In this document: piece by piece, positions 1-64,000 of the stretch | Numbering within the stretch: position 1 is the stretch's first letter | Layout: every line of letters begins with the position of its first letter | Source of the DNA: an uncultured bacterium | GTDB lineage: Bacteria; Patescibacteriota; Minisyncoccia; Phycocordibacterales; UBA9973 | Assembly: GCA_937895515.1 (NCBI GenBank) | Contig: CALAYS010000157.1 | Location: forward strand, 12,462 to 76,461 | Reading direction: 5' to 3' | Length of the DNA stretch: 64,000 nucleotides | The notes under the pieces: model-generated | Database searches by the model: none | What the model saw: only the letters and a program-made list of their open reading frames with translations | What the model was told of the DNA's origin: nothing | Translations under genes and position numbers: made by a program

Positions 1-1251
1 AGAATTTTTAACTTGATTTAGTATTTCATCCAGTGTTAATTGGTCATGGGTAGTTGCTCCATGGGTTGGGGGATTAAATATATAAACATTACTTACTCCA
101 TTAAAAACATCATCATACCAAGACAAATTACCCCGATTACGCCAACCAAAAGTATGTGGCTCAAAAATACAAATAATATTTTTTGTAGGGTAGTGTAATT
201 TAACTGCACTAATGTCAGCTACTGCTTTGGCATATGATGAACCATAAGATTCAATTATTGGGATATCTGAATCAGAGACTTTTTTATCTAATCGGCCCTT
301 GACCCCGTGGCAAACCTTGATCGCGTTTTGAATTTGTATAGGGGAGACAAGGCCTTTTTCCAGTAGCATTGCAGATACACCAACAATGTTTAATATATTA
401 TGTTCACCTAAAAGAATAGTTTCAAGTTTAATTATAAATTCGCCATCTTTATATAAATCAAAACTAGCCACTGGGCCGTATGAAATATTTACAGGGTAAT
501 AATTAGACTCATCATTTAATCCATAACTAATTTTATTACAATTTGTAGTTTCTAGTATGCTTTTTATGTGCATACCGTCTTTTGCGTAAACTAAATAGCC
601 ACCATCAGGAATTAATTTTAATAATTCTTTGTATGGTAATAAATAACTTTCAACTGTTGGGTAAACATTAATATGGTCATGTTCACATGAAGTTAAAATC
701 ACATTTTGTGGATTGTAGTGCAGGAATTTAGCACTATTGTCAAAATTGGCAGATGGGTATTCATCGCCCTCTAGTACAAAAATATTTGAGTCAGATATTT
801 TACCAGAATCCGCTAAATCTATTGGTACTGCTCCAATAAAATATGATGGGTTTTTACCCGCATGTTCTAGTACAAAACTAGTTAGTGTGGTAATGCTTGA
901 CTTACCAAAACTTCCTGCGCAAATTATGGTGTCTTTGTTTTTAGTTAGTTGGTTTATAATTTGCGGGAAAGATACAACTTTTTCGGGTGTATTAAAAGCA
1001 TAGGCTACTTCGGGGTTAGATTCTGGAGTTAGTTTGGCATGTTTACCAATAACTATATAGTCCACATCCTTCGGGATATTCTCGGCCTTGTGACCAGTAT
1101 AAAAAGTTATATTGTGAGTAGTTAAATAGCCCAGCATTGGTTCGTAGAATCCTTCATCAGATCCAGTAACACTGTGACCCTGGTCTTTTAGCATTCCGGC
1201 CAGTGTGCCCATTGCTTTGCCACATATTCCTATAAAATGGTATTTGCTCAT
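1..1251 (-). CDS. Mur ligase family protein, Mpl/MurC-like; C-terminus runs off the window
   Basis: Absent from the ORF track because it is open at position 1. My minus-strand translation from ATG 1251-1249 gives MSKYHFIGICGKAMGTLAGMLKDQGHSVTGSDEGFYEPMLGYL...ICAGSFGKSSITTL...LEGDEYP. This is 417 codons with no stop and shows Mur-ligase N-terminal and central-domain motifs. Confidence 0.8.
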   Translation of the reverse strand, partial: MSKYHFIGICGKAMGTLAGMLKDQGHSVTGSDEGFYEPMLGYLTTHNITFYTGHKAENIPKDVDYIVIGKHAKLTPESNPEVAYAFNTPEKVVSFPQIINQLTKNKDTIICAGSFGKSSITTLTSFVLEHAGKNPSYFIGAVPIDLADSGKISDSNIFVLEGDEYPSANFDNSAKFLHYNPQNVILTSCEHDHINVYPTVESYLLPYKELLKLIPDGGYLVYAKDGMHIKSILETTNCNKISYGLNDESNYYPVNISYGPVASFDLYKDGEFIIKLETILLGEHNILNIVGVSAMLLEKGLVSPIQIQNAIKVCHGVKGRLDKKVSDSDIPIIESYGSSYAKAVADISAVKLHYPTKNIICIFEPHTFGWRNRGNLSWYDDVFNGVSNVYIFNPPTHGATTHDQLTLDEILNQVKNS

Positions 1252-1253
1252 AT

Positions 1254-2564
1254 TTAACGTTTAAAACCTATTAATCTATCTTGCATGGGTAAAATTATAT
1301 CATTAAATTTCATATTATCATCAGGTCCTTGCCAATTTGAACCCAAAGCAATATCAATTGCAGTTTTGTATCGGTTTTCGATATTAGGTAGTGCACCAGT
1401 TGTTAATGAATTAGTACGAACATTTGTTATGTCAATTGGTAATAAATTACTTTTAAGCCAAGTATTTTTATAATCAGTTAAATAAGTAGTTTGTTTAAAG
1501 CTTCCAAAACATTGGAATCCATTTAAAAAAGAAAGTATTGTGAACCCCATAAAAACCCCAGGACAAAATTGAGTATTGTTTAATTTTTCTATAAGCTTCT
1601 CGGGTGTGATGTATTCTTCATCAACCGTATTTTTTAAAATTAATTCATCAATATATGCTTTTACTTGTTTCTTGCCATTTTGTGAATCTACAACATCGTA
1701 AAAAAAATGAGCATCATTTTTCCAAACATCCATAATTTGCTTATGGAATTTTTCATCAAAAAACATTTTGTAAATAAAATGATCTTTATTTTTTAAAACT
1801 AAACATAAATAGTTTGAAACTACTTCATTTATATCAATATAAATTATTTTTTGATTATTAAATAATTTTTTACTAAATTCATTAGTACTGTTTACCATTA
1901 GTTTTGTAAAATCTGTATCACCATCTTTATATTTTAAATAGTCTTTTGCTGGGCTAGTTAAATATGGGTAAATTTTTTTAAATGATTCTGGTATTTGCGA
2001 CCGGTAAACTAATTCATCTCTTTGTGTATTTTCATATAAAGAAAGTCTATTATATTTTTCATCTTTTACATCGCGTAATCTATCTTGTTGGCGCTTTTTA
2101 AAAATATTATAATAAATACTTTCTTCATTTATAACATCCTTAAAATCTCTATTTATATTCCAGTATAATACAGCTGGGTATGAATCATTTCCAAAAGGAA
2201 TACCTGAAAAAGTTCCGACAATATAATAGGTATCAATTGGAATAGATTTTAAGGCTATGGAATTTAAAGTTAATGATGGTACAGAGGTTGAATCTAGTAA
2301 CCCAGTATGAGGTCCAGTTTGGATAGTTCTATGTTTTTTTATTGAATCTATAACTTCATTCCAAATATTTTCATTTACACCAACTCTTTTAAATTCTTTT
2401 TTAAAAGCCTCGATTAATTCTGGCTCAAATGGGATATCAGTACTGTAAGACCAAAGATATTTACTATACTGTGCAATAGTTAAATCACCACTGTTTTTTA
2501 TAACATTGGCTAGTGTGTCTTTGCCTTGAGACAAAAGGGTATCAATAAGTTCTTTAATTTCCAC
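1254..2564 (-). CDS. hypothetical protein (436 aa)
   Basis: Long ORF with a GTG start at 2564-2562. Its stop lies 3 nt before the Mur-ligase ATG, so the two are probably co-transcribed. No family recognised by eye. Confidence 0.6.
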   Translation of the reverse strand: MEIKELIDTLLSQGKDTLANVIKNSGDLTIAQYSKYLWSYSTDIPFEPELIEAFKKEFKRVGVNENIWNEVIDSIKKHRTIQTGPHTGLLDSTSVPSLTLNSIALKSIPIDTYYIVGTFSGIPFGNDSYPAVLYWNINRDFKDVINEESIYYNIFKKRQQDRLRDVKDEKYNRLSLYENTQRDELVYRSQIPESFKKIYPYLTSPAKDYLKYKDGDTDFTKLMVNSTNEFSKKLFNNQKIIYIDINEVVSNYLCLVLKNKDHFIYKMFFDEKFHKQIMDVWKNDAHFFYDVVDSQNGKKQVKAYIDELILKNTVDEEYITPEKLIEKLNNTQFCPGVFMGFTILSFLNGFQCFGSFKQTTYLTDYKNTWLKSNLLPIDITNVRTNSLTTGALPNIENRYKTAIDIALGSNWQGPDDNMKFNDIILPMQDRLIGFKR

Positions 2565-2570
2565 AAAACT

Positions 2571-2579
2571 AATATATCA
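2571..2579 (-). promoter_or_regulatory. extended -10 (TGaTATATT) 6 nt upstream of GTG 2564
   Basis: Lies inside the 20-bp palindrome; spacing matches the other leaderless-type promoters. Confidence 0.4.
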
Positions 2580-2591
2580 TATATGATATAT
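2572..2591. repeat. perfect 20-bp palindrome ATATATCATATATGATATAT (copy 1)
   Basis: Identical to 55688..55707. Sits between divergent promoters. Confidence 0.9.
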
Positions 2592-2600
2592 TTTTTCTAT

Positions 2601-2629
2601 TTGATAAATGTTACAAATTTTGTTAAGCT
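2601..2629 (+). promoter_or_regulatory. promoter TTGATA-N17-(TGt)TAAGCT for tRNA-Val
   Basis: The -10 ends 10 nt before the tRNA 5' end. Confidence 0.5.
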
Positions 2630-2639
2630 ATTTTTGTAA

Positions 2640-2712
2640 GCGCGGTTAGCTCAGTTGGTAGAGCGCGTCATTGACGTTGACGATGTCACAGGTTCGACTC
2701 CTGTATCGCGCA
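2640..2712 (+). tRNA. tRNA-Val (anticodon GAC)
   Basis: Hand-folded cloverleaf: acceptor GCGCGGT/ATCGCGC, D arm GCTC-AGTTGGTA-GAGC, anticodon stem CGTCA/TGACG with loop TTGACGT, T arm ACAGG-TTCGACT-CCTGT. 73 nt; CCA not encoded. Confidence 0.93.
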
Positions 2713-2953
2713 CATTAGGCTTAATCCCAATACTGTGTCATAAAACAATATAGCTTGCTATTTGTCAAATATAAGCGCATAGTTAAAAGGTAGCAAAAGT
2801 ATCCTATCAAAGAACGTATATTGGACTCGTTTATATTAAAGAGTCGGTTGTAATTGTATAAAAAATTATAACGTAAAAGTATCTAGAAAATATGTTTTGG
2901 AAAATGAGATTTGTTTCAGGCTCTTATAAATAAATCTAATAAAATTAAATACT

Positions 2954-3580
2954 ATGAAAAAAATAAATATAATTGCAGTTATGGCTATGATGATGGTTTT
3001 ACCATTTATCTCTTCTGCCGCAACTCTTACTCGCGAACTAGAAAAAGGTATGTCAGGATCTGATGTATCAACTTTACAAACATTTTTAGCTACTGATTCA
3101 ACTATTTACCCACAAGGTTTAGTTACTGGCTATTTTGGATTTTTAACAAAATCAGCTGTTTCTAATTTTCAAGACCGTAATGGTATTGCAACTGTAGGAC
3201 GTGTTGGACCAGTTACACTAGCTGCTATTAATTCACAAATGAATGGTACACCTACAACATTAGTTGGTGATGGTGCCCCACTTATTTTAACTAATAGTGT
3301 ATCAACTGGTGCTAATACTGCTACAGTTTCTTGGGCTACAAATGAATTATCAAAAGGAGTAGTGTATTACAGTAATGTACCACTTACAACTTATGAAAAT
3401 ACAAATTCTGTAAATGTTAGTGGATCTGTTGCTATGACAGATGTAAATATGCATTTATCACAAACTGTTTCAGTTTATGGTTTGCAAGCAAATACAACAT
3501 ATTACTATATGATCTACACTACAGATCAATCAGGTTATGTTAGTGTTACATGGCCAGCAACATTTAAAACAACAAACTAA
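2954..3580 (+). CDS. secreted protein with a peptidoglycan-binding (PG_binding_1-like) domain and an FN3-like domain
   Basis: N-terminal signal peptide MKKINIIAVMAMMMVLPFISSA. GSDVSTLQTFLA...GYFGFLTKSAVSNFQ resembles the PG-binding repeat. C-terminal ATVSWATNE...TTYYYMIYTTD resembles FN3. Confidence 0.7.
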   Translation: MKKINIIAVMAMMMVLPFISSAATLTRELEKGMSGSDVSTLQTFLATDSTIYPQGLVTGYFGFLTKSAVSNFQDRNGIATVGRVGPVTLAAINSQMNGTPTTLVGDGAPLILTNSVSTGANTATVSWATNELSKGVVYYSNVPLTTYENTNSVNVSGSVAMTDVNMHLSQTVSVYGLQANTTYYYMIYTTDQSGYVSVTWPATFKTTN

Positions 3581-3595
3581 ATTTAAAATATTTTT

Positions 3596-3626
3596 AAAAA
3601 ACCATCAGCTATCTGATGGTTTTTTA
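3596..3626 (+). terminator. intrinsic terminator
   Basis: ACCATCAG-ctat-CTGATGGT followed by TTTTT. Confidence 0.8.
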
Positions 3627-3639
3627 TGTTTTATAAGTA

Positions 3640-3648
3640 TGCTACAAT
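3640..3648 (+). promoter_or_regulatory. extended -10 TGcTACAAT, 6 nt before ATG 3655
   Basis: Follows terminator 3596..3626. Predicted TSS coincides with the A of the ATG. Confidence 0.6.
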
Positions 3649-3654
3649 CCGAAT

Positions 3655-4035
3655 ATGAAATTTATTCCGGTTACAAATCCAGATGGTACTAATGGCAGTC
3701 CTAAATTACCACCAGAGATTAAAAATTATCTCATTGATATTGATGGGACTATTTGTGAAGATATTCCTAATGATGAGCCCGAGAGAATGCCTGGTGCTAG
3801 TGAACTTATTGGGGCAAAAGATAAAATAAATAGTTTATATAACAGTGGACATATCATAACTTTTTTTACTTCACGGTTAGAATCCCACCGCACTGTTACT
3901 GAAAAATGGTTAGAAGATCATGGTTTTAAATATCACAAAATTATTATGGAAAAACCCCGTGGTGGAAACTATATTTGGATAGATGATAGAGATGTTGAAG
4001 CTATTAAATTTACGGGTTGGGATAGTATAAAATAG
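3655..4035 (+). CDS. small HAD-superfamily phosphatase-like protein
   Basis: DxDGT motif (LIDIDGTICED) and a late acidic motif (IWIDDRD); 126 aa. Confidence 0.5.
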   Translation: MKFIPVTNPDGTNGSPKLPPEIKNYLIDIDGTICEDIPNDEPERMPGASELIGAKDKINSLYNSGHIITFFTSRLESHRTVTEKWLEDHGFKYHKIIMEKPRGGNYIWIDDRDVEAIKFTGWDSIK

Positions 4036-4056
4036 CTTTTAATTTGTATTTAAATC

Positions 4057-4065
4057 TGTTAATAT
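4057..4065 (+). promoter_or_regulatory. extended -10 TGtTAATAT, 6 nt before ATG 4072
   Basis: Motif and spacing. Confidence 0.55.
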
Positions 4066-4071
4066 CGTGAG

Positions 4072-4842
4072 ATGGAAAATATTCAAGTAATAATACTGGC
4101 TGGTGGAAAAGGCAAAAGAATGGAAACAGTAGTACCAAAAGTTTTGGTGCCTTTTCATGGTAAACCAATGGTGGACTATGTTATAGAATCCGTTAATCAT
4201 AGTGGTATTACTAACAAGCCAATACTGGTTGTTGGGTATGAGGCAAATCAAGTAATTGACCACGTTGGAGATAAAGCTAACTTTGTTACTCAGACCGAGC
4301 AACTAGGCACCGGCCATGCTGTAAAATGCGCCCAAGAAGCCATAGGTGCCAATATAGAGCATATTTTAGTACTTTATGGTGATATGCCTAATATCACAGG
4401 TGCAATGATAGCTAACCTGGCTAAGACTCATTTAGACAATAATAAAAACCTAACAATGGCAACAGTTAATGTTCCTGAATTTGGTTCATGGTATAGCTCA
4501 TTTTTGGGGTTTGGTAGAATTGTGCGCAGTGCTAGTGGTGAGATAGAAAAAATCGTTGAATATAAAGATGCAACTGACGAAGAAAAGGAGATTAAAGAAG
4601 TTAACCCAGCATATTTTTGTTTTAAAAAAGATTGGCTATTTTCTAATTTAGAAAAAGTTAAAAATGAAAATGCTCAAGGTGAATATTATTTAACTGATAT
4701 GGTTTATTTAGCTAAAAATGAGGGGATTGCATCAGTACATATTTCACCCGAAGAAGCACTTGGTGTAAATACAATTGAGCAACTAAGAGAACTAGAAAAT
4801 ATAGTTCAAAAACCAAAAGGCAAAGATCAAAATTTAAATTAA
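4072..4842 (+). CDS. sugar-1-phosphate nucleotidyltransferase, GlmU N-terminal-domain-like (no acetyltransferase domain)
   Basis: ILAGGKGKRM...PKVL, QTEQLGTGHAV and VLYGDMP motifs; 256 aa. Confidence 0.75.
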   Translation: MENIQVIILAGGKGKRMETVVPKVLVPFHGKPMVDYVIESVNHSGITNKPILVVGYEANQVIDHVGDKANFVTQTEQLGTGHAVKCAQEAIGANIEHILVLYGDMPNITGAMIANLAKTHLDNNKNLTMATVNVPEFGSWYSSFLGFGRIVRSASGEIEKIVEYKDATDEEKEIKEVNPAYFCFKKDWLFSNLEKVKNENAQGEYYLTDMVYLAKNEGIASVHISPEEALGVNTIEQLRELENIVQKPKGKDQNLN

Positions 4843-4855
4843 AAATTCTTAAAGT

Positions 4856-4884
4856 AAAAAATCCGGAAAATGTCCGGATTTTTT
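4856..4884. terminator. bidirectional intrinsic terminator
   Basis: AAAAA-ATCCGGA-aaatg-TCCGGAT-TTTTT between convergent genes. Confidence 0.8.
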
Positions 4885-4948
4885 ACTAAAACTTTTTAAC
4901 CTTTGGATTATACTTTTGCATTTTGAATTTTAACATTTGAATTTGAGC

Positions 4949-5890
4949 CTAGTGCCCAGTGTGAATATATTGGTATATGTCTTCAATGGCTTTGACTGCG
5001 TCACCAGCAGCAATGTTGTTTTGATGATAAAGTCCGTTTGTAACATCTCCTGCAGCCCAAATACCCAGTGTATTTGTGCGTTGATTCATAGGGTTAGTCA
5101 CGACATTATTTGTTGGAGTTAGTTCTACTACATCTTTAACAAAATCAGTATTTGGAATTTGGCCAACTTCAACAAATATTCCACCAGTCGGTATAGTTAT
5201 AACTTCACCAGTTGATTTATCTTTATAAGTTAATGAATTTACAAACATTTCTCCATCTACACGCATAATATCGGCATTCATTATGGCTTTGATATTTGGT
5301 TTTTCTAAAGCTTTTTCTACAGTTATTTTATCAGCTTTAAATTCAGCGTTACGATGAATGATCGTTACACTTTTACAATATGCAGATAATTGCAATGCTG
5401 ATTCTATACCAGCATTACCACCACCAATAACAATTACATCTTGCCCTGAGAAAACGGGTCCATCACAACTAGCACAATAAGTTATACCTTTGTGCTCAAA
5501 TTTATCTGCATTAAGAGCATCTAGTTTACGGCGATTGGATCCTGATGCTACAAGTACTGATTTAGTATTAAAAGACTTAGAATTATCAGTTGTTACAGTA
5601 AAAGTATTGTTAGAATTTTTTGTAATACTTGTTACTTTTTCGCCTTCGATTGAATCCAAATATGGGCCAACATAAGATAGAGCATGATCTTTTAAGTCAC
5701 TTGCTAATTTATGTCCAGCAATTTCTTTGGTACCAATCCAGTTATAAATAGTTTCAGATACTTGAGATTGTCCACCCCATTCACTAACTATAATTGCAGT
5801 TTGTAGTTGTTTACGCACTGCATAAACAGTAGCAGCTGCACCAGCTGGACCACCACCAATAATTACTAAATCATAAATTTTATTTTCCAT
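4949..5890 (-). CDS. trxB: thioredoxin-disulfide reductase
   Basis: IIGGGPAGAAA FAD motif, redox CASCDG, second GGGNAGIESA NADPH motif; 313 aa. Confidence 0.92.
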   Translation of the reverse strand: MENKIYDLVIIGGGPAGAAATVYAVRKQLQTAIIVSEWGGQSQVSETIYNWIGTKEIAGHKLASDLKDHALSYVGPYLDSIEGEKVTSITKNSNNTFTVTTDNSKSFNTKSVLVASGSNRRKLDALNADKFEHKGITYCASCDGPVFSGQDVIVIGGGNAGIESALQLSAYCKSVTIIHRNAEFKADKITVEKALEKPNIKAIMNADIMRVDGEMFVNSLTYKDKSTGEVITIPTGGIFVEVGQIPNTDFVKDVVELTPTNNVVTNPMNQRTNTLGIWAAGDVTNGLYHQNNIAAGDAVKAIEDIYQYIHTGH

Positions 5891-5897
5891 AAAAATT

Positions 5898-5906
5898 ATT
5901 ATAGCA
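5898..5906 (-). promoter_or_regulatory. extended -10 TGcTATAAT, 7 nt before the trxB ATG 5890
   Basis: Motif and spacing; downstream of the ftsZ terminator. Confidence 0.6.
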
Positions 5907-5919
5907 TAGACTTGGTCTT

Positions 5920-5973
5920 GTTAAAAATTAAACAAAGAAGTCCGACCTCATGCCACATGAGAGGTCGGACTTC
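5920..5973 (-). terminator. ftsZ terminator
   Basis: Perfect 13-bp stem GAAGTCCGACCTC / GAGGTCGGACTTC with an 11-nt loop. T-rich tract follows on the minus strand. Confidence 0.75.
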
Positions 5974-5989
5974 AGGAAAACAATTTAAT

Positions 5990-7207
5990 TTATCTTTTAT
6001 TTCTTCTTAGGAAAGCTGGCACACTTGACCAATCGTCAGTTCCGGCATCTTCACCAATAGTGTCGTCAATTATAATATCTGGAGTTTTTTCAACATTTAA
6101 TTTTGTAGAAATAGAATTATCATTTTGACTAGCTAATGCTGCAGGAGAATTTTGAGTATCGTAAGATGAACTACTGCGGACTACTTCTTCATTGCGGATA
6201 ATTGGTGTTTGTTGAATAGTTGGAGTTGAGTTCATTGAACGCTTTGGCATGTCAGTAGGGAAACCAGTTGCAATAAGAGTAATTTTAATTTCATGTTTGT
6301 TTAGTTTATCATCTCTTATCATTCCAAAGATAACCTTTGCATCTTTGTCAACATTTTGAGTTATAAGGTTTGCAGCTTCGGATACTTCATGGATTGATAA
6401 ATCATCTCCGCCGGCAATAGCAAGTAATACTCCTTTGGCACCACTAATTGATAGATCAAGCAGTGGAGAATTAATAGCTTCCATTGCGGCTTTGGCTGCA
6501 CGTCCTTCACCGGCTGCTCGTCCAATACCCATTAGAGCTGATCCAGCATTTGCCATAACAGCGCGAATATCAGCAAAGTCCACATTAATCATTCCAGGTG
6601 TTGTGATAAGTTCTGAGATGCCTTCTACTGCTTGGCGCAAGATTTCATCACACATTGCAAAAGCATCTTTAAATGATGTATCTTTTGGAGCAACAGAAAG
6701 AATTCTTTCGTTAGGAATAACAATGATTGCGTCTACTTCTTGTTCAAGATCAGCAATACCTTTTTCTGCTAAGCGCATTCGTTGAGCACCTTCAAAGAAA
6801 AATGGTTTTGTAACAACAGCTACAGTTAGTATGCCTTGTTCGCGAGTAGCTGCAGCAACAATTGGACTAGCTCCAGTTCCTGTACCACCACCCATTCCAC
6901 AAGCAATAAATACCATGTCGGCACCTTTGACAGCATCTTGGATTTCAGCTTTTGTTTCTTCGGCTGCTTTACGACCAATGTCGGGATTCATACCAGCACC
7001 AAGACCACGGGTAAGGTTTTTACCTAAATGGATTTTCTTTTCAGCTAGAGATTTGTGTAAATCCTGAGTATCAGTGTTCATTGCAATAAACTCTACTCCT
7101 TTCACTTTGGATTCAACCATGTGATTAAGAGCATTATTACCTGAACCTCCGACTCCGATAACCTTAATACGAGCAAATGTTTCTATTGGTGTGTCAACCT
7201 TGGCCAT
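5990..7207 (-). CDS. ftsZ: cell division protein FtsZ
   Basis: GVGGSGNNA and GGGTGTGASP tubulin signature; disordered C-terminal linker. Confidence 0.97.
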   Translation of the reverse strand: MAKVDTPIETFARIKVIGVGGSGNNALNHMVESKVKGVEFIAMNTDTQDLHKSLAEKKIHLGKNLTRGLGAGMNPDIGRKAAEETKAEIQDAVKGADMVFIACGMGGGTGTGASPIVAAATREQGILTVAVVTKPFFFEGAQRMRLAEKGIADLEQEVDAIIVIPNERILSVAPKDTSFKDAFAMCDEILRQAVEGISELITTPGMINVDFADIRAVMANAGSALMGIGRAAGEGRAAKAAMEAINSPLLDLSISGAKGVLLAIAGGDDLSIHEVSEAANLITQNVDKDAKVIFGMIRDDKLNKHEIKITLIATGFPTDMPKRSMNSTPTIQQTPIIRNEEVVRSSSSYDTQNSPAALASQNDNSISTKLNVEKTPDIIIDDTIGEDAGTDDWSSVPAFLRRNKR

Positions 7208-7238
7208 AACTTAGAATAAATTAATGTATAACTTCCCA

Positions 7239-7247
7239 ACTATAGCA
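7239..7247 (-). promoter_or_regulatory. extended -10 TGcTATAGT for ftsZ (31-nt gap to ATG 7207)
   Basis: Motif in the ftsA-ftsZ spacer. Confidence 0.45.
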
Positions 7248-7297
7248 GAACATAGCCATTATGCCAAATATGTTATACCCCTTTACTTTTTTAAAAT

Positions 7298-8488
7298 TTA
7301 AGGCATTAAATCATGCAAAAAAGATTTGATTTTAGGAAATATTCCATTCCCATTAGAATTATTTTTAGTTTTTACTATCCCATAATCATTTTGATCGTAA
7401 GCACACAAACCATATGAGACAATCCATGATACATCACGAATGCGAGGTTTCATTTGTAGTAAATGTTCGGGTATTCCAACACGAGTTGGTAGTCTTAATG
7501 TTGATCGTGCTAATGATTCTATTTGTGCAATGTGTGAACCACCACCAGTGATAACAATTCCTGCTGGAAGTAGTGCATCACGATTTATTTTTTTTAAATG
7601 TTTTTCAATAAGCTCAAAAATGTCGCGAAGACGGGCTTCGATAATTTCAGATAATTTTCTTTCAGAATGAGCACCAATTGAGCGTCCTGTTTTTACTAAT
7701 TCAGCTTCTTCAATACCTATTTTTAATCCTAGTGCAATGTCTTTAGTAAAATCAGATCCACCAATAGGGAAGACTTGGAGTGACATTGGTAACCCGTGTT
7801 CATAAACAATAATAGAAACAGTCTCTGCTCCAATGTTCGCCAGCATAACACCATTTTGTCTTTGACTTTCGGTTAATGCTACTTTTGCTGCAGCAATAGG
7901 GGATGCGACAATGTTTTCAACTTCAATACCTAGTTCTGTAAATAAATCCATCATGTCGGTTAAATGTTGAGCTAAACAAATTACAAAAAATACTCGAACT
8001 TCGATTCTGTTTCCACGCATGCCTAGTGGGCGACCCATGACTTCTTTGCCATCAATTTTGTACATTAATGGAATAGTATGCAGGACTTCACGGTTAGTTA
8101 AGTCAATTTTTTTATGAGCTTCGGCAATTGCTTTTTCTAAATCACTATCGTTTATTAAATTATCAGTACGAGTAATAATTGTCTCGCCAGATGTTGTTGC
8201 AGAATTTACACTAATTCCACCAAGAGATACATTAACTTTGGTAACCTCGATATGAGATTGTTCTTTGAGTTGGTTAAGTAAAGTTTGGATAGTATTTTTA
8301 GCACTTTGAATATGAGTAATGTATCCACTACGAAGACCCATTGATTCACAAGCCCCAACAGCCACAATTTCAGGAAAGTCTGCTTCTTCGCTTTCATGAT
8401 GCAGACTAACAATAGCTCGGGCAGTATTAGTCCCAATATCAATTCCTATTGTATAATCTGGTTGTTTAGCTCTTCCTAGTATTTTCAT
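7298..8488 (-). CDS. ftsA: cell division protein FtsA
   Basis: Actin-fold motifs GIDIGTNTARA and ITGGGS; located immediately upstream of ftsZ. Confidence 0.9.
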   Translation of the reverse strand: MKILGRAKQPDYTIGIDIGTNTARAIVSLHHESEEADFPEIVAVGACESMGLRSGYITHIQSAKNTIQTLLNQLKEQSHIEVTKVNVSLGGISVNSATTSGETIITRTDNLINDSDLEKAIAEAHKKIDLTNREVLHTIPLMYKIDGKEVMGRPLGMRGNRIEVRVFFVICLAQHLTDMMDLFTELGIEVENIVASPIAAAKVALTESQRQNGVMLANIGAETVSIIVYEHGLPMSLQVFPIGGSDFTKDIALGLKIGIEEAELVKTGRSIGAHSERKLSEIIEARLRDIFELIEKHLKKINRDALLPAGIVITGGGSHIAQIESLARSTLRLPTRVGIPEHLLQMKPRIRDVSWIVSYGLCAYDQNDYGIVKTKNNSNGNGIFPKIKSFLHDLMP

Positions 8489-8909
8489 TTTTTGTTTTTT
8501 TATTTGAATACATCTTTTGCAGAATTTTTCTTTCTAACTCTTCCATTGTACTACTATGTGGCATTCCTTTCAAATGCAAGCACCCGTGGATAAACAAAAA
8601 AACTAAATAAGTATCAAAATCCATTTCAAAATCCGGAGCTTGTTTCTTGGCGGTAGGGAGGTGAATAAAAATTTCACCGTTTTGTTTCGAATAAGGGAAA
8701 GACAAAATATTTGGGGTATAGTCTTTGTCTCGATATTTTTTATTTAAATCAGTGACTGTTTTTTTATTAGCAAAAACTAAAGATAAGGTGTATTTTTTGC
8801 CTAAAATATGGTCTTTAATAGCAAGAAAAGGAAGGTTAAAATCCTTCCTTTTCTTTTGAGTTTCTAATGCAGACTGAAAAATTATTTCTAGTGTGTCACT
8901 ATTTAGCAT
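8466..8909 (-). CDS. ybeY: rRNA maturation endoribonuclease YbeY
   Basis: HGCLHLKGMPH matches the HGxLHLxGxxH zinc motif; 147 aa; overlaps the ftsA start by 23 nt. Confidence 0.85.
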   Translation of the reverse strand: MLNSDTLEIIFQSALETQKKRKDFNLPFLAIKDHILGKKYTLSLVFANKKTVTDLNKKYRDKDYTPNILSFPYSKQNGEIFIHLPTAKKQAPDFEMDFDTYLVFLFIHGCLHLKGMPHSSTMEELERKILQKMYSNKKTKNENTRKS

Positions 8910-8914
8910 AATGC

Positions 8915-9178
8915 TTAGAATGATTTTCTAGCACCACGAATTGGCTTAGGTTTAATTTTACCTAATTTCTTTAGTTTTTCGATTTCTACACGTTTTGTTA
9001 AACGCTTTAATGTACTAACTTTTGTAGCTAGTTTTGATTTAGCGCGTTCGTTGTATCTTTTACCTCGAACTTTTGGAACGATTGCTGAATCTTGAACTTT
9101 CCGTTGAAAACGGCGAAGAAGTGATGCGCCGGATTCAGTGCCAGCTTTGGTTACTTCTACTTGGTATGTTGTACTCAT
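8915..9178 (-). CDS. rpsU: 30S ribosomal protein S21
   Basis: Small basic protein. SLLRRFQRKVQDSAIVPKVRGKRYNERAKSK resembles the S21 core. Confidence 0.7.
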   Translation of the reverse strand: MSTTYQVEVTKAGTESGASLLRRFQRKVQDSAIVPKVRGKRYNERAKSKLATKVSTLKRLTKRVEIEKLKKLGKIKPKPIRGARKSF

Positions 9179-9224
9179 ATATGTTTATTAATATAGCACA
9201 TTATAAATATAATGCAAAGCCATA

Positions 9225-9254
9225 TTGACATAAATATCCTAATAAATGTATTAT
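9225..9254 (+). promoter_or_regulatory. promoter TTGACA-N18-(TGt)ATTAT/TATTAT, 8 nt before ATG 9263
   Basis: Consensus -35 plus a TG-extended -10. Confidence 0.55.
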
Positions 9255-9262
9255 TTAGTTAT

Positions 9263-9919
9263 ATGAATGAAAATCCAAAAAAGTTTAACCCATTAGAAGG
9301 TGGTAGTGAAAATAATAAACCATTAACGCCCGAGACAAATACTAACCCTGAAAATTTTGATCTATTGAAAGATTCCTTAGAGAACGGTCAACCTATTAAT
9401 AAGGCTGAAGCTGTAGAAAATTTTAAAGAAACTATGTTTGTTTCTGAAGATAATAACTCAAATTTAGAAAATCCAATTGTTTCGGAAAATGATAAAATCG
9501 AAAAACAACAAAAAACAGAACAACAAATAGCAGATACTAAAACAAAGTTAAATGATTTTTTTGATAAAGCTATTGTTTCTGAAGATAATAACTCAAATTT
9601 AGAAAATCTAATTGTTTCTGAGGATGGTAAACCTATAGAACCTTCACCTGAAATGGAAGTTCCAAAACCACCACAAAAAACAGAAGATTCTAAATTAGAA
9701 GGAGCTCGAAAATATATATTAGACGAACTTGAAAAATTAACTGAACAAGTTGGATTAGATAATGTAGAAGTAACTTATGTTAAGCCCGATGGTATTAAAG
9801 AAGCTGGATATTCTGTTTCAAAAATTGATAAAGAAAATCTACTTGTTTATCTAAAAAATGCCGATGGTAAAGAAATAACTCCTGATCCAAGAGACATTAT
9901 TTTTAAAGCTAAACAATAA
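9263..9919 (+). CDS. acidic repeat-containing hypothetical protein
   Basis: ORF-track start 9212 trimmed to ATG 9263 (MNENPKKF), which sits 8 nt after a TTGACA-N18-TATTAT promoter. Contains two VSEDNNSNLEN(P/L)IVSE repeats. Confidence 0.6.
   Translation: MNENPKKFNPLEGGSENNKPLTPETNTNPENFDLLKDSLENGQPINKAEAVENFKETMFVSEDNNSNLENPIVSENDKIEKQQKTEQQIADTKTKLNDFFDKAIVSEDNNSNLENLIVSEDGKPIEPSPEMEVPKPPQKTEDSKLEGARKYILDELEKLTEQVGLDNVEVTYVKPDGIKEAGYSVSKIDKENLLVYLKNADGKEITPDPRDIIFKAKQ
9438..9486 (+). repeat. 49-bp direct repeat, copy 1
   Basis: 47/49 identical to 9573..9621; encodes VSEDNNSNLENPIVSE. Confidence 0.9.
9573..9621 (+). repeat. 49-bp direct repeat, copy 2
   Basis: See 9438..9486. Confidence 0.9.
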
Positions 9920-9920
9920 T

Positions 9921-11591
9921 TTAATAAACTTCCACTTTTAAGTATTTCATAAAAGGTAGCAAATCGTTTGCTATCTTTTTTGATAATTCATAATCTTTTT
10001 TATTAATTGACCAGTTGTTAGTAGGGAACGAAGCGTGGATTTTTATTTGACCCAAGATACTTTTTTCTATAGAGATTGTTTCTGGAATTGAATGTTGACC
10101 AAGGATTTTTATAATATCTTTTTGAATTTTTTCCACTTTACTGGCGTATGGGTCAAGGTTAAAAATAACATGCCGGCTGTATGGCGGATAATGTAAATCT
10201 TTCCTATTAATTAATTCATTTTTTTGCCAATCAGTATCACTCTGGCTTAAAAATTCTTTTTCATTGTTTTGCATTACGCTAACTATCATTCCATGGGTGC
10301 AATTATTAGCATAATGGATTATGTCTCGAGCTCTTTCAACTGATTCAAAAAATTCGTTATATAGCAAAGCCCCTAAAGACGGAACAATACAAATATCACA
10401 TTCGTTTATTTCATTAATTGTGTTTAATGGCCCAATGATTATTCCACCATTTGTTTGCCAATTTTTGATATCTTTTTGTTTTATATATGTAGAAAAATCA
10501 TAAATATTATCTTTATATTTATTGGGTATAATATTTTGTACATTTTCTATAATCCTCTCTATCCCATAACCCAGTGGGGTTAAATTCCAACTATCACAAT
10601 TAGTACATTTAGCCAGTGCGGTATAGCCTGTTTTACAATTTAAACAAATAAAAATATAATTTCCTGAAATACCATAATTTTTTGCATAATTTCTATTATT
10701 TTTTACAAGCTTTAGTGCATTATTACAATTTGGGCAACTATGAATTTGGCTGCAGTCACCACAAATTGTTTTAGGTGAAAAGTTTTTTGTTGGAGTAATT
10801 ATTAAAATTCTTTTTCCGCCAGCGGGCGGATTTAGATTTTTTAAAATTACTTCTTGAACTGGAAGTGATATTGGAAATTGTTTTTCATTATGTGGTTCAT
10901 CTTCTCTAGAGATTATTCTTAAATCAGTATTTGTGTTTAGTATAGGTTTTTTAATTTGATCAATGTTCCATTCATTGTATCTTAGTCTTGTATTATATGA
11001 TTGAAATGAAATTTTAATTTTTAAAATGTTACATAAAATTACAATAAAAGCCACTGGGTCAAAACCCAAATAAATGTTTCCATAATTAGACAAATTCTCC
11101 GGATCATCAACTATTATATGGGTTATTTTACTTTTTTCATCTTTAAAAAATTCTAAAAATGTTGCAAATGTTGCAACATTTGCAGTATCACTTTGTTTTT
11201 CTAATTTTTTATTTCCAGAAGTTATAATTAATGTTTTAGATTCTTCATTAATTTTAGTTTTTTTAAATTTTATTTCTTTCAAACATGCTCGAATTATGAT
11301 GTCTCTGGAAACCAAAGAATAATAACAAAAATCATTAATTGCGTTTACTACTTCTTTTTTTAAAATAATATTATTTGTTGATTTTTCTATTTTTAATAAT
11401 TTCCAAGGTAATGATTTGATATAACTTTTTTCATCTTGAACATTTTTAACTGAAACTACTAAACTTTTTTCAATACTTTTTTTAATTGGTGCGTCAATAA
11501 TTGTACCAATAGATAATTGATCGCTAGAAATATAAGACAATTCTCCGTCAGGGATTTTTCTTTTAGTTGGGATGACAGTAATTACGTACAT
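9921..11591 (-). CDS. priA: PriA-like primosomal protein N' homolog without a recognisable P-loop
   Basis: Cys-rich region CGDC..CPNC...CLNC...CTNC followed by GYGIERI, as in the PriA CRR. No GxxxxGK[ST]; the DEEH position reads VDDPE. Confidence 0.65.
   Translation of the reverse strand: MYVITVIPTKRKIPDGELSYISSDQLSIGTIIDAPIKKSIEKSLVVSVKNVQDEKSYIKSLPWKLLKIEKSTNNIILKKEVVNAINDFCYYSLVSRDIIIRACLKEIKFKKTKINEESKTLIITSGNKKLEKQSDTANVATFATFLEFFKDEKSKITHIIVDDPENLSNYGNIYLGFDPVAFIVILCNILKIKISFQSYNTRLRYNEWNIDQIKKPILNTNTDLRIISREDEPHNEKQFPISLPVQEVILKNLNPPAGGKRILIITPTKNFSPKTICGDCSQIHSCPNCNNALKLVKNNRNYAKNYGISGNYIFICLNCKTGYTALAKCTNCDSWNLTPLGYGIERIIENVQNIIPNKYKDNIYDFSTYIKQKDIKNWQTNGGIIIGPLNTINEINECDICIVPSLGALLYNEFFESVERARDIIHYANNCTHGMIVSVMQNNEKEFLSQSDTDWQKNELINRKDLHYPPYSRHVIFNLDPYASKVEKIQKDIIKILGQHSIPETISIEKSILGQIKIHASFPTNNWSINKKDYELSKKIANDLLPFMKYLKVEVY
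10815..10830. repeat. GC-rich palindromic element TCCGCCAGCGGGCGGA inside priA
   Basis: With flanks, 20/21 nt match the inverted copy at 13097..13117. Encodes NPPAGGK on the priA coding strand. Confidence 0.85.
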
Positions 11592-11597
11592 AGATGT

Positions 11598-11606
11598 ATT
11601 TTAGCA
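11598..11606 (-). promoter_or_regulatory. extended -10 TGcTAAAAT, 6 nt before the priA ATG 11591
   Basis: Motif and spacing. Confidence 0.6.
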
Positions 11607-11640
11607 TAAAAAGCACCCACTATAATACTCTTAATTTTTA

Positions 11641-11649
11641 TGCTATAGT
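11641..11649 (+). promoter_or_regulatory. extended -10 TGcTATAGT, 8 nt before the mreB ATG 11658
   Basis: Motif and spacing; divergent from the priA promoter. Confidence 0.6.
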
Positions 11650-11657
11650 AGCCCCAT

Positions 11658-12674
11658 ATGTCACTTTTTCGGAAAAAACTTGGAATTGATTTAGGTACAG
11701 CCAATACTCTGGTGTATGTTCCTGGTAAAGGAATAGTACTTTGTGAACCCAGTGTTGTTGCTGTTAGTGAACAAGATAATAAGATTTTGGCTGTGGGTAA
11801 CGATGCTAAAGATATGATTGGTAAGACCCCAGATTCTATTATAGCTTACCGGCCTATGCGTGATGGAGTAATTGCTGATTATCGGGTTACCGAAGCAATG
11901 CTACGCTACTATATAACTAAAGCTTTAGGTAAATGGTCATTTGTCCGTCCTGATGTATTAATCTCTGTTCCAGCTGGAATTACTTCAACCGAAAGACGCG
12001 CTGTTATAGAAGCTGCGCTTAAAGCCGGGGCAAAAAATGCTTATGTTGCCAAAGAACCAATTTTGGCGGCTATTGGCGCTGGAATTCCTATTTATGAATC
12101 TCACGGTCATATGGTAGTGGATATTGGTGGTGGTACTACTGATGTTGCGGTAATATCTTTGGGCGGAATTGTGGCTTCAACATCGGTTAAATGTGCGGGT
12201 AATAAACTAGATACAGCCATAACTGATTTTATTAAAAAATCTTTTAATTTAGCAATTGGAGATAGAACAGCCGAGCAAATAAAAATAAGAGTTGCTTCTG
12301 CTGTACCAGTAGATGATGAAATCACAATGCTTATCAAAGGCCGAGACTATATAACAGGGCTTCCAAGAACTGCCCAAGTAACAACTAATGAAATTTGCCG
12401 AGCAATTGATAAAGAATTACGAATGATGGTTAAAGCCATTAAAGATGTACTCCAAGAAACTCCTCCGGAACTTGCTGCTGATATAATTGATCATGGTATT
12501 ATTATGACTGGTGGGACTTCACAGTTGCGATCACTTCCAGAATTGGTTTATCGCCGTACTGGTGTCAAAGCTCGTCTAGCTGATGACCCAATGTTGTGTG
12601 TTGCCAAAGGCACCGGTGAAGCATTGGAGCATCTTGATATGTACAAGCGCGCATTACTTTTAAAACAAAAATAA
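11658..12674 (+). CDS. mreB: rod shape-determining protein MreB
   Basis: GIDLGTANTLVY, DIGGGTTDVAV and MTGGTSQL actin-fold motifs. Confidence 0.96.
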   Translation: MSLFRKKLGIDLGTANTLVYVPGKGIVLCEPSVVAVSEQDNKILAVGNDAKDMIGKTPDSIIAYRPMRDGVIADYRVTEAMLRYYITKALGKWSFVRPDVLISVPAGITSTERRAVIEAALKAGAKNAYVAKEPILAAIGAGIPIYESHGHMVVDIGGGTTDVAVISLGGIVASTSVKCAGNKLDTAITDFIKKSFNLAIGDRTAEQIKIRVASAVPVDDEITMLIKGRDYITGLPRTAQVTTNEICRAIDKELRMMVKAIKDVLQETPPELAADIIDHGIIMTGGTSQLRSLPELVYRRTGVKARLADDPMLCVAKGTGEALEHLDMYKRALLLKQK

Positions 12675-12688
12675 ATTAGTAATATATT

Positions 12689-13372
12689 ATGGAAAATTTA
12701 AATCCATTTTCTGTTATTCTAAAAAAAGAAAATCTTTCCCATGCTTATTTGTTTTTGGGAAATTTTGAGCAAAATAAAATTAATTTTGAAGAATCTTTAT
12801 TGTCTTTGGGTGTAAAAATAAATACGCCAGGGAATTTTATTTTTATTGGTAATACTTTTGGTAAAGATGATGCTGATCAATTAAATAGTTGGTATACAAA
12901 AGGCGCTACAGCGGACAGTCCTTATACAATAGCTGTAATTTCAGCCGGAACATTAAAAATAGAAGCCCAGCAATTGTTGTTAAAAGTTTTTGAAGAAGCT
13001 CGCCGCCCTTATATATTTTTCTTATTTGCTCCATATGGGACAGAGATATTGCCGACTATAAAATCTCGCTGTAGTTTAGTTGAGCTTGATTCTGTGAATC
13101 CGCCAGCTGGCGGAAAAGAAATCCAAAAATTTATAAAAATGACAGCAGGGGATCGTGTTAAATATGTAGCCGAACAAATAAAAAATAAAGAAAGTTCAGA
13201 TATTAGAATTTATACCGAAGAATTAGTTCGAGGTTTAATAAATCATTTTCATAGTGATAGTTTTAAAAATAATAAACAAATTTTAGAAAATTTATTAAAA
13301 GCCCAAAACTCATTAGCCTCTGGTCACATCGCCCCTAAGTTTATTTTAGATTATGTGGTTACTGTGATATAA
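12689..13372 (+). CDS. holB: DNA polymerase III delta' subunit-like protein
   Basis: SHAYLFLG and LLKVFEEARRPYIFFLF....ILPTIKSRC match clamp-loader delta' motifs; no intact Walker A. Confidence 0.7.
   Translation: MENLNPFSVILKKENLSHAYLFLGNFEQNKINFEESLLSLGVKINTPGNFIFIGNTFGKDDADQLNSWYTKGATADSPYTIAVISAGTLKIEAQQLLLKVFEEARRPYIFFLFAPYGTEILPTIKSRCSLVELDSVNPPAGGKEIQKFIKMTAGDRVKYVAEQIKNKESSDIRIYTEELVRGLINHFHSDSFKNNKQILENLLKAQNSLASGHIAPKFILDYVVTVI
13099..13114. repeat. GC-rich perfect palindrome TCCGCCAGCTGGCGGA inside holB
   Basis: Encodes NPPAGGK in holB. Confidence 0.85.
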
Positions 13373-13383
13373 TAGTTTTATAT

Positions 13384-13908
13384 ATGATTAAAGAAGCACA
13401 AATAGAATTTAAGAAAATTGAAGAATGGTTAACAAATGAATATGGTCAAATCCATTCTGGCCGAGCAACACCAATGGTACTTGATGGTTTGCAAGTTGAA
13501 CTATATGACATGATGCAACCAGTTAGAAATGTTGCAAGTATTTCAATTGAAGACCCAAAGACTATTCGAATCGCTCCTTGGGATAAAAATGCTGTTAAAG
13601 CCATTGAAAAAGCTTTAACTGATTCAAATCTTGGATTGGGGGTAGTTGCGGATTCTGATGGTATCAGATTGATTTTCCCAGCTCTTACTACAGAGCGCCG
13701 TCAACAAACTGTAAAAATTTTAGGCCAACTTCAAGAAGAAGCTCGAATTCGTGTACGCAAAGTCCGTGGTGATTTTATGGATGAACTAAAAGATTTACCC
13801 GAAGATGATCAGCGCCGAGGTAAAGATGACATTCAAAAATTAGTTGATGCTACAAATGCAAATCTAGAAGCAATCTTTAATAAAAAAGAAGTTGAAGTAA
13901 TGAATTAA
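13384..13908 (+). CDS. frr: ribosome recycling factor
   Basis: HSGRATPMVLD and RIAPWDKNAVKAIEKALTDSNLGL are typical of RRF. Confidence 0.92.
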   Translation: MIKEAQIEFKKIEEWLTNEYGQIHSGRATPMVLDGLQVELYDMMQPVRNVASISIEDPKTIRIAPWDKNAVKAIEKALTDSNLGLGVVADSDGIRLIFPALTTERRQQTVKILGQLQEEARIRVRKVRGDFMDELKDLPEDDQRRGKDDIQKLVDATNANLEAIFNKKEVEVMN

Positions 13909-13916
13909 TCCCAAAA

Positions 13917-14954
13917 ATGAATATCATAATTTTTATAGTAGTACTATTGGTTGTTGTAATTGTGCACGAGTACGGGCATTTTTTTGCTGCACGTAGTATG
14001 GGTATGCATGTTAGTGAATTTGCTTTTGGTTTTCCACCAAAACTTTTTGGGTTCAAGCGTGGGTCTACTCAGTATTCTATAAATTTAATTCCTCTTGGTG
14101 GATATGTTTTAATTGATGGACAAGATGGTGTTGACGATGATCCAAATAAAGACCATAGTAAAAGTTTTCATAATAAAACACGATTGGCTCAAATTTGGGT
14201 TTTGTTTGCAGGGCCATTAATGAATATTGTATTGGCGTATATTTTAATTGTTGGTTCATATTTAGGGGTTCATAAAATAGAGTCTAGTGTGGTTTCGCCA
14301 GTTGTGGTTTTAGAAGTTACCAAAGGCAGTCCTGCTGAAATTGCTGGAATAAAATCTGGAGATAGAATAATAAACATCACAACCCCAGAAGAAATTCAAA
14401 AAATAGTTTCAAATAGTGGTGAGAGTTTAACTTTACCAATATTGCGTAATAATGAACAAATTGATATTACTGTAATTCCAAATACTGATGTATCTGGAAA
14501 CAAAAAAATAGGTGTATCGCTTGGTACACTAGATTCTAAAAAATTATCTTTTGGAAAAGCCCTAATTCAATCAGCTAAAGATACTTATTTAATTACAAAA
14601 CAAACAATCAATGGATTTGGCCAAATGTTTGGTAAATTGTTTACTGGTCATAGTGTTAAAGATTCTCTTATGGGCCCAGTTGGTATAGCTAAACAGGTGG
14701 GGACTGTGGCTAATTTTGGATTTAGTTATTTATTAACATTTACTGCAATTATTTCTATAAATCTTGGAATACTAAATTTGTTGCCATTGCCAGCATTAGA
14801 TGGTGGACGAATATTTATAACTATTATTGAATCTATTCGTAAAAAAAGCTTTTCTAAAAAAGTCATCGGTACTATTCATACCATTGGATTTTTTACGCTT
14901 ATGGCTTTGCTGGTATTTATAACAATTCTTGATGTTGTAAAAATATTTAAATAA
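13917..14954 (+). CDS. rseP: site-2 (M50) zinc metalloprotease RseP-like
   Basis: HEYGHFFAAR (HExxH), central PDZ-like GSPAEIAGIKSGDRI, NLLPLPALDGGRI. Confidence 0.9.
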   Translation: MNIIIFIVVLLVVVIVHEYGHFFAARSMGMHVSEFAFGFPPKLFGFKRGSTQYSINLIPLGGYVLIDGQDGVDDDPNKDHSKSFHNKTRLAQIWVLFAGPLMNIVLAYILIVGSYLGVHKIESSVVSPVVVLEVTKGSPAEIAGIKSGDRIINITTPEEIQKIVSNSGESLTLPILRNNEQIDITVIPNTDVSGNKKIGVSLGTLDSKKLSFGKALIQSAKDTYLITKQTINGFGQMFGKLFTGHSVKDSLMGPVGIAKQVGTVANFGFSYLLTFTAIISINLGILNLLPLPALDGGRIFITIIESIRKKSFSKKVIGTIHTIGFFTLMALLVFITILDVVKIFK

Positions 14955-14990
14955 AAAACGCGGGCAAAACCCGCGCATTGTTATATTATT
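14955..14990. terminator. intrinsic terminator between convergent genes
   Basis: CGCGGG-caaaa-CCCGCG flanked by an A-run and a T-rich run. Confidence 0.7.
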
Positions 14991-14996
14991 TTATTT

Positions 14997-15446
14997 TTAT
15001 GGTCCTGTTTTTATTATTCCGTTTGAAAAAATTTCAAACCAAGGTTTTAGAATCTCTCTTATAAAAAACCCGGTAACAAGTCCTATTGAACTTGCCAGTG
15101 GGTAGTAATAGAGATTATTAAAGTATAAACATAAAATAATTAGTATCACCATACTTATGTACCTAATTATTTGTTTTTTTATGAGTACTCCGTAAATTAA
15201 CACAAAAAAACAATTCATTACAAGTAATGGCCATGTATTCTGGGCATGGCACCATTTTTCTATTTTTGGGTTAATAATTAATTCTATATTTGCAATTATT
15301 AACAATGTAAAAATAGAAATAAAGAATTTATTATCCCAAAACCAATCTACAATTTTTTTAAACCAGTTTACAAGCTGGTCAAATCTGTTTTCTTTTTCCA
15401 GGATTCCGTTATAACGAATATCCGGATCATTTACTTTCGTTTTCAT
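14997..15446 (-). CDS. hypothetical multi-pass membrane protein
   Basis: Start moved from TTG 15467 to ATG 15446 (MKTKVND), preceded by AAGGAA. Several hydrophobic helices. Confidence 0.55.
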   Translation of the reverse strand: MKTKVNDPDIRYNGILEKENRFDQLVNWFKKIVDWFWDNKFFISIFTLLIIANIELIINPKIEKWCHAQNTWPLLVMNCFFVLIYGVLIKKQIIRYISMVILIILCLYFNNLYYYPLASSIGLVTGFFIREILKPWFEIFSNGIIKTGP

Positions 15447-15608
15447 GATGTTCCTTTTTATATACAATAACTAATACAAATAATTATGTCAATAGGTGAG
15501 TGTATTATCAATATTTGCTATTTTAATAGAAATCTGGTATTATAACCTTTATAAATATGCGGTTTAACGCGTGTTTTATTTTTTACTCAAAATAATACTA
15601 TTTTAAAA

Positions 15609-17408
15609 ATGGAAATTCGAAATATCGCAATCATTGCCCACGTTGACCATGGAAAAACAACATTAACTGACAAATTAATGCAGTTTTGTGGATCAGGTGA
15701 AGCTGGCTCTACTATGGACACAAACGATCTTGAAAAAGAGCGCGGTATTACGATTTATTCTAAAAACACTTCTGTTAACTGGAAAGGTACAAAAATTAAC
15801 ATTATTGATACTCCAGGTCACGCGGACTTTGGGTCTGAAGTTGAACGTGTTTTAAAATCAATTGATTCTGTATTATTACTTGTTGATGCTCAAGAAGGTC
15901 CAATGCCTCAAACTCGTTTCGTATTAAAAAAATCTCTTGAACTTGGTTTAAAGCCAATTGTTGTATTAAACAAAATTGATAAACCAGCAGCTAACCCAGC
16001 TCGGGCACATGATGAAATTTTAGAATTATTTATTGAACTTGGTGCAGGGGATGATCAATTAGATTTTCCAATGATTTATGCTATTGGCCGTGAAGGTGTA
16101 GCTATGAAAAACCTAGAAGATGAACGTAAAGATTTATCACCACTACTAGACATGATAATTGAACATGTCCCAAACGCTGTTAAAAATGAAAACATGCCTG
16201 TTCAAGCTCAAGTTTTTTCACTTGGCTATGATTCATTCTTAGGGCGTCTTGGTATCGTTCGAGTTTATGCTGGTGATTTAAAAAATAATAGTGAAGTTTT
16301 TATTCATACAGCAGATGGGACTCTTCGTCCAGGTAAAATAAATAAAATATTTCAATTTGAAGGTGTAAACCGTGTTTCTACTGAAGTTCTAACTGCTGGA
16401 AACATTGGAGTTGTTGCTGGAATCCCAGATATTACAATTAGTGAGACTATAGTTGATTCAAAAAGCACTCCTTCTATGGGTGATATTACAATTGATGAAC
16501 CAACAATTTCACTACGATTCTTAGTTAATGATTCACCATTTGCTGGACGCGAAGGTAAATATGTTACATCACGCCAAATCCGTGAAAGACTTGAAAGAGA
16601 GCTTGAAGTTAACGTTGGTCTTCGTGTTGATTTCCAAGAAGATGGTTCATCTATGGTATATGGCCGTGGAGAATTACACATTGCGGTACTTCTTGAACAA
16701 ATGCGTCGCGAAGGTTATGAAATCCAAGTTTCTCAACCACAAGCAATTGTAAAAACAATCGATGGTGTTAAAAGTGAACCTTATGAAGAAGTTACTATTG
16801 ATGTTCCAACAGAATATTCAGGTGCAGTTCTTGAAAAAATGACACGCCGCCGAGGTCTTATAACTAACATGACAGAGCGTGAAGGTATAACTCGTGTTAC
16901 TCTTGAAGTTCCAACTCGTGGACTTTTGGGTTATCGTAGTCAATTCGTTATTGATACAAAAGGTCTTGGAATTATTTCTTCAAGATTTGTAGGTTTCAAA
17001 GACTATGCTGGTGAAATATCCCACAACGATGTTGGTTCAATGACATCAATGATGAGCGGTAAAGCTGTAGCTTTTGCATTATGGAATCTAGAAGAACGTG
17101 GAGTTTTATATATAGGTCATGGAACTGAAGTCTATGAAGGTATGGTTATCGGTAACACATTAAAAGGTGACGAACTAGCTGTGAATCCAATCAAAGGAAA
17201 ACAACTTACTAACATGCGTGCATCTGGTACAGATGAATCAATCTCATTAAAACCACCTTATACTTTAACAATTGAAAGGGGACTAGAGACAATGAAATGG
17301 GATGAGTATCTAGAAATCACACCTAAAAGCGTCCGTCTTCGAAAAAAGTTTTTAACTGAGCAGGAACGATCTAAGAACAAACGCCAAACAATAGATGGGG
17401 ATAAATAA
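15609..17408 (+). CDS. typA: translational GTPase TypA/BipA
   Basis: AHVDHGKTTL, DTPGHADF and NKID G-motifs, with BipA-type C-terminal domains; 599 aa. Confidence 0.96.
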   Translation: MEIRNIAIIAHVDHGKTTLTDKLMQFCGSGEAGSTMDTNDLEKERGITIYSKNTSVNWKGTKINIIDTPGHADFGSEVERVLKSIDSVLLLVDAQEGPMPQTRFVLKKSLELGLKPIVVLNKIDKPAANPARAHDEILELFIELGAGDDQLDFPMIYAIGREGVAMKNLEDERKDLSPLLDMIIEHVPNAVKNENMPVQAQVFSLGYDSFLGRLGIVRVYAGDLKNNSEVFIHTADGTLRPGKINKIFQFEGVNRVSTEVLTAGNIGVVAGIPDITISETIVDSKSTPSMGDITIDEPTISLRFLVNDSPFAGREGKYVTSRQIRERLERELEVNVGLRVDFQEDGSSMVYGRGELHIAVLLEQMRREGYEIQVSQPQAIVKTIDGVKSEPYEEVTIDVPTEYSGAVLEKMTRRRGLITNMTEREGITRVTLEVPTRGLLGYRSQFVIDTKGLGIISSRFVGFKDYAGEISHNDVGSMTSMMSGKAVAFALWNLEERGVLYIGHGTEVYEGMVIGNTLKGDELAVNPIKGKQLTNMRASGTDESISLKPPYTLTIERGLETMKWDEYLEITPKSVRLRKKFLTEQERSKNKRQTIDGDK

Positions 17409-17412
17409 ACAT

Positions 17413-17441
17413 TTGACATTATATTAGATATAACATATAAT
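17413..17441 (+). promoter_or_regulatory. perfect consensus promoter TTGACA-N17-TATAAT upstream of 17483
   Basis: Exact hexamers with 17-nt spacing; 41 nt between the -10 and the ATG. Confidence 0.7.
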
Positions 17442-17482
17442 GAAAAAAGAAATAAAATTATTATTAATTTCAATCGTATAAA

Positions 17483-18541
17483 ATGCCTACCTTGAAAGAC
17501 AAACAAGTAAAAGGAAGTAAAATCTCTTTTAAACCTAAACAAGTTACAAAAAAACTTATTGGACATCTCCAAGACCGATCTCATGATGTGGTTGTTAGTC
17601 GTTTTGGACTAGGAACTGATTTAGAACATCGAACGCTAGAAGCTATCGGAGCCAAATATGGAATCACTCGTGAGCGCGTTCGCCAAATCGAACATGCGGC
17701 TCTTACTGCAATTCGTAAAAACTCAGCTTTCAAGGAAGAATCTGGTGTATTTTCTGAAATTAAATCTTTAATGAAAGATCTTGGTTCATTAATTGAAGAA
17801 GACGAATTACTAAATACAATTTCTAGTGATAAATCAACTCAAAACCATGTCCATTTTTATTTAGTTCTTGGAGATGAATTCAAAAAAATAAAAGAAGATG
17901 AACATTTTAAATCTCGTTGGCATATCGATGAAGAATTATCTGATCAAGTTCATGTTGCTCTTCATTCATTATACGCATCACTTGGTGATAATGAATTAGT
18001 AACAGAAGGTGAATTTATAACTAAATTTATTGAACACTGTAAAAAAGCAAATACTGAAGTTTTAAATGAAGAAATTGCAAAACGTTACCTTCGTACATCT
18101 AAAAGAATTGCAAAAAATCCACTAGGTGAATGGGGTAAATCAGGAACAAGTGGGGTTAAAACTCGTGGTATCAAAGATTATGCATATTTAATGATGCGCA
18201 AACATGGTTCTCCAATGCATTTTCGTGAAGTAGCAAAAGCAATTTCTGAAACATTTGGTAAGAAAACTCATACTGCAACATGTCATAATGAATTAATCAA
18301 AGACAATCGTTTTATATTAGTTGGTCGCGGTATTTATGCTTTAAAAGAATGGGGTTACAAACCAGGAATTGTTCGAGAAGTCATAAAAGATATTTTAAAA
18401 CAATACGGCCCAATGACTAAAGATGATATAGTTGATCATGTAATGAAAGAAAGATACTTGAAAAAGAATACAATACTTGTAAACCTGCAAAATGCTAAAT
18501 ACTTTAAAAAAGGTAAAAATAATTTATACACACTAGCTTAA
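17483..18541 (+). CDS. sigma-70 region-4-like HTH plus C-terminal HARE-HTH domain protein
   Basis: VVSRFGLG...TLEAIGAKYGITRERVRQIEHAAL matches sigma region 4. PMHFREVAKAI...DNRFILVGRGIYALKEWGY matches the HARE-HTH (RpoE/delta N-terminal) pattern. No sigma region 2 seen. Confidence 0.65.
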   Translation: MPTLKDKQVKGSKISFKPKQVTKKLIGHLQDRSHDVVVSRFGLGTDLEHRTLEAIGAKYGITRERVRQIEHAALTAIRKNSAFKEESGVFSEIKSLMKDLGSLIEEDELLNTISSDKSTQNHVHFYLVLGDEFKKIKEDEHFKSRWHIDEELSDQVHVALHSLYASLGDNELVTEGEFITKFIEHCKKANTEVLNEEIAKRYLRTSKRIAKNPLGEWGKSGTSGVKTRGIKDYAYLMMRKHGSPMHFREVAKAISETFGKKTHTATCHNELIKDNRFILVGRGIYALKEWGYKPGIVREVIKDILKQYGPMTKDDIVDHVMKERYLKKNTILVNLQNAKYFKKGKNNLYTLA

Positions 18542-18550
18542 TAGTGGATA

Positions 18551-18580
18551 AAACCTCCTACAATCTAGGAGGTTTTATGT
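18551..18580 (+). terminator. intrinsic terminator
   Basis: AAACCTCCTA-caatc-TAGGAGGTTT followed by T. Confidence 0.75.
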
Positions 18581-18586
18581 TATAAT
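18578..18586 (+). promoter_or_regulatory. extended -10 TGtTATAAT, 6 nt before ATG 18593
   Basis: Immediately after terminator 18551..18580. Confidence 0.6.
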
Positions 18587-18592
18587 AGCCAT

Positions 18593-19141
18593 ATGTCAGG
18601 AGGTCATGGTTCATCCGGTACACCCACACTACTTATTGTAATAATAAGTGTTGTTTTAATTGGTGCTTTGATCGGTATTTTTTACCCCAAAGGTATTATT
18701 AATAACAAAAAAGTAGTTCCTACTATTGATACGCTTGGCAGAGTCAATGCTGATAAAGTTAAACCCCAAGATAATCGCGAAACTGATGCTTATTATACAA
18801 AAGCCAACATTGATACAAATGTTTGTGGTATTAAAGTTTTTTCACCTTTGCCTGGTCAAAAAGTAAGTTTCCCACTCGAAGTTTCTGGTTATGTAAATGG
18901 TTGTAATTGGGTACCTTTTGAAGGCCAAGTTGGAACAATTGAAATTCGTGATTCTAAAAATGCAATTGCTCCACTAATAATTATTCCTGTTGATGGTGAC
19001 AATTATACTTTGCCAGCTTATTTTAAAGTTAAAATCTCTCCTCAATTTAATCCAATGTCCAGTAATGGAGTTTTGATTTTCCATAATGATGACCCCAGCG
19101 GTGAAAAACCAGAAACATTTCAAGTCCCTATAATTTTTTAA
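18593..19141 (+). CDS. membrane-anchored protein with an Ig-like (Gmad2-like) domain
   Basis: N-terminal TM LLIVIISVVLIGALIGIFY. C-terminal FSPLPGQKVSFPLEVSGYVNG..WVPFEGQVGTIEIRD resembles the Gmad2 fold family. Confidence 0.5.
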   Translation: MSGGHGSSGTPTLLIVIISVVLIGALIGIFYPKGIINNKKVVPTIDTLGRVNADKVKPQDNRETDAYYTKANIDTNVCGIKVFSPLPGQKVSFPLEVSGYVNGCNWVPFEGQVGTIEIRDSKNAIAPLIIIPVDGDNYTLPAYFKVKISPQFNPMSSNGVLIFHNDDPSGEKPETFQVPIIF

Positions 19142-19147
19142 TTTATA

Positions 19148-20407
19148 ATGTTTGAATTTTACTTAGCTAATATAATTTTGGGGATAATAAAAGTTTTATT
19201 GGTTCTTTTACCAATTCCTTTGGCATATATTGCTTATATTATGTGGCACCACTATGTCAGTGAGGATTGGATTTCGGGTATTCAATGGCAGTTACTTGAA
19301 TTAAATATTCCTCAACAAGTTGTTAAGACTCCACTCGCAATGGAAACAATATTAGCAAATGCTTTTTATCATAAATCGGGTAAAGGTCTTTGGGAAGAAT
19401 ATTGGCAAGGTGCGGTTCATTTTTTCTTTTCACTTGAGATAGTCTCTATCGAGGGTCGTGTTCATTTTTATGTAAATACACCCAGCCGTGTTGTACCTTT
19501 AATTAAATCACAAATTTATGCGCAGTATCCTCAGGCTAAAGTCACAGAAGTTGAAGATTATGTTTGGTCAGTACCCAGAATTGGTAAAAAAACTGGTTGG
19601 TCTATGTGGGGTTGTGAATGGACACTAGAGAGAGAAGATCCTTACCCAATCAAAACCTATGTTGATTACGGGCTTGATAAAGTTGTTAAAGATTCTAACG
19701 AACAAGTTGACCCTATTGTTTCTTTGGTTGAATTTCTTTCTACTATTGGTCCAGGTGAACATATTTGGACACAGTTAATTATCCGTTGGTCTAAGAAAAC
19801 TTATGAAGGCGGTCATACTTTTTTAGAAGAATGTGACCGAGTTTTAGCTGATATTGTAAAACCTTATTCTAAACAAAATTTTGATGCTACAACAGGAGAA
19901 TTAACTTCTCTTGAAGTCCGTCCACCAGACTATTTAAAGGACGAAATTACTGCCATTAGTGACAAACAACACAAGCTTTGTTTTGATTGTGGAATGCGTA
20001 CAATTTATCTAGCTAAAGCCGAGGTTTTTGACCAACAGAAGCGCCGAGCTCTTCGTATGATGTACCGCCAATATAATAACCCTGTATTTAATTCTCTAAA
20101 AAGAATCAATGCGACTCAGTATGATAGTCCTTGGGAAGATCCTTTTGATATTGTTTTAACTGTTCGTAAAAATCGAATGCTTGACTGGTATAGATTCCGA
20201 GTATTTTTCCACCCGCCATGGCAATTTGCTTTTAAATACCCATTTCCTTTAAATTTATTCATTGTAACTGACCCACCACAAGTTTTTGTTTTGAATACTG
20301 AAGAAATAGCTACACTATTTCATTTCCCATCTACAATTATGGCTACACCGTCAATTAAACGTGTAGAAACAAGAACAAGTAAAGCTCCAACAAACCTACC
20401 AATATAA
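19148..20407 (+). CDS. hypothetical membrane-anchored protein (419 aa)
   Basis: N-terminal TM hairpin followed by LLELNIPQQVVKTPLAMETILANAF...FSLEIVSIEGRVHFYV...IYAQYPQAKV. From memory this resembles a CPR-wide uncharacterised family. Confidence 0.55.
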   Translation: MFEFYLANIILGIIKVLLVLLPIPLAYIAYIMWHHYVSEDWISGIQWQLLELNIPQQVVKTPLAMETILANAFYHKSGKGLWEEYWQGAVHFFFSLEIVSIEGRVHFYVNTPSRVVPLIKSQIYAQYPQAKVTEVEDYVWSVPRIGKKTGWSMWGCEWTLEREDPYPIKTYVDYGLDKVVKDSNEQVDPIVSLVEFLSTIGPGEHIWTQLIIRWSKKTYEGGHTFLEECDRVLADIVKPYSKQNFDATTGELTSLEVRPPDYLKDEITAISDKQHKLCFDCGMRTIYLAKAEVFDQQKRRALRMMYRQYNNPVFNSLKRINATQYDSPWEDPFDIVLTVRKNRMLDWYRFRVFFHPPWQFAFKYPFPLNLFIVTDPPQVFVLNTEEIATLFHFPSTIMATPSIKRVETRTSKAPTNLPI

Positions 20408-20408
20408 T

Positions 20409-21341
20409 ATGCGTTTCTCTTACATTGTTATTCTTGTTTTTATAGTATTTTCAGTAACTACTGTTTATGTTTTTTTTGCTCCTGTAAATGTAAAAAAAGA
20501 AATAGCAATTGAAATTCCATATGGATCATCTATTAGTAAAACGGGTGATATTCTTAAATCTCAAAAAGTTATTCATTCTAAAGATGCTTATGTATTTTTA
20601 ATTAAAATAATTCACCCCAAAGGTATTGTTGCTGGGCGATATTCTTTTTCAGGTAATATTAATTTGTTTTCAGTTGTTTATAGAACTTCGATAGGGGATT
20701 TTGGGCGTAAACAAGTTCGCTTAACTATACCAGAAGGTTTTACAAATGAAGAAATTATAAACCGAATAAATGCGTTATTTCCAAGTATTGCAAAAACAGA
20801 TATTAAAAATAAACTGCCAAGTGAAGGCTATATATATCCGGAAACTTATTTTTTTGATCCAGAATCAAACATTGATGAGATAACTAATACTTTGGTTACT
20901 AAAAGTACAACTAAATTAACAAATTTAATTAATCCTGTTGGTTTAAACACTGACCAAGCAAATATTATTTTAACAAAAGCATCTCTTGTAGAAGCCGAAG
21001 GCCGAACCAAAGATGAACGCCATATGATAGCTGGAATTATTGAAAATAGGTTAGACATTAACATGCCACTTCAGCTTGATGCAACATTAACTTATTTAAC
21101 TGGTAAAGGCTCTAGCGAATTAACGATTAAAGATTTAAAGAATCCATCACCATATAATACATATGTTCATACTGGTATTCCACCAGCACCGATTAATAAC
21201 CCAGGGGAAGAATCAATAAATGCAGTATTAAAACCTAAAGATTCATCATTCTTATATTATTTGCATGATAAAAATGGTACTATCCATTATGCAAAAACAT
21301 ATCAAGAACATTTGCAAAATAAAAATAAATATTTAAGATAA
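20409..21341 (+). CDS. mltG: endolytic murein transglycosylase MltG (YceG-like)
   Basis: N-terminal TM; ASLVEAEG, IENRL...MPLQLDATLTY, YNTY...GIPPAPINNPG. Confidence 0.88.
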   Translation: MRFSYIVILVFIVFSVTTVYVFFAPVNVKKEIAIEIPYGSSISKTGDILKSQKVIHSKDAYVFLIKIIHPKGIVAGRYSFSGNINLFSVVYRTSIGDFGRKQVRLTIPEGFTNEEIINRINALFPSIAKTDIKNKLPSEGYIYPETYFFDPESNIDEITNTLVTKSTTKLTNLINPVGLNTDQANIILTKASLVEAEGRTKDERHMIAGIIENRLDINMPLQLDATLTYLTGKGSSELTIKDLKNPSPYNTYVHTGIPPAPINNPGEESINAVLKPKDSSFLYYLHDKNGTIHYAKTYQEHLQNKNKYLR

Positions 21342-21347
21342 ACACAT

Positions 21348-22202
21348 ATGAACTTTATAACCCCAAATGACAAAAATTATAGTTTAGTAGACTCGGGCAA
21401 TGGTATGAAGCTAGAGCGTTTTGGCGATGTTACACTTTTAAGGCCAGAACCTGAAGCCATATGGATGCCTAGTAATATTCGGCTTTGGGATAATGCTGAT
21501 TATAAATATGATAGAAATGGTAAAGATAAATGGATTAAATCTAAAAATTCTCCAGAATCTTGGACTATTAACTATGGTGACATTAATTTATTAATTAAAC
21601 CTACAGCATTTAAACACACAGGGCTTTTCCCCGAGCAACTTTCAAACTGGGAATATTTTAAGAAAAATACAAAAGGTAAAAAAGGATTAAAAGTTTTAAA
21701 CTTATTCGGCTATACTGGAGCATTTAGTACTTTGGCTGTTTCTTTGGGGCACAATGTAATTCATGTTGATTCATCTCAAGGTGTAAATGATTGGCTTAGT
21801 AAAAATATTAAGTTGAATAATTTAGACGCGAAAGGATTAAAAATAATTACTGATGATGTAATGCTTTTTGTAAAAAGATTAATCAAGCGTGGTGAAAAAT
21901 TCGACTGGGTTATAATGGATCCACCAGCATTTGGTCATGGAACAGGTAAAGAATTATGGAAAATCGAGCGTGATTTACCAAATTTGATTGATAATGTTAT
22001 GTCAATTTTAACTGATAAACCAGGTGGAATAATCCTTAGTGGGTATTCAGCTGGATATAGCCCAGAATCTTATAAAAATATTCTACTACCTTTTAAGAAA
22101 ATATATGGTGGGGAAGTCGAATCCGGTACAATGACAATAAAAGAAGAATCCACTGACCGGTTCTTAACTCTTGGTATCGTCGCCCGTTGGAGTACAAAAT
22201 AA
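21348..22202 (+). CDS. class I SAM-dependent (rRNA) methyltransferase, RlmI/YwbD-like
   Basis: VLNLFGYTGAFS SAM motif I and IMDPPAFG motif IV. Confidence 0.7.
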   Translation: MNFITPNDKNYSLVDSGNGMKLERFGDVTLLRPEPEAIWMPSNIRLWDNADYKYDRNGKDKWIKSKNSPESWTINYGDINLLIKPTAFKHTGLFPEQLSNWEYFKKNTKGKKGLKVLNLFGYTGAFSTLAVSLGHNVIHVDSSQGVNDWLSKNIKLNNLDAKGLKIITDDVMLFVKRLIKRGEKFDWVIMDPPAFGHGTGKELWKIERDLPNLIDNVMSILTDKPGGIILSGYSAGYSPESYKNILLPFKKIYGGEVESGTMTIKEESTDRFLTLGIVARWSTK

Positions 22203-22204
22203 TC

Positions 22205-22227
22205 ACTTGGAGGTCCGACCTCCAAGT
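22205..22227. other. 11-bp-stem GC-rich palindrome between the methyltransferase gene and mnmA
   Basis: ACTTGGAGGTC-c-GACCTCCAAGT. No flanking T-run, so not an obvious terminator. Confidence 0.6.
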
Positions 22228-22233
22228 AAAAAC

Positions 22234-23322
22234 ATGTTTAAATTTAACTTTTTAAAAAAACAAAATAATAAAAATAAAACAGTTTATGTTGGGCTTTCGG
22301 GTGGAGTGGACTCGGCTGTTTGTGCTGCAATCTTAAAAGACCAGGGTTACAATGTAATTGCTGGGTTTATTAAATCCTGGGCACCAGATGGTTATCCTTG
22401 TCCGGTTGAAGATGATCGCCGAGAATCAATGCGCGTAGCTGCGCATCTAAATATACCTTGGATTGAAATTGACGCCGAAGAATCATATAAAAATAATGTG
22501 GCCGAATATATGATTAATGAATATAAATCTGGCCGTACTCCAAACCCTGATGTATTTTGTAATGCTACTGTTAAATTTGGTACATTTTATGACGCTGTTA
22601 TGGCTCGTGGCGCTGATTATATAGCTACAGGTCATTATGCGAGATTAAGTCAAAATTCAAATATCAAAGGGCAAAATTTAGAAAAAGCAGTAGACCCTTC
22701 TAAAGACCAAAGTTATTTTCTCTGGAATGTAGCATTTAAAAAACTACAAAAAACATTATTTCCTGTAGGTGGTATCCCAAAAACCAAAGTCCGTAAATTG
22801 GCTTTAAAATACAAGCTTCCAAATGCGAATAGACCCGATTCTCAAGGTGTATGTTTTTTAGGCCCAATTGATATGAAAAGTTTTATTATAGATATGCTCC
22901 ATCCACAAAAAGGAGATGTACTAGATGCTAATGGAAACATTATTGGGTCCCATGATGGATCAATTCTTTATACTATTGGCGAGCGTCATGGATTTCATTT
23001 GTTTAAATCATCTCCGGTTCCGCTTTTTGTTGTTGATAAAAATGTAAATGAAAATACAATAACCGTATCAGAGAAATTAGAAGCAACAAAAAATACAAAA
23101 ATTTTATATATCAAAAGCCAAAATTGGTTACCAACTAAACCAAGTCCGGATGAAATTATTGATGCAGTTTTTCGGTATCATGGCGAAATTCATAACGTAA
23201 AATTAAATACAGACGATTCAATTACATTTATAAATGAACCAGTTTTAGTTGCCGAAGGGCAATCAGTAGTATTCTATAAAGGCAATGTTTGCCTTGGTGG
23301 TGGAATAGTAATGTACAATTAA
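22234..23322 (+). CDS. mnmA: tRNA-specific 2-thiouridylase MnmA
   Basis: Start trimmed to ATG 22234. VGLSGGVDSAV PP-loop, NPDVFCN, SQGVCFLG. Confidence 0.92.
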   Translation: MFKFNFLKKQNNKNKTVYVGLSGGVDSAVCAAILKDQGYNVIAGFIKSWAPDGYPCPVEDDRRESMRVAAHLNIPWIEIDAEESYKNNVAEYMINEYKSGRTPNPDVFCNATVKFGTFYDAVMARGADYIATGHYARLSQNSNIKGQNLEKAVDPSKDQSYFLWNVAFKKLQKTLFPVGGIPKTKVRKLALKYKLPNANRPDSQGVCFLGPIDMKSFIIDMLHPQKGDVLDANGNIIGSHDGSILYTIGERHGFHLFKSSPVPLFVVDKNVNENTITVSEKLEATKNTKILYIKSQNWLPTKPSPDEIIDAVFRYHGEIHNVKLNTDDSITFINEPVLVAEGQSVVFYKGNVCLGGGIVMYN

Positions 23323-23338
23323 CGAATTAGGCTATTTA

Positions 23339-23347
23339 TGCTAATAT
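23339..23347 (+). promoter_or_regulatory. extended -10 TGcTAATAT, 7 nt before the alaS ATG 23355
   Basis: Motif and spacing. Confidence 0.6.
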
Positions 23348-23354
23348 AAAATAT

Positions 23355-25238
23355 ATGACGTCAAATGAAATCCGCCAACGTTTTTTAGACTTTTTTGCAA
23401 ATCGAGGCCATAAAATATTGCCTTCAGCTTCACTTGTACCAGAGAATGATCCATCAGTACTCTTTAATACTGCTGGTATGCAACCATTGGTGCCGTATTT
23501 AATGGGTCAAAAGCATCCATTGGGCACACGGCTAGCTAGTTGCCAAAAATGTGTTCGTACAGGTGACATTGATGAAGTTGGTGATAATCGCCATTTAACT
23601 TTTTTTGAAATGCTAGGTAACTGGTCATTGGGTGATTATTTTAAAGAAGAATCTATAGAGTGGTCATACAAATTTTTAACTGATAAAAATGAAGGACTTG
23701 GACTGGACCCAAATCGAATGTATGTAACAGTTTTTGAAGGCGATGAAAACGCTCCGCGTGATAACGAAGCAGTAGAAATTTGGAAAAAATATATGCCCGA
23801 AAACCGCATATATTTTTTACCTGCAAAAAATAACTGGTGGAGTGCTGGGTCAACTGGCCCATGTGGTCCTGATACCGAGATTTTTTATGATGTAAATGAT
23901 GAACCATTAGGTGACATGACACATGATCAATTCGTACAGGCTGATGATGAAGGTCGTGTTGTTGAAATTTGGAACAATGTATTCATGGAATACGAAAGAA
24001 AAATTAAAACTGATAAATTATTTGAGTATGAAAATTTAACTAAACAAGGCCTAGAAATACCAAGTGATTTTTATTTTCTAGTAAATTTACCTAATAAAAA
24101 TATTGACACTGGTATGGGTCTCGAAAGAATAACAATGGTCAAGCAAAACGTTAAAACTGTTTTTGAAACTGATTTGTTTTCGAGTGTTATTAATGCTTTC
24201 ATGTCTAGTCCTGATGTAAAAATAAAAGATGAAAAGTCATTCAGAATCATTGCTGACCACTTAAGAGCCTCTTTTTTCTTGATTGCCGATGGGGTAAAAC
24301 CTGGTAATACTGGTCAAGGATATGTGTTACGCCGCTTAATAAGAAGAATTGTAAGATATATGGATCAGGTTTTGAGTTTAAATGAGAGTACTATTACAAG
24401 CTTAGGACCTAGAGTTATAGACCCTTATATAGATAGTGGTTTTTATCCTGAGATGCTGATAAATTCAGGTAATATTGCTAATATTATAAAAGAAGAAGAA
24501 ACTAAATTTAGAAAAACACTCCAAGAGGGTTTGAAGCAATTAAAAAATATTGCTTATGTTTATGAAAATGGTAAGGAGTCTCCTAAAGTAAAGCGTACAA
24601 GACTTTCAGGATTAGAAGCTTTTAATCTTTTTCAGACTTATGGTTTTCCAATAGAGTTAACCTTAGAAATTTGTAAAGAATGGGGTATTGAAGTAGATCT
24701 AGATGATTTTAATCAAAGGTTTAAAGAACATCAAAAGCTTTCACAAACTGCAAGTGCTGGAATGTTCAAAGGTGGGTTAGCAAATCACAACAAGAAGACA
24801 ATTCAATTACACACAGCACACCATTTACTATTAGCAGCATTGCAACAAGTATTAGGCAAGGGGGTAAAACAGCGCGGTAGTAACATTACCGAGGAGCGTT
24901 TAAGAATCGACTTTATATTTGATCGTAAAATGACCGATGAGGAAAAGAAGCAAGTGGAAGATATTATTAATGAAAAAATCTCTCAAGGTTTAAATGTAGT
25001 AAGACGCGAAATGCCATTAGTAGAAGCTGAAAAATTAGGAGCTGAGATGGAATTCGGCGCAAAATACCCTGAAATGGTTAGTGTATATATGATTGAAGAT
25101 AAAGATGGTAACCATTTTTCAAAAGAATTCTGTGGTGGTCCTCATGTTTCCAATACTAATGAACTAGGCCATTTTAAAATCCAAAAAGAAGAAGCAGTAT
25201 CTCAAGGTGTACGCCGAATAAAAGCAATTTTAGAATAA
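23355..25238 (+). CDS. alaS: alanine--tRNA ligase, short form (627 aa)
   Basis: FLDFFANRGH, FNTAGMQP, WSAGSTGPCGPDTEIF; editing HTAHHLL and CGGPHV. No C-Ala domain. Confidence 0.93.
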   Translation: MTSNEIRQRFLDFFANRGHKILPSASLVPENDPSVLFNTAGMQPLVPYLMGQKHPLGTRLASCQKCVRTGDIDEVGDNRHLTFFEMLGNWSLGDYFKEESIEWSYKFLTDKNEGLGLDPNRMYVTVFEGDENAPRDNEAVEIWKKYMPENRIYFLPAKNNWWSAGSTGPCGPDTEIFYDVNDEPLGDMTHDQFVQADDEGRVVEIWNNVFMEYERKIKTDKLFEYENLTKQGLEIPSDFYFLVNLPNKNIDTGMGLERITMVKQNVKTVFETDLFSSVINAFMSSPDVKIKDEKSFRIIADHLRASFFLIADGVKPGNTGQGYVLRRLIRRIVRYMDQVLSLNESTITSLGPRVIDPYIDSGFYPEMLINSGNIANIIKEEETKFRKTLQEGLKQLKNIAYVYENGKESPKVKRTRLSGLEAFNLFQTYGFPIELTLEICKEWGIEVDLDDFNQRFKEHQKLSQTASAGMFKGGLANHNKKTIQLHTAHHLLLAALQQVLGKGVKQRGSNITEERLRIDFIFDRKMTDEEKKQVEDIINEKISQGLNVVRREMPLVEAEKLGAEMEFGAKYPEMVSVYMIEDKDGNHFSKEFCGGPHVSNTNELGHFKIQKEEAVSQGVRRIKAILE

Positions 25239-25291
25239 AATAAATATCGCTTTTTAAAATATAATTTAATGCTACAATAGAATATATTATT

Positions 25292-26371
25292 ATGTGGTTT
25301 AAATTTAAAAAAGATAAAATTCAAAATAAAAATATTTTATATCTATCAATTGATGGACGCAGTATTGGTATGTCTTTATATAATGGAAACAATCTATCTT
25401 TTACCGACAGAAAAATTTACATAAAAACCGAAACGCATAAACCCATAGAATTACTATTTACAGAATTTTTGAAAGATTTTAAAAATACTCATCCAATTTT
25501 ATTAGATGAAATTTGTGTTATTTTAGAATACCCTTGGGTAAACGAAACCCAAGTTCATATAAAAGAAAAAAGACTTAGCCCTTTTGTTATTACCCAAAAT
25601 GTTATTGATAACTTGGTTAATCGGGATTCCAACGGTGTAATAAACAAAAATAACTCTATCCCATACATATACGAAAAAATAATTATCGACGGGCATATTA
25701 GTAATGACCCAATAGGTAAAACAGTCAATGAAATTGAAATATCTTTAACAAAATTTAATGAAGATACTGATTTTACTTTATTTATTGATAAAAAATTAAA
25801 AGAACTTTGGAATAAAACAAACATAACTTATACCGCAGGCCAAGCTTATATCATAAACATTGCTAAAAAATACAAAGCTCGAAATGATATTTATCTAACA
25901 TTAGGCTCAAACAATACAACTATTCATTTTTATTCAATGGGGGTTATTCATAATGTCGTTAATATCCCGTATGGATTTCGAAATATATTAGAAAGCCTTG
26001 GTTTTAATTGGCAAACATCATCTTTTGAAACTCGGAATTGGCTAAATCTTTTTTTAGACAAAAAACTATCAACAATTGACCACAACAGAATAAATAACGA
26101 TATTCGAATGGCATTTTTACCTTTTATGAATAGTTTTGATAAAATCAATGACGATAGCGTACCCAAAGCCTTAAGACCAATAAAAATCTTTGGTATTAGT
26201 CGAACTTGGAATAGAATTTTTACTTATTTATTATTAGAAGATGAGTATTTTACAAAAGTTTTCCCACATATTAAAAATACTGCTATAATAGACATAGCAG
26301 AGAATCTCCATAATGTTTCTGGAGATAGATTAGTCTCTACATATATAACAAACAAAGAATTAAGTATTTAA
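25292..26371 (+). CDS. hypothetical protein, possibly a degenerate actin-fold (PilM/FtsA-like)
   Basis: 359-aa ORF. YLSIDGRSIGMSLY and YLTLGSNNTTIHFY weakly resemble the phosphate-1 and phosphate-2 motifs. Confidence 0.5.
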   Translation: MWFKFKKDKIQNKNILYLSIDGRSIGMSLYNGNNLSFTDRKIYIKTETHKPIELLFTEFLKDFKNTHPILLDEICVILEYPWVNETQVHIKEKRLSPFVITQNVIDNLVNRDSNGVINKNNSIPYIYEKIIIDGHISNDPIGKTVNEIEISLTKFNEDTDFTLFIDKKLKELWNKTNITYTAGQAYIINIAKKYKARNDIYLTLGSNNTTIHFYSMGVIHNVVNIPYGFRNILESLGFNWQTSSFETRNWLNLFLDKKLSTIDHNRINNDIRMAFLPFMNSFDKINDDSVPKALRPIKIFGISRTWNRIFTYLLLEDEYFTKVFPHIKNTAIIDIAENLHNVSGDRLVSTYITNKELSI

Positions 26372-26376
26372 ATTAT

Positions 26377-27273
26377 ATGGCTAAAATCCAAATGGGCGAT
26401 ATCAAGCCCACTAAAAAAACAATAACTACTAAAAAGGATGAACCTATTTTAAAGATAAAACAAATAGGTAGTAAAAGTGAACCTTTAAAAGAATATAATG
26501 AATACGCTAGTGTTCCCAAAGAATTAAAACCTCAAAATAAAACTAAAAAAAGAATAATAATTACCATAGTAATGTTAATCATTATTTGGGTTATTTTATA
26601 TTTTTTTAGTAGTATCCAAATAACAATAATTCCCAAAAAGACTATTCAAAATGTTAGCCAGCTGGTTAGCTTAACATCTTGGAATTCACCAATAAAAACA
26701 ACAATTATGTCTATTGATGAGCGGGTAGAGGTTTATAATACTGAAGGCCTTAGCGAAGCCAAAATAAAACTTGATGAAAAAATCCGAAGCCGTTTAACTT
26801 ATGATATGCCAAAAGGTTATAAAATGGTGGGCAACTGTAAAAGCGGTATTCATTATGTTGACCCTGTATTTACTGATAAAGCTAACGAGCCTAAATATTT
26901 ATCAGCCAGTACTCATGTTTTAATTTTTGAAAACAAAAGTTTGGAAAACTATTTAGCAAAATTAGCTGAAATTGATAATACCCATGTAAAAGATATTACA
27001 AAAATATCTTGTGAATTAAAAAGCGATATTTCTGGTGACAATATCAAAAGTCAAAATGTGGCCTTTGCTATAAATGGTGATGTGGTACTATTGCCGGACA
27101 TTGATACTAGCTTATTAGTTAATCAATACATTTTTAAAACCCAAAACTTTGTTAAAAAATCTTTATCCGCAAATAATCAAATAGAATCTTATATTCTTAA
27201 AACAAAACCTTTTGCTGTATTTCCAATACTACCTAAAAATCCAAATAGAATTAATTTTGTAGTCAACGAATAA
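26377..27273 (+). CDS. hypothetical bitopic membrane protein
   Basis: Basic N-terminal tail, single TM IIITIVMLIIIWVILYFF, then a 210-aa extracytoplasmic part. Confidence 0.55.
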   Translation: MAKIQMGDIKPTKKTITTKKDEPILKIKQIGSKSEPLKEYNEYASVPKELKPQNKTKKRIIITIVMLIIIWVILYFFSSIQITIIPKKTIQNVSQLVSLTSWNSPIKTTIMSIDERVEVYNTEGLSEAKIKLDEKIRSRLTYDMPKGYKMVGNCKSGIHYVDPVFTDKANEPKYLSASTHVLIFENKSLENYLAKLAEIDNTHVKDITKISCELKSDISGDNIKSQNVAFAINGDVVLLPDIDTSLLVNQYIFKTQNFVKKSLSANNQIESYILKTKPFAVFPILPKNPNRINFVVNE

Positions 27274-27816
27274 TTATTTCATTCCAAAAGTTTTATACAA
27301 TTCTTTTTCGGTTATTTCGTCTATTGTATTAGTTAAAAATATTATCATTTCATTGGTTAAACTCAAGTCTTTTTTAATATTGTAAAACATAAATTCAAAT
27401 GGATAAGGTGATATCCAAGCCGAATTTTTAAGACACACAAATCCTGCCTTTTTTAATAAATAACGCAGTGACTCACGCTCGGACTTTCTATTTTCTGGAA
27501 GATCCAGCATAACAATGCGCCAATTACCGTCCCAAGAAGTATTAACCATTGCGGTGTTACTTTCTAGATTAATGCTGTTTAGTTTTCTTTTACCTTGTTT
27601 AGTCAAACGAACATAATTATTTTGCGGGGATTTTATGTTTTCAATAAATCCAGCATCAGATAAAGATTTTAATGACCGAGTAATTGCATAGCGAGACTTG
27701 GTAGTTGTACTACTTTCTGGACTTAGTAGTCCAACTACCAAGTTATCAGATTCCACCGCCGGCTTGTCCGCCAGTATTTTAAGTATTTTTTTAGAATAAT
27801 CTGTATTCTTTGCCAT
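27274..27816 (-). CDS. PaaX-like winged-helix transcriptional regulator
   Basis: Start trimmed to ATG 27816 (MAKNTDYSKK). WDGNWRIVMLDLPE..R..R..LR..LKKAGF..L..S.W.SPYP matches the PaaX family C-terminal pattern. Divergent from dnaK. Confidence 0.65.
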   Translation of the reverse strand: MAKNTDYSKKILKILADKPAVESDNLVVGLLSPESSTTTKSRYAITRSLKSLSDAGFIENIKSPQNNYVRLTKQGKRKLNSINLESNTAMVNTSWDGNWRIVMLDLPENRKSERESLRYLLKKAGFVCLKNSAWISPYPFEFMFYNIKKDLSLTNEMIIFLTNTIDEITEKELYKTFGMK

Positions 27817-27875
27817 ATATTTATAATATAATATAGTTATCCACATTTTACAAGTTTTTTGCGGTCGCTAAATAC

Positions 27876-27904
27876 TTGTCAAAAAATAAGGGTTAGTATA
27901 TAAT
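27876..27904 (+). promoter_or_regulatory. dnaK promoter TTGTCA-N17-TATAAT (41 nt to ATG 27946)
   Basis: Near-consensus hexamers. The -35 overlaps the right arm of an inverted repeat (27846..27855 / 27874..27883). Confidence 0.6.
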
Positions 27905-27945
27905 GCAACTATAAATTATTAAAAGTAATAAATATCATACAAAAT

Positions 27946-29844
27946 ATGGGAAAAATCATAGGTATTGATCTAGGTACAACAAACAGTGCAGTAGCTATTA
28001 TAGAAGCTGGGCAACCAAAAATTATAGAGAATATAGAAGGTAACCGTACTACTCCAAGTATCGTAGCAATTAGTAAAACAGGTGAAAGACTTGTGGGATT
28101 ACTGGCTAAACGCCAAGCTGTAACAAACCCGGAAAATACTATTTATGGTATTAAACGGTTCATGGGGCATCTTTTCTCTGACCCAGAAATAATGAAAGGT
28201 AAAGATACTTTGTCATTTAAAACACAGGCCGGCCAAGATGGTGGAGTAATGGTTAAAATTGGTGAAGAATTTACTCGTCCAGAGGAAATCTCTGCAATGA
28301 TATTAGCTAAAATCAAAGCTGATGTTGAAGCTAAGCTTGGTGAAAAAGTTACCGAAGCTGTAATTACAGTTCCTGCGTATTTTAATGACGCCCAAAGAAA
28401 AGCTACTAAAGATGCCGGAGCTATTGCTGGTCTTGATGTTAAAAGAATTATCAATGAACCAACAGCAGCCGCACTTGCATATGGATTTAACAAAAAGAAA
28501 AATGAAAAAATCGCAGTTTATGACTTTGGAGGTGGAACATTTGATGTTTCTATTCTAGAAGTTGGTGATGATGTTATTGAAGTTAAATCAACCGATGGGG
28601 ATTCACACATGGGTGGTGAAGACATTGATCAAAAAATAATCCGCTTTATTGCTGATGAATTCAAAAAAGAAAGTGGTATTGATATAACAAAAGACACCCT
28701 AGCATTGCAACGCCTTAAAGAAGCTGCAGAGAAAGTTAAACACGAATTATCAACTACTATGGAGTCTGAAATAAACATTCCGTTTATTACATCTGACGCT
28801 AGTGGCCCAAAACATTTACTATTAAAGATGACTCGTGCAAAGCTGGAAGAACTAGCAAAAGAATACATTGACCGATCAATTGAAATTACAAAGCGTGCAA
28901 TCGAAGCTAGTCCTTTTAAGGCCTCAGAAATTGATGAAGTTATTCTTGTTGGTGGACAAACCCGTATGCCAGCAATTATCGAAGCAGTAAAAGCATTATT
29001 TGGTAAAGAACCAAACCGCACAATTAACCCAGATGAAGTTGTAGCATTAGGTGCTGCAGTCCAAGGTGGAGTTTTGCAAGGTGATGTTAGGGATGTATTA
29101 CTGCTAGATGTTATTCCACTATCACTAGGTATTGAAACATTAGGTGGTGTTGCTACAAAATTAATCGAGAAAAACACAACTATTCCTACAAACCGTTCGC
29201 AAGTATTTTCAACTGCAGGTGATAACCAAACCAGTGTTGAGATTCACATTACTCAAGGTGAACGCCAAATGGTGCAAGATAATAAATCACTTGGTAGATT
29301 TATTCTAGATGGTATTCCACCAGCTCCACGCGGTATGCCACAAATTGAAGTGACTTTTGATGTAGACGCTAACGGTATACTTTCTGTTAAAGCTAAAGAC
29401 AAAGCCAGTGGTAAAGAACAAAGTATTCGTATTGAAGCATCATCAGGTCTATCTGATGCTGATATTGAAAAGATGAAACAAGATGCTGAAAAATATGCCG
29501 AAGAAGACGCAAAGAAAAAAGAATTAGTTGATACTAAAAACACTGCCGAGATGCTACTGTACACTGCGGAAAAATCTCTAAAAGATGCAGAGGGTAAAGT
29601 TAGTACTGAAACAAAAGAATTGGTAGAAAAATCAATTGCTGATTTGAAAGCTGTTAAAGACGGTGATGACCAAAATGCAATTAAAGAAAAAACTGAAAGC
29701 CTAAGCAGTGCAATGAGTAAAATTGGTGAAGAAATGAATAAAGCTAACCAAGATGCTCCAAAAACAGAATCTGGAGCACAATCTGAAGCTAAAGAAGCAG
29801 AATTTACAGAGAAAAAAGAAGATGAGGGAGAAAAGAGCGCCTAA
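27946..29844 (+). CDS. dnaK: molecular chaperone DnaK
   Basis: [27 protein letters not shown]; 632 aa. Confidence 0.98.
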
Positions 29845-30373
29845 ATACAAGGTGCCAGCAAATATCGCGGAAAGTAATACAACTCTTCGCGATGTTTTGC
29901 GTAACCTTAAAGATCGTAAAAATGCTTGCATCGTAGTACTGGATGAACTAACCGATGTACACAATGTTGGGGCAATTATTCGGTCCAGTGTTGCGTCTGG
30001 TGTAGATGCAATAGTTATTGCTAAAAACAACCAAGCTCCAATTAATGACACTGTAATGCATACATCAGCCGGTACAGCTGGGATGATTCCAGTAATTGCT
30101 ATGAATGTTAATGATGCCATCCGCACAATGAAAGAAAATGGTTTTTGGGTGCATGGATTATTTATGAGTGGTGAGACTAATTTATGGAAATCAGATTTAA
30201 CTGGTAAAGTTGGTATAGTTGTAGGGTCCGAAGGTGAAGGCATCCATGCTATGACTATGAAATTGTGTGATTATGGTTTAGCTATACCTATGGATTCTAA
30301 AGTTGAATCACTAAATGCATCTGTTAGCGTAGCCGTGGCTCTTTATGAGCGTTTACGACAAATTAGTATATAA
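29822..30373 (+). CDS. SpoU/TrmH-family RNA 2'-O-methyltransferase
   Basis: Start set at ATG 29822, overlapping the dnaK end by 23 nt. [21 protein letters not shown]....[14 protein letters not shown]. Confidence 0.8.
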
Positions 30374-30374
30374 T
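30369..30374 (+). promoter_or_regulatory. TATAAT 6 nt before the dnaJ ATG 30381 (possible internal promoter)
   Basis: Hexamer overlaps the trmH-like stop codon; no TG extension. Confidence 0.4.
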
Positions 30375-30380
30375 AATTTT

Positions 30381-31457
30381 ATGGCAAAAGATTATTACGA
30401 AATATTAGGAATACAAAAAGGTGCATCGAAAGATGAGATAAAAAAAGCTTTTCATAAAATGGCACACAAATATCATCCGGATAAAAATGGTGGTGATGAT
30501 GCTAAATTTAAAGAAGCCAATGAAGCTTATCAAGTCCTAAGTGATGACACTAAACGCGTACAGTATGACCAATTTGGACATGCAGATTTTTCTGGTGCAG
30601 GAGCTGGCGGATATGGTGGGGCTAATTATGGTGGATTCTCTCAGCAAGGATTTGATTTTGATATGGGGGATTTGGGTGATATATTTGGTGACTTTTTTGG
30701 TGGTGGAATGGGCGGACGATCCCAATCACGCGTTAAAAAAGGCCGTGATTTAGCCACAGAAATAAATTTAACTTTTAATGAAGCAATTTTTGGAGCTGAA
30801 AAAATAATCCGTATCAAAAAACCAAGCAAATGTAATACTTGTAGTGGCACCGGTGGCGCCAAAGATGAACCATTAACTAATTGTTCCAAATGTAATGGAT
30901 CAGGACAAATTACAAATATTCGCCGAACAATGTTAGGAGCATTCCAAGAAACAATAGAATGTGACAATTGTTATGGAACAGGAAAAATAGTAAAAAAGAA
31001 ATGTAATACTTGTAGTGGGACTGGTGCTGAAAATAAAGAAATTGAATTAACTATAAACATTCCAGCAGGGTCCAGTAATGGTGATACCTTAAAACTAACC
31101 GGCGGCGGTGAATTTATTAAGAATGGTAAAATGGGTGATTTGTATTTAAACCTTATTGTTAAGAATAATCCCAATGTGGAACGATCTGGCGCAAATTTAG
31201 TTTATAATTTAAACATTACACCTACCGAAGCTATCTTAGGTGCTAAAAAAGACATTGAATTAATCGATGGGGTCATTACGGTAACAGTACCTGCTGGGTC
31301 AAATGATGGAGAGAATCTAATAATTAAATCACGTGGTATACCACACAGTGGTGGGTCTCGCGGTAGTGCAATACTTCGAATTAAAATAAATATCCCTAAA
31401 AAGCTTTCTAAAAAAGCTAAAGAGCTACTAGAAGAGCTCAAAAAAGAGGGAATATAA
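30381..31457 (+). CDS. dnaJ: molecular chaperone DnaJ
   Basis: Start at ATG 30381 ([11 protein letters not shown]). HPDKN J-domain, G/F-rich region, four CxxCxGxG zinc motifs. Confidence 0.96.
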
Positions 31458-31504
31458 TCCCAAATATTGCAATTTATCACTATTTATGCTATAAATATTC
31501 TTAT

Positions 31505-31762
31505 ATGAAGAAAGATATTCACCCAAAAGATTACCGTAAAGTTGTATTTATTGACTCTGGAACAGGAGCCCAATTTTTAACTTTTTCTACTGTTAAAACT
31601 ACAGAAACTGTTAAATACGAAGGTGATGGTAAAGAATACCCAGCATACTTTGTTGAAATTTCATCAGCAACTCATCCTTTTTATACAGGACAAGAAAGAG
31701 TTCTTGACACTGCAGGACGTGTTGATAAATTCAAGAAACGCGCATCTCTTAAGAAAGCTTAA
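31505..31762 (+). CDS. rpmE: 50S ribosomal protein L31 (Cys-less type B)
   Basis: [10 protein letters not shown]...[10 protein letters not shown]. Confidence 0.9.
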
Positions 31763-31855
31763 CTATTTTAAGGTACTCCCTTTTTCTCCTATAATTTTAG
31801 GGGATATGTCTTAAAGACACAGGGGGTATTTTTTGTTATAATAATTTACATAAAT

Positions 31856-32797
31856 ATGTTAGACATTGAAAAATTAAAAGAGAATTACAAAACCGAATTT
31901 CTTGCACATCAGTACGAGAAGCTTTTGCGTGAAAAAGAAGAAGTTGAAAAAATGATAACAGACAACCCAGATATGGCGGATATGGCAGTTGAAGAATTAT
32001 CAATGATTGAAATGCAGATAAAATCTATAGTTGACCAAGTTGCTGAAATTGAAAAATCTGAAAAAGAGGAAGAAGAATTCCCAAATGAAGTCGTTGTTGA
32101 AATGCGCGCTGGCGCTGGTGGAGATGAAGCCAGCTTGTTTGCTAGCGAGCTTTCACAAATGTATCAACGTTATGCTGCAAAGAAAAAATGGGCAGTGCAC
32201 ATGCTAGATGATGATACTTTTCAAATCCGCGGACAAGACGTATACAAACTACTAAGGTTTGAAACCGGAGTTCATCGAGTTCAAAGAATTCCACTAACTG
32301 AAAAAAATGGACGAATCCATACTTCAACTGCTAGTGTAGCTATACTTCCAATTCGTAAAAAAACTAAAATCACAATTAACCCAGCTGATCTAGAAATGGA
32401 ATTATCTCGTGCTGGGGGTGCTGGTGGGCAAAACGTTAACAAGGTTGAAACCGCAGTAAGACTAATCCATAAACCAACAGGGTTAGCAGTGCGCTGTACC
32501 ATGGAACGGTCTCAATTAGCTAACCGCGACCGTGCAATGGAAATGCTTCAAGCTAAACTACAAATGATGGAAGATGAGCGTGAAGCTGCTAAATACGCCG
32601 GAGACAGAGCCAGTCAAATTGGTACAGCAGACAGAAGTGAAAAAATTAGAACTTATAATTTCCCGCAAGATAGAATAACCGACCACCGTATACGAATGTC
32701 ATGGCACAATTTACCTAAAATCATGATGGGGGAAATTGATGACATTATTGATGCTTTTCAAAATGGTGTTATTGGTGACGCTGGCGAAGAAGAATAA
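31856..32797 (+). CDS. prfA: peptide chain release factor 1 (short, 313 aa)
   Basis: GGQ motif ([16 protein letters not shown]). [14 protein letters not shown] occupies the RF1 PxT tripeptide position. Confidence 0.85.
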
Positions 32798-32816
32798 AGA
32801 GATAATCTAAAATAAA

Positions 32817-32849
32817 ATGACTAAGATATTTGCATCTTGGTCATTTTTA
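32817..32849 (+). terminator. prfA terminator
   Basis: ATGACTAAGAT-atttgc-ATCTTGGTCAT (one G-U pair) followed by TTTTT. Confidence 0.75.
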
Positions 32850-32858
32850 TGTTAAAAT
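32850..32858 (+). promoter_or_regulatory. extended -10 TGtTAAAAT, 24 nt before ATG 32883
   Basis: Directly follows the prfA terminator. Confidence 0.5.
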
Positions 32859-32882
32859 ATTGCCGACTTAAAAAACTGAAAA

Positions 32883-34169
32883 ATGAACAAAACAAAAATT
32901 TTTAACGGAACAGTAGCATCGATACTACTAGGACTCTTACTTTTCTTTGCTTGGGTTTCTGACCCAATGGACTCTTACGTAGAGGGCCTAGTATGTGTAT
33001 TCTTGCTTATAGGATTCTTTGTCTTTTTAGACAAAGTTATGCCTGCTAGTTTTTGTTTAGCATTGTTAATGTTAAGCACTAACGCTATTAATGCGCAGAA
33101 CAAAAAACCAGTTGGACTTGAAAATTTAAAATATCAGGACGCTGTTAGAATAGGATGGACAAGTCCTGATTTTAAAGAACTAATACCAAAAAAATTAGTA
33201 CCACCTTATGATACTAGCAAAAAAACAAGTTTTGGTTCCTTAACAAGGAAGGTTTTAGCCTCTGATAAAACAAAAGAAATTTTTTTTGTTAAAACTGAAG
33301 CTATAGATACACCTCCTAAAAAAAACGAAGCACTTTCTCTAAAAAAAGAAGACCACACTTTTATCTTTAAAAAAGAAAAAACAGGGCAAATATGCTCAAA
33401 TGGTCTGGAAAAACTAGAGTTTACGCTCTCAACAAAAAAAAATCTAGATTTTATAGTACAAGAGCATTTCTATGCACCCTGGAGACTAGAAGGAAGGTTT
33501 TTTATTCAAATCGAGTCAGAATGGGGTGGAAAAATACCGTTGTTATGGATAAATGGGGCTTTTGATTTAACCGATGGGGAATTTCCTTTACATGCTGGTA
33601 TTGATCTTGGTTTTAATCAAGATCATCAGGAAATATCTTACGGGGCTGGTTTTGATCTTTATTGGTCAGATATACCTAAGTTCTATCTAGGTAAAATATC
33701 AATAGATATACCAAAGTATTTCCATATTTTGAGAACTGGTGGAAATGTAATGTCTTTTGCAAGTACTAGAGAACTTAAATCTGTAGACGGTGAAGACTCT
33801 GTTGATATTTTAAAAAAACCAGAATTTTCGTTGTTTTTTCAAAGCCAGCCATTCCATGTAAACAAAAACCTATCTGTTTTTTTTGAAGGATCAAGTCAGT
33901 TAGTTAATAAAACTAACAATTTCTTTGAATTAGAGATAGGACTAAAACATGAAGAAATACTCGATAATTTAATCGGTATTGGATTGCGTCTAGCATATGA
34001 AGATTCAAAATTCCATTCTTTTTCTGGAGTCATTAGATTTAATGTTTCTAATCCAAATCCAAAACTTTTAGAAAAAGAAGTAAAAAAGAAAAAAAGAAAA
34101 AAAACAATAGCATCGACCTTTCGGGGTAGGTGCTTTTTTATTTGCAAAATAATACAATTAAATACATAA
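32883..34169 (+). CDS. hypothetical protein, beta-rich C-terminal half
   Basis: 428-aa ORF with its own TGtTAAAAT promoter. Internal signal-peptide-like MPASFCLALLMLSTNAINAQ at residue 53. Lys-rich tail. Confidence 0.5.
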   Translation: MNKTKIFNGTVASILLGLLLFFAWVSDPMDSYVEGLVCVFLLIGFFVFLDKVMPASFCLALLMLSTNAINAQNKKPVGLENLKYQDAVRIGWTSPDFKELIPKKLVPPYDTSKKTSFGSLTRKVLASDKTKEIFFVKTEAIDTPPKKNEALSLKKEDHTFIFKKEKTGQICSNGLEKLEFTLSTKKNLDFIVQEHFYAPWRLEGRFFIQIESEWGGKIPLLWINGAFDLTDGEFPLHAGIDLGFNQDHQEISYGAGFDLYWSDIPKFYLGKISIDIPKYFHILRTGGNVMSFASTRELKSVDGEDSVDILKKPEFSLFFQSQPFHVNKNLSVFFEGSSQLVNKTNNFFELEIGLKHEEILDNLIGIGLRLAYEDSKFHSFSGVIRFNVSNPNPKLLEKEVKKKKRKKTIASTFRGRCFFICKIIQLNT

Positions 34170-34186
34170 TATAAAAAATTAAAAAC

Positions 34187-34399
34187 ATGAACTTTTTACC
34201 CAAAAAAACAGTGGGGTATATACTCCTCACATTAATTTTTATTGCTTTTGCTGTAGTATTTTTTATTTTCTCTAAAAATGAGCCGACAAAGAGTAATATC
34301 CCTTTAAAATGGGAGTATATAGGAACCGCACTATTTTTTGTAGTATTTGCTATTGCCGCTTTAATAAGGGCATTTAGGCACTATAAAAATGTTACTTAA
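34187..34399 (+). CDS. small two-TM membrane protein
   Basis: 70 aa with two hydrophobic helices, followed by a terminator. Confidence 0.45.
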   Translation: MNFLPKKTVGYILLTLIFIAFAVVFFIFSKNEPTKSNIPLKWEYIGTALFFVVFAIAALIRAFRHYKNVT

Positions 34400-34432
34400 A
34401 TGTAACAAAAAGAAAAATAATAAAAGAAAAAT

Positions 34433-34467
34433 AAGGTTGCTATTCATAAGTAGTAGCCTTTTTATTT
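34433..34467 (+). terminator. intrinsic terminator
   Basis: 10-bp stem AAGGTTGCTA / TAGTAGCCTT (two G-U pairs), 8-nt loop, then TTTATTT. Confidence 0.65.
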
Positions 34468-34494
34468 GCTTTAAAAGCATAATTTTGCTATAAT
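34466..34494 (+). promoter_or_regulatory. promoter TTGCTT-N17-(TGc)TATAAT for tRNA-Ile and the atp operon
   Basis: Follows terminator 34433..34467. Palindrome CTAGGCGCCTAG starts right after the -10. Confidence 0.6.
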
Positions 34495-34538
34495 CTAGGC
34501 GCCTAGTGGATTTAGTCACGGGTTGATCTTTCGTTTAT

Positions 34539-34610
34539 GCGTGTATAGTTCAGTGGTAGAACGCTGTCCTGATAAGACAGAGGTCCTTGGTCCGATTCCA
34601 AGTACACGCA
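34539..34610 (+). tRNA. tRNA-Ile (anticodon GAT)
   Basis: Hand-folded: acceptor GCGTGTA/TACACGC, D arm GTTC-AGTGGTA-GAAC, anticodon stem CTGTC/GACAG with loop CTGATAA, T arm CTTGG-TCCGATT-CCAAG. 72 nt; CCA not encoded. Confidence 0.9.
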
Positions 34611-34611
34611 C

Positions 34612-34938
34612 ATGGATGAAATCCAAAGTAACATTAATGATGGTAAGAAAAAATCAATCTTATTCAGTCAAGAATTAAGTTTTGGTTTGAATTTATCTTA
34701 CTGGATAATTTTTCCAGTAATCATTGGGTTTTTCCTGGGTAGATATATTGTTGATAAATTTAATCTACCAGAATATGTTTTTTATTCAATTTTAATTTTC
34801 TTTGTATTATCTTCTTTTTATGGACTCAGTAAGGAAATTTTAAAATATTTAAAAAAATTACAAAAAGAAGAAACTCGAAAAGTTCCCAAAAACAATGAAA
34901 TTAAAAATAATGAACAAGATTGGAATAAATTTAATTAA
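34612..34938 (+). CDS. AtpI/AtpZ-like small membrane protein, first gene of the atp operon
   Basis: Two TM helices (YWIIFPVIIGFFLGRYI, VFYSILIFFVLSSFYGL). Positioned immediately upstream of atpB. Confidence 0.6.
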   Translation: MDEIQSNINDGKKKSILFSQELSFGLNLSYWIIFPVIIGFFLGRYIVDKFNLPEYVFYSILIFFVLSSFYGLSKEILKYLKKLQKEETRKVPKNNEIKNNEQDWNKFN

Positions 34939-34940
34939 AC

Positions 34941-35897
34941 ATGACAGACACTAATATAGAAAACAACGAAATACATACAACAAATACAGAAGTTCTTCAG
35001 CAAGAAGATCATTCTTCTAGTAACCAAGAAACATCTCACGAAGCAACACTTTATGCAGAACCTATTGGTACTATTGGATCTTTTACTGTAACTAATGCAT
35101 TACTAACAAGCTGGATTGCTATATTTATTTTTGCAATAATTGTTTTAGTTTTTAGACTTAAGAAAATCAAATTAATCCCAGGAAAATTTCAAAACTTTTT
35201 TGAATTAATTATTCATGGGGCTTTAAATCTATGTGACCAAGTAACAGGTAACCGCAAGGTTTCAATAAAAGTTTTCCCAATTGTTTTTTCTTTGTTTGTT
35301 TTTGTACTAATTAACAACTGGGTTGGAATACTTCCAGGAGTTGGGTCTTTTGGTCATATTGTAAATGAAAACGGTCACAGTGTATTTGTACCACTATTAC
35401 GCGGGGCAACTGCTGATATTAATACAACATTAGCTATTTCTTTGTTTACGGTAATTGCTTCAAATATTTTCGGTATAATTACTCTTGGTTTATGGAAAGG
35501 TATAAACAAATACGTAAAAATTTCTGAGCTTGCTAAAATGCGCAATTTTATGAAAGAACCAACTATCCTAATAGTTGCACCTATTCATTTTTTTGTTGGT
35601 ATCTTAGAAGCTATTGGTGAAGTTGCTAAAGTTGCATCACTTACATTTCGTCTTTACGGTAATGTTTTTGCAGGGGAAGTGTTATTAGCTTCTATGGCAG
35701 CGATATTTTCATTTCTACTACCAGTACCATTTTTATTCTTAGAATTTTTCGTAGGCCTTATACAAGCATTTATCTTTTCAATGCTGACGCTTGTATATTT
35801 TTCAATCCAAGCAACCGACCATGATGAACACGATTCCCATGAATCTACGCATCATGATGAAAAACATCACGAGCAAATAGCTCAGGGATCGGTTTAA
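34941..35897 (+). CDS. atpB: F0F1 ATP synthase subunit a
   Basis: LTFRLYGNVFAGEVLL contains the conserved Arg. Polytopic, with a hydrophilic N-terminal extension and a His-rich C-terminal tail. Confidence 0.93.
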   Translation: MTDTNIENNEIHTTNTEVLQQEDHSSSNQETSHEATLYAEPIGTIGSFTVTNALLTSWIAIFIFAIIVLVFRLKKIKLIPGKFQNFFELIIHGALNLCDQVTGNRKVSIKVFPIVFSLFVFVLINNWVGILPGVGSFGHIVNENGHSVFVPLLRGATADINTTLAISLFTVIASNIFGIITLGLWKGINKYVKISELAKMRNFMKEPTILIVAPIHFFVGILEAIGEVAKVASLTFRLYGNVFAGEVLLASMAAIFSFLLPVPFLFLEFFVGLIQAFIFSMLTLVYFSIQATDHDEHDSHESTHHDEKHHEQIAQGSV

Positions 35898-35904
35898 TTA
35901 TTAG

Positions 35905-36141
<237 letters not shown>

Positions 36142-36169
36142 TATTTAATCACATTAATTAGAAAATTTT

Positions 36170-36661
36170 ATGGACTCATTAGTATCAACATTTCATATCG
36201 ACTTTAAACTTGTTATCGCTCAGCTTATAAACTTTGCTGTTGTTCTTATTCTTGTTTACTATGTTTTAGGTAAACCATTAATTAAGATGATGAACAAAAG
36301 AGACATTCATATTAAAGAAGGTATCGATAATGCTGCTAATGCTCTTGAGCTCATTAAAAAGACCGAGGAAGAATACGAAGCAACACTTCTTAAAGCAAAA
36401 ACAGAAGCTAGTGATTTTTTTCAAGAAGTAAAAAAACAAACTGAAGCTAAAAAATCAGCAATGCTGGAAGATGCAAGACTTGAAGTTGAGACTCTTATTG
36501 CTAATGGTCAAAAGTCTTTAGAAATTGAAAAACAAAAAATCTTAGCAGAAGCAAAGAAAGAAATTGTAGAATTAACAATAACTGCTACTAGCAAAATTCT
36601 AGCAGAACATAGCGGGTCTACTCTTAGTCAAGATACTATAAGTAAAATAAAATCCGTTTAG
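36170..36661 (+). CDS. atpF: F0F1 ATP synthase subunit b
   Basis: N-terminal TM followed by a long charged helix; operon position. Confidence 0.88.
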   Translation: MDSLVSTFHIDFKLVIAQLINFAVVLILVYYVLGKPLIKMMNKRDIHIKEGIDNAANALELIKKTEEEYEATLLKAKTEASDFFQEVKKQTEAKKSAMLEDARLEVETLIANGQKSLEIEKQKILAEAKKEIVELTITATSKILAEHSGSTLSQDTISKIKSV

Positions 36662-36664
36662 CCT

Positions 36665-37069
36665 ATGTCTTCAGTTCCAATTTCAAAAATTGCCCACAAA
36701 ATACATTCTTCTGTAAAGGATAAATCAGGAGATAGTTTGGATAAAACTCTAACTAGTATTGTAAAGATACTTTCTAAAAATAAATTACTGTCCAAGTCTA
36801 ACGAAGTTCTAGAAAAATTAGAAAATTTATTAGATAAAGAAAATGGAATTATTCGAGCAAAAGTATATACAGCACATAAAATCGGAGCAGATAATCTTAA
36901 AGAAATAGAAAAAGAATTAAAAAATAAATACAAAACCAAAACCATCTATATTACTGTTATTGAAGACCCTAAAATCTTAGGTGGGATAAAAATCCAAATA
37001 AAAGATCAAACAATAGATCTAAGTTTGCAAAAAAAGGTTACCCAATTAAAAAAACATTTACTTAATTAA
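36665..37069 (+). CDS. atpH: F0F1 ATP synthase subunit delta (OSCP), N-terminally truncated (134 aa)
   Basis: C-terminal ILGGIKIQI...[15 protein letters not shown] matches the OSCP C-terminal domain. Only about 43 residues precede it. Operon position between b and alpha. Confidence 0.8.
36794..37066 (+). repeat. delta C-terminal domain coding segment (copy 1 of an intra-operon duplication)
   Basis: Over 91 codons, 62/91 aa are identical to 39505..39777 by hand alignment. The last 27 nt including the stop are identical. Confidence 0.9.
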
Positions 37070-37086
37070 GAGACATTATTATAGAT

Positions 37087-38586
37087 ATGAATAACCACAT
37101 TGTAGAAAATTTAAAAAACCAAATTGAAGACTATAAAGCCGATTTTAAAATTGAAAAAATTGGTCATGTTGTCGAGGTTTTTGACGGTATTGTAAAAATA
37201 TCTGGATTATCTGATGTTAAAGCATCGGAAATGGTCTCGTTCCCAAATGGTGAAATTGGTGTGACTTTGAACCTGGACGAAGATTCTGTTGGGGTAATTG
37301 TTTTGGGTGATTTTTCTAAAATCCGTGAAGGTGATTTTGTGAACTCAACTGGTAAAATTTTGGAAGTTCCAGTAGGAGAAGCTGTAATTGGACGCGTAGT
37401 AAATGCACTAGGAGCACCAATTGATGGTAAAGGTCCTATTGCATCAAATACAAAATACCCAATCGAACGTGTGGCATCTGGTGTTGTAACACGTCAATCT
37501 GTAGACCAACCAGTACAAACTGGTATCAAAGCAATTGATGCATTAATTCCAATTGGTCGTGGTCAACGTGAACTTATCATTGGAGACCGTCAAACAGGTA
37601 AAACCGCTATTGCTATTGATGCAATTTTAAATCAAAAAGGCCAAAACATGAAATGTGTTTATGTTTCTATTGGCCAAAAAGATTCAAAGCTTCGTAAACT
37701 TCAAACTCGTCTTGAAGAAGGTGGAGCAATGGATTACACAGTGATAGTTTCTGCTGGTTCATCTGAATCGGCTGCTCTATCATATATCGCACCTTATACA
37801 GGAGTATCTATTGCAGAATACTTTATGGATAAAGGTGAAGATGTTTTAATAATTTATGATGATTTGTCTAAACACGCAGTAGCATACCGTGAAATATCAC
37901 TTCTTCTACGTCGTCCACCAGGCCGTGAAGCTTACCCTGGAGATGTGTTTTATTTACATTCAAGACTACTTGAAAGAGCTTGCCGAAAAAACAAAGAATA
38001 TGGCGGTGGTTCAATTACAGCTTTGCCTATTATTGAAACTCAAGCTGGAGACGTATCAGCATATATTCCAACAAACGTTATTTCAATTACCGACGGGCAA
38101 ATCTTCTTAGAAACAGATTTATTTTATAAAGGTATCCGCCCAGCAGTAAACGTAGGGTTGTCTGTTTCTCGTGTTGGGGGATCAGCTCAAATCAAAGGTA
38201 TGAAAAAAGTTGCAGGTACTCTTAAACTAGACCTTGCACAATTCCGTGAATTGGAAGCTTTTTCACAATTCGGATCAGATTTAGATGATGCAACAAAACG
38301 CCAACTAGAGCGTGGTAAAAGAGCCGTAGAACTGCTTAAACAACCTCAATATTCTCCAATTATTGTAGAAAAACAAATTGTCTCACTATATGCTCTTGTA
38401 AAAGGTATGATGGATAATGTACCGGTAGATCGTATTAAAGAATTTGAAGCTGGTTTATCTGATTATGTTGAAGCAAACGCAAAAACATTTATGAAAGAAA
38501 TTACAGATTCAAAAATGTGGACCGATGCCGGTGAAGCAGAATTAGTAAAATCAATTGAAGATTTTAAAGCAGGATTCTTAAAATAA
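37087..38586 (+). CDS. atpA: F0F1 ATP synthase subunit alpha
   Basis: [12 protein letters not shown]-loop; 499 aa. Confidence 0.98.
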
Positions 38587-38592
38587 AACTTT

Positions 38593-39780
38593 ATGGCTGG
38601 GACAAAAGAAATTAAAAGAAGAATAAAGTCTGTAAAGAACACAAAGAAAATCACGAAAGCGATGGAGCTTGTTGCTGCTAGTAAAATGAAAAGAGCAGTG
38701 GCTAGTACTTTATCTTCGCGATTATATGCACAATATTCTTGGGAGATTTTAAAATCAATAAGCCAAAATTCAGAACAAATCAGTCATCCGTTTTTTATAG
38801 GCTATGACCAAGAAAAAATTTTATTTGTATTAATTACTTCAAACCGTGGTTTGTGTGGGGGGTATAATTCGCAAGTTCTTAAAAAAACAATTTTAAAACT
38901 TAAAGAATTAAATTCTCTTGGTTCAGACGAGATTGATGTTGTTACTATTGGTAAAAAGGGTGGCATTGGAATGCGTAGAATTGGGCAAAATGTAATTGCT
39001 TCTTTTGATAATTTACCAGAACATATAGATTTAATGGATACGGTTCCAATTTCTAGATATATTGTTGACCAATACAAAACTGGTAATTACAAAAAAGTTT
39101 ATGTTGCTTATACTGACTTTATCTCAGCACTAAATCAAAAACCTAGTATTAAACAATTGTTACCAATATCAAAAAAAGATTTATTAGAAGCTATCGAATC
39201 AATAGGGGAAGATAAAATCCAAAAAGATTCAGATTCTAATGAAAAACCAGATTATCTATTTGAGGGAAATCAAGAATTATTAATAGATGCTTTGGGTGAA
39301 AAAATTTCTCGAATGCAAATATACCAAATGTTACTGGAATCAAATGCATCCGAACAATCGTCCCGTATGGTTGCCATGAAGAATGCATCCGAAGCTGCAG
39401 GGGAAATGATTGATGATTTAACACTGGTATTTAACAAAGCTCGTCAGGCAAATATCACTCAGGAAATATCAGAGATTAGTGCCGGAATGTCGAGCATGGT
39501 GGCTAAGTCAGATATTGTATTAAACAACTTGGAAGAACTAATAGACAAAGAGCACGGAATAATTCGACCTAAAATATATACAGCTAATAAAATTCCACAA
39601 GAGATCATTAAAGAAATTGAGCAAGAATTAAAAAATAAATACAAAGCCGAAGAAGTTATAATCACGGAAATAGAAGACCCAAATATCTTAGGTGGAATAA
39701 AAATCCAAATATCGAACGAAATAATTGACTTGAGTCTACAAAAAAGAGTCGCTCAATTAAAAAAACATTTACTTAATTAA
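38593..39780 (+). CDS. atpG: F0F1 ATP synthase subunit gamma fused to a delta-C-terminal-domain-like extension (395 aa)
   Basis: KRRIKSVKNTKKITKAMELVAASKM ... NKARQANITQEISEISAG is a full gamma. Residues 305-395 repeat the atpH C-terminal domain. Confidence 0.9.
   Translation: MAGTKEIKRRIKSVKNTKKITKAMELVAASKMKRAVASTLSSRLYAQYSWEILKSISQNSEQISHPFFIGYDQEKILFVLITSNRGLCGGYNSQVLKKTILKLKELNSLGSDEIDVVTIGKKGGIGMRRIGQNVIASFDNLPEHIDLMDTVPISRYIVDQYKTGNYKKVYVAYTDFISALNQKPSIKQLLPISKKDLLEAIESIGEDKIQKDSDSNEKPDYLFEGNQELLIDALGEKISRMQIYQMLLESNASEQSSRMVAMKNASEAAGEMIDDLTLVFNKARQANITQEISEISAGMSSMVAKSDIVLNNLEELIDKEHGIIRPKIYTANKIPQEIIKEIEQELKNKYKAEEVIITEIEDPNILGGIKIQISNEIIDLSLQKRVAQLKKHLLN
39505..39777 (+). repeat. 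delta C-terminal domain coding segment (copy 2, fused to atpG)
   Basis: See 36794..37066. Confidence 0.9.
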
Positions 39781-39787
39781 TAGATAG

Positions 39788-41149
<1,362 letters not shown>

Positions 41150-41171
41150 AATTTTTAAAAACTAATTCCTT

Positions 41172-41621
41172 ATGTCAAATAAAAAATTAAAACTAAAAAT
41201 AGTAACACCGGAAAAACTTATTCTAGAAGAAGAAGTTGATCAAGTTGTGATACCTACAACAGAAGGTGAAGTTACAATCTTACCTGAGCATATTGCTATT
41301 GTAGTAGGACTTGCATCAGGTGATGTTGTGGCATTTAAGGATGGTGAATTAATTCCAATGGCTGTAGTTGGGGGATTCTTAGAAGTAAGTAAAGACAGTC
41401 GTGGGTATACTACCGCTACTGTTTTAGCTGACTTTGCGGAACATGTTGGTAGTATTACAGATGATGAAATAGTTAAAGCCAAAGCCCGCGCCGAAGAACT
41501 TAACAAACTAGCTGAAAATAAAGAAATTGTAGACTTTGAACGATTTGCAACAGAACTAGAACGATCTCTAACCCGCGTAAAAATCGCTGATAAATGGAGA
41601 ACTAAAAAATATCGTAAATAA
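41172..41621 (+). CDS. atpC: F0F1 ATP synthase subunit epsilon
   Basis: LKIVTPEK...EGEVTILPEH beta-sandwich plus a C-terminal helical hairpin. Confidence 0.9.
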   Translation: MSNKKLKLKIVTPEKLILEEEVDQVVIPTTEGEVTILPEHIAIVVGLASGDVVAFKDGELIPMAVVGGFLEVSKDSRGYTTATVLADFAEHVGSITDDEIVKAKARAEELNKLAENKEIVDFERFATELERSLTRVKIADKWRTKKYRK

Positions 41622-41636
41622 TTTCACGTAAAAAAT

Positions 41637-41672
41637 AACCCCGTAAATCAATACGGGGTTTATTTATTTTTT
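41637..41672. terminator. atp operon terminator (bidirectional)
   Basis: AACCCCGTA-aatcaa-TACGGGGTT followed by a T-rich run; convergent gene downstream. Confidence 0.85.
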
Positions 41673-41687
41673 TGAGATTAATAATTT

Positions 41688-42317
41688 TTACAATAACAAA
41701 TCTCCAATCTCTTTCCAGCTTCTAATACGATTCTCTATTTCCAGATTTGAATCATGTAATCCTGTTGGGTCAAATAAGTAGGATGGTATAGCATCATGAA
41801 GTCGTAAGATTTCCTTAGGAGAATCATCAAAAAATCCAATTTTTTCTCCTTTGTGGTTAAGGATAAAATCTCTTTTTGAATTTTCTTTAAACTCTCCATT
41901 CCCAAGATGCTCCCAAACACAATGAATTTCTTCAATACAATCTGGTATAAATTTATCAATTAAATACTGTATTGAATTTATACTGGTTTTTTGTCTAGCG
42001 GTTACAGTCATAATTCTATATTTTTGACTCAACTCTTTCATAACCTCTGGCATATCTTCAAAAGGCTTTACTTCTTTATGCCAATCAATTGAAGTTAAGA
42101 AGTTTTTTGCAAGATCTTCATAAACATATGCTCTGGTTACTTTATCCTCGTGTGATAAGTATTGATTTATTAAATCTTCCAATTTATCACCATGAGAATA
42201 TTCTAACGTAATAATATTTATATTGTATTTCTGATTTATATAATCTCTGTGTGCTGGTAAAGTATTAAACTTAAAACCATCAAAATCACAAAACATAGCA
42301 GGTTTTTTATTATTCAT
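41688..42317 (-). CDS. HAD-superfamily hydrolase (nucleotidase-like)
   Basis: FCDFDGFKF (motif I) and GFFDDSP (motif IV). Confidence 0.55.
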   Translation of the reverse strand: MNNKKPAMFCDFDGFKFNTLPAHRDYINQKYNINIITLEYSHGDKLEDLINQYLSHEDKVTRAYVYEDLAKNFLTSIDWHKEVKPFEDMPEVMKELSQKYRIMTVTARQKTSINSIQYLIDKFIPDCIEEIHCVWEHLGNGEFKENSKRDFILNHKGEKIGFFDDSPKEILRLHDAIPSYLFDPTGLHDSNLEIENRIRSWKEIGDLLL

Positions 42318-42420
42318 TTTCCTTTTTTAATTAAAAACATATTATCATACTAATTAGTATTTTGTCAATAGTTTGAAAGTTTAATCTCTAAGTATATTTA
42401 TTGGTATTTTAATCATATTT

Positions 42421-42429
42421 TGTTATAGT
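42421..42429 (+). promoter_or_regulatory. extended -10 TGtTATAGT, 8 nt before the trhO ATG 42438
   Basis: Motif and spacing. Confidence 0.55.
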
Positions 42430-42437
42430 ATTTATAT

Positions 42438-43340
42438 ATGAAGGACGAATATACAATACTTTTATATTACAAATATGTAAGAATTAAAGACCCAGAATTG
42501 GAAAAGGTTAGGCAAATGGATGTTTGCCGAGCTCTTGGGCTTACAGGGCGGATTATAGTCGCTAATGAAGGCATAAATGGTACCATTGAAGGTAAAACCG
42601 AAGATACAGAAAAATACATCAAATGGATGGAAGAAGATAAAAAATTTAAAGGTATCGACTGGAAAAAGTCTGTTGGGCTAGGGGACTCTTTCCCAAGACT
42701 ATCGGTCAAAGTCCGCAAAGAAATTGTATCACTGCATTTAGTTGATGATAACTGGGACATTGATCCACAAAAAGTTACCGGTAAAAGACTAAAGGCTAAA
42801 GAGCTGGATAAAATGTACGAATCCGGCGAGGAATTCTACATTGTTGATATGCGTAATGATTACGAACTTGAAGTTGGTAAATTTACCAAAACTGTTTTCC
42901 CAGGGCTTAAGAATTTCCGTGATTTAAAAGACCGCGTTAAGGAAATAGAACATCTTAAAGATAAAAAAGTAGTCACAGTTTGTACTGGTGGAGTTAGATG
43001 TGAAAAAGCCAGTGGGTTTTTACTATCCCAAGGTTTCAAAGATGTAGCCCAATTGCATAATGGTATGGTTACATATATGAAAGAATTCCCAAATAAAGAA
43101 TTCAAAGGATCTTTATATGTTTTTGATAAAAGAAAAACCATAACTTTTGATGATAAAGACAAACATGTCATAATTGGTAAATGTCATTACTGCAAAAATC
43201 CTACAGAGAATTATTTTGATTGTACTTATCCATTTTGTCATCAGCAATTTTTAGGTTGCCCAGAATGTGTAGAAGAAAATAAAGGTTATTGTACTGAGAA
43301 TTGTAAATCATTAGATACAAAAAATTTAACTAACGCTTAA
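42438..43340 (+). CDS. trhO: rhodanese-domain tRNA U34 hydroxylase TrhO (YceA/UPF0176)
   Basis: ILLYYKY, GRIIVANEGINGT, CTGGVRCEKASGFL, C-terminal Cys cluster. Confidence 0.85.
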   Translation: MKDEYTILLYYKYVRIKDPELEKVRQMDVCRALGLTGRIIVANEGINGTIEGKTEDTEKYIKWMEEDKKFKGIDWKKSVGLGDSFPRLSVKVRKEIVSLHLVDDNWDIDPQKVTGKRLKAKELDKMYESGEEFYIVDMRNDYELEVGKFTKTVFPGLKNFRDLKDRVKEIEHLKDKKVVTVCTGGVRCEKASGFLLSQGFKDVAQLHNGMVTYMKEFPNKEFKGSLYVFDKRKTITFDDKDKHVIIGKCHYCKNPTENYFDCTYPFCHQQFLGCPECVEENKGYCTENCKSLDTKNLTNA

Positions 43341-43347
43341 AAATAAA

Positions 43348-44034
43348 ATGCATGATACTGGCACATTGTATATAGTTGCAACACCTATTGGTAACATGGG
43401 TGATATTACTTATCGTGCTATTGAAACACTAAAAAATGTATCATGTATTTACGCCGAAGATACCAGAGAATTTAATAAAATCGCCAAACGCTACGAAATA
43501 CCAACTAAAACTTATTCTTATAATTCTCATGCCAGCGATAAAACTCATAATAAAATAATTGAAACACTCACTGATGGGCAAGATATTGCTCTTGTTAGTG
43601 ACGCTGGTACCCCAGGGATATCTGACCCAGGTTCATTAATCATTAATTATATTAACAACAATCATCCTGAAATAAAGATTGTTCCAATTCCTGGGGCTAG
43701 TGCGGTAGTTAGTGCTGTATCAGTATCAGGAATATTTGGTAATCAATTTACATTTCTTGGTTTTATACCAAACAAAAAAGGCAGGGAAACATTTTTAAAA
43801 AATATATTAAATTCTGAAATTCCAACAATCTTTTATGAATCTTGCCATCGTGTAAAATCCGCACTAGAATGGTTTGACACAAATAGCCCCACAACAAAAA
43901 TAATGGTGGCGCGCGAATTAACAAAAATTTTTGAAACAATCAGAATCGCAACAGCAAAAGATCATTTAGAATTTATAGAACAAAACCCCAAAGAATTAAA
44001 AGGTGAATTTACATTAATAATATATCCTAATTAA
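43348..44034 (+). CDS. rsmI: 16S rRNA (cytidine1402-2'-O)-methyltransferase RsmI
   Basis: LYIVATPIGNMGDIT.RA...L......YAEDTR and SDAGTPGISDPG. Confidence 0.9.
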   Translation: MHDTGTLYIVATPIGNMGDITYRAIETLKNVSCIYAEDTREFNKIAKRYEIPTKTYSYNSHASDKTHNKIIETLTDGQDIALVSDAGTPGISDPGSLIINYINNNHPEIKIVPIPGASAVVSAVSVSGIFGNQFTFLGFIPNKKGRETFLKNILNSEIPTIFYESCHRVKSALEWFDTNSPTTKIMVARELTKIFETIRIATAKDHLEFIEQNPKELKGEFTLIIYPN

Positions 44035-44035
44035 C

Positions 44036-45208
44036 ATGAAAAAAATCCATTGGTTTATAACAATATTTGCTTTCCTTACATTGTTTACTATTATTTTAAA
44101 TGTTAACTATTTGTTAGTAAAAAAAATTCCAGTTTCTAATTATTGGTCATTTGAAAATGTAGGAATAAAAAAAGAAGCTGAATCTAGTTTAGTAAATACA
44201 GAAAAAGAAAAAATAAATCATGTAAAAAAACCAGACCATGTTAGGGGTATATACATGTCATCATGGGTTGCTGGTACACCGTCAGTACGTAATCGTTTAA
44301 CTAAACTAATTGATGAAACCGTTATTAACAGTGTGGTTATTGATTTTAAAGATTCAACCGGAATTATTTCTATCCCAGCGCAAGATGGTGCAAGTATAGA
44401 CCGAATCAATGCTCAGTCTAAACGCGCCATTGATTTAAAAGAATACATTGAAGAACTACATAAAAACAATGTTTATGTAATTGCTAGAATTGCAGTTTTT
44501 GAAGACCCTATATATGCTAAAAACCATCCTAATAGAGCAGTCCAGACAAGCTCTGGTGCACTATGGGCGGACCGACATGGTTTGTCTTGGGTGGACGCTA
44601 GTAGTACTGAATTTCATAAATATATTTTAGATATTTCGTATGAAGCATATGAACTAGGTTTTGATGAAATTAATTTAGATTATATAAGATTTCCAACCGA
44701 TGGTAGTCGTGACAAGGTTTACCCAATAAGTAAAGACAATTTAAAACAAGATGTGATTCAAAATTTTACTAAATTTATGCATACTAATTTAAGCTCTAAA
44801 AATATTCCGTTATCTATCGATGTTTTTGGGCAAATTTTGTCTGACCCTAACGATGTAAACATTGGGCAATTTTATGAATATTTGTTACCTAATGTTGATG
44901 CTATCTCACCAATGATTTATCCTTCACATTTTTATGCTGGTTATAAAGGACTTAAATCTCCAGAAGCTAATCCTTATAAGACAATTAAATTATCTCTCCA
45001 AGATGGATTAAATCGTCAAAAAGCTATAAATAATAATACAGAGATTCGTCCATGGCTCCAAGATTTTAGTATGAGTGTAAACTATGGTAAATCTGAAGTA
45101 GAAGCTCAAATCAAAGCCGCACATGATCTAGGTCTTGATTCATATTTGCTTTGGGACCCTAAGAATCGCTATACCAAAGAAGCATTACTTGAAACACCTA
45201 AAAACTAG
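44036..45208 (+). CDS. membrane-anchored putative glycoside hydrolase (DUF4015-like TIM barrel)
   Basis: N-terminal TM; VRGIYMSSW....VIDFKDSTG, INLDYIRFP. Confidence 0.55.
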   Translation: MKKIHWFITIFAFLTLFTIILNVNYLLVKKIPVSNYWSFENVGIKKEAESSLVNTEKEKINHVKKPDHVRGIYMSSWVAGTPSVRNRLTKLIDETVINSVVIDFKDSTGIISIPAQDGASIDRINAQSKRAIDLKEYIEELHKNNVYVIARIAVFEDPIYAKNHPNRAVQTSSGALWADRHGLSWVDASSTEFHKYILDISYEAYELGFDEINLDYIRFPTDGSRDKVYPISKDNLKQDVIQNFTKFMHTNLSSKNIPLSIDVFGQILSDPNDVNIGQFYEYLLPNVDAISPMIYPSHFYAGYKGLKSPEANPYKTIKLSLQDGLNRQKAINNNTEIRPWLQDFSMSVNYGKSEVEAQIKAAHDLGLDSYLLWDPKNRYTKEALLETPKN

Positions 45209-45225
45209 AAAACTAGTATAGCCTA

Positions 45226-45234
45226 TGGTATAAT
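45226..45234 (+). promoter_or_regulatory. extended -10 TGgTATAAT, 6 nt before ATG 45241
   Basis: Motif and spacing. Confidence 0.55.
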
Positions 45235-45240
45235 AAGACC

Positions 45241-45687
45241 ATGAAATCAAAACGAACTATATCTTATATTGGGCTTTGGGCACTTATTATGCCTTGGCTT
45301 GGTTTTTCTTGGGGAACAAAAACAGTTTTATTTTCTTTAACCGGTATTATTTTGTTAATCATTGGTAACCGTCAATATCATAACGAAAAAAAGAAAGAAA
45401 AGCATAACTCTACAAAAGAAGTCGAGACTTATCCTAATTTTACACCTGAAACAAAATTAGATTATACAGAGACTAAACCAATTATGGAACCTGTATACCA
45501 AAACAACCTAGAAGTTAGTAGCTTTAATTCAAAAACAAATGAAATAGAAAGTCTACCCAAAAATGAAAATATCGTTTCTCCAAAACCAAGAGTTCGAAGA
45601 AAAATAGAAATGGCACCTCGAGTAAAAAAAATAGCAATAAAATCAGAACCTTATTCAATAGAAAATTCAAATTATGACATTCAATAA
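45241..45687 (+). CDS. hypothetical membrane protein
   Basis: Two N-terminal TM helices followed by a hydrophilic tail. Leaderless-type promoter 6 nt upstream. Confidence 0.5.
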   Translation: MKSKRTISYIGLWALIMPWLGFSWGTKTVLFSLTGIILLIIGNRQYHNEKKKEKHNSTKEVETYPNFTPETKLDYTETKPIMEPVYQNNLEVSSFNSKTNEIESLPKNENIVSPKPRVRRKIEMAPRVKKIAIKSEPYSIENSNYDIQ

Positions 45688-46891
45688 AAAATATAAATAT
45701 TTAGTTTTTGTCGTAATTGTACTTGTTTTCAGTACAAGCTCTTTTGCTTTTGGAGCATATGCTGTACAAAAAAATATAATCAAATTTCCAGTCAAAATAA
45801 CAAAAACTGTAGAAGCAAAAACTTTAGCTGATACAAATACTGATTTATTCTTTACTGTCTGGAATACACTTAAATCAAAGTCTATCCATTATGATGAAAA
45901 AACTGACGCTGAGAGAATGTATGGCGCCATCCAAGGATTAACAGCATCATTGGGTGACCCTTATACTGAATTCATGCCACCTAATGAAACAAAACAATTC
46001 AATGATTCAATAAAAGGTAGTTTTGGTGGAATAGGTGCTGAAATAGGTAAACTTGATGATATTTTGACAGTTATATCTCCACTAAAAGGTTCACCTGCGG
46101 AAAAATCTGGGCTTAAATCAGGAGATAAAATATTTAAAATTGATGGGGTTATAGCATCAGACATGTCTATTGATCAAGCAATAGCTAAGATTCGTGGTAA
46201 AGCTGGTACTATTGTTAAACTTGAAATATACAGAAAAGGCGAGCCAGCTTCTAGAATTATTGAAATTACAAGAGACACAGTTGTAATTCCAACAATAGAA
46301 ACTGAAAATGTTAACGGGGTTTTTGTTATTCATATTTCAACTTTTGGAGAAAAAGCAATGTATGACTTTGCAAATGCTATAGAGGCATACAAAAAATCAG
46401 GTTCACAATATATGATTATTGATGTTCGTGGTAACCCAGGTGGCTATCTAGAAGCAGCGGTGGATATTTCTAGTTACTTTGTACCCAAAGGTAAAACAAT
46501 AGTTAGTGAAGATTTTGTTAAAGACAATAAAAAAGATATTCACACAAGTTACGGCTATAATGACTTAAATCCTAAACCAAAAGTTGTAGTCCTAATTGAT
46601 GGTGGCTCAGCATCAGCATCAGAGATTTTAGCCGGAGCCCTTCGTGATAATAAAATTGCTAAATTAATCGGTACAAAAACATTTGGTAAAGGTTCAGTTC
46701 AGGAATTATTACCAATGCAAGGCGGAACATCATTAAAAATAACAATTGCAAGATGGCTTACTCCAAATGGGGAAACTATCGACAAACAAGGAATTAAACC
46801 TGATATAGAAATTAAAAGAATCTACGACGAAAAAGATCCTAAGAAGGATAATCAGCTAGAAAAAGCAATAGAAGTAGTAAAAGGAAACTAA
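45674..46891 (+). CDS. S41 carboxy-terminal processing peptidase
   Basis: FGGIGAEIG, PDZ GSPAEKSGLKSGDKI, DVRGNPGGYL, GGSASASEILAGAL. Confidence 0.9.
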   Translation: MTFNKKYKYLVFVVIVLVFSTSSFAFGAYAVQKNIIKFPVKITKTVEAKTLADTNTDLFFTVWNTLKSKSIHYDEKTDAERMYGAIQGLTASLGDPYTEFMPPNETKQFNDSIKGSFGGIGAEIGKLDDILTVISPLKGSPAEKSGLKSGDKIFKIDGVIASDMSIDQAIAKIRGKAGTIVKLEIYRKGEPASRIIEITRDTVVIPTIETENVNGVFVIHISTFGEKAMYDFANAIEAYKKSGSQYMIIDVRGNPGGYLEAAVDISSYFVPKGKTIVSEDFVKDNKKDIHTSYGYNDLNPKPKVVVLIDGGSASASEILAGALRDNKIAKLIGTKTFGKGSVQELLPMQGGTSLKITIARWLTPNGETIDKQGIKPDIEIKRIYDEKDPKKDNQLEKAIEVVKGN

Positions 46892-46893
46892 AT

Positions 46894-47334
46894 ATGAAAA
46901 TTATTTTTTTAAAAGATGTACCAAAGTTAGGTAAAAAAGACGACGTAAAAGAAATGAATGATGGATATGTACGAAATTTTTTACTTCCAGGTAAATTAGT
47001 AGAAGTTGCAACACCAGCAGCATTAGCTAAACTAAATGAACGCAAAGCCATTCGTGATACAGAAAATGCATTTTATTTAGCTAAAATGGAAACAATAGCC
47101 AAAGCAATAGAAGACAAAACAATTGAAATTACTGCATTAGCAAATGAAAAAGATATTTTATTTAAAGCAATTACCGCAAAAGATGTAACTCCGCTTTTTG
47201 CAAAAGTATCAAATGTAGAAGTTAAAGAAGAATTTTTCCCAAATGTTCATATCAAAACAGTAGGGGAACATCTACTAGCTGCTCATATTGGAAATAAAAT
47301 TGTTAAATGTAATTTAATAATCAAAGCAAAATAA
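46894..47334 (+). CDS. rplI: 50S ribosomal protein L9
   Basis: MKIIFLKDVPKLGKKDDVKEMNDGYVRNFLLP. Confidence 0.9.
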   Translation: MKIIFLKDVPKLGKKDDVKEMNDGYVRNFLLPGKLVEVATPAALAKLNERKAIRDTENAFYLAKMETIAKAIEDKTIEITALANEKDILFKAITAKDVTPLFAKVSNVEVKEEFFPNVHIKTVGEHLLAAHIGNKIVKCNLIIKAK

Positions 47335-47360
47335 AAACCACAATTGTGGTTTTTATTTTT
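47333..47360. terminator. bidirectional terminator
   Basis: AAAAACCACAATTGTGGTTTTT palindrome between rplI and the convergent phosphoesterase gene. Confidence 0.75.
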
Positions 47361-48468
47361 ATTCAAAAGTAATAACTATAATTTCAGGCTTTGTGCCGAT
47401 TCTCATTGGTGGACCCCATGTACCAATCCCGGTTGAAGTAATACTAGCAGTGTTGTTTTTAACAACTAAATTATGAGTATATTCTTTAAATATCCTATAA
47501 GCCGGTATTGTAATTGGCCAAATTTGACCACCATGAGTATGCCCAGAAACAGATAAATCTACACCAAAAGACTGCAAAGCTTGATTATTTTTAGGCTCAT
47601 GGATTATCAAAATTGTAGGTTTGTCTTTATTAAACCCGACCTTGTAAAGTCTATTTTGAAGACCTTCGACTGTTTCGCCGGCATCATACATTAGACCAAT
47701 TAACTCGGTATTATTAACTACTATTTTTTGATCTCGAAGACCAGTAACATATTTGTCTGTGAAATCATATAATTCTTTTTGATTACTAGAATAAATTTCA
47801 TGGTTACCAGGTGAATAATATACACCAATAGAAGCTTTTAAATTCTTAAGAGGTTCTAAATTTTTCTGAATATCAAACTTGGGCCCATCTATCAAATCTC
47901 CAGCAATAAGAACAACATCAGGATTTTGTTTATTAATTAAATTAACAACCCGGTTTAAAAAAGCTTTTTTATTAATTACTCCAATATGAGTATCAGATAC
48001 TAAAACTATTTTTTTACCAGACCAATCACGAGATAATCTATTTTCTTTAGGAATGGTTATATTATTAATAGTAAACTTTTTAGCGTTAATAACCCCGTAA
48101 ATACTAGTAACAAATGTTATAGCTAAAATACTGTATGTTAATATTTTGTAAAATAAAATATTCGCAGGTACAGGAATAAAGATACTAAAGATTGTTAAAA
48201 CAACAGCACCTAAAAATAGATACAAAAGTACTGGTAAAAACAAACATGATACCAAATACAAAAAATCATTAATTACACTATGGATTTTTGTACCAATAAC
48301 ACTTGTGGCTATAAAAAGTATTGGAATAGCTATTAAAACAATTAGCATTACCAAATTGCCAGTTTTGCCGAATACATTTACAAAACGAAATGCTTTATAA
48401 ATGCTATAAGAACCTAAAAACAAAACCCCCAAAAATGAGGTAAAAAATATTATATATCGTAATGCCAT
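47359..48468 (-). CDS. membrane-bound metallophosphoesterase
   Basis: N-terminal TM bundle; VSDTHIG, GDLIDG, GNHE, GHTHGGQ. Confidence 0.85.
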   Translation of the reverse strand: MALRYIIFFTSFLGVLFLGSYSIYKAFRFVNVFGKTGNLVMLIVLIAIPILFIATSVIGTKIHSVINDFLYLVSCLFLPVLLYLFLGAVVLTIFSIFIPVPANILFYKILTYSILAITFVTSIYGVINAKKFTINNITIPKENRLSRDWSGKKIVLVSDTHIGVINKKAFLNRVVNLINKQNPDVVLIAGDLIDGPKFDIQKNLEPLKNLKASIGVYYSPGNHEIYSSNQKELYDFTDKYVTGLRDQKIVVNNTELIGLMYDAGETVEGLQNRLYKVGFNKDKPTILIIHEPKNNQALQSFGVDLSVSGHTHGGQIWPITIPAYRIFKEYTHNLVVKNNTASITSTGIGTWGPPMRIGTKPEIIVITFE

Positions 48469-48475
48469 ATAAAAT

Positions 48476-48484
48476 AGTATAACA
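48476..48484 (-). promoter_or_regulatory. extended -10 TGtTATACT, 7 nt before ATG 48468
   Basis: Motif and spacing. Confidence 0.55.
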
Positions 48485-48510
48485 CAACAAAGCTAAAATT
48501 TTATAGTAAT

Positions 48511-48592
48511 AAAAAATCCCCCTCAACCATGACATATTTAAGTCTTTCAGTTAAAAGGGGGAGGGGCGGGTATGCATGTCGGACTACATACC
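48511..48592 (-). terminator. two GC-rich hairpins downstream of 48625..48987, the second followed by a T-run
   Basis: GGGTATG-12 nt-CATACCC (48567..48592), then TCCCCCT-31 nt-AGGGGGA (48517..48561) followed by TTTTTT on the minus strand. Confidence 0.4.
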
Positions 48593-48624
48593 CAATATTA
48601 TATTATGCGGTGAAATGTGGAAGG

Positions 48625-48987
48625 TCAATTTAAATAGATAAATTTTGTCTCGGGTATAGATGGGATGTAATATTGCATCATCGGTGCTTCTTCTTTCTTA
48701 AAGAAAGACGTATCACAACCTTTTTCTATTTCAGAAATCAACTCTTTTATTGATTTTAAGGTTTCCTTAATAAGAAAATTTTCCTTAGTAGGATTAGTAG
48801 GAGCTGATTCTATTTTTTTTAAATTACCCTCAAAAAATTGATAGTTTTTCTTTATGTTAATAAAATCGCTATGGTTTTTAACACGAAAGCCATAGAGTCT
48901 TACATTTGATACCATGCCAAGTAAATTACTTTCCATGATATCCAGTTTTCTTAATACTGATTCTGGTTTTTTAAAAAAATTTGCCAT
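48625..48987 (-). CDS. hypothetical protein (120 aa)
   Basis: ORF only. It has the only TGA stop I saw in the window. Confidence 0.4.
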   Translation of the reverse strand: MANFFKKPESVLRKLDIMESNLLGMVSNVRLYGFRVKNHSDFINIKKNYQFFEGNLKKIESAPTNPTKENFLIKETLKSIKELISEIEKGCDTSFFKKEEAPMMQYYIPSIPETKFIYLN

Positions 48988-49150
48988 GTTTTTTGATGGG
49001 TTTTTTAAAATTGTGATATTTGTTTAACTTGTATTTAATTGTATCATAAGAACAAAAATAAATCAAGGTTATACAACAAAAGTGGTATATCTGTCAAAAT
49101 GGAGGGGATTTAAGCTATTTAAAGCAAGATTTTATCAAAATAGTATTATA

Positions 49151-49159
49151 TGCTACAAT
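49151..49159 (+). promoter_or_regulatory. extended -10 TGcTACAAT, 6 nt before ATG 49166
   Basis: Motif and spacing; supports the shorter ABC transporter start. Confidence 0.6.
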
Positions 49160-49165
49160 CTTTTA

Positions 49166-50944
49166 ATGAATAAAAAAGGGTTAAAAGATGTTCTTAGAAA
49201 CTATTGGAGAGTGGCGAAAAACCATAAATTTATAATTATTGCTAATTGGTTTTTTTTAATTGCAGCTTCAGTAACTGAAATATTTTCACCGGTATACATT
49301 AAAAAATTTTTTGATATCCTGGCTTTACCTATTCCACGTAATGAGATATACCAAAAAGCTTACGGAGTTTTATTCATTATAATTGCCTTAGTAACATTAA
49401 GGTTTTTGATCCGTAGAAGTTCATCTTTTTTCCATAGACGTATTTTTAATAAAATAGAATGGGGTCTTTATTATGACGCGTATATAAGAACATTAGAACA
49501 TTCTCATTCATTTTTTATTTCGCAACCAGCTGGATCCATTGCACATAAAATTGATAAATACCGTGCAAGTTTTGTTACTTTGTGGGAAAAATTTTCAATT
49601 GATATATTAACAAATATTGTACGTGCTATTGGTTTTACAACAGTACTTTTTATGTTTAACAAAACAATTGGATGGATTATGCTTGTTTGGTTAGTAGTCT
49701 TTATTTTGTCTAATTTTTGGTACAGTAAAATAATAAAAAGAAACCTGAACGAAATATCCATTCTTAAATCAGGCGTTAGTGGGAATGTTGTTGATGGATT
49801 ATCAAACCATATGACAATTCAACTCTTTAATGGATATGAATTTGAAAAAAATAATATCTGGGAAAGAGTTTCAAATTTAATCAAACTTTATAGAAAAAGA
49901 AGCAATAACGATGATTTGTTTTTTGGGTTCCAGGCAGCATTTACAACTATTTCAGAAATAGCAATGTTTATTATAGGTTTGTATTATTTTAAACTAGGAT
50001 TAGTTACTGTGGGGTTCTTCTATTTATCATATACTTATATTAAAAAATTAGCTGATGATATGTGGACTATTAGCCGAATTTTTAGGCAAATGTCCGAAGC
50101 ATATATTGATGCAATAGATATGATTCAAATAATGGAAAAACCATATGAAGTTACTGACTCTACATCAATAGTTCCACTTAAATCCACAAAAGGAGAAATC
50201 GATTTTGAGAATGTTGGATATATTTATTCTAATAATAATACTAAAGTACTTGATGATTTTAACTTAAAGATAAATCCTGGTCAAAAAGTTGGTTTAGTTG
50301 GATCCTCGGGTGCAGGTAAAAGTACTTTTGTAAAATTACTTTTTAGACTATTTGATGTAAAACAAGGATCAATTAAAATTGATAATGTGAATATCAAAGA
50401 TATATCTCAAAAAGATTTACACCGAGTAATCGGTTTTGTACCACAAGATTCTATGTTATTTCATAGAACAATCAAAGAAAATATCACATACGGTAACCCC
50501 AATGCTACAGAGCAAGAAATCTTAAATGCCTCGATCAAAGCTCATTGTCATGAATTCATCTCAAAGCTTCCAAATGGTTATGACACATTAGTTGGTGAAC
50601 GTGGAGTAAAACTTTCCGGAGGAGAACGTCAACGCATTGCAATAGCTCGAGCAATATTAAAAAGTGCCCCAATACTAGTATTAGATGAAGCTACTTCGGC
50701 TTTAGATTCTGAAACAGAAGTCTATATTCAAGAGTCTTTAGACGAATTAATGTCTAATAAAACAGTCATTGCTATAGCACACAGATTGTCGACTATTAAA
50801 AAAATGGATAGAATTTTAGTACTTGAAAATGGAAAAATCTTAGAAGACGGTAGCCACGAAGAACTTTTAAAAGACCCAAATAGTACTTATAAAAAACTTT
50901 GGGACCTACAAGCCGGGGGATTTATTCAAGAAAATGAAGACTAA
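49166..50944 (+). CDS. ABC transporter permease/ATP-binding protein (MsbA-like exporter)
   Basis: Start moved from GTG 49082 to ATG 49166, 6 nt after TGcTACAAT. GSSGAGKST, LSGGERQRIAIARA, LVLDEATSALD. Confidence 0.92.
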   Translation: MNKKGLKDVLRNYWRVAKNHKFIIIANWFFLIAASVTEIFSPVYIKKFFDILALPIPRNEIYQKAYGVLFIIIALVTLRFLIRRSSSFFHRRIFNKIEWGLYYDAYIRTLEHSHSFFISQPAGSIAHKIDKYRASFVTLWEKFSIDILTNIVRAIGFTTVLFMFNKTIGWIMLVWLVVFILSNFWYSKIIKRNLNEISILKSGVSGNVVDGLSNHMTIQLFNGYEFEKNNIWERVSNLIKLYRKRSNNDDLFFGFQAAFTTISEIAMFIIGLYYFKLGLVTVGFFYLSYTYIKKLADDMWTISRIFRQMSEAYIDAIDMIQIMEKPYEVTDSTSIVPLKSTKGEIDFENVGYIYSNNNTKVLDDFNLKINPGQKVGLVGSSGAGKSTFVKLLFRLFDVKQGSIKIDNVNIKDISQKDLHRVIGFVPQDSMLFHRTIKENITYGNPNATEQEILNASIKAHCHEFISKLPNGYDTLVGERGVKLSGGERQRIAIARAILKSAPILVLDEATSALDSETEVYIQESLDELMSNKTVIAIAHRLSTIKKMDRILVLENGKILEDGSHEELLKDPNSTYKKLWDLQAGGFIQENED

Positions 50945-50972
50945 AATAGAAAAAGTTGTTTAATGATTAATA

Positions 50973-50981
50973 TGCTATACT
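50973..50981 (+). promoter_or_regulatory. extended -10 TGcTATACT, 7 nt before the gltX ATG 50989
   Basis: Motif and spacing. Confidence 0.6.
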
Positions 50982-50988
50982 GATAAAT

Positions 50989-52431
50989 ATGGAAACGAAA
51001 AAAATTATAACAAGGTTTGCGCCAAGTCCAACAGGGTTTATGCACGTTGGGGGTGTTCGAACTGCTCTATTTTCATACCTTTGGGCTAAAAGAAACAATG
51101 GGACTTTTATATTGCGTATTGAAGACACCGACAAAGCTCGTGAAGTTGAAGGATCTATCGACCACATCATGGAGTCTTTAAAATGGCTAGGTATTGATTG
51201 GGACCAAGGCCCCGACAACGGTGGTCCGTATGCTCCTTATAAACAATCTGACCGATTAGATATTTATAATAAATACGCTCAAATACTTATTGATAAAGGC
51301 TACGCTTATGTTGACCCTCATACTGAAGAAGAAATAGAATCATTGCGTCAAGAAGCCGACAAAAACAAAGTTCCATTTTTGTATCGTGAACACAGGTCAC
51401 TTGAAACTAACATTCCTTGGACAGGACTTGGACAAACACTGCGTTTTCGGGTTAAAGATATCAAGCGCTACGAATGGGATGATGTTGTTTATGGTAAACT
51501 TTCTGCTGGAACCGAAGCACTAGACGACTTTGTATTAATCAAAGCCGATGGATACCCAACATATAATTTTGCACATGTTATTGATGATATTGAAATGGGT
51601 GTAACTCATGTTATGCGTGGGCAAGAATTTGTTTCTTCAACTCCTAAATATTTGTCTTTATATGATGCATTAGGCGCAACACCACCTATTTTTGTATCAC
51701 TGCCACACATTATGGCTGACTGTGGTAAGAAAAAGCTTGGTAAGCGTGACGGAGCTAAAGATATATTAGACTATCGCGAAGAAGGTTATTTACCTGAAGC
51801 ATTATTTAACTTTTTAGCATTTTTGGGTTGGAACCCAGGTGGTGAAGTTGAAATCATGGAACATGATGAATTAATTAATGTTTTTGATATTACACGCCTA
51901 CAAAAAGGTGGTGCACAATTTGATGATGTTAAATTAAACTGGTATAACCGTGAACATATTAAAAAACTACCAAATGATGAATTTATAAAACGAATGGATA
52001 GCTTTTTACCAGACCATGTTAAAAACAATCCTGAAATTCTAAATAAAATACTTTATATTACTCGTGACCATATTGATAAACTGAGCGATGTAAAAGATTT
52101 ATTTACAGCTGGTGGGGAATTAGACTTTTTCTTTAAAAAACCTGTTTACGAAAAATCTTTACTTATTTCCCCTAAAACTAAATTAGGTAACATTGCAGGG
52201 GAGAAGGTAGAAGAATTTTTAGAAGGGGTAAAAAATATATTAATGAATATTGATGAATCTAACTGGGATATGGAATTTATCAAAGGTAAAATCATGGATT
52301 ATGCTGACAAGAATGGCCGCGGTGATGTACTATGGGCTATGCGTGTGGCTTTAACCGGACTAGCTAAATCTCCTGATCCATTTACTAGTGCATTTGTGCT
52401 GGGTAAAAATGAAACACTAAACCGTCTTTAA
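50989..52431 (+). CDS. gltX: glutamate--tRNA ligase
   Basis: RFAPSPTGFMHVGGVRTAL (HIGH) and KLGKRDG (KMSKS-like). Confidence 0.95.
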   Translation: METKKIITRFAPSPTGFMHVGGVRTALFSYLWAKRNNGTFILRIEDTDKAREVEGSIDHIMESLKWLGIDWDQGPDNGGPYAPYKQSDRLDIYNKYAQILIDKGYAYVDPHTEEEIESLRQEADKNKVPFLYREHRSLETNIPWTGLGQTLRFRVKDIKRYEWDDVVYGKLSAGTEALDDFVLIKADGYPTYNFAHVIDDIEMGVTHVMRGQEFVSSTPKYLSLYDALGATPPIFVSLPHIMADCGKKKLGKRDGAKDILDYREEGYLPEALFNFLAFLGWNPGGEVEIMEHDELINVFDITRLQKGGAQFDDVKLNWYNREHIKKLPNDEFIKRMDSFLPDHVKNNPEILNKILYITRDHIDKLSDVKDLFTAGGELDFFFKKPVYEKSLLISPKTKLGNIAGEKVEEFLEGVKNILMNIDESNWDMEFIKGKIMDYADKNGRGDVLWAMRVALTGLAKSPDPFTSAFVLGKNETLNRL

Positions 52432-52453
52432 AAGATATTCAAAAAATAAAAAG

Positions 52454-52486
52454 AGCCACCCTAATTTAGGATGGCTTTACTTTTTT
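52454..52486 (+). terminator. gltX terminator
   Basis: AGCCACCCTAA-ttt-AGGATGGCT (one mismatch) followed by a T-rich run. Confidence 0.7.
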
Positions 52487-52509
52487 GGGTTTTATTAAAA
52501 AATGTATTT

Positions 52510-52761
52510 TTATGTCATTTTCAACAAACCGTTACTTGTTTCATCTTTTGAAATAAAAAAAAGTTCTTCGTGCGATTCTTTGTTCAGATTTAAATGACTG
52601 TTTTTAAACCTAAAATGGTAGTTTGCAACATCACCTTTAGAAGGTGTAAAACTTCCTGAATTAATTGCAGAGGCAAATTCATTTGCTCTTTGTTTTAACT
52701 CTGCCCAATTTTGGGCAGAAGTCAGCTCCTTTAAAAAGGTCGCAAAGTTATTTTTGTTCAT
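52510..52761 (-). CDS. hypothetical protein (83 aa)
   Basis: ORF only. Confidence 0.35.
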   Translation of the reverse strand: MNKNNFATFLKELTSAQNWAELKQRANEFASAINSGSFTPSKGDVANYHFRFKNSHLNLNKESHEELFFISKDETSNGLLKMT

Positions 52762-52831
52762 ATGTTAAGTCTATTAAATATAATATAACAGCTAAATTAA
52801 TATATGTCAAATAATTAATATCTTATAAATA

Positions 52832-52840
52832 TGCTAAAAT
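52832..52840 (+). promoter_or_regulatory. extended -10 TGcTAAAAT, 9 nt before the asnB ATG 52850
   Basis: Motif and spacing. Confidence 0.55.
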
Positions 52841-52849
52841 AAACTACAT

Positions 52850-54682
52850 ATGTGTGGAATAGTTGGTTATATAGGTAAGGGTACAGATCAAAATACAGCA
52901 ACAGTTGGCCGTATGAATGATGCCATATTTCATCGTGGTCCAGATGGTGCTGGGCTTTATGCCGATGATTTTGTTGGCCTGGCTATGCGCCGGCTAGCAA
53001 TAATTGATATTTCTGGTGGTGATCAGCCAATATGGAATCATGATAAAACTAAATGCATTTTCTTTAATGGCGAGGTCTATAATTATCTCGAGCTTCGAAA
53101 AGAATTTCTAAGTGACTATCAATTTAAAACCCATTCTGACACAGAAACAGTTTTAGCAATGTACGAAGTTTTTGGATCAAGTACACCCAAATATTTGCGT
53201 GGAATGTTTGCTTTTTGTATATACGATACAACAAAAAATAAATTATTTATTGCGCGAGATCATTTTGGTATCAAACCATTTTATTATTATACACAAGATA
53301 ATAAAATATTTTCTTTTGGTTCTGAAATTAAATCCATCTTAGAAGATACTCGTTATGAAAAACAAATTAATTCCGATGCAATCTACCATTATTTACAGTA
53401 TCAATATAACCCATTAACTGAAACATTTTTTAAAAATATTTTTACTTTAACCCCAGGAAACGCAATGAGCGTTAATTTAAATGATAATTCATTTACTATT
53501 AATAAATATTTTGAATTTGAATTTAAAAATGATGAGAATTTAAAAATTAATAATGTTAAAAATGAAATAAAAACATTATTGCAAGATTCTGTAGCCCATC
53601 ATGCAATTGCTGATGTCCAAGTCGGGTCATTTCTATCTGGCGGGGTAGACAGTAGTATAAATGCAACCCTATTAACAAACCATTTAAATAAACCAATTCA
53701 TACTTTTACAATTGGTGGCGATCAAGTAAATGAATTTGAATTTGCAAACGAAACAGTAAATAAAATAAAAAGTATCCATCACCAGCAAGTTGTTAGCAAG
53801 GATGATTACATAAATTCTCTTGCCAAAGCCGTATATCATTTTGATGAACCAGTAGCAGACCCATCAGCAATACTGCTATACCTAATGGCAAGGGAAGCCC
53901 GTAAACATGTAACGGTAGTCCTATCTGGCGAAGGTGCTGATGAGTTCTTTGGTGGATACACTATCTATCATGAATACTACGACCGAATCAAATTAAACAT
54001 AATCCCAAAATTTATACGGGAAAATATTTTGCGACGCTGGGCATTTAATGACAAAAACTTCTTTGGTAAAAATTATTTACAACGATACTTTACTCCACTA
54101 AAAAATCGTTACATTGGTAATGCAACTTTGTATACAAAAAATGAAATGAATAAATTTTGGGTTGGACCAAAAGTTCAAAATTATTTTGATATTGAAAGTA
54201 TTTATAATAAAATCCAAAATTATTCCGAGCCAACTCAAATGCAATACATTGATATTCATACTTGGCTTCGTGGCGACATTTTAGCCAAGGCTGATAAAAT
54301 GACTATGGCACATTCGTTAGAACTTCGGGTTCCATTTCTTGATATAAGGGTATCTACCTATGCCTCTAAATTGCCCGACAAGCTCAAGTTTGCCCATGGT
54401 ACGACTAAATATGCGCTTAGAGAGGCATTTGCCGGCCTTGTACCAAACAAGGTGAACAAAGCACGTAAATTAGGGTTTCCAACAGCACTGCGTAATTGGA
54501 TGAAGGAAGATATGGATAGCTTTAGTCAATTATTGATTGATAATAAATTTATAGAGCAATATTTACCAAAATCAGAAATTGAGAAATTAATCAATGATCA
54601 TAAGAATGGAATAGCTGATAGATCAAGGAAACTATTTGCAATATACATGCTAGCATTGTGGCACCAGACATTCTTTAGTTAA
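52850..54682 (+). CDS. asnB: asparagine synthase (glutamine-hydrolysing)
   Basis: MCGIVGY Ntn Cys; SGGVDSS PP-loop. Confidence 0.93.
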   Translation: MCGIVGYIGKGTDQNTATVGRMNDAIFHRGPDGAGLYADDFVGLAMRRLAIIDISGGDQPIWNHDKTKCIFFNGEVYNYLELRKEFLSDYQFKTHSDTETVLAMYEVFGSSTPKYLRGMFAFCIYDTTKNKLFIARDHFGIKPFYYYTQDNKIFSFGSEIKSILEDTRYEKQINSDAIYHYLQYQYNPLTETFFKNIFTLTPGNAMSVNLNDNSFTINKYFEFEFKNDENLKINNVKNEIKTLLQDSVAHHAIADVQVGSFLSGGVDSSINATLLTNHLNKPIHTFTIGGDQVNEFEFANETVNKIKSIHHQQVVSKDDYINSLAKAVYHFDEPVADPSAILLYLMAREARKHVTVVLSGEGADEFFGGYTIYHEYYDRIKLNIIPKFIRENILRRWAFNDKNFFGKNYLQRYFTPLKNRYIGNATLYTKNEMNKFWVGPKVQNYFDIESIYNKIQNYSEPTQMQYIDIHTWLRGDILAKADKMTMAHSLELRVPFLDIRVSTYASKLPDKLKFAHGTTKYALREAFAGLVPNKVNKARKLGFPTALRNWMKEDMDSFSQLLIDNKFIEQYLPKSEIEKLINDHKNGIADRSRKLFAIYMLALWHQTFFS

Positions 54683-54770
54683 AGAATTAAAAGCTTTATT
54701 ATATATAGTATTAATATATATGTCGCAAAATCTATGTTGTGCGACACTAAGATATTTCTTTAACTAAAGC

Positions 54771-55259
54771 TTAATCCAGCCCCGCGCATGCAGTAGATGG
54801 TTTGTATCCCGCTACCCTAGCGTCTTGTGCAGAATTAAAATAAACTCTTTTTTCAGCTGAGATATTTTTACCACCAGTGCACCATGTAAAGTAATAGACT
54901 CGGCCATTTTTACTGGCAACATAGCGGGAAGTTGGTAAATATGGGGTATTTAAACCAGGGTCTCCTACTTCCCTATTTTGAGCTATATTTAGGCCTGTAG
55001 AGCCATTTTGAGCCTTTGAGGATGCATTATAAACCGCTGCAGATAAGCTACCACTGGGATATATTTCAGGGTCTGAAAGACTATAATCGCCATTATAACT
55101 AGATTCAATATTTTGTTCATTTATTGGGTTATTTAATGATTTACCCAAGCCAAAGCTAATAAGGTTAGAGATAATAAGAATAATCACAATTACAATAGTT
55201 TGACCAACAGGACTTTGTACCCAAGCCTTGATTTTATGGTTTATTTCTGTTATATTCAT
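54771..55259 (-). CDS. membrane-anchored protein with a C-terminal Cys-containing Ada-Zn-like ('sunset'-type) domain
   Basis: Start trimmed to ATG 55259 to avoid overlapping rpmA. TM IVIVIILIISNLISFGL. C-terminal YVASKNGRVYYFTWC...VYFNSAQDARVAGYKPSTAC. Confidence 0.55.
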   Translation of the reverse strand: MNITEINHKIKAWVQSPVGQTIVIVIILIISNLISFGLGKSLNNPINEQNIESSYNGDYSLSDPEIYPSGSLSAAVYNASSKAQNGSTGLNIAQNREVGDPGLNTPYLPTSRYVASKNGRVYYFTWCTGGKNISAEKRVYFNSAQDARVAGYKPSTACAGLD

Positions 55260-55348
55260 TATGTTACCTATTATACAATATAAAAGTAAAAAGTATCTAC
55301 CTGTCACGTGGGTATAAATATCTTTTATAAGTAATTTAAATATCAAAT

Positions 55349-55636
55349 ATGGCACATAGGAAAGCCGGTGGTTCCGCGAAGAACCTCAAGGACTCACAGC
55401 CAAAATATCTAGGTACTAAAAAGTATGCTGGAGAAAAAGTTATAGCTGGAAATATTATTATCCGTCAACGCGGAACAAAAATTCTTGCTGGAAATAACGT
55501 TGGCATGGGACGCGATCATACATTGTTTGCTCTTAAAGATGGAACTGTAAAGTTTACAAACAAAAGAAAAAATAATTTTGATGGGTCTCAAACAGTCCGA
55601 AAACAAGTTCATGTAACACCACCAACATCTAAATAG
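55349..55636 (+). CDS. rpmA: 50S ribosomal protein L27
   Basis: [22 protein letters not shown]...IIIRQRGTK. Confidence 0.95.
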
Positions 55637-55646
55637 ATATTGTATA

Positions 55647-55676
55647 AAAACCTCTCATTTAATTGAGAGGTTTTTA
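55647..55676 (+). terminator. rpmA terminator
   Basis: AAAACCTCTCA-tttaat-TGAGAGGTTTT. Confidence 0.8.
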
Positions 55677-55687
55677 TGTTTGATTAA

Positions 55688-55707
55688 ATATATCATATAT
55701 GATATAT
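55688..55707. repeat. perfect 20-bp palindrome ATATATCATATATGATATAT (copy 2)
   Basis: Identical to 2572..2591. Upstream of the NUDIX gene. Confidence 0.9.
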
Positions 55708-55738
55708 TCATTTAAATTTAAATCATATCTTATCTAAC

Positions 55739-56248
55739 ATGAAAAATCTAACCAGACTACCTGACGGAGTTCAGGGTATAATTATGGTTGGAGAAAACAG
55801 CCATGATTTATTTCAACAAAAATTTTTACTCGTTCAGGATCGTAATGACCGAGGACGAGGTGATGGTATACTTATGTGTGGTCTTCCTGGCGGTGGTGTA
55901 AATGAAAATGAACATCATAGCATTGCTATAAACCGCGAGGTTTGTCTTGAAGAAGTTGGCATAGAACTTGAATTTGTATATTTTGGTTGTTATAAAAAAA
56001 TTAGGCCTAATGGGTTTAATTACAACCATTTATATATTGCTCAAATTTCCAACTTACCAAATGTTCTAAAAACAAAAGATCCATTAGAAGTTTCTGAGAT
56101 AAAAATAAAAACCTTATCCCAGATTATCGAAATGGCGGAACAAAAATTAATCCATGAAGGAAGTATAAGGCTTAAACTTAAATTCCTAAATAGGATTCGA
56201 ACCGGGTCGTTGAATAAACCAGTTTACTGGAATGGCTACACCTTTTAG
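55739..56248 (+). CDS. NUDIX hydrolase
   Basis: GLPGGGVNENEHHSIAINREVCLEEVGI fits the Nudix box. Confidence 0.8.
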   Translation: MKNLTRLPDGVQGIIMVGENSHDLFQQKFLLVQDRNDRGRGDGILMCGLPGGGVNENEHHSIAINREVCLEEVGIELEFVYFGCYKKIRPNGFNYNHLYIAQISNLPNVLKTKDPLEVSEIKIKTLSQIIEMAEQKLIHEGSIRLKLKFLNRIRTGSLNKPVYWNGYTF

Positions 56249-56292
56249 CCCTTGTAATTGCTTTATTTTAAAGTATATACAAGGGTTTTTTT
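56249..56292 (+). terminator. intrinsic terminator (long loop)
   Basis: CCCTTGTA-21 nt-TACAAGGG followed by TTTTTTT. Confidence 0.55.
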
Positions 56293-56295
56293 ATA

Positions 56296-56304
56296 TGATA
56301 TACT
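56296..56304 (+). promoter_or_regulatory. extended -10 TGaTATACT, 6 nt before ATG 56311
   Basis: Follows terminator 56249..56292. Confidence 0.55.
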
Positions 56305-56310
56305 CGCCCA

Positions 56311-57000
56311 ATGAAAGCTTTTATTCTGTGTGCTGGTAACGGCGAGCGATTAAAACCATTGACTGACAATACCCCAAAACCACTTATCTTAATAAAGGGT
56401 CGGCCTATTTTGTCTTATATATTCTCTTCCCTACCTGATGAAATTAACGAAGTTTTTATTGTTATAAAACAAAAGCATTTAGATTTATTTGAAAATTTTT
56501 TAAAGGAAAACCCAATAGATAAAAAAATTAAATTTTTATTTCAAGATGAAAAAACCAAAGGCACATACCATGCATTAATGGCAGGGTCCGAAGTTATTAA
56601 AAATGAAGATAAATTTTTAGTACTAAATGGTGATGATATTTTCCTAAAAGAAGATTTGGAAGAATTAATTAAAATAAATTCCCCGGCATATGGTCTTAGT
56701 TATAAAATCTTAAATGAAAGATACCGGACTTGTGATATAGACCAAGAAACAAAAACAATTACTAACTTTAGATTTATTAAAAAAGAAGAAAAAGAAAAAC
56801 CTGTAATTTGTTTTTCTGGAGCATATACACTAACATCAGATTTTTTAAATTATAAACCAGTTTATGTTGGTGATGAAGCCGGAATACCTCATACTCTATT
56901 TGGTGCAAACGTTAAAGTCTCTTATATAATTTTAAAGCATTGGCATCAAATAAATACACTTGATGAACTAACTAAAACCGAGCAAGAAATAAATTTTTAA
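56311..57000 (+). CDS. nucleotidyltransferase (NTP_transferase family)
   Basis: AFILCAGNGERLKPLTDNTPKPL; LNGDD. Confidence 0.75.
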   Translation: MKAFILCAGNGERLKPLTDNTPKPLILIKGRPILSYIFSSLPDEINEVFIVIKQKHLDLFENFLKENPIDKKIKFLFQDEKTKGTYHALMAGSEVIKNEDKFLVLNGDDIFLKEDLEELIKINSPAYGLSYKILNERYRTCDIDQETKTITNFRFIKKEEKEKPVICFSGAYTLTSDFLNYKPVYVGDEAGIPHTLFGANVKVSYIILKHWHQINTLDELTKTEQEINF

Positions 57001-58694
57001 ATTATTTCTTGTTGATAACACTTTTCACAATAAACTATTTCTGGCCTATTAGGGGCATATGAAGTAAAAATACTATCATTACATTTGGCGCAGTTTCTAT
57101 TGTAAAAAAATGGCATATTAAGTCTAGACATTCTCCTGTTATGTCTACAGTCTGTACAATTTCTAGGGATAGGTAAATTTATTTTTTTTAATAAATCAAA
57201 TTCACCTGTACCAATTTTATAAGGTTTACTACATTCCACACAAGACAATATCTGATCAATTATTGAAATATCTATATCATTAATACTATCTGGAATATCT
57301 TGAGAATATAATGTTGGTGTAATATTGTTTATATTTTTTTCTGTATACTTAAATCCTTCATTTAAAATTTCTTCTTTATTTAAATCAAAATATTGAATAG
57401 CGTAAGATTCATTATAAGAAAAAGGTGACAAATCATAAGGTAAAAATTCACCATATTTAAATACTCTACCCTTTTTATCTATATAAGGATTTTTTTCAAG
57501 ATCTTCTATTATTTTTTTGCGAAGAATAAAATAATCTTCTTTAGAATATTGTTTATTAAGTATACAGTATTCTTTTTTCCTTAAATTAACACAACCAAAA
57601 CAATTAGATACATTAACACAATACATTGCATATTCTACATTACTACAGTTATTCCAGGACCCGGCACAATATTTTGAACCATTTACCCCTTCACCTACTG
57701 TAATTGAATCAATGCAGTAAGATATATTGTGCCCCCATTCGGAAATATCATAACATTCTTTTGTTGTACCTAATGTTACGAATTGGCAATATTTAGAATC
57801 CTCTAAAGATATTGCTTGGTAACAGTTTTTTGAATTTTTAGAATTATAAATATATTCACCAGAAGAATCAAAATTCAATCTTTCGTAAGAAAATCTTTTA
57901 GGAAAAGATAGCCAAAATTTATAAATATTTTTTTGTATTTCTTTATGCGTTGTATATTTATCTAATCCAAGATTATTAAACCTGTTTTGCCATTCTTCTT
58001 TTGATAGTTGTTCATTAAACCAAACATTATTTCTATTTCTTAAATTTACACAACCAAAACAATTTGTACAAGCGTGGCAGTCTTTAGAATACCAAACATT
58101 TAAAGATTCAGGACAATTATCGGAAAAGAATCTTCGACTACCATCACCCGCTATACATTCATATGATAATTCACTATTATTAGTCATAGTCATTTCAGCG
58201 CATTCTCTGGAATGGACAATAGTTGAACTATTATAAACATTTTCACAATAATCAGCATTAAAAATTAAATGACAATTTTTTAAAGCTCCAGCATGGTTAA
58301 CATATTCACTATTAACTAATGACTGATAGTCAACAATCAAATTTTGAAATGGGGTTTTATTTCTAAGCTCTAAATATTGCTCAAAGAAATTTCGGTTAGG
58401 GTCATAATCTATACCATAGTCTGTTCCTTCCCATCCATCGCTCCACCAACATTTACCACAATAAACTTTTAGCCCACCTTCCTCGGAAAAAATTGATAAT
58501 ATATTTTTATCACAAAGCCCACATTTTCTTTTATATAAATTGCGCTCATTACGAAACATTAATCGACGCTGTAGTCTACAATCCGGACAAAATGTCGGTG
58601 CCGGGACACCTATTTTATCGTAAAAATCAAAATCCTCTGGTTCAATAATAAAGTTTTGCTTACAGTTCTGGCAGTTACGATTTTCTATTTCCAT
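56997..58694 (-). CDS. large multi-zinc-ribbon Cys-rich protein (565 aa, 35 Cys)
   Basis: Paired CxxC...CxxC modules at both termini (NCQNC..FCPDCR..KCGLC..YCGKC and SCVEC..NCTDCR..NCAKC..YCEKC). Two internal modules end in NCFGCVNLR. Confidence 0.75.
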   Translation of the reverse strand: MEIENRNCQNCKQNFIIEPEDFDFYDKIGVPAPTFCPDCRLQRRLMFRNERNLYKRKCGLCDKNILSIFSEEGGLKVYCGKCWWSDGWEGTDYGIDYDPNRNFFEQYLELRNKTPFQNLIVDYQSLVNSEYVNHAGALKNCHLIFNADYCENVYNSSTIVHSRECAEMTMTNNSELSYECIAGDGSRRFFSDNCPESLNVWYSKDCHACTNCFGCVNLRNRNNVWFNEQLSKEEWQNRFNNLGLDKYTTHKEIQKNIYKFWLSFPKRFSYERLNFDSSGEYIYNSKNSKNCYQAISLEDSKYCQFVTLGTTKECYDISEWGHNISYCIDSITVGEGVNGSKYCAGSWNNCSNVEYAMYCVNVSNCFGCVNLRKKEYCILNKQYSKEDYFILRKKIIEDLEKNPYIDKKGRVFKYGEFLPYDLSPFSYNESYAIQYFDLNKEEILNEGFKYTEKNINNITPTLYSQDIPDSINDIDISIIDQILSCVECSKPYKIGTGEFDLLKKINLPIPRNCTDCRHNRRMSRLNMPFFYNRNCAKCNDSIFTSYAPNRPEIVYCEKCYQQEII

Positions 58695-58727
58695 GGTATT
58701 TATAACTTTATAAAACTTAAACTTTTA

Positions 58728-60194
58728 CTAGATCAAAGGTTCACTTTCAACTTTAGGAGCAGAAGCTGAAGATGCATCATTATGTTGTCCGGGTTTGTTT
58801 GAAATTGCGGCTTTTTCTTGGGCAGATCTTACAATTAGGTTTTCATCTTCTTCCATTATGCGTTTAACTTCCTCTACTGGTACCGCAAATTGATTCCGTG
58901 AAGCTTCGATAATTCTTTCTCTATATGATGGGTGTACCGCGGGCAAGACTTTTAATGTCTCCGCGGAGAATGGGTCATATGATTCCCCATCAATTGTCAT
59001 TTTTATATAAAATTCACCAACACCCAGGTTAATCATGTCTTTAACATCAAAAATTGGAGCATATTCGGGTTTAAGTTTAACAGCATCTTCCCCACCAATA
59101 CGAAATGTAATCATGGATCCCACATTACCCATTACAGCTTGCTGAACTTTGGGTAATAATTGGTTAACATACTGGTGAGCAACAGTTAAATTAAGACCAT
59201 ATTTACGAGCCTCGGATAAAATATTTTCAAAAGTATCAGTAACCAAGTTTTGGAACTCGTCCACATATAGGTAAAAATCATTTCGGTCTTCTTTAGCTAA
59301 TTTAGCTCGAGACATACCAGCTTGTTTGATTTTAGTAATAAACATCGCTCCAAAAAATGACGCATTCTCTTCCCCAATTTTACCTTTGGAAAGATTAATC
59401 AAAATTATTTTTTGATCATTCATTAATTTTTCCAAATCAACTTTGTTACCTTTTTGCCCAAAAATATGTCTTAGCATTGGGTCTGATAGAAATTGTCCTA
59501 ATTTATTAACCAATGGAATAATAGCATCAGTATCAAATTTTTCTGACCAGTCGGCAAATTCAATTGCCCAGAATCTTTTTACCATATCATCTTCAATATA
59601 TTCCACAACCTTTTGACGATAGTTACGGTCAGTTAGCATTGAAATCATCCCTCGCATTGTGGCGTATGGATAGTCCAGCAGCGCCAATGTTGTAAAACGA
59701 AAAACGTGTTCCAACCGGGGTGTCCAGTTAGACCCGAATTGTTTCTTTAAGACTTCAATTAATCCTTGGGTTAATTGGTGTTTAAATGTTGGGTCAACAT
59801 TAGCTAATGGATTAAACGATACTGGGTAATCATCATCTGACGGATCAATAATACAAACATCATTAATTCTATCTTCTGGTACAAATTCTAAAATATCATC
59901 AATTAATTCACCATGGGGGTCAATAACACAAACACCATAGCCATAAGCTATGTCTTGACGAATCATTAATTCTTGCAGTTTAGATTTACCAACACCAGAT
60001 TTACCAACAATATATAAATGGCGGCGACGGTCAATTCTTTTAATTCCAAATACATATTTTTTTTCTTCAAGTGCAGCAACATAGTTTGTTCGTCCAATAA
60101 AACAAACCTCGCGTGGGTCAATATCACCCAATACTGGCAGTTCTGGTGGTGGTGGAGCATATTTAATTATTTGTATTTTATTTGAATTTCCCAT
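58728..60194 (-). CDS. VirD4/TraD-like (T4SS coupling-protein-type) P-loop NTPase without a TM anchor
   Basis: Walker A GKSGVGKS, IDPHGEL, Walker B FYLYVDEFQN, AHQY. No hydrophobic N-terminus. Confidence 0.75.
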   Translation of the reverse strand: MGNSNKIQIIKYAPPPPELPVLGDIDPREVCFIGRTNYVAALEEKKYVFGIKRIDRRRHLYIVGKSGVGKSKLQELMIRQDIAYGYGVCVIDPHGELIDDILEFVPEDRINDVCIIDPSDDDYPVSFNPLANVDPTFKHQLTQGLIEVLKKQFGSNWTPRLEHVFRFTTLALLDYPYATMRGMISMLTDRNYRQKVVEYIEDDMVKRFWAIEFADWSEKFDTDAIIPLVNKLGQFLSDPMLRHIFGQKGNKVDLEKLMNDQKIILINLSKGKIGEENASFFGAMFITKIKQAGMSRAKLAKEDRNDFYLYVDEFQNLVTDTFENILSEARKYGLNLTVAHQYVNQLLPKVQQAVMGNVGSMITFRIGGEDAVKLKPEYAPIFDVKDMINLGVGEFYIKMTIDGESYDPFSAETLKVLPAVHPSYRERIIEASRNQFAVPVEEVKRIMEEDENLIVRSAQEKAAISNKPGQHNDASSASAPKVESEPLI

Positions 60195-60196
60195 AA

Positions 60197-61333
60197 TTAA
60201 TTATCAAGCTCGTGTGATTCTCCTGTTAATACTGCAATGCGGGCTATTTCCATAGCGGCATCAATATTTCCAATATCAAAAGTTGCTTTATGCATTTTAG
60301 TCCAAACAGATTCATGCATTAAAATACTATTAACTTCAGATATAAATAAATGTGGCAATGCGTTGACTTCTTCCATTATAATACCTGCTCCAATTTCAGC
60401 ATAATGAATAGCATTTTTATGTTGATGGTTACCATTAGAATGAGTTATAGGTATAACTATTGCTGGTATGTGCCAAGTTGCAATTTCAAACAAGGTTGAA
60501 CCAGCTCGTGACACCACAAGAGACGAAATAGCTGCAGCATGCCTTGTATCAACTGCATTTAAAAATGGTTTTATAATATAACGATTTTTATAAGGATGAT
60601 TTTCTAGAATTACGCTGGATTCATTCTTAACATTAATTTCATTATTTACTCCACATTGATGGATTATTTGATATGTTTTTAAAAGTTCACTTAATGATTC
60701 CATTACAAGATCATTTATTTTTTCAGCACCTTGGGACCCAGCATATACAAAAATTGTTGGTATATGTTGATCTAAATTATAGTATTCTGCACCATCAGCA
60801 GTTGTGGGTAAATGCATTAATTCATTACGGATTGGTAAACCAACAACAGCTGTTTTTGTTTTGTCAAAAAATTCTTCAGCATCTTTATAAGAAAGAGCAA
60901 TATTTTTAGCAAACTTCCCTGCCCACATATTAACTCGTCCAGGATGAGTATCTGACTCATGAATAACTACTGGAATATTTAACATTCTTGCAGCAAAAAG
61001 AGCCGGAAATGACCCATGTCCACCCTTGGCAATAACTACATCTGGATATAAGAAAAATAATTTAAATAAAGCTTGCACTAAACCAATTGCAACTTTGAAC
61101 ATATCCGTAAAATTTTTAAACGAAGGATATATCCGCAATTTACCAGTGGAGACGGATATAAATTTTATTTCATTTTCAGTCAAAGCCTTTTGATCATAAG
61201 GATCACTAGACATATAATAAAGTTCTACTTTCCCAAGCTTGCGCTCACGAGACAAAGTATGTATTCTCTCTGCTATTGCTATTAGTGGATAAAAATGTCC
61301 ACCTGATCCGCCACCAGTTAAAAGTATTTTCAT
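60197..61333 (-). CDS. murG: undecaprenyldiphospho-muramoylpentapeptide beta-N-acetylglucosaminyltransferase MurG
   Basis: Start trimmed to ATG 61333 (MKILLTGGGSGGHFYPLIAIAE). HESD and RAGSTLFE motifs. Confidence 0.9.
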   Translation of the reverse strand: MKILLTGGGSGGHFYPLIAIAERIHTLSRERKLGKVELYYMSSDPYDQKALTENEIKFISVSTGKLRIYPSFKNFTDMFKVAIGLVQALFKLFFLYPDVVIAKGGHGSFPALFAARMLNIPVVIHESDTHPGRVNMWAGKFAKNIALSYKDAEEFFDKTKTAVVGLPIRNELMHLPTTADGAEYYNLDQHIPTIFVYAGSQGAEKINDLVMESLSELLKTYQIIHQCGVNNEINVKNESSVILENHPYKNRYIIKPFLNAVDTRHAAAISSLVVSRAGSTLFEIATWHIPAIVIPITHSNGNHQHKNAIHYAEIGAGIIMEEVNALPHLFISEVNSILMHESVWTKMHKATFDIGNIDAAMEIARIAVLTGESHELDN

Positions 61334-61334
61334 A

Positions 61335-63686
61335 TTACAAACTTGCCTGTTTAGACAGGTCATCATTATCTTTTTCGAATAATTTTTTTAATACATCTTC
61401 CGGAACTTCCTTTTTAGGTGTTCTTTTGCTGTATTTTTCCGGAGGCTTGGGAACCTCTAATTCGATCTTATCTTCATAGAATTTTTCAACTTTTGTTACT
61501 TCTTCTTTTACAATTTCATCCTTCTTTTCATTAACTATATTAGGTGTGTTATTTATATTTTCAGTTTTTGTCTGATTTACAATAGGAGCTGTTTTAACAT
61601 TAGAAACATTTGCAACATTATTCACTAAATTTTTTAGCATCTGTTGTGATTCATATGTTGCGGCTTTGGGAGTAACAGATGCCACAGGCTTTGGAACTTC
61701 AATTTTATCTTCTATAACCGGAGTATTAACTGTTTGTTTAAGCTCGGCAACTTTGGGATGAATTGTTATTTTTTGTGGATCAGACTTTATTGGTGTTACA
61801 GGTTTAGGCGGATTTGTAGATGATGTTGGATTTGCTTGTGTAATTGTACCTAATAAATCCTTTAAAGTCGTAAAGCCTTCTTTGTCTTTTTCATCTTTAA
61901 TTGGAACCATAGCTGGTTTAGATTGAGTTAGAGTTTGGTATTTATTGTTTAAGTTATTATTTGAATTCAACGTAGGTTTACTATTTTGTACAAATGTTTT
62001 TGGTGTTGGCGTATTTGAAAATGTTTTGGGTGTTTCTTTTTTATAATCTTTTTGTATAAAAGATGGTTTGTTATTTGTAATAATTGTTGGTTGATATTCA
62101 ATACCCATTGCCGCTAATGCTTCGGCGGGTTTAGGCCCATCATTTAAATTTTTATCATAAAATCCTTTGGCTGGTTTTAGTTCCCCTACTTTTATTTTAC
62201 TTAAACAATCTTTACAATAAATAGGTTTACCGGCTTTGGGTTCAAAAGGTACAACAATTTCCTTGTTACAGTTAACACATACAGCAGGATACATTTTATT
62301 TGTTGGAGTATTACTATAAGGATTTGAATTCGTATTTTCTTTATTAGCAATGATTGTTCCACCAGCAGTTGAACTCCAAGAGTTAATTGCCGCTTCAACA
62401 ACATTCTGCGGGCGACAATAAATTTCACGAGATCTTTTAATTGCAGCTTCGGTACTGTCTTCTAATCCATCGTTAATTCTTATTGGTGGCAAAGTATTTG
62501 CTGAAAAAGGCCGGCTAGTAATACCATCAATCATTAATTTTAAATAAATCTCATAGTTTGGAAGACCAATAAAATCTTCAGGAATAAATTCTGGAGCAAA
62601 TTCTTTTTCTAAAACCTTGGCATCTTCTGCTCCGATACGAAAAATTATCATTGACCCCACGTTACCAAAAACTGCATCTTTTAAATCACCCCCATCTTTG
62701 GTTTCAATTTGAGCAGTATATTGATGAGCCAGTGTTAAACAAAGACGGTATTTACGAGCTTCAGACAAAATACTTGCAAAAGATTCTGTCGCAAAGTTTT
62801 GGAATTCATCAACATATAAATAAAAATCGCGTCTCTCTTCTTCTGGAATACGAACACGCTCCATGGCCGCTAGTTGCAATTTAGTAATAATCATTGCACC
62901 AAGAAGAGCCGAGTTATCTTCACCAATACGGCCTTTGGATACATTAACAAGGAAAATTTTTCCTTCATTCATTAAATTAAAAACATCAATAGTACTTTCT
63001 TGTTGACCAACGATATTTCGAATAATCGATGATGAAAGAAATTGCCCAACTTTATTTTGAATCGGAGCAATGGCTTCGTTACGGAATTGTTCTTTCCATT
63101 GTTCGTATTCATGAACCCAAAAAGCCTTAACCATTGGGTCTTTTAAATTATTAATTATGACTTGGCGATAGTCTTTATCAACTAACATCCGAGTAATACC
63201 CAGTAGTGTTGTATTAGGAGTATCCAGCAGTGCCAAAATAGTATTGTTCATAATGTATTCCATACGAGATGACCATACATTAGCCCAAATTTTTGTAAAA
63301 ATACCCATCAGCCCCGAAGCCACTAAATGTTTGTATTTAGAATCGCGTAATTCTAGTGGATTAAAACCAATACAATATTCTGTATCAGCTGGGTTAAAAT
63401 AAACAACGTCGTTTAGTCTATGTTCAGGAATGACTTTTAATACAGTCTCAACTAATTCTCCATGAGGATCAACAAGACACAAACCTTCACCATTCCAAAT
63501 ATTTTGAATAACAAGGTTTGAAATAAGCGCTGATTTACCAGTACCTGATTTACCTAATATATATAAATGTTGGCGACGATCCTTACGCTTGATACCAAAA
63601 ATTTCATTCCCACCACGAAAATTCGTACGAGCGAAATACGTAATATCACGATTCATTGGAATGTCCGGCATGTGCGGATTTTGCAT
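61335..63686 (-). CDS. VirD4/TraD-like P-loop NTPase with a C-terminal zinc ribbon and a long low-complexity tail (783 aa)
   Basis: Paralog of 58728..60194: GKSGTGKS, VDPHGEL, FYLYVDEFQN, AHQY. CVNC-x20-CKDC at residues 470-494. N/T/P/K-rich tail. Confidence 0.75.
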   Translation of the reverse strand: MQNPHMPDIPMNRDITYFARTNFRGGNEIFGIKRKDRRQHLYILGKSGTGKSALISNLVIQNIWNGEGLCLVDPHGELVETVLKVIPEHRLNDVVYFNPADTEYCIGFNPLELRDSKYKHLVASGLMGIFTKIWANVWSSRMEYIMNNTILALLDTPNTTLLGITRMLVDKDYRQVIINNLKDPMVKAFWVHEYEQWKEQFRNEAIAPIQNKVGQFLSSSIIRNIVGQQESTIDVFNLMNEGKIFLVNVSKGRIGEDNSALLGAMIITKLQLAAMERVRIPEEERRDFYLYVDEFQNFATESFASILSEARKYRLCLTLAHQYTAQIETKDGGDLKDAVFGNVGSMIIFRIGAEDAKVLEKEFAPEFIPEDFIGLPNYEIYLKLMIDGITSRPFSANTLPPIRINDGLEDSTEAAIKRSREIYCRPQNVVEAAINSWSSTAGGTIIANKENTNSNPYSNTPTNKMYPAVCVNCNKEIVVPFEPKAGKPIYCKDCLSKIKVGELKPAKGFYDKNLNDGPKPAEALAAMGIEYQPTIITNNKPSFIQKDYKKETPKTFSNTPTPKTFVQNSKPTLNSNNNLNNKYQTLTQSKPAMVPIKDEKDKEGFTTLKDLLGTITQANPTSSTNPPKPVTPIKSDPQKITIHPKVAELKQTVNTPVIEDKIEVPKPVASVTPKAATYESQQMLKNLVNNVANVSNVKTAPIVNQTKTENINNTPNIVNEKKDEIVKEEVTKVEKFYEDKIELEVPKPPEKYSKRTPKKEVPEDVLKKLFEKDNDDLSKQASL

Positions 63687-63700
63687 ATATTTGTATCTAA

Positions 63701-63709
63701 ATTATAGCA
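63701..63709 (-). promoter_or_regulatory. extended -10 TGcTATAAT, 14 nt before ATG 63686
   Basis: Follows the rplU terminator. Heads the VirD4-like/murG operon. Confidence 0.55.
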
Positions 63710-63760
63710 TAAAAGTTTTTTGTATAGTAATTAAATCCCCTTTTTAAAAGCACCCCAAAT

Positions 63761-63791
63761 AAAAAACCTCATACTGTGCATGAGGTTTTTT
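63761..63791 (-). terminator. rplU terminator
   Basis: AACCTCAT-actgtgc-ATGAGGTT flanked by A and T runs. Confidence 0.75.
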
Positions 63792-63797
63792 AAGAGA

Positions 63798-64000
63798 TTA
63801 TTTTATTGCAGTAATTTTTACTTCAACAAATGGTTGTCTGTGACCATTCTTTTTAAAATATCGAGATTTTTGTAAATACTTAACTACCATTACTTTATCA
63901 GCACGGCCGATTTTTGTAACTTCAGCTGTAACGCTTGCTCCATCAATTAATGGCATACCAATAGTTGTATCTTTACCATTATCGACTAGCAAAACTTCAT
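63798..64000 (-). CDS. rplU: 50S ribosomal protein L21, N-terminus off the window
   Basis: ADKVMVVKYLQKSRYFKKNGHRQPFVEVKITAI is a typical L21 C-terminus. The ORF stays open to the window edge. Confidence 0.85.
   Translation of the reverse strand, partial: EVLLVDNGKDTTIGMPLIDGASVTAEVTKIGRADKVMVVKYLQKSRYFKKNGHRQPFVEVKITAIK

What the first reader, a model, noticed from the sequence alone, without database searches (positions are those of the whole stretch)
10811..13118. Same GC-rich palindromic 21-mer inserted in-frame in priA and holB, forming inverted repeats around mreB
Seen in sequence: the priA coding strand has AATCCGCCCGCTGGCGGAAAA and the holB coding strand has AATCCGCCAGCTGGCGGAAAA, 20/21 identical. 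The core is the 16-bp palindrome TCCGCC(A/C)GCTGGCGGA. Both are translated as N-P-P-A-G-G-K within otherwise unrelated, AT-rich genes. In priA the site falls at the loop just before the Cys-rich region. Because the genes are divergent, the two copies are chromosomal inverted repeats about 2.27 kb apart. They bracket the priA 5' half, both promoters, mreB and the holB 5' part.

Inference, three options:
- A miniature palindromic element that tolerates in-frame insertion, as in Rickettsia palindromic elements.
- A protein or recombinase recognition site. Inversion between the copies would produce in-frame priA/holB chimeras because the reading frame through the element is the same.
- An uptake or restriction-related motif (it contains CAGCTG).
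Basis: partly seen in the sequence, partly recalled or inferred. Interest (0 to 1): 0.6.

Follow-up and report, generated by a model that had tools for sequence, protein, structure and literature searches.

The report
Tiny mobile hairpin inside two genes
The two identical GC-rich 16-base palindromes in priA and holB are separate insertions of a very small selfish DNA hairpin that spreads through the genes of tiny uncultured bacteria, adds a harmless Pro-Pro-Ala-Gly-Gly loop where it lands, and has its fixed home beside small nuclease genes lodged at tRNA genes.

Summary
TCCGCC-RRYY-GGCGGA sits at window 10815-10830 (priA, minus strand) and 13099-13114 (holB). Both copies read N-P-P-A-G-G-K, and shuffles give none.

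The pairing around mreB is coincidence.
- The priA copy is a +15 nt insertion absent from the sister species.
- The holB copy is older; the sister keeps it in decayed form.
- Gene order is the same in all ten genus members.

The 16-mer is a dispersed repeat.
- There are 7 copies in this assembly. It occurs in 51 of 201 genomes of the order and in other low-GC phyla.
- 23 of 26 genic copies are read as PPxGG. The HolB model puts its copy in a loop.
- It has struck the same helicase loop twice and RNase P RNA at four positions.

Its one fixed home is a cassette: tRNA 5' fragment, hairpin, small GIY-YIG nuclease gene, intact tRNA. This holds for 66 of 76 junction-first loci and 7 of 8 protein-first genes. 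This genome lacks that cassette, so how solo copies are made is inferred, not shown. RAYT-like transposases co-occur with the hairpin (odds ratio 6) but never flank it.

Earlier notes of this scan reported the same family on other DNA.

The parts
10815..10830 (-). Solo copy of the 16-bp hairpin repeat ('A'; TCCGCCCGCTGGCGGA on the coding strand) inside the priA-like gene. It encodes P255-G259 of N254-PPAGG-K260.
   Evidence: It is a net +15 nt relative to the sister species G001 (81% aa identity) and is absent from the other eight genus members. It lies just before the strand that aligns with E. coli PriA 382-394.
13099..13114 (+). Solo copy of the same hairpin (perfect palindrome TCCGCCAGCTGGCGGA) inside holB. 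It encodes P138-G142 of N137-PPAGG-K143.
   Evidence: Sister species G001 has a same-length decayed copy, AAT TCG TCA GCT AGT GGA, with four transitions from G/C to A/T. In the AlphaFold2 model (mean pLDDT 85) the residues lie in a coil between strand 129-132 and helix 142-150, with pLDDT below 50 at 136-140. As single-stranded DNA the perfect copy folds at -6.6 kcal/mol and the decayed G001 copy at 0.
9921..11591 (-). Host gene 1: a divergent PriA-like protein of 556 aa with four CxxC pairs.
   Evidence: ORF. Weak match to solved PriA structures. No Pfam hit. Orthologues found in 39 of 41 relatives.
12689..13372 (+). Host gene 2: holB (DNA polymerase III delta-prime-like, 227 aa).
   Evidence: ORF. 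Pfam DNA_pol3_delta2, E=2e-14. Orthologues in 41 of 41 relatives.

Best explanation
The two 16-mers are independent solo copies of a very small non-autonomous palindromic repeat, called 'A' here (TCCGCC-RRYY-GGCGGA). A colonises AT-rich, gene-dense genomes of Patescibacteria and some other low-GC bacteria.

Shown:
- Each copy is an insertion of 12-15 net bases with no target-site duplication.
- Copies are gained and lost between sister species, and old copies decay towards A/T.
- Genic copies survive almost only in the frame read Pro-Pro-Ala-Gly-Gly. Where position was examined (HolB model, PriA alignment, helicase loop) they lie in loops or linkers.
- Copies also occur in RNase P RNA and at the tips of terminator-like hairpins between genes.
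- The only place where A is a constant part of a larger unit is a cassette of about 330 bp: a tRNA 5' fragment with A in place of its D-loop, then a small GIY-YIG (YhbQ/Slx1-like) nuclease ORF, then an intact tRNA, usually tRNA-Asn.

Inferred:
- A is the terminal hairpin of this tRNA-lodged nuclease cassette.
- Solo copies arise when a break elsewhere in the chromosome is repaired by copying only the hairpin end of a cassette, a kind of abortive homing.
- Selection then removes every copy that is not in a tolerated frame and loop.

The two copies bracketing mreB have no joint function. They entered at different times.
For: Insertion and turnover:
- priA has +15 nt relative to G001.
- The UvrD/PD-(D/E)XK helicase copy on C170 is present in G000 but missing in G001 and in 24 other orthologues. 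Only G019 also has one.
- Four of the six G001 copies (MiaA, RecD-like, CCA enzyme, LeuRS) have clean empty sites in G000, differing by +12, +12, +15 and +12 nt. The Fpg site is unclear and no ValRS orthologue was found.
- holB, murF and RNase P P3 copies are shared with G001, where they are decayed.

Recurrence:
- G019 has an independent insertion in the same helicase loop.
- RNase P RNA carries copies at nt 25 (G000/G001), 199 (G019), 225 (G004) and about 146 (G038).

Frame:
- 23 of 26 genic copies in G000, G001 and G019 are read PPxGG (binomial p=9e-9).
- Across phyla the frame counts are 32, 10 and 9.

Spread:
- A occurs in 51 of 201 genomes of the order, and the reversed control pattern in none.
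- The 18-mer gives at least 120 stretches in the species-representative genomes, against about 17 that I estimate by chance. Most are Patescibacteria, with some Bacteroidota, Bdellovibrionales and others.

Cassette:
- A pairs flank GIY-YIG ORFs in G069 and G050.
- The 30-mer junction TAGCTC+A+GGTAGAGC occurs in 87 metagenome stretches. Of the 76 fetched loci with room downstream, 66 have the nuclease ORF 36-68 nt downstream, mostly followed by tRNA-Asn.
- Starting from the protein instead, 7 of 8 close homologues have an A copy 17-55 nt upstream (p about 1e-21), and all 6 genomes that hold them carry A.

Target resemblance: in the cassette A replaces AAT before GG in the D-loop (CTC AAT GG TAGAGC). 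The MiaA, DnaE and helicase empty sites also have AAT-GG at the insertion point, although only MiaA fits cleanly.
Against: - This genome and its sister G001 both gained A copies after they split, yet neither holds an A-type cassette. G000 has four small GIY-YIG genes, three of them beside tRNA genes, but those inspected carry other inserts in place of A.
- G019, with 20 copies, has no small GIY-YIG gene at all. G015 has 11 such genes and no A.
- 45 of 51 A-bearing genomes lack the close nuclease subfamily.
- No step of hairpin-only copying has been observed.
- The junctions are read from species 80-90% identical, so the exact insertion boundaries (12 versus 15 nt, 1-4 target bases replaced) are uncertain.
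- A-bearing genomes are even more enriched for RAYT-like HUH transposases (odds ratio 6) than for small GIY-YIG genes (odds ratio 3.4).
- Three old copies are perfect in G000 but carry 11 changes in G001, although the two branches are equally long (71 versus 65 derived residues). Simple neutral decay does not explain this.
Confidence: 0.55

Rival explanations
1. A is a minimal REP-like hairpin moved in trans, as single-stranded DNA, by the RAYT-like HUH (Y1) transposases that are common in these genomes. The GIY-YIG cassettes are only one more place where it landed and became fixed.
For: - Y1_Tnp (PF01797) matches occur in 44 of 51 A-bearing genomes against 77 of 150 without A (odds ratio 6.0, p=6e-6). 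A control methylase family gives an odds ratio of 0.96.
- In the 41 closest relatives, all 13 A-bearing genomes are Y1-positive and none of the 18 Y1-negative genomes has A.
- Nearly all RAYT-like genes inspected in these genomes carry their own hairpin near the start, inside the ORF in frame and/or at the stop. G000's copy is at C11:7568-8200.
- That hairpin family ('B') is also dispersed in G000, and two copies lie within long open frames. HUH-type hairpins therefore do land in coding DNA here.
- The absence of a target duplication fits HUH transposition.
Against: - A is not the flanking hairpin of any of 13 RAYT-like genes inspected. The one near case is an A copy 267 nt upstream in G069.
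- Only one RAYT-like gene lies near an A copy among the loci held at the time, which included the stretches of up to 8 kb around the 18-mer hits.
- The RAYT hairpins are longer (15-35 nt), and their tightest folds mostly have 3-nt loops; A is an even, fully symmetric palindrome with a 4-nt loop.
- G126 has 10 copies and no Y1 match at 100% completeness.
- Kinship among genomes inflates the statistics.
Confidence: 0.22
2. A is a host cis-element, the binding site of a dimeric DNA-binding protein or an RNA hairpin with a cellular role. It is kept by selection and recruited repeatedly into genes.
For: - The 12 stem bases are identical across phyla, while the loop varies only by transitions.
- Three older copies in G000 (holB, murF, RNase P P3) are perfect although the sister's copies decayed and the branch lengths are equal (p about 0.001).
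- Copies sit at the same helicase loop in two genera.
Against: - 150 of 201 genomes of the order have none.
- Copy sites are not conserved between sister species.
- Copies decay.
- Canonical parS sites exist elsewhere in the assembly (C202:40166-40927), so A is not the centromere site.
- There is no positional clustering.
Confidence: 0.08
3. The two copies are a functional inverted-repeat pair, a recombination or inversion switch around mreB.
For: The geometry alone: inverted 16-mers 2284 bp apart with the same reading frame through each.
Against: - The copies have different ages.
- Synteny is identical in ten genus members, with or without the copies.
- The proximity is within chance (about 0.05).
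- 16 bp is very short for homologous inversion (my own knowledge).
Confidence: 0.02
4. A is a DNA-uptake or restriction-related motif (option 3), or NPPAGGK is a protein-level motif.
For: The motif contains CAGCTG. Many host genes act on DNA: priA, holB, holA, dnaE, uvrD, recD, fpg. Only those were checked against Pfam; the rest are named from their sequences.
Against: - Density is far below that of uptake signals.
- Loop variants abolish CAGCTG.
- There is no link to the methylase family.
- Identical rare codons (CCG CCA GCT GGC GGA) in unrelated proteins of a 33% GC genome rule out selection at the protein level.
- Orthologues lack the peptide.
Confidence: 0.02

Closest known systems
Intragenic REPs and REP/RAYT 'REPtrons' (Di Nocera et al. 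2013, PMC3733652, read; Nunvar 2010 and Bertels & Rainey 2011 from my own knowledge)
   Same: Both are short GC-rich palindromic repeats, dispersed, variable between close relatives and without a target duplication. [quoted passage not shown] That mirrors priA, holB, dnaE, uvrD and the twice-hit helicase loop here. Their CGTC-type REPs also lack a dedicated transposase.
   Different: A is only 16 bp and has no GTAG or CGTC tag or any conserved flank. In G000, G001 and G019 it is mostly intragenic rather than extragenic. It never flanks a RAYT gene. Its fixed partner is a GIY-YIG nuclease cassette at tRNA genes.
Rickettsia palindromic elements (RPE; Ogata et al. 2000, my own knowledge; cited in PMC3733652)
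   Same: Both are selfish palindromic repeats inserted in frame in functional, often essential genes of a reduced AT-rich genome, adding a tolerated peptide segment.
   Different: RPEs are about 100-150 bp, add 30-50 residues and are confined to Rickettsia. A adds 4-5 residues, spans several phyla and is tied to a nuclease cassette.
Mitochondrial GC clusters of yeasts and palindromic elements of fungal mitochondria (my own knowledge; review PMC8811140 listed, not read)
   Same: Both are GC-rich palindromes spreading in a very AT-rich, compact genome, sometimes in frame in protein genes, alongside GIY-YIG or LAGLIDADG homing endonuclease genes.
   Different: Those elements are organellar, 30-50 bp long and of different sequence. 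No tRNA-fragment cassette is known for them.
Free-standing GIY-YIG homing endonuclease genes (I-TevI-like; my own knowledge)
   Same: Both involve a small GIY-YIG nuclease ORF inserted at a conserved housekeeping target. Here the target is a tRNA gene and the ORF's stop codon lies in the tRNA's 5' end. The target is rebuilt next to the insert.
   Different: The ORF is only about 80-90 aa, a bare YhbQ/Slx1-like domain without a DNA-binding extension. It is accompanied by a fixed hairpin that also occurs alone by the dozen, which classical homing genes do not show.

Membership tests
REP / REPIN-RAYT system | An imperfect palindrome of 20-40 nt carrying a conserved GTAG or CGTC tag at one end. 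| tested here: not met
   The core is 16 nt. The flanks of copies in G000, G001 and G019 share nothing beyond a frequent AAT or GAT codon upstream.
REP / REPIN-RAYT system | The cognate RAYT gene is flanked by the repeat (a REPtron). | tested here: not met
   None of 13 RAYT-like genes is flanked by A. The same test is met for the separate hairpin family B at G000:C11:7533-8224.
REP / REPIN-RAYT system | The repeat occurs together with a Y1 HUH transposase in the genome. | tested here: inconclusive
   The odds ratio is 6.0 against 0.96 for a control family. There are exceptions (G126) and kinship was not corrected.
REP / REPIN-RAYT system | The repeat is predominantly extragenic. | tested here: not met
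   4 of 7 copies in G000, 6 of 6 in G001 and at least 13 of 20 in G019 lie in long ORFs.
Rickettsia palindromic elements | In-frame insertion of a palindromic repeat in functional ORFs. | tested here: met
Rickettsia palindromic elements | An element length of about 100-150 bp and sequence families RPE-1 to RPE-8 of Rickettsia. | tested here: not met
   A is 16 bp and its hosts are Patescibacteria and other phyla. No sequence comparison with RPE consensus sequences was run.
MITE | Terminal inverted repeats plus a target-site duplication. | tested here: not met
   No duplication appears in seven filled/empty pairs. Instead 1-4 target bases are replaced.
parS / centromere-like site | A 16-bp palindrome in a few copies clustered near the origin and conserved in position. 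| tested here: not met
   Canonical parS sites cluster on C202. A sites differ between sister species.
DNA uptake sequence | Hundreds to thousands of copies per genome, roughly one per kb. | tested here: not met
   There are 7 copies in 1.87 Mb, and 0 copies in 150 of 201 genomes of the order.
GIY-YIG/tRNA cassette with A hairpin | A lies within about 60 nt upstream of a small GIY-YIG ORF that abuts an intact tRNA gene. | tested here: not met
   This was tested for the two window copies and all other G000 copies. No A lies within 1.5 kb of any small GIY-YIG gene of G000. The window copies are solo copies, not cassette members. The feature holds elsewhere: 66 of 76 junction-first loci and 7 of 8 protein-first genes.

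The most novel reading that the evidence does not exclude
A is the business end of a previously undescribed minimal homing element. The element is a cassette of about 330 bp made of a tRNA-mimicking attachment fragment, a 16-bp hairpin and a bare GIY-YIG nuclease. It integrates at tRNA D-loops. Through abortive, hairpin-only copying at off-target breaks, it writes five-residue Pro-Pro-Ala-Gly-Gly loops into essential proteins across Patescibacteria and other low-GC bacteria. That would make A the smallest mobile DNA known to colonise protein-coding sequence.
Probability: 0.3. Interest if true: 0.8.

Novelty: new variant of a known kind. Interest (0 to 1): 0.6.

Why it matters
- It shows how far selfish DNA can shrink. 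A 16-base hairpin with no stop codon in any frame can live inside essential replication genes of bacteria with 0.6-0.9 Mb genomes.
- It supplies natural presence/absence markers for these uncultured lineages.
- It is a ready-made catalogue of protein loops that tolerate a five-residue insertion.
- The link to a tiny GIY-YIG/tRNA cassette, next to a parallel RAYT-plus-hairpin system in the same genomes, makes the long-open question of how REP-like repeats without a transposase are propagated testable. One nuclease and one hairpin can be put together in a tube.
- For annotation, identical GC-rich 16-mers in unrelated genes of these genomes should not be read as recombination sites, regulatory sites or assembly errors.

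Tried and rejected
- RNase P RNA as the source of the hairpin: rejected, because copies sit at four different positions in different genomes and most RNase P RNAs lack one.
- parS identity: rejected.
- Phage carriage: the 16-mer gave 55 viral stretches against 24 for a reversed control. Most hits in high-GC contigs are ordinary IRQLAD-type coding sequence and only about ten are in low-GC contigs, so the evidence is weak.
- GIY-YIG adjacency inside this genome and its relatives: negative at first. The link appeared only when closely spaced A pairs in other genomes were opened.
- TnpB (PF07282) as a control family: too rare to use.
- tRNA-like context of G000's two intergenic copies: none found.
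- Unequal branch lengths as the reason for perfect G000 copies against decayed G001 copies: rejected, 71 versus 65 derived residues.
- Literature: no paper in the library holds the 14-mer, and nothing was found on in-frame palindromes in Patescibacteria.
- HolB against solved structures by sequence: no hit, so a model was used instead.


Full report
**Observation.** The window holds TCCGCCAGCGGGCGGA at 10815-10830, which reads TCCGCCCGCTGGCGGA on the priA coding strand. It holds the perfect palindrome TCCGCCAGCTGGCGGA at 13099-13114 in holB. With their flanks the two are 20/21 identical and both are read N-P-P-A-G-G-K. No shuffle of the window gives a match. The hosts are a divergent PriA-like gene (9921-11591, minus strand) and holB (12689-13372), with mreB between them. 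The window is contig C157 of a 1.87 Mb, 244-contig, 33.5% GC assembly. Its relatives have 0.4-1.3 Mb genomes. One member of the same order is named Candidatus Wolfebacteria, so this is a Parcubacteria-type candidate-phyla-radiation bacterium. With 100 tRNA genes the assembly is probably a composite bin.

**Insertion or ancestral motif.**
- PriA orthologues of the nine other genus members lack the peptide. The sister G001 (81% identity) reads AAT ATA TCT CAA AGA where G000 reads AAT CTA AAT CCG CCC GCT GGC GGA AAA AGA, a net +15 nt.
- In HolB, G001 has a same-length decayed copy (AAT TCG TCA GCT AGT GGA) that differs by four G/C-to-A/T transitions. More distant orthologues have a shorter, unrelated linker.
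- The holB copy therefore predates the G000/G001 split and the priA copy follows it.
- An AlphaFold2 model of HolB (mean pLDDT 85) puts residues 137-143 in a low-confidence coil between the last strand of domain I and the next helix.
- In PriA the codons precede the strand that aligns with E. coli QVILFLNRRG, before the Cys-rich region.

**A dispersed family.** G000 has 7 copies with at most one mismatch:
- priA and holB, in the window;
- a Mur ligase gene (probably murF) and a UvrD/PD-(D/E)XK helicase-nuclease;
- RNase P RNA;
- two intergenic sites.

G001 has six copies, all in long ORFs. G019 has twenty. Hosts I recognised from their sequences include MiaA, RecD-like helicase, ValRS, LeuRS, ArgRS, CCA enzyme, Fpg, HolA, DnaE, UvrD, MurE, L22, AtpB, GlmM and aminopeptidase N; these were not checked against Pfam.

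- Of 26 copies in ORFs of at least 120 aa, 23 are read PPxGG (p=9e-9).
- The palindrome has no stop codon in any frame. The other frames read SASWR or RQLA(D/E).
- In a sample of 201 genomes of the order (at most two per family), 51 carry TCCGCC-RRYY-GGCGGA, with up to 27 copies per 0.5 Mb. The reversed control is absent everywhere.
- The 18-mer AATCCGCCAGCTGGCGGA occurs in at least 120 stretches of the species-representative genomes. Most are Patescibacteria. Others are Bacteroidota (including the isolates Pedobacter psychrophilus and Aquiflexum lacus), Bdellovibrionales, Elusimicrobia and gammaproteobacterial MAGs.
- No paper in the library contains the 14-mer.

**Turnover.**
- Four G001 copies have clean empty sites in G000: MiaA +12, RecD +12, CCA +15 and LeuRS +12 nt.
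- The G000 helicase copy is empty in G001 and in 24 other orthologues. G019 carries an independent copy in the same loop while its nearer relative G018 is empty.
- murF is filled in both G000 and G001 but empty in three further genus members, and the G001 copy is decayed.
- RNase P RNA carries copies at four different positions in different genomes, so it is a recipient and not a source.
- No pair shows a target duplication. One to four target bases appear to be replaced, and the insertion follows a T, often AAT or GAT.
- Some intergenic copies sit at the tip of longer terminator-like palindromes.

**Rejected readings.**
- Canonical parS sites cluster on another contig.
- The copy density and the many genomes without any copy exclude an uptake signal.
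- Presence is unrelated to an N6/N4 methylase family (odds ratio 0.96).
- The priA-mreB-holB arrangement is identical in ten genus members.
- Two of seven copies within 2.3 kb is within chance.

**Who moves it: RAYT.**
- Y1_Tnp matches occur in 44 of 51 A-bearing genomes against 77 of 150 others (odds ratio 6.0, p=6e-6). Most are 200-280 aa proteins that one source names 'REP element-mobilizing transposase RayT'.
- Nearly all of these genes carry their own hairpin near the start, once or twice in frame inside the ORF, and/or at the stop.
- G000's gene (C11:7568-8200) has four copies of ACTTGGAGGT-CGG-ACCTCCAAGT. That family ('B') has about ten copies in G000. Two lie within long open frames, and one is intergenic in the window at 22206-22226.
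- Hairpins tied to HUH enzymes therefore do enter coding DNA here. A, however, never flanks a RAYT-like gene (0 of 13), and G126 has ten A copies and no Y1 match.

**Who moves it: GIY-YIG.**
In G000 I found four such genes, three beside tRNA genes, but no A near them.
- G019, with 20 A copies, has none of these genes. G015 has eleven and no A.
- Opening closely spaced A pairs in other genomes changed the picture. In G069 and G050 the pairs flank an ORF of about 85 aa with the GIY-YIG motif. A replaces the D-loop of a duplicated tRNA 5' fragment (TAGCTC[A]GGTAGAGC, against TAGCTCAATGGTAGAGC in the real tRNA-Asn). The ORF's stop codon lies in the 5' end of the intact tRNA that follows.
- The 30-mer junction occurs in 87 metagenome stretches. 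Of 80 fetched, 66 have the nuclease ORF 36-68 nt downstream, mostly followed by tRNA-Asn. Four end too soon. Ten have the junction followed directly by a tRNA.
- Starting from the protein instead, eight close homologues in the order sample lie in six genomes, all of which carry A. Seven of the eight have an A copy 17-55 nt upstream (p about 1e-21).
- Looser GIY-YIG relatives are also enriched in A-bearing genomes (odds ratio 3.4).
- G000's own cassettes have the same architecture but other, longer GC-rich inserts at the D-loop.

**Reading.**
- Shown: A is a selfish mini-repeat with recent gains, decay and recurrent hits, filtered to a benign frame and, where checked, to loops. It has one conserved home, the 5' junction of a tRNA-lodged GIY-YIG cassette.
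- Inferred: solo copies come from hairpin-only copying of a cassette end into breaks elsewhere. The AAT-GG at the MiaA, DnaE and helicase empty sites resembles the D-loop target.
- The main weakness is that most A-rich genomes, including this one and its sister, have no A-type cassette. A RAYT acting in trans or an unknown enzyme remains a serious alternative.
- One observation fits neither model simply. The three copies shared by G000 and G001 are perfect in G000 and carry 11 changes in G001, although the branches are equally long (p about 0.001).

**Comparison with known systems.**
- Intragenic REPs, often in replication and repair genes and once at the same recB site in two species, are described by Di Nocera et al. 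2013 (PMC3733652).
- In-frame RPEs are known from Rickettsia.
- A shares the lifestyle of both but fails their defining features of length, tag, RAYT flanking and extragenic bias. It adds a link to a GIY-YIG/tRNA cassette that I did not find in the literature searched.
- I class it as a new variant of a known kind.
- Earlier notes of this scan reported the same family in at least eight other windows. What is new here: the dating of the two copies, the twice-hit helicase loop, the RAYT association with its control family, RAYT-cognate hairpins lying in frame inside the RAYT genes themselves, and two independent tests of the GIY-YIG cassette.

Noticed in passing
window 22206-22226; also G000:C11:7533-8224, C11:43712, C12:39280, C38:20606, C117:427, C157:12294: A second hairpin family ('B', CTTGGAGGT-NNN-ACCTCCAAG) is present. 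Four copies decorate a RAYT-like HUH transposase gene on C11: one before the start, two in frame inside (read DSLGGRTSKL and DSLGGPTSKL) and one after the stop. About six more copies are dispersed, two of them within long open frames. The window copy lies between a 284-aa ORF and an mnmA-like gene.
   Followed up: partly
loci L396-L407 (G069, G151, G173, G183, G189) and proteins P0001-P0060: Nearly all RAYT-like genes of this order carry their own gene-specific hairpin at the start, inside the ORF and/or at the stop. In the protein family the two insertion hot spots encode matching peptides, for example LGNPTSKL twice in one protein. Some 204-aa members have neither insert.
   Followed up: partly
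G000:C13:22780-22998 (+tRNA-Asn), C52:31451-31666 (+tRNA-Lys), C65:9720-9923 (+tRNA-Trp), C12:60429-60653: There are four small GIY-YIG genes, three of them abutting tRNA genes. At tRNA-Asn and tRNA-Lys a duplicated tRNA 5' fragment precedes the ORF and carries a longer GC-rich insert (29-41 nt) in its D-loop, where the A hairpin sits in other genomes.
   Followed up: partly
G000:C202:40166-40927: Six parS-like sites (TGTTTCACGTGAAACA with up to 2 mismatches) lie within 760 bp.
   Followed up: no
G000 whole assembly; C142:580-954: The assembly is 1.87 Mb with 100 tRNA genes, while relatives have 0.4-1.3 Mb, so it is probably a composite bin. Contig C142 carries an IS200-type TnpA with four in-frame TGA codons and may come from an organism that reads TGA as sense.
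   Followed up: no
G000:C70:6324-6339: A variant A copy (TCCGCCAGCTAGCGGA) lies upstream of a class I aminoacyl-tRNA synthetase gene, in a leader that contains GGTGGTACCACGCG, a T-box-like motif. Rfam at the gathering threshold found nothing there.
   Followed up: partly
holB, murF (G000:C12:46977) and RNase P P3 (G000:C13:58496) versus G001: The three A copies shared with the sister species are perfect in G000 but carry 4, 5 and 2 changes in G001. Derived amino-acid changes are balanced (71 versus 65). This asymmetry is unexplained; it could reflect renewal, conversion or selection in one lineage.
   Followed up: partly
G069:C13:24378-24513 (L411): Three A copies spaced exactly 60 nt apart form a tandem repeat. 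All are read KKKKNPPAGGKKKTAPARA in the N-terminal low-complexity part of a 446-aa sigma-factor-like ORF.
   Followed up: no

What the first reader, a model, noticed from the sequence alone, without database searches (positions are those of the whole stretch)
34466..34614. tRNA-Ile abuts the first atp-operon start codon (tRNA-punctuated, effectively leaderless mRNA)
Seen in sequence: the promoter TTGCTT-N17-TGcTATAAT (34466..34494) is followed by tRNA-Ile(GAT) at 34539..34610. The ATG of the AtpI/AtpZ-like ORF is at 34612, so exactly 1 nt separates the tRNA discriminator from the AUG. No separate promoter or SD can fit in that gap. CCA is not encoded.

Inference: 3' maturation, with RNase Z cutting after the discriminator, would leave an mRNA starting C-AUG. 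This resembles the mitochondrial tRNA punctuation model and fits the leaderless design seen elsewhere in the window. A perfect 12-bp palindrome CTAGGCGCCTAG (34495..34506) spans the predicted TSS and could be an operator or a 5' leader hairpin.
Basis: partly seen in the sequence, partly recalled or inferred. Interest (0 to 1): 0.6.

Follow-up and report, generated by a model that had tools for sequence, protein, structure and literature searches.

The report
tRNA-Ile butted against ATP-synthase operon start
In this tiny-genome (Nomurabacteria-type Patescibacteria) bacterium the only isoleucine tRNA(GAU) gene ends one base before the first start codon of the ATP-synthase operon. Cutting the tRNA out of a shared transcript most likely creates the leaderless message end that these ribosome-binding-site-free bacteria need, much as in mitochondria but apparently without the usual enzyme RNase Z.

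Summary
tRNA-Ile(GAU) lies at 34539-34610, followed by C34611 and then the ATG (34612) of an AtpZ/AtpI-like ORF that heads atpZBEFHAGDC. A conserved promoter (34466-34494) lies upstream and a terminator (41637-41660) lies after atpC.

The A73-C-ATG junction recurs in 27 of 401 family genomes. It precedes atpZ in 21, rsmI in 2 and another gene in 1. In the same genome tRNA-Arg sits 4 nt before ruvX, where most relatives have a TATAAT box 6-8 nt before the ATG.

The genus is essentially free of Shine-Dalgarno sites. It is rich in leaderless genes, with a -10 box ending exactly 6 nt before the ATG in 112 of 659 ORFs of a clean congener.

No canonical RNase Z was found in any of 41 relatives. All 32 CCA-less tRNA genes of the clean congener carry N73-C, followed by A in 28. 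The ATG never touches the discriminator directly.

Best reading (0.6): one cut at the tRNA 3' end, by an unidentified nuclease, yields a (C)AUG-initial mRNA.

The 12-bp palindrome is not conserved; only a GCGC core is. The scan has noted the same kind of junction on other DNA (61 earlier notes).

The parts
34433..34460 (+). Terminator-like hairpin plus T-run that closes the upstream 70-aa membrane-protein gene. It insulates the tRNA-atp unit from upstream transcription.
   Evidence: 12-pair stem followed by TTTTATTT. A hairpin plus T-run occupies the same place in relatives.
34466..34494 (+). Promoter: -35 TTGCTT (34466-34471), 17-nt spacer, extended -10 TGcTATAAT (34486-34494).
   Evidence: single match in the window, 0.01 expected. 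TTGCnn-N17-TGnTATAnT is conserved in nine relatives from several genera.
34495..34506 (+). GC-rich element at the predicted transcription start (CTAGGCGCCTAG). Only the GCGC core is conserved. Function unknown; a discriminator-like or operator-like role is possible.
   Evidence: GCGC invariant in 8 sequences, palindrome arms not conserved, no consensus structure. It is not a recurrent promoter motif elsewhere in the genome.
34501..34538 (+). Predicted 5' leader of the precursor (about 38 nt), expected to be removed by RNase P.
   Evidence: Inferred from the -10 position. RNase P RNA is present in the genome.
34539..34610 (+). tRNA-Ile(GAU), 72 nt, discriminator A34610, no encoded CCA. The T-loop is unusual: UCCGAUU, with C at position 55.
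   Evidence: It is the only tRNA-Ile(GAU) outside the phage-like contig of this bin and the only one in the complete congener G007.
34611..34611 (+). Single C between the discriminator and the ATG. It corresponds to the C that follows the discriminator of nearly every CCA-less tRNA gene in this lineage (position 74).
   Evidence: 49 of 59; 32 of 32; all Patescibacteria spacers start with C; the ATG never directly abuts the discriminator.
34612..34938 (+). AtpZ/AtpI-like small membrane protein (108 aa), the first cistron of the operon. Its ATG is the proposed 5' end of the processed mRNA.
   Evidence: PF09527, E 0.007, below the cut-off. (11 of 13 aligned homologues match PF09527, best E 1.5e-9). 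(dN/dS 0.095 between two congeners, with the first 20 codons also constrained).
34941..41621 (+). atpB, atpE, atpF, atpH, atpA, atpG (with a delta C-domain fused) , atpD, atpC. Intercistronic gaps are 2-31 nt, AT-rich and lack Shine-Dalgarno motifs.
41637..41660 (+). Intrinsic terminator (9-pair stem followed by a T-run) that ends the tRNA-atp transcription unit.

Best explanation
tRNA-Ile(GAU) and the nine atp genes form one transcription unit. It is driven by the conserved promoter at 34466-34494 and ended by the terminator at 41637-41660.

RNase P removes the ~38-nt 5' leader. A second cut at the tRNA 3' end falls either after the discriminator or, as I think more likely, after the conserved C74, immediately before the A of AUG. 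That cut releases the tRNA for completion by the CCA-adding enzyme. The same cut creates an mRNA that begins (C)AUG.

Ribosomes of this Shine-Dalgarno-free, leaderless-type organism load on that 5'-terminal AUG, translate atpZ and then re-initiate on the tightly packed downstream cistrons. The tRNA 3' end therefore does the job that a -10 box placed 6 nt before the ATG does at hundreds of other genes.

The nuclease is not a canonical RNase Z. Candidates are RNase Y, RNase J or the conserved TTHA0252-like beta-CASP RNase.

Shown here: the anatomy, its conservation, the genome-wide initiation style and the RNase inventory. Inferred: co-transcription, the cut, its exact position, the enzyme and the re-initiation.
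For: 1. Anatomy. One nucleotide separates the tRNA from the ATG. There is no promoter-like site inside the tRNA and no terminator between them.

2. Conservation with divergent flanks.
- A73-C-ATG occurs in 27 of 401 family genomes in 4 genera, with five different acceptor-stem sequences. Of these, 21 open an AtpZ-like ORF, 2 an rsmI-like gene and 1 another membrane protein.
- Across GTDB species representatives, spacers to real ORFs are C (20), 2 nt (9), 3 nt (8), 4 nt (10), 5 nt (1) and 6 nt (3). In Patescibacteria they always begin with C and are never 0 nt.

3. Interchangeability with leaderless promoters.
- ruvX is preceded by tRNA-Arg(GCG)-C-TAT-ATG in this genome and by tRNA-Arg-C-A-ATG in G004.
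- In most relatives it is preceded by TGnTATAnT 6-8 nt before the ATG.
- In G006 it is preceded by the tRNA plus such a promoter.

4. Initiation style.
- A TATAAT-like hexamer ends exactly 6 nt before the ATG in 158 of 973 ORFs here, against a background of about 15.
- The figure is 99 of 596 for operon-leading ORFs, against 10.6.
- It is 112 of 659 in the clean congener G007, against 10, with no enrichment of Shine-Dalgarno-like motifs.
- There is no Shine-Dalgarno motif anywhere in the atp operon.

5. The ORF is real and starts at this ATG.
- dN/dS is 0.095 overall, and 0.186/1.49 for codons 1-20.
- No other in-frame start is conserved.
- N-terminal length matches that of homologues without the junction.

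6. The junction fits the lineage's tRNA trailer rule N73-C-A, with the A of ATG at the +2 A position.

7. RNase P RNA and a CCA-adding enzyme are present.
Against: - There is no transcript evidence of any kind.
- No canonical RNase Z was found in this genome or in 40 relatives, and no RNase E/G. The endonuclease that the model needs is therefore unidentified. The inventory (RNase R, PNPase, RNase J, RNase Y) is also compatible with purely exonucleolytic tRNA 3' trimming.
- These organisms evidently start translation at internal, Shine-Dalgarno-less AUGs in operons, so a 5'-terminal AUG is not strictly required.
- The junction is a minority state: 27 of 401 family genomes. Close relatives manage with 15-40-nt spacers.
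- A 5'-monophosphate mRNA would be a substrate for the 5'-exonuclease activity of RNase J (from general knowledge).
Confidence: 0.6

Rival explanations
1. Compaction without function. tRNA-Ile and atp are co-transcribed, but atpZ is translated by the same Shine-Dalgarno-independent internal initiation that serves atpB to atpC. Translation occurs on precursor or partly processed RNA. The 1-nt spacing is only the end point of spacer loss in a shrinking genome.
For: Internal cistrons of the operon start without Shine-Dalgarno sites after AT-rich gaps of 2-31 nt. Spacer length varies widely among relatives, from 1 to about 40 nt. These are very small genomes of about 0.7 Mb.
Against: In the precursor a folded tRNA acceptor stem ends 2 nt before the AUG. 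That leaves no unstructured upstream track of the kind seen before the internal cistrons. Spacer lengths pile up at the minimum (C alone: 20, against 1-10 for each longer class), always keep the C and are C-only in about 30 of 52 cases. Neutral decay does not predict this. At ruvX the tRNA end replaces a leaderless promoter at the same place.
Confidence: 0.2
2. Mutually exclusive fates. tRNA 3' maturation is exonucleolytic (RNase R or PNPase, Mycoplasma-style) after a cut somewhere inside atpZ. A given transcript then yields either a mature tRNA-Ile or a translatable atpZ, and the downstream atp genes are expressed from the 3' fragments.
For: The RNase set is Mollicute-like. RNase R, PNPase, RNase J and RNase Y are present; RNase Z, RNase E/G and RNase PH are absent. 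One-step trimming by RNase R is described for Mycoplasma genitalium (Alluri and Li 2012, as cited in PMC4014445). Most other tRNA genes here are followed by terminators within about 30-40 nt, which suits exonucleolytic trimming.
Against: It does not explain why start codons of three to five unrelated genes sit exactly at the tRNA end. It does not explain the conserved A at +2 after N73-C (28 of 32), which suggests that sequence downstream of the cut is recognised. atpZ is under strong purifying selection from codon 1. This is the only tRNA-Ile(GAU) gene, so heavy tRNA demand would sacrifice most atpZ messages.
Confidence: 0.12
3. A promoter hidden inside the tRNA gene fires at the A of ATG, so the atp mRNA is a primary leaderless transcript that is independent of tRNA processing.
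For: Leaderless promoters are the norm in this genome, and some lie inside upstream genes (59 'internal' ORFs have a -10 box at 6 nt).
Against: The hexamer at -12 to -7 is AAGTAC (2 of 6 matches to TATAAT, no terminal T), read. The promoter scan finds nothing on the + strand between 34284 and 34750. The tRNA 3' half is constrained by tRNA function and differs between lineages that share the junction.
Confidence: 0.04

Closest known systems
Mitochondrial tRNA punctuation (Ojala, Montoya and Attardi 1981; animal mtDNA). tRNAs are excised by RNase P and RNase Z/ELAC2, releasing leaderless mRNAs (recalled from general knowledge; cited in PMC4633059).
   Same: The tRNA gene butts against the start codon with 0-1 nt between them. 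One polycistronic precursor is implied. The released mRNA has no leader and no Shine-Dalgarno site. The translation system is adapted to 5'-terminal AUGs. The genes concerned encode an energy-conversion complex.
   Different: This is a bacterium with ordinary sigma-70-type promoters and terminators. Punctuation applies only at the 5' end of the operon, because the other cistrons are not separated by tRNAs. No RNase Z homologue was found. A templated C always remains between the discriminator and the AUG. The device is interchangeable with leaderless promoters.
Bacterial leaderless genes with the Pribnow box 6-8 nt before the start codon (GeneMarkS-2 'group C': Actinobacteria, Deinococcus-Thermus; PMC6028130. 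Mycobacteria: PMC4633059. Deinococcus deserti: PMC4007540).
   Same: The genome-wide signature is the same: a -10 hexamer ends 6 nt before the ATG in 15-17% of all ORFs, with AUG-initial messages and no Shine-Dalgarno site.
   Different: At this locus the 5' end cannot come from transcription initiation and must come from RNA processing. I found no paper reporting the leaderless style for Patescibacteria in the library searched.
Bacterial tRNA-mRNA operons, for example E. coli thrU-tyrU-glyT-thrT-tufB (from general knowledge).
   Same: tRNA and protein genes share one promoter, and the tRNA is cut out of an mRNA-containing precursor.
   Different: In tufB a long spacer with its own Shine-Dalgarno site follows the last tRNA, and processing is not needed to create the translation start. 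E. coli tRNAs encode CCA and are matured by RNase E plus exonucleases.
Mollicute minimal RNA-processing set (Grosjean et al. 2014, PMC4014445; RNase R one-step tRNA 3' trimming, Alluri and Li 2012).
   Same: The reduced RNase inventory is similar: RNase P, J, Y and R present, no RNase Z and no RNase E. Many mRNAs are leaderless and pre-tRNA leaders are short.
   Different: Mollicutes encode CCA in all tRNA genes and have lost the CCA-adding enzyme. Here 32 of 36 tRNA genes lack CCA, the CCA-adding enzyme is kept, and the genes end N73-C-A.

Membership tests
Mitochondrial-type tRNA punctuation | A tRNA gene directly flanks the coding sequence (0 to a few nt), leaving no room for a leader. | tested here: met
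   A34610 (discriminator), C34611, ATG 34612. Conserved in 27 of 401 family genomes.
Mitochondrial-type tRNA punctuation | The tRNA and the mRNA are parts of one precursor transcript. | not testable with these tools
   Only indirect evidence: a conserved promoter upstream of the tRNA, no promoter-like or terminator-like site between the tRNA and the ATG.
Mitochondrial-type tRNA punctuation | 5' excision by RNase P. | tested here: inconclusive
   RNase P RNA (RF00010) is present at 103.9 bits, above the gathering score. Cleavage itself was not observed.
Mitochondrial-type tRNA punctuation | 3' excision by RNase Z (ELAC-type). | tested here: not met
   TIGR02651 scores at best 20.5 bits in this genome, on the RNase J ORF. 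None of 41 relatives scores over the cut-off. The other metallo-beta-lactamase-fold proteins are a beta-CASP RNase and a UPF0173-like hydrolase.
Mitochondrial-type tRNA punctuation | The released mRNAs are translated as leaderless messages. | tested here: inconclusive
   The genome-wide leaderless signature and the lack of Shine-Dalgarno sites are shown. Translation of this particular message from a 5'-terminal AUG is inferred.
Bacterial leaderless genes (primary transcripts, -10 box 6-8 nt before ATG) | [quoted passage not shown] | tested here: not met
   At atpZ the hexamer at -12 to -7 is AAGTAC, inside the tRNA, and no promoter-like site is found there. The feature is met genome-wide but not at this gene.
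AtpI/AtpZ (Pfam PF09527 ATPase_gene1) | A small two-helix membrane protein encoded immediately upstream of atpB, matching the family profile. | tested here: inconclusive
   The window protein scores 16.8 bits, E 0.007, below the 26.6-bit cut-off. Eleven of 13 aligned homologues match at E up to 0.01, best 1.5e-9. The position 2 nt before atpB fits.
Canonical bacterial tRNA (Rfam RF00005) | Cloverleaf above the gathering score, with anticodon, 7-bp acceptor stem and discriminator. | tested here: met
   71 bits against a gathering score of 29. GAU anticodon and A73. One deviation: C instead of U at T-loop position 55.

The most novel reading that the evidence does not exclude
Nomurabacteria-type Patescibacteria lack RNase Z. 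They mature their CCA-less tRNAs with an unrecognised endonuclease that cuts between the templated C74 (or C75) and the first A of the trailer. The genome-wide N73-C-A rule would be its signature. Because the cut falls immediately before an A, the lineage has repeatedly placed ATG start codons there. In the 'CC' spacer class the A of ATG also completes an encoded CCA. A single cleavage would then both mature the only tRNA-Ile(GAU) and create an exact 5'-AUG leaderless ATP-synthase mRNA. This would make tRNA ends a general substitute for promoters in these bacteria.
Probability: 0.3. Interest if true: 0.8.

Novelty: new variant of a known kind. Interest (0 to 1): 0.6.

Why it matters
If true, a free-living-type bacterial lineage uses the mitochondrial trick of making translatable, leaderless mRNA ends by cutting out tRNAs, and does so for its ATP synthase.

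It would tie the supply of the sole tRNA-Ile(GAU) to expression of the energy machinery from one promoter.

It also exposes two linked gaps in our knowledge of Patescibacteria that can be tested directly:
- How do they start translation with essentially no Shine-Dalgarno sites?
- Which enzyme trims CCA-less tRNAs when RNase Z is missing?

For genome annotation, it means that gene starts within 1-6 nt of a tRNA in these lineages should be accepted rather than trimmed.

Tried and rejected
- **RNase Z as the cutter.** Searched with TIGR02651 and PF12706 in this genome and in 40 relatives. Only RNase J, a beta-CASP RNase and a UPF0173-like hydrolase were found.
- **Leader-trailer helix.** The minimum-free-energy fold pairs the 5' leader with AUGGAUGAAA. 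In 24 junction loci this pairing is no stronger than in shuffles. Incidental.
- **Conserved 5'-leader hairpin or palindrome.** RNAalifold finds no consensus pairs, and only GCGC is invariant.
- **The GC-rich element as a shared regulon motif.** No other credible promoter carries it. A RelA/SpoT homologue exists, so a stringent-type discriminator role remains only a guess.
- **Internal promoter in the tRNA.** None found.
- **Downstream alternative start.** There is no conserved in-frame ATG, and the TTG at codon 26 would truncate the first helix.
- **Anti-Shine-Dalgarno check on the 16S rRNA 3' end.** No 16S 3' end is present in the bin.
- **Literature.** No paper was found on leaderless initiation, tRNA punctuation or RNase Z loss in Patescibacteria.
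- **dN/dS on unaligned equal-length pairs of the second genus.** Meaningless, and discarded.

Full report
**1.

- Rfam places a tRNA at 34539-34610 (71 bits, E 5e-15). ARAGORN calls it tRNA-Ile(GAU).
- Read directly, the acceptor stem is GCGTGTA/TACACGC and the discriminator is A34610. A single C (34611) follows, then ATG at 34612. CCA is not encoded.
- The ATG opens a 108-aa ORF with two hydrophobic helices. It ends 2 nt before atpB, and atpE, F, H, A, G, D and C follow.
- The promoter TTGCTT-N17-TGcTATAAT at 34466-34494 is the only match to TTGC-N16-TGNTATAAT in the window, with 0.01 expected.
- A terminator-like hairpin with a T-run (34433-34460) precedes the promoter. A strong terminator (41637-41660) follows atpC.
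- No promoter-like or terminator-like site lies between the promoter and the ATG.

**2. The organism**

- Relatives have genomes of 0.5-0.9 Mb.
- Record titles of the same contigs name them Candidatus Nomurabacteria, Paceibacterota or Patescibacteria. For example, contig C28 of G008 is MFUO01000028.1.
- The bin that holds the window is 1.87 Mb with 9% contamination. It includes a 136-kb phage-like contig (C77) rich in tRNAs.
- I therefore repeated the key counts in a clean, 100%-complete congener, G007 (683 kb fetched).

**3. The first ORF is a real gene that starts at this ATG**

- The window protein matches Pfam ATPase_gene1 (AtpI/AtpZ) only weakly (E 0.007). However, 11 of 13 aligned homologues match it, best E 1.5e-9.
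- Between two congeners dN/dS is 0.095. The first 20 codons are also constrained (dN 0.186, dS 1.49).
- No other in-frame start is conserved.
- The N-terminal length matches that of homologues in genomes that have a spacer.

**4. The junction is conserved and recurs with different genes**

- tRNA-Ile(GAU) lies upstream of atpZ-atpB, in the same orientation, in 14 of the 15 closest atpB loci. In the fifteenth (L014) the tRNA points the other way.
- The exact junction A73-C-ATG occurs in five species of the window's genus although their AtpZ sequences differ strongly.
- It occurs in 27 of 401 sampled genomes of the family, with five different acceptor stems. Of these 27 ATGs:
  - 21 open an AtpZ-like ORF;
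  - 2 open an rsmI-like gene;
  - 1 opens another membrane protein;
  - 3 are chance ATGs in hairpin spacers.
- I also scanned all GTDB species representatives, examining 80 of 117 hits. The table gives the spacer between discriminator and ATG for ORFs of at least 60 aa.

| Spacer length | Spacers seen | Count |
|---|---|---|
| 1 nt | C | 20 |
| 2 nt | CC (5), CT (4) | 9 |
| 3 nt | CCC (4), CAT (3), CAA (1) | 8 |
| 4 nt | various | 10 |
| 5 nt | CTGTT | 1 |
| 6 nt | various | 3 |

- In the Patescibacteria hits the spacer always begins with C and is never absent. In about 30 of 52 it consists of C only.
- In the CC class the A of ATG completes an encoded CCA.

**5. The organism's way of starting translation**

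- With a crude ORF caller, a TATAAT-like hexamer ends exactly 6 nt before the first ATG in 158 of 973 ORFs, against about 15 per neighbouring position.
- The count is 99 of 596 for operon-leading ORFs, against 10.6. A reversed-motif control gives much weaker peaks.
- In G007 the count is 112 of 659, against 10. Shine-Dalgarno-like 4-mers show no enrichment at all.
- The atp intercistronic regions (2-31 nt) are AT-rich with no Shine-Dalgarno motif.
- This is the signature of bacterial 'group C' leaderless genomes (PMC6028130).
- I found no paper reporting it for Patescibacteria in the library searched.

**6. A tRNA end can stand in for a leaderless promoter**

- In the same genome tRNA-Arg(GCG) ends 4 nt before the ATG of a ruvX-like gene (A-C-TAT-ATG).
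- In G004 the spacer there is C-A.
- In G006 the tRNA is followed by TATACT and then 6 nt to the ATG.
- In most other relatives ruvX has no tRNA, but has TGnTATAnT 6-8 nt before the ATG.
- So at an orthologous start codon the 5' end is supplied either by a promoter or by a tRNA end.

**7. RNA-processing enzymes**

| Enzyme | Result |
|---|---|
| RNase Z (canonical) | Best hit 20.5 bits, on the RNase J ORF; 0 of 41 relatives over the cut-off |
| RNase E/G | Not found |
| RNase PH (stand-alone) | Not found |
| RNase P RNA | Present |
| RNase J | Present |
| RNase Y | Present |
| RNase R | Present |
| PNPase | Present |
| CCA-adding enzyme | Present |
| 464-aa beta-CASP RNase | Present; closest to T. 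thermophilus TTHA0252 (E 1e-64); ORFs of similar length in nearly all relatives |

- Mollicutes have a similar set, but they encode CCA in every tRNA gene and have lost the CCA-adding enzyme (PMC4014445).
- Here the reverse holds, so the 3' maturation route of CCA-less tRNAs is unknown.

**8. A tRNA trailer rule**

- Outside the phage-like contig, 49 of 59 CCA-less tRNA genes of the bin have C after the discriminator, and 39 have A next.
- In G007 all 32 CCA-less tRNA genes have C at +1 and 28 have A at +2, in a genome with 33% G+C.
- Discriminator identities fit the known rules (C73 for His, U73 for Cys, G73 for Asp, Gln, Asn and Trp), so the register is right.
- The junction A-C-A(TG) obeys this rule, with the A of ATG at the +2 position.
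- Together with the absence of 0-nt spacers, this suggests that C74 stays with the tRNA or is needed for the cut. A cut between C and A would give an exact 5'-AUG. This step is inference.

**9. Promoter and palindrome**

- The layout upstream of the tRNA is conserved across genera: hairpin with T-run, TTGCnn, 17 nt, TGnTATAnT, a GC-rich box, then an AT-rich leader.
- The perfect 12-bp palindrome exists only in this genome. The invariant part is GCGC, 3-4 nt after the -10 box. RNAalifold finds no conserved structure.
- Other tRNA promoters of the genome lack the element, and most sit only 8-9 nt before the tRNA 5' end.
- No other promoter carries the element. Its role is open: a discriminator-like or operator-like function is possible. 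A RelA/SpoT homologue exists.

**10. Rivals**

- Internal Shine-Dalgarno-less initiation on unprocessed RNA (0.2) is hard to square with a folded acceptor stem 2 nt before the AUG. It is also hard to square with the pile-up of spacers at the minimum.
- Exonucleolytic tRNA maturation that destroys the atpZ 5' end (0.12) fits the RNase inventory. It does not explain why start codons of unrelated genes sit at tRNA ends, nor the conserved +2 A.
- A promoter hidden in the tRNA (0.04) has no sequence support.

**11. Comparison with what is known, and novelty**

- Functionally this works like mitochondrial tRNA punctuation. It is not a member of that system, because the defining 3' enzyme was tested for and not found, and only the operon's 5' end is punctuated.
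- It differs from classical bacterial tRNA-mRNA operons such as tufB, where a leader with a Shine-Dalgarno site follows the tRNA.
- I rate it a new variant of a known kind.
- The scan's notebook holds 61 earlier notes of tRNA-abutted start codons in at least 59 genomes, many of them Patescibacteria. My reading was formed before I saw them, and it agrees with them.
- What this report adds:
  - the atp operon case, involving the sole tRNA-Ile(GAU) gene;
  - the absence of RNase Z across 41 genomes;
  - the N73-C-A rule;
  - the spacer spectrum.

Noticed in passing
Genome-wide (G000 contigs; congener G007, loci L091-L128): CCA-less tRNA genes end N73-C-A. C follows the discriminator in 32 of 32 genes in G007 and in 49 of 59 in the bin; A follows that C in 28 of 32 and 39 of 59. 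No canonical RNase Z was found in 41 genomes of the order. The 3' maturation pathway is unknown.
   Followed up: partly
G000 contig C82:6586-7075 (locus L067): tRNA-Arg(GCG) ends 4 nt before the ATG of a ruvX-like gene. Relatives have a leaderless promoter at the same place instead, and G004 has the tRNA with a 2-nt spacer.
   Followed up: yes
window 34591-34597: The T-loop of tRNA-Ile(GAU) reads UCCGAUU, with C at the almost universally U (pseudouridine) position 55. GGTCCGATTCC is shared by this tRNA across much of the family, but not by other tRNAs of the genome.
   Followed up: no
window 38593-39780 and 36665-37069: The gamma subunit ORF carries a C-terminal copy of the delta (OSCP) C-domain (Pfam OSCP, E 7e-17, at residues 309-393). 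The stand-alone delta subunit is only 134 aa. The scan has already reported this (e1-3039909).
   Followed up: no
L002 (G001), L021 (G005), L006 (G014), L013 (G021), next to tRNA-Ile: Partial copies of the tRNA-Ile 5' or 3' end, with GC-rich inserts, lie beside the intact gene. In G001 the promoter and leader are followed by a truncated tRNA 5' fragment, an insert and then the full tRNA. These look like the small insertion elements at tRNA ends that the scan noted in other Patescibacteria.
   Followed up: no
G000 contig C77 (136 kb) and contigs C179, C58, C73, C64: The bin is mixed. C77 carries about 30 tRNA genes, nearly all with encoded CCA, including two further tRNA-Ile(GAU) and a CUA-anticodon tRNA; it looks like a large phage. 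Several low-GC or CCA-encoding contigs do not follow the host's tRNA trailer rule.
   Followed up: no
G000 and G007, upstream of many tRNA genes: Many tRNA genes have a TGnTAnAnT box ending only 8-9 nt before the mature 5' end, so their precursors would carry 5' leaders of only 1-3 nt. tRNA-Ile is an exception, with a leader of about 38 nt that contains the conserved GCGC box.
   Followed up: partly
G000 contig C117 (locus L030:673-2067, minus strand): A 464-aa beta-CASP metallo-beta-lactamase RNase. Its closest solved relative is T. thermophilus TTHA0252 (E 1e-64), followed by Cas14 of type VII CRISPR systems and CPSF73. ORFs of similar length gave weak cross-hits in nearly all relatives searched. 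It is a candidate for the missing tRNA 3' endonuclease.
   Followed up: partly

What the first reader, a model, noticed from the sequence alone, without database searches (positions are those of the whole stretch)
39496..39780. ATP synthase gamma subunit ORF continues into a second copy of the delta (OSCP) C-terminal domain
Seen in sequence: the atpG ORF is 395 aa. Residues 1 to about 300 are a complete gamma ending ...NKARQANITQEISEISAGMSS, which is where gammas normally stop. The frame then continues for about 95 residues: MVAKSDIVLNNLEELIDKEHGIIRPKIYTANKI...[31 protein letters not shown]. This aligns residue-for-residue with atpH residues 44-134, with 62/91 identical by my hand alignment. 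The last 27 nt of the two genes, including TAA, are identical.

Established knowledge: the gamma C-terminal helix ends near the top of the alpha3beta3 crown. That is where delta, a stator element, docks, and the delta C-terminal domain contacts subunit b.

Inference: a rotor subunit covalently carrying a stator-binding domain is mechanistically odd. It could be a built-in brake or inhibitor, an assembly tether, or a recent stop-codon loss that fused a separate delta-like paralog. An in-frame ATG at 39496 could still allow independent translation. I know of no described gamma-delta fusion.
Basis: partly seen in the sequence, partly recalled or inferred. Interest (0 to 1): 0.8.

Follow-up and report, generated by a model that had tools for sequence, protein, structure and literature searches.

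The report
Rotor subunit gamma carrying delta's C-domain
In this small-genome (Patescibacteria) bacterium the rotating shaft protein of ATP synthase has permanently acquired a copy of the domain that normally anchors the stationary side-stalk. The fusion is real, is kept by selection, also occurs in two unrelated bacterial lineages, and I found no paper describing it.

Summary
atpG (38593..39780) encodes 395 aa. Residues 1-301 are a complete gamma (Pfam E 5e-86). Residues 302-395 are a gap-free copy of atpH residues 41-134 (62/94 identical, E 1e-41; OSCP E 2e-18; the fold matches only delta/OSCP chains).

It is not an artefact. The identical gene was assembled from at least three other runs, and relatives with 95% and 84% identical protein keep the open junction.

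The extension evolves under purifying selection (dN/dS 0.05-0.09, like the gamma core). The nearest non-fused relatives (79% identical) end gamma at 299 aa, and none has a free-standing second delta domain. The extension-atpD spacer resembles atpH-atpA spacers. The origin is therefore an in-frame duplicative insertion, not loss of a stop codon.

An exhaustive search found the same architecture in two unrelated high-GC lineages (P0258, P0205).

Function is inferred. The module probably docks on the alpha3beta3 crown or the b stalk as delta's C-domain does, tethered to gamma by a swivel. Engineered gamma C-terminal cross-links do not stop rotation, and the delta C-domain fused to alpha recruits b2 stalks. 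A brake is less likely.

I rate it a new variant of a known machine, of high interest.

The parts
34941..35897 (+). atpB (Fo subunit a), first recognisable gene of the atp operon
   Evidence: 318-aa ORF. The syntenic gene in L001 hits PF00119.
35929..36141 (+). atpE (subunit c)
   Evidence: 70-aa ORF. The syntenic gene in L001 hits PF00137.
36170..36661 (+). atpF (subunit b). It is the only b-type gene in the operon and the presumed partner of delta C-domains.
   Evidence: PF00430, E 6.5e-22.
36665..37069 (+). atpH, a short delta subunit of 134 aa (OSCP profile positions 56-172 only)
   Evidence: PF00213, E 3.2e-24. The ~134-aa length is the norm in related loci.
36785..37069 (+). The part of atpH (codons 41-134 plus stop) that corresponds to the copied block
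   Evidence: BLASTP 62/94 identical without gaps to the gamma extension. DNA alignment.
37087..38586 (+). atpA (alpha)
   Evidence: 499-aa ORF. Pfam domains of the syntenic gene.
38593..39495 (+). atpG core: the complete gamma subunit (residues 1-301)
   Evidence: PF00231 on residues 4-301, E 5.5e-86. Collinear with 299-aa non-fused gammas.
39478..39513 (+). Fusion junction ...S-A-G-M-S-S | M-V-A-K-S-D..., open in frame. Candidate swivel/linker.
   Evidence: Sequence. The same junction is kept in L001 and L002 despite many synonymous changes. AF2 predicts a continuous helix 227-321 across it, at low confidence.
39496..39780 (+). Extension: delta/OSCP C-terminal domain fused to gamma (residues 302-395 plus TAA)
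   Evidence: PF00213, E 2e-18. AF2 pLDDT 80.8. The top 48 Foldseek PDB hits are all delta/OSCP. dN/dS 0.05-0.09.
39781..39796 (+). 16-nt spacer before atpD, apparently copied together with the atpH 3' block
   Evidence: It resembles atpH-atpA spacers (14-17 nt; L008 TAGCTAGAATAGAT). It does not resemble the 28-35 nt atpG-atpD spacers of non-fused relatives.
39797..41149 (+). atpD (beta)
   Evidence: 450-aa ORF. Pfam domains of the syntenic gene.
41172..41621 (+). atpC (epsilon)
   Evidence: 149-aa ORF. The syntenic gene hits PF02823.
41637..41660 (.). Terminator-like hairpin that closes the operon
   Evidence: 9-bp stem with 5 GC pairs and T runs on both strands.

Best explanation
What it is (shown): a block running from atpH codon 41 through the atpH-atpA spacer was copied in frame onto the last codons of atpG. 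This happened once, in the common ancestor of a narrow Patescibacteria (Nomurabacteria/Paceibacteria-like) lineage. It produced a gamma subunit that ends in a complete delta/OSCP C-terminal domain. The fusion has been kept by purifying selection ever since. The same architecture is found in two other, unrelated lineages; the window's event is clearly independent of them.

How it most likely works (inferred): gamma's C-terminus ends in the bearing at the top of the alpha3beta3 crown. The appended 20-residue helix and alpha/beta domain therefore emerge on the crown's upper face. There the module does what delta's own C-domain does: it docks on an alpha N-terminal barrel and/or holds a b-subunit C-terminus. 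It stays stationary while gamma turns. The Gly/Ser-rich end of gamma (..SAGMSSM..) and the single terminal helix act as a swivel. The effect is an extra, stoichiometrically guaranteed attachment point for the peripheral stalk. This could be a reinforcement or assembly tether, and possibly a site for an additional b2 stalk.
For: Identity and origin:
- Domain assignments and the gap-free 66% match to atpH 41-134.
- Fold: the AF2 model of the extension (pLDDT 80.8) matches only delta/OSCP chains, with TMq 0.65-0.77. It aligns to Bacillus PS3 delta residues 98-177.
- Single origin: the extensions of the window, L001 and L002 form one clade. That clade is sister to the atpH of the window and L001 (L002's atpH is off the contig). 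Both sit next to the atpH of the non-fused L003 and L008.
- Spacer evidence for the copied block.

Selection and reality:
- dN/dS of the extension is 0.052, 0.090 and 0.075 at dS 0.6-1.9. The gamma core gives 0.064, atpH 0.051 and atpD 0.040.
- Identical gene in independent assemblies.

Retained partner-binding character:
- In all three fused lineages the extension carries the family's majority residue at 16 of the 25 delta-family positions conserved at >=70%, including the GG, D379, L389 and L393 positions. At the other 9 it carries conservative substitutions, most of them shared with the clade's own atpH.
- The C-terminal helix ..QLKKHLLN is identical to that of delta.
- The five extension-specific substitutions are four in the first (linker) helix and one (E354) inside the domain.

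Recurrence:
- P0258 (395 aa, inside a full atp operon with a canonical 211-aa delta) and P0205 (Chloroflexota-like gamma) have the same collinear architecture.
- The P0258 extension is closest to its own delta (37% identity), then to the P0205 extension (32%), and only 18% identical to the window's.

Mechanistic precedents:
- Disulfide cross-links between gamma's C-terminal single helix (gamma276-285) and the bearing leave ATPase activity and rotation intact, through an unwound swivel (PMC3536650).
- The delta C-domain (residues 105-178) fused to alpha recruits b2 stalks by the canonical interface, up to three per enzyme (PMC12229609).
- Chloroflexus F1Fo naturally carries two delta-C modules, two stalks and two a subunits (PMC12002316).
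Against: - There is no direct evidence on where the domain sits, what it binds, or whether the protein stays intact.
- The delta N-domain occupies the central concavity on the symmetry axis in canonical enzymes (PMC12229609). That is exactly where the extension must emerge. The P0258 lineage has a full-length canonical delta, so a steric conflict has to be resolved somehow.
- AF2 gave low confidence for the extension in the context of full-length gamma (pLDDT 33-59). The linker geometry is therefore unknown.
- The cross-link experiments were done on E. coli F1 in hydrolysis. They show tolerance of a tether, not benefit from one.
- The fusion is rare: three lineages among billions of proteins. 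It is clearly not a general solution.
Confidence: 0.42

Rival explanations
1. Built-in brake or latch. The gamma-borne delta C-domain reversibly grabs the b-stalk or delta and so ties rotor to stator. This would suppress wasteful ATP hydrolysis (or all turnover) under some conditions. It would be analogous to the mycobacterial alpha C-terminal extension hooking gamma, or to the epsilon C-domain.
For: - The domain keeps delta's conserved residues and its C-terminal helix, so it could bind a stator partner.
- Lineage-specific rotor-stator latches exist in mycobacteria (PMC8617483).
- The extension is under strong purifying selection, as a regulator would be.
Against: - Covalent links at the extreme C-terminal single helix of gamma do not stop rotation. 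The motor's torque unwinds the helix into a swivel (PMC3536650). A latch placed there would be a poor brake.
- No regulatory element (redox cysteines, nucleotide-binding motif) was seen in the extension.
Confidence: 0.18
2. The extension rotates with gamma as a cap or knob above the crown and binds no stator part. It would act as a retainer that keeps gamma seated in alpha3beta3, or it would fill the space left by this clade's truncated delta N-domain.
For: - AF2 predicts the gamma C-terminal helix running on uninterrupted to residue 321.
- Delta in this clade lacks about 55 N-terminal residues of the canonical N-domain that normally fills the central concavity.
Against: - The P0258 lineage has the same fusion with a full-length canonical delta.
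- A mere knob would not need delta's partner-binding surface and C-terminal helix to stay invariant.
- The helix prediction has low confidence.
Confidence: 0.15
3. The fusion is only genetic. The delta C-domain is made or released as a separate ~11-kDa protein, by internal initiation at M299/M302 or by proteolysis. It then acts as a free truncated delta, for example a second stalk adaptor.
For: - In-frame ATGs at 39487 and 39496 are conserved in all three fused lineages.
- This genome shows no SD-like motifs, so the lack of an SD says nothing against initiation there.
Against: - No stop codon separates the two parts in any lineage, despite saturated synonymous change.
- The ATG at 39496 is inherited from delta's internal Met.
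- No promoter-like site above chance and no terminator lies at the junction.
- Two unrelated lineages also keep a continuous frame, and their junctions have no Met.
- A free delta C-domain was judged unlikely to bind alpha3beta3 stably by the authors who engineered one (PMC12229609).
Confidence: 0.12
4. Non-functional accident: an assembly chimera, a sequencing error, or a neutral recent duplication on its way to decay.
For: - The fusion is rare and confined to narrow lineages.
- The two copies share an identical 27-nt end that could in principle mislead an assembler.
Against: - The extension is only 66% identical in protein to atpH, with saturated synonymous divergence (dS about 1.5), so it is a distinct sequence.
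- The identical gene was assembled from several independent runs.
- The frame is kept at dS up to about 1.8, with dN/dS 0.05-0.09.
- The 27-nt identity is also shared by the atpH of the non-fused L003 apart from one base, so it reflects conservation of delta's C-terminus.
Confidence: 0.03

Closest known systems
Engineered deltaDeltaN-alpha fusion of Bacillus PS3 FoF1 (Ueno et al. 2025, PMC12229609; PDB 9JC1)
   Same: The same module is covalently appended to another F1 subunit. Delta residues 105-178 were used there; the window's extension aligns to PS3 delta residues 98-177. There the module alone recruits b2 stalks by the canonical interface. 9JC1 chains are among the fold matches.
   Different: - That construct is man-made; this fusion is natural.
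- There the module is fused to the N-terminus of alpha, a stator subunit, in three copies, and full-length delta is removed.
- Here it is fused to the C-terminus of gamma, the rotor, in one copy, and a separate delta gene is kept.
[quoted passage not shown] 2025, PMC12002316)
   Same: It is a natural F-type enzyme with more than one delta C-domain per complex. Each delta-C binds an alpha N-terminal barrel and a b C-terminus. Its delta is short (157 aa), as in the window's clade (134 aa).
   Different: - There the second delta-C comes from a second copy of the same free delta, held by N-domain dimerisation.
- Here it is encoded on gamma.
- The stoichiometry of b and a in the window's organism is unknown.
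Mycobacterial b-delta fusion with a duplicated delta N-domain, and the alpha C-terminal extension that hooks gamma (Montgomery et al. 2021, PMC8617483)
   Same: These are lineage-specific fusions and domain duplications involving delta. There is also a lineage-specific extension that links a stator subunit to the rotor.
   Different: - b-delta joins two stator partners, and it is the N-domain that is duplicated.
- The alpha-gamma contact is non-covalent and inhibitory.
- Here the C-domain is duplicated and joined covalently to the rotor.
Engineered disulfide cross-links between the gamma C-terminus and the alpha3beta3 bearing in E. coli F1 (Hilbers, Junge, Sielaff 2013, PMC3536650)
   Same: A covalent rotor-stator connection at gamma's C-terminal single helix. 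Rotation persists through a swivel in the unwound helix. This is the condition my model requires.
   Different: Those are artificial cysteine pairs inside the bearing, with no added domain. The paper gives no evidence that nature uses such a swivel.
Clostridium delta subunit with three tandem C-domains (P0191; e.g. MBD8047619.1)
   Same: A natural multiplication of the delta C-domain within the ATP synthase gene set.
   Different: There the copies stay on delta, a stator subunit, and are arranged in tandem. They are not on gamma.

Membership tests
F-type ATP synthase gamma subunit (PF00231) | Full-length match to the gamma profile above the curated cut-off | tested here: met
   289.2 bits against a cut-off of 39.9; residues 4-301 cover profile positions 2-284 of 285.
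F-type ATP synthase gamma subunit (PF00231) | Encoded between atpA and atpD in an atp operon | tested here: met
   Gene order atpB-E-F-H-A-G-D-C.
F-type ATP synthase gamma subunit (PF00231) | Ends with the C-terminal helix that sits in the alpha3beta3 bearing | tested here: not met
   The conserved helix is present, but the chain continues for 94 residues beyond the point where 299-aa relatives stop.
Delta/OSCP subunit (PF00213) | C-terminal alpha/beta domain | tested here: met
   Profile positions 88-172, E 2e-18. AF2 pLDDT 80.8. The top 48 Foldseek PDB hits are all delta/OSCP.
Delta/OSCP subunit (PF00213) | N-terminal helical domain that binds alpha N-termini on the crown axis | tested here: not met
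   The extension starts at profile position ~88. Only the last helix before the C-domain was copied.
Delta/OSCP subunit (PF00213) | Binds the C-terminus of subunit b and an alpha N-terminal barrel | not testable with these tools
   The extension carries the family's majority residue at 16 of 25 conserved positions, has conservative substitutions at the rest, and has a C-terminal helix identical to delta's. This is compatible with binding but does not test it.
Multi-stalk F-type ATP synthases (Chloroflexus delta2 b4 a2; engineered deltaDeltaN-alpha) | More than one delta C-domain per complex | tested here: met
   Met at gene level only: one on atpH and one on atpG, both under purifying selection.
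Multi-stalk F-type ATP synthases (Chloroflexus delta2 b4 a2; engineered deltaDeltaN-alpha) | The extra delta C-domain is carried by a stator subunit | tested here: not met
   It is carried by gamma, the rotor.
Multi-stalk F-type ATP synthases (Chloroflexus delta2 b4 a2; engineered deltaDeltaN-alpha) | More than one b2 stalk and more than one a subunit in the assembled enzyme | not testable with these tools
   This needs purification and stoichiometry measurement, or cryo-EM. The operon has single atpB and atpF genes, as Chloroflexus does.
Known natural subunit fusions of the peripheral stalk (mycobacterial b-delta) | Fusion joins subunits that are static relative to each other | tested here: not met
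   The partner here is gamma. The b-delta chains match only through the delta part.
Auto-inhibitory rotor-stator latches (mycobacterial alpha C-extension, epsilon C-domain) | The extension blocks rotation in the hydrolysis direction | not testable with these tools
   There is no assay available here. The position at gamma's extreme C-terminus argues against effective blocking (PMC3536650).

The most novel reading that the evidence does not exclude
The gamma-borne delta C-domain is a natural swivel-tethered adaptor. It recruits an additional b2 peripheral stalk, and with it possibly a second a subunit, to the enzyme. That would make this a naturally multi-stalk F-type ATP synthase whose extra stalk site is encoded on the rotor. 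It would raise the H+/ATP ratio, which could suit low-energy fermentative Patescibacteria, and it would be the first natural use of an unwound-helix swivel joint between rotor and stator. At least two independent origins would then mark a repeatable evolutionary route to changing stalk number.
Probability: 0.15. Interest if true: 0.92.

Novelty: new variant of a known kind. Interest (0 to 1): 0.78.

Why it matters
Rotary ATP synthases are built on a strict separation of rotor (gamma, epsilon, c-ring) and stator (alpha3beta3, delta, b2, a). A naturally selected protein that joins the rotor shaft covalently to the domain that holds the stator stalk challenges that rule.

It gives a natural test case for two recent ideas. 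The first is that the number of delta C-domains sets the number of peripheral stalks and proton channels, and so the H+/ATP ratio (Ueno 2025; Zhang 2025). The second is that gamma's terminal helix can serve as a molecular swivel (Hilbers 2013).

The fusion occurs in three unrelated lineages, with at least two independent origins, and is under strong purifying selection. It is therefore likely to have a real mechanical or assembly role.

The construct is easy to copy into Bacillus PS3 or E. coli enzymes. That makes the question directly testable by rotation assays, stoichiometry measurements and cryo-EM.

Tried and rejected
- **Assembly or sequencing artefact:** rejected. The identical gene was recovered from independent runs, and diverged relatives keep the open junction.
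- **Recent gene conversion as the cause of the identical 27-nt ends:** not needed. The atpH of the non-fused L003 has the same 27 nt apart from one base, so this is conservation of delta's C-terminus.
- **Stop-codon loss between two adjacent genes:** no free-standing second delta C-domain in about 165 related loci. The spacers of non-fused relatives are only 28-35 nt.
- **Apparent extended matches ('query 1-97') in L010, L036 and L123:** these looked like further fusions. They are tblastn reading through the gamma stop into atpD.
- **Searching the 5.8-billion-protein index with the extension alone:** only 15 candidates, no new fusions.
- **Searching with an alignment of fused proteins:** swamped by Patescibacteria gammas, no further fused family in the top 120.
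- **Mixed gamma+delta alignments for AF2:** MAFFT smeared delta over gamma. I predicted the fused protein with gamma-only depth, which left the extension at low confidence. I predicted the extension separately.
- **dN/dS in the P0258 lineage:** impossible, because all four contigs are nucleotide-identical over the gene.
- **SD-based test of internal initiation:** uninformative. 47 of 50 long ORFs in the window lack any SD-like motif.
- **Promoter scan:** at chance level. No terminator lies at the junction.
- **Rfam:** only two tRNAs in the window.
- **Slippery sites:** by eye on the printed sequence I saw no slippery heptamer at the junction. The only A-run, A7, lies five codons before the stop in both copies. 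This was not followed further.
Full report
**1. The observation**

The window carries a complete atp operon on the + strand. From left to right it holds:
- tRNA-Ile;
- a 108-aa AtpI-like ORF;
- atpB, atpE and atpF;
- atpH (36665..37069, 134 aa) and atpA;
- atpG (38593..39780, 395 aa);
- atpD and atpC;
- a terminator-like hairpin.

atpG is one uninterrupted frame. Pfam places the gamma family on residues 4-301 (E 5.5e-86). It places the OSCP/delta family on residues 309-393, covering only the C-terminal half of the profile (positions 88-172, E 7.3e-17; E 2e-18 for the extension alone).

Residues 302-395 align without a gap to atpH residues 41-134. The alignment has 62/94 identities and E 1e-41. 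The last 27 nt including TAA are identical in the two genes.

**2. It is not an artefact**

- The extension is a distinct sequence. It is 66% identical in protein to atpH, and synonymous sites between the two are saturated (dS about 1.5). An assembler did not simply paste atpH twice.
- A search of 5.8 billion proteins found the same 395-aa protein (P0001). It also found a 95% identical one from a different project (P0002, JGI, 78-kb contig, L001). A third, 84% identical, is split only by a scaffold gap of Ns (P0006, L002).
- The >=90% identity cluster holds six distinct sequences from NCBI, ENA and Logan, one on a 346.6-kb contig.
- Contigs from ERZ650287, SRR6231156 and SRR6231133 carry a nucleotide-identical gene.

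**3. Origin**

The organism belongs to the Patescibacteria. The best named gamma homologues are Candidatus Nomurabacteria/Paceibacterota, and the window's GC content is 33%.

The nearest non-fused gammas are 79% identical and 299 aa long. They end at ...ISEISSGMASVSG, and they sit next to the same short 134-aa atpH.

Of 154 gamma ORFs in the loci fetched up to that point, only L001 and L002 are fused. Loci fetched afterwards added further fused copies: L164/L165 and L167/L168 (the P0258 type), L166 (P0205), and L169-L171 (identical to the window). No locus has a free-standing second delta C-domain.

In a neighbour-joining tree of delta C-domains, the three extensions form one clade. That clade is sister to the atpH of the window and L001 (L002's atpH lies off the contig). 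Together they sit beside the atpH of the non-fused L003 and L008. This indicates one duplication, after the split from the L003 lineage and before the three fused lineages diverged.

The junction reads gamma ..AGMSS | MLSKSD.. delta. The Met is the internal Met of the ancestral delta (..KGMLSKSD.. in L003).

Downstream, the 16-nt spacer before atpD (TAGATAGGATAATAAT) has the size and sequence type of atpH-atpA spacers (14-17 nt; L008 TAGCTAGAATAGAT). It does not resemble the 28-35 nt atpG-atpD spacers of non-fused relatives. atpA and atpD both start ATGAAYAAT.

I infer that a block from atpH codon 41 through the spacer to that shared start was copied over the last codons of atpG. This would be a two-junction, template-switch type event. 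It is not the loss of a stop codon between two pre-existing genes.

The identical 27-nt ends do not require recent gene conversion. The atpH of L003 has the same 27 nt apart from one base.

**4. Selection**

Nei-Gojobori estimates for the extension:

| Comparison | dN/dS | dS |
|---|---|---|
| Extension, window vs L001 | 0.052 | 0.61 |
| Extension, window vs L002 | 0.090 | 1.67 |
| Extension, L001 vs L002 | 0.075 | 1.85 |

For the window vs L001 pair, the other subunits give:

| Region | dN/dS |
|---|---|
| Gamma core | 0.064 |
| atpH | 0.051 |
| atpF | 0.059 |
| atpD | 0.040 |

The extension is thus constrained as strongly as the essential subunits, and the open junction survived saturating synonymous change.

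Site by site, 25 positions of the delta family are conserved at >=70%. All three fused lineages carry the family's majority residue at 16 of them. These include L313, L346, K347, Y350, D362, L366, G367, G368, K370, I371, I378, D379, L389 and L393. At the other 9 they carry conservative substitutions, most of them shared with the clade's own atpH.

The C-terminal helix ..QLKKHLLN is identical to that of delta. Five substitutions are shared by all extensions and absent from the compared deltas: N311, N312, E315 and H321 in the first helix, next to the junction, and E354 inside the domain.

**5. Structure**

- With an alignment of 55 delta sequences, AF2 models the extension at pLDDT 80.8. The model is helix, strand, helix, three strands, helix.
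- Foldseek against the PDB returns only delta/OSCP chains in the top 48. Examples are Bacillus PS3 6n2y_I, E. coli 6oqr_W and chloroplast 6vof_d, with TMq 0.65-0.77.
- By sequence the extension aligns to PS3 delta residues 98-177 of 178.
- In the full-length model the gamma C-terminal helix runs on through the junction to residue 321. Confidence for the extension is low there (pLDDT 33-59), because only three sequences cover it.

**6. Recurrence elsewhere**

I ran an exhaustive HMMER search of 1.84 billion cluster representatives with the junction region. It gave 5,528 hits, of which the best 150 were listed. Two further proteins matched continuously across gamma's C-terminus and the delta domain. 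Pfam confirms PF00231 plus PF00213 in both.

- **P0258** (395 aa) lies in a full atp operon of an unidentified 69%-GC bacterium. That operon has a canonical full-length delta (211 aa, OSCP profile 1-172). The gene occurs in four contigs from ENA and JGI samples.
- **P0205** (about 380 aa from the first in-frame Met of the open frame; called as 359 aa) has a gamma closest to Chloroflexota/Limnocylindrales. Its gene stands alone, between a methyltransferase-like ORF and CBS-domain genes.

The three types align collinearly, with the joint at the same place, the end of gamma's C-terminal helix. The P0258 extension is 37% identical to its own delta, 32% to the P0205 extension and 18% to the window's.

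The window's event is clearly independent of the other two. Those two are older and may or may not share an origin. I could not enumerate the architecture exhaustively, so the true number of lineages is unknown.

**7. How it most likely works**

From established knowledge and the papers read, four points bear on the mechanism:
- The delta N-domain fills the central concavity on the threefold axis. The delta C-domain binds one alpha N-terminal region and the b2 C-termini (PMC12229609; PMC12002316).
- Disulfide links between gamma residues 276-285 and the bearing leave ATPase and rotation active, because the single terminal helix unwinds into a swivel (PMC3536650). A covalent rotor-stator link at exactly this place is therefore tolerated. 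By the same argument it would make a poor brake.
- The delta C-domain (105-178), fused to alpha, is sufficient to recruit b2 stalks through the canonical interface, up to three per enzyme, raising H+/ATP to 5.8 (PMC12229609). Chloroflexus naturally uses two delta C-domains to hold two stalks and two a subunits (PMC12002316).

The window's extension is essentially that same module, and it conserves delta's surface.

My best-supported reading is that the extension emerges on top of the crown and docks like a delta C-domain on an alpha barrel and/or a b C-terminus. It would stay put while gamma turns beneath it on a swivel formed by ..SAGMSSM.. and the adjacent helix. It would then serve as an extra stalk anchor that is present in exactly one copy per enzyme: a reinforcement or assembly tether.

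The boldest version is that it recruits a further b2 stalk and a subunit.

What is shown: identity, origin, selection and recurrence. What is inferred: location, partners and the swivel. The main difficulty is steric. The extension must pass the place that the delta N-domain occupies. The window's clade has a delta lacking about 55 N-terminal residues, which might make room. The P0258 lineage, however, has a full-length delta.

**8. Rivals**

- **Brake or latch** (0.18): weakened by the cross-link data.
- **Co-rotating cap or retainer** (0.15): weakened by the conservation of the partner-binding features and by the P0258 context.
- **Separately made or cleaved product** (0.12): no stop in any lineage, and the other two lineages have no Met at the joint. 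It cannot be excluded without proteomics.
- **Artefact or neutral accident** (0.03): effectively refuted.

**9. Comparison with what is known, and novelty**

The closest known cases are:
- the engineered deltaDeltaN-alpha fusion;
- the Chloroflexus delta dimer;
- the mycobacterial b-delta fusion with a duplicated delta N-domain, together with the alpha-extension/gamma latch (PMC8617483);
- the engineered gamma-bearing cross-links;
- a Clostridium delta with three tandem C-domains that I met in passing.

None of them joins a delta domain to the rotor. Three full-text searches found no paper describing a gamma-delta fusion. The sources that name these proteins call them simply 'subunit gamma'.

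I class the finding as a new variant of a known kind: an F-type ATP synthase with an undescribed, selected and recurrent rotor-stator domain fusion.

**10. Verdict**

Interest is high (0.78), because a specialist would not expect a conserved covalent link between gamma and a stalk-binding domain. The construct also makes the swivel and stalk-number ideas directly testable.

Noticed in passing
window 36665..37069 (atpH) and delta ORFs of related loci: Delta is only 134 aa here and covers OSCP profile positions 56-172. 43 of 71 delta ORFs in the fetched loci are 130-139 aa. About 55 N-terminal residues of the canonical delta N-domain are missing. The short (157 aa) delta of Chloroflexus dimerises and carries two stalks, so the stoichiometry in these Patescibacteria may also be unusual.
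   Followed up: partly
L001 5620..5994: The 95%-identical relative has an extra 124-aa ORF (no Pfam hit) inserted between atpA and atpG. Its atpA 3' end is strongly diverged: atpA dN/dS is 0.18, against 0.04-0.06 for the other subunits. This suggests a local replacement or insertion event.
   Followed up: partly
P0191 (Clostridium argentinense/faecium delta, e.g. MBD8047619.1): A delta subunit of 364 aa with one N-domain followed by three tandem C-terminal domains (three OSCP stretches). It is present on 22 contigs.
   Followed up: partly
L164 / L167 (P0258 lineage), whole operon: An alpha-L-fucosidase gene sits between atpH and atpA. Alpha is 587 aa, with an insertion splitting the nucleotide-binding domain and an Arg-rich C-terminal tail. 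A nitroreductase gene and a 101-aa ORF lie between atpD and atpC.
   Followed up: no
L166 687..1838: The Chloroflexota-like gamma::delta-C gene stands alone, flanked by a methyltransferase-like ORF and CBS-domain genes. It is not inside an atp operon. The called start (759) probably truncates the N-terminus.
   Followed up: partly
window, whole (50 long ORFs): 47 of 50 long ORFs have no Shine-Dalgarno-like motif within 20 nt upstream of the start. The atp genes are among them, except for a weak AGGA before atpD.
   Followed up: partly
window 34612..34938: A 108-aa ORF starts directly after tRNA-Ile (34539..34611) and ends 2 nt before atpB. It has only a sub-threshold hit to ATPase_gene1 (AtpI-like; 16.8 bits against a cut-off of 26.6). 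It is conserved in L001 and L169.
   Followed up: partly
P0127 and P0244 (hits): P0127 (202 aa) contains two tandem copies of the gamma C-terminal helix segment. P0244 is a 401-aa gamma with a ~100-aa insertion in the N-terminal half.
   Followed up: no
window 39751..39777 and 37040..37066: The last eight sense codons plus stop of both delta-type ends include an A7 run (TTAAAAAAACAT). They are almost invariant at the nucleotide level across lineages whose other synonymous sites are saturated. A nucleotide-level role, for example translational coupling to the following alpha or beta gene, is possible.
   Followed up: no
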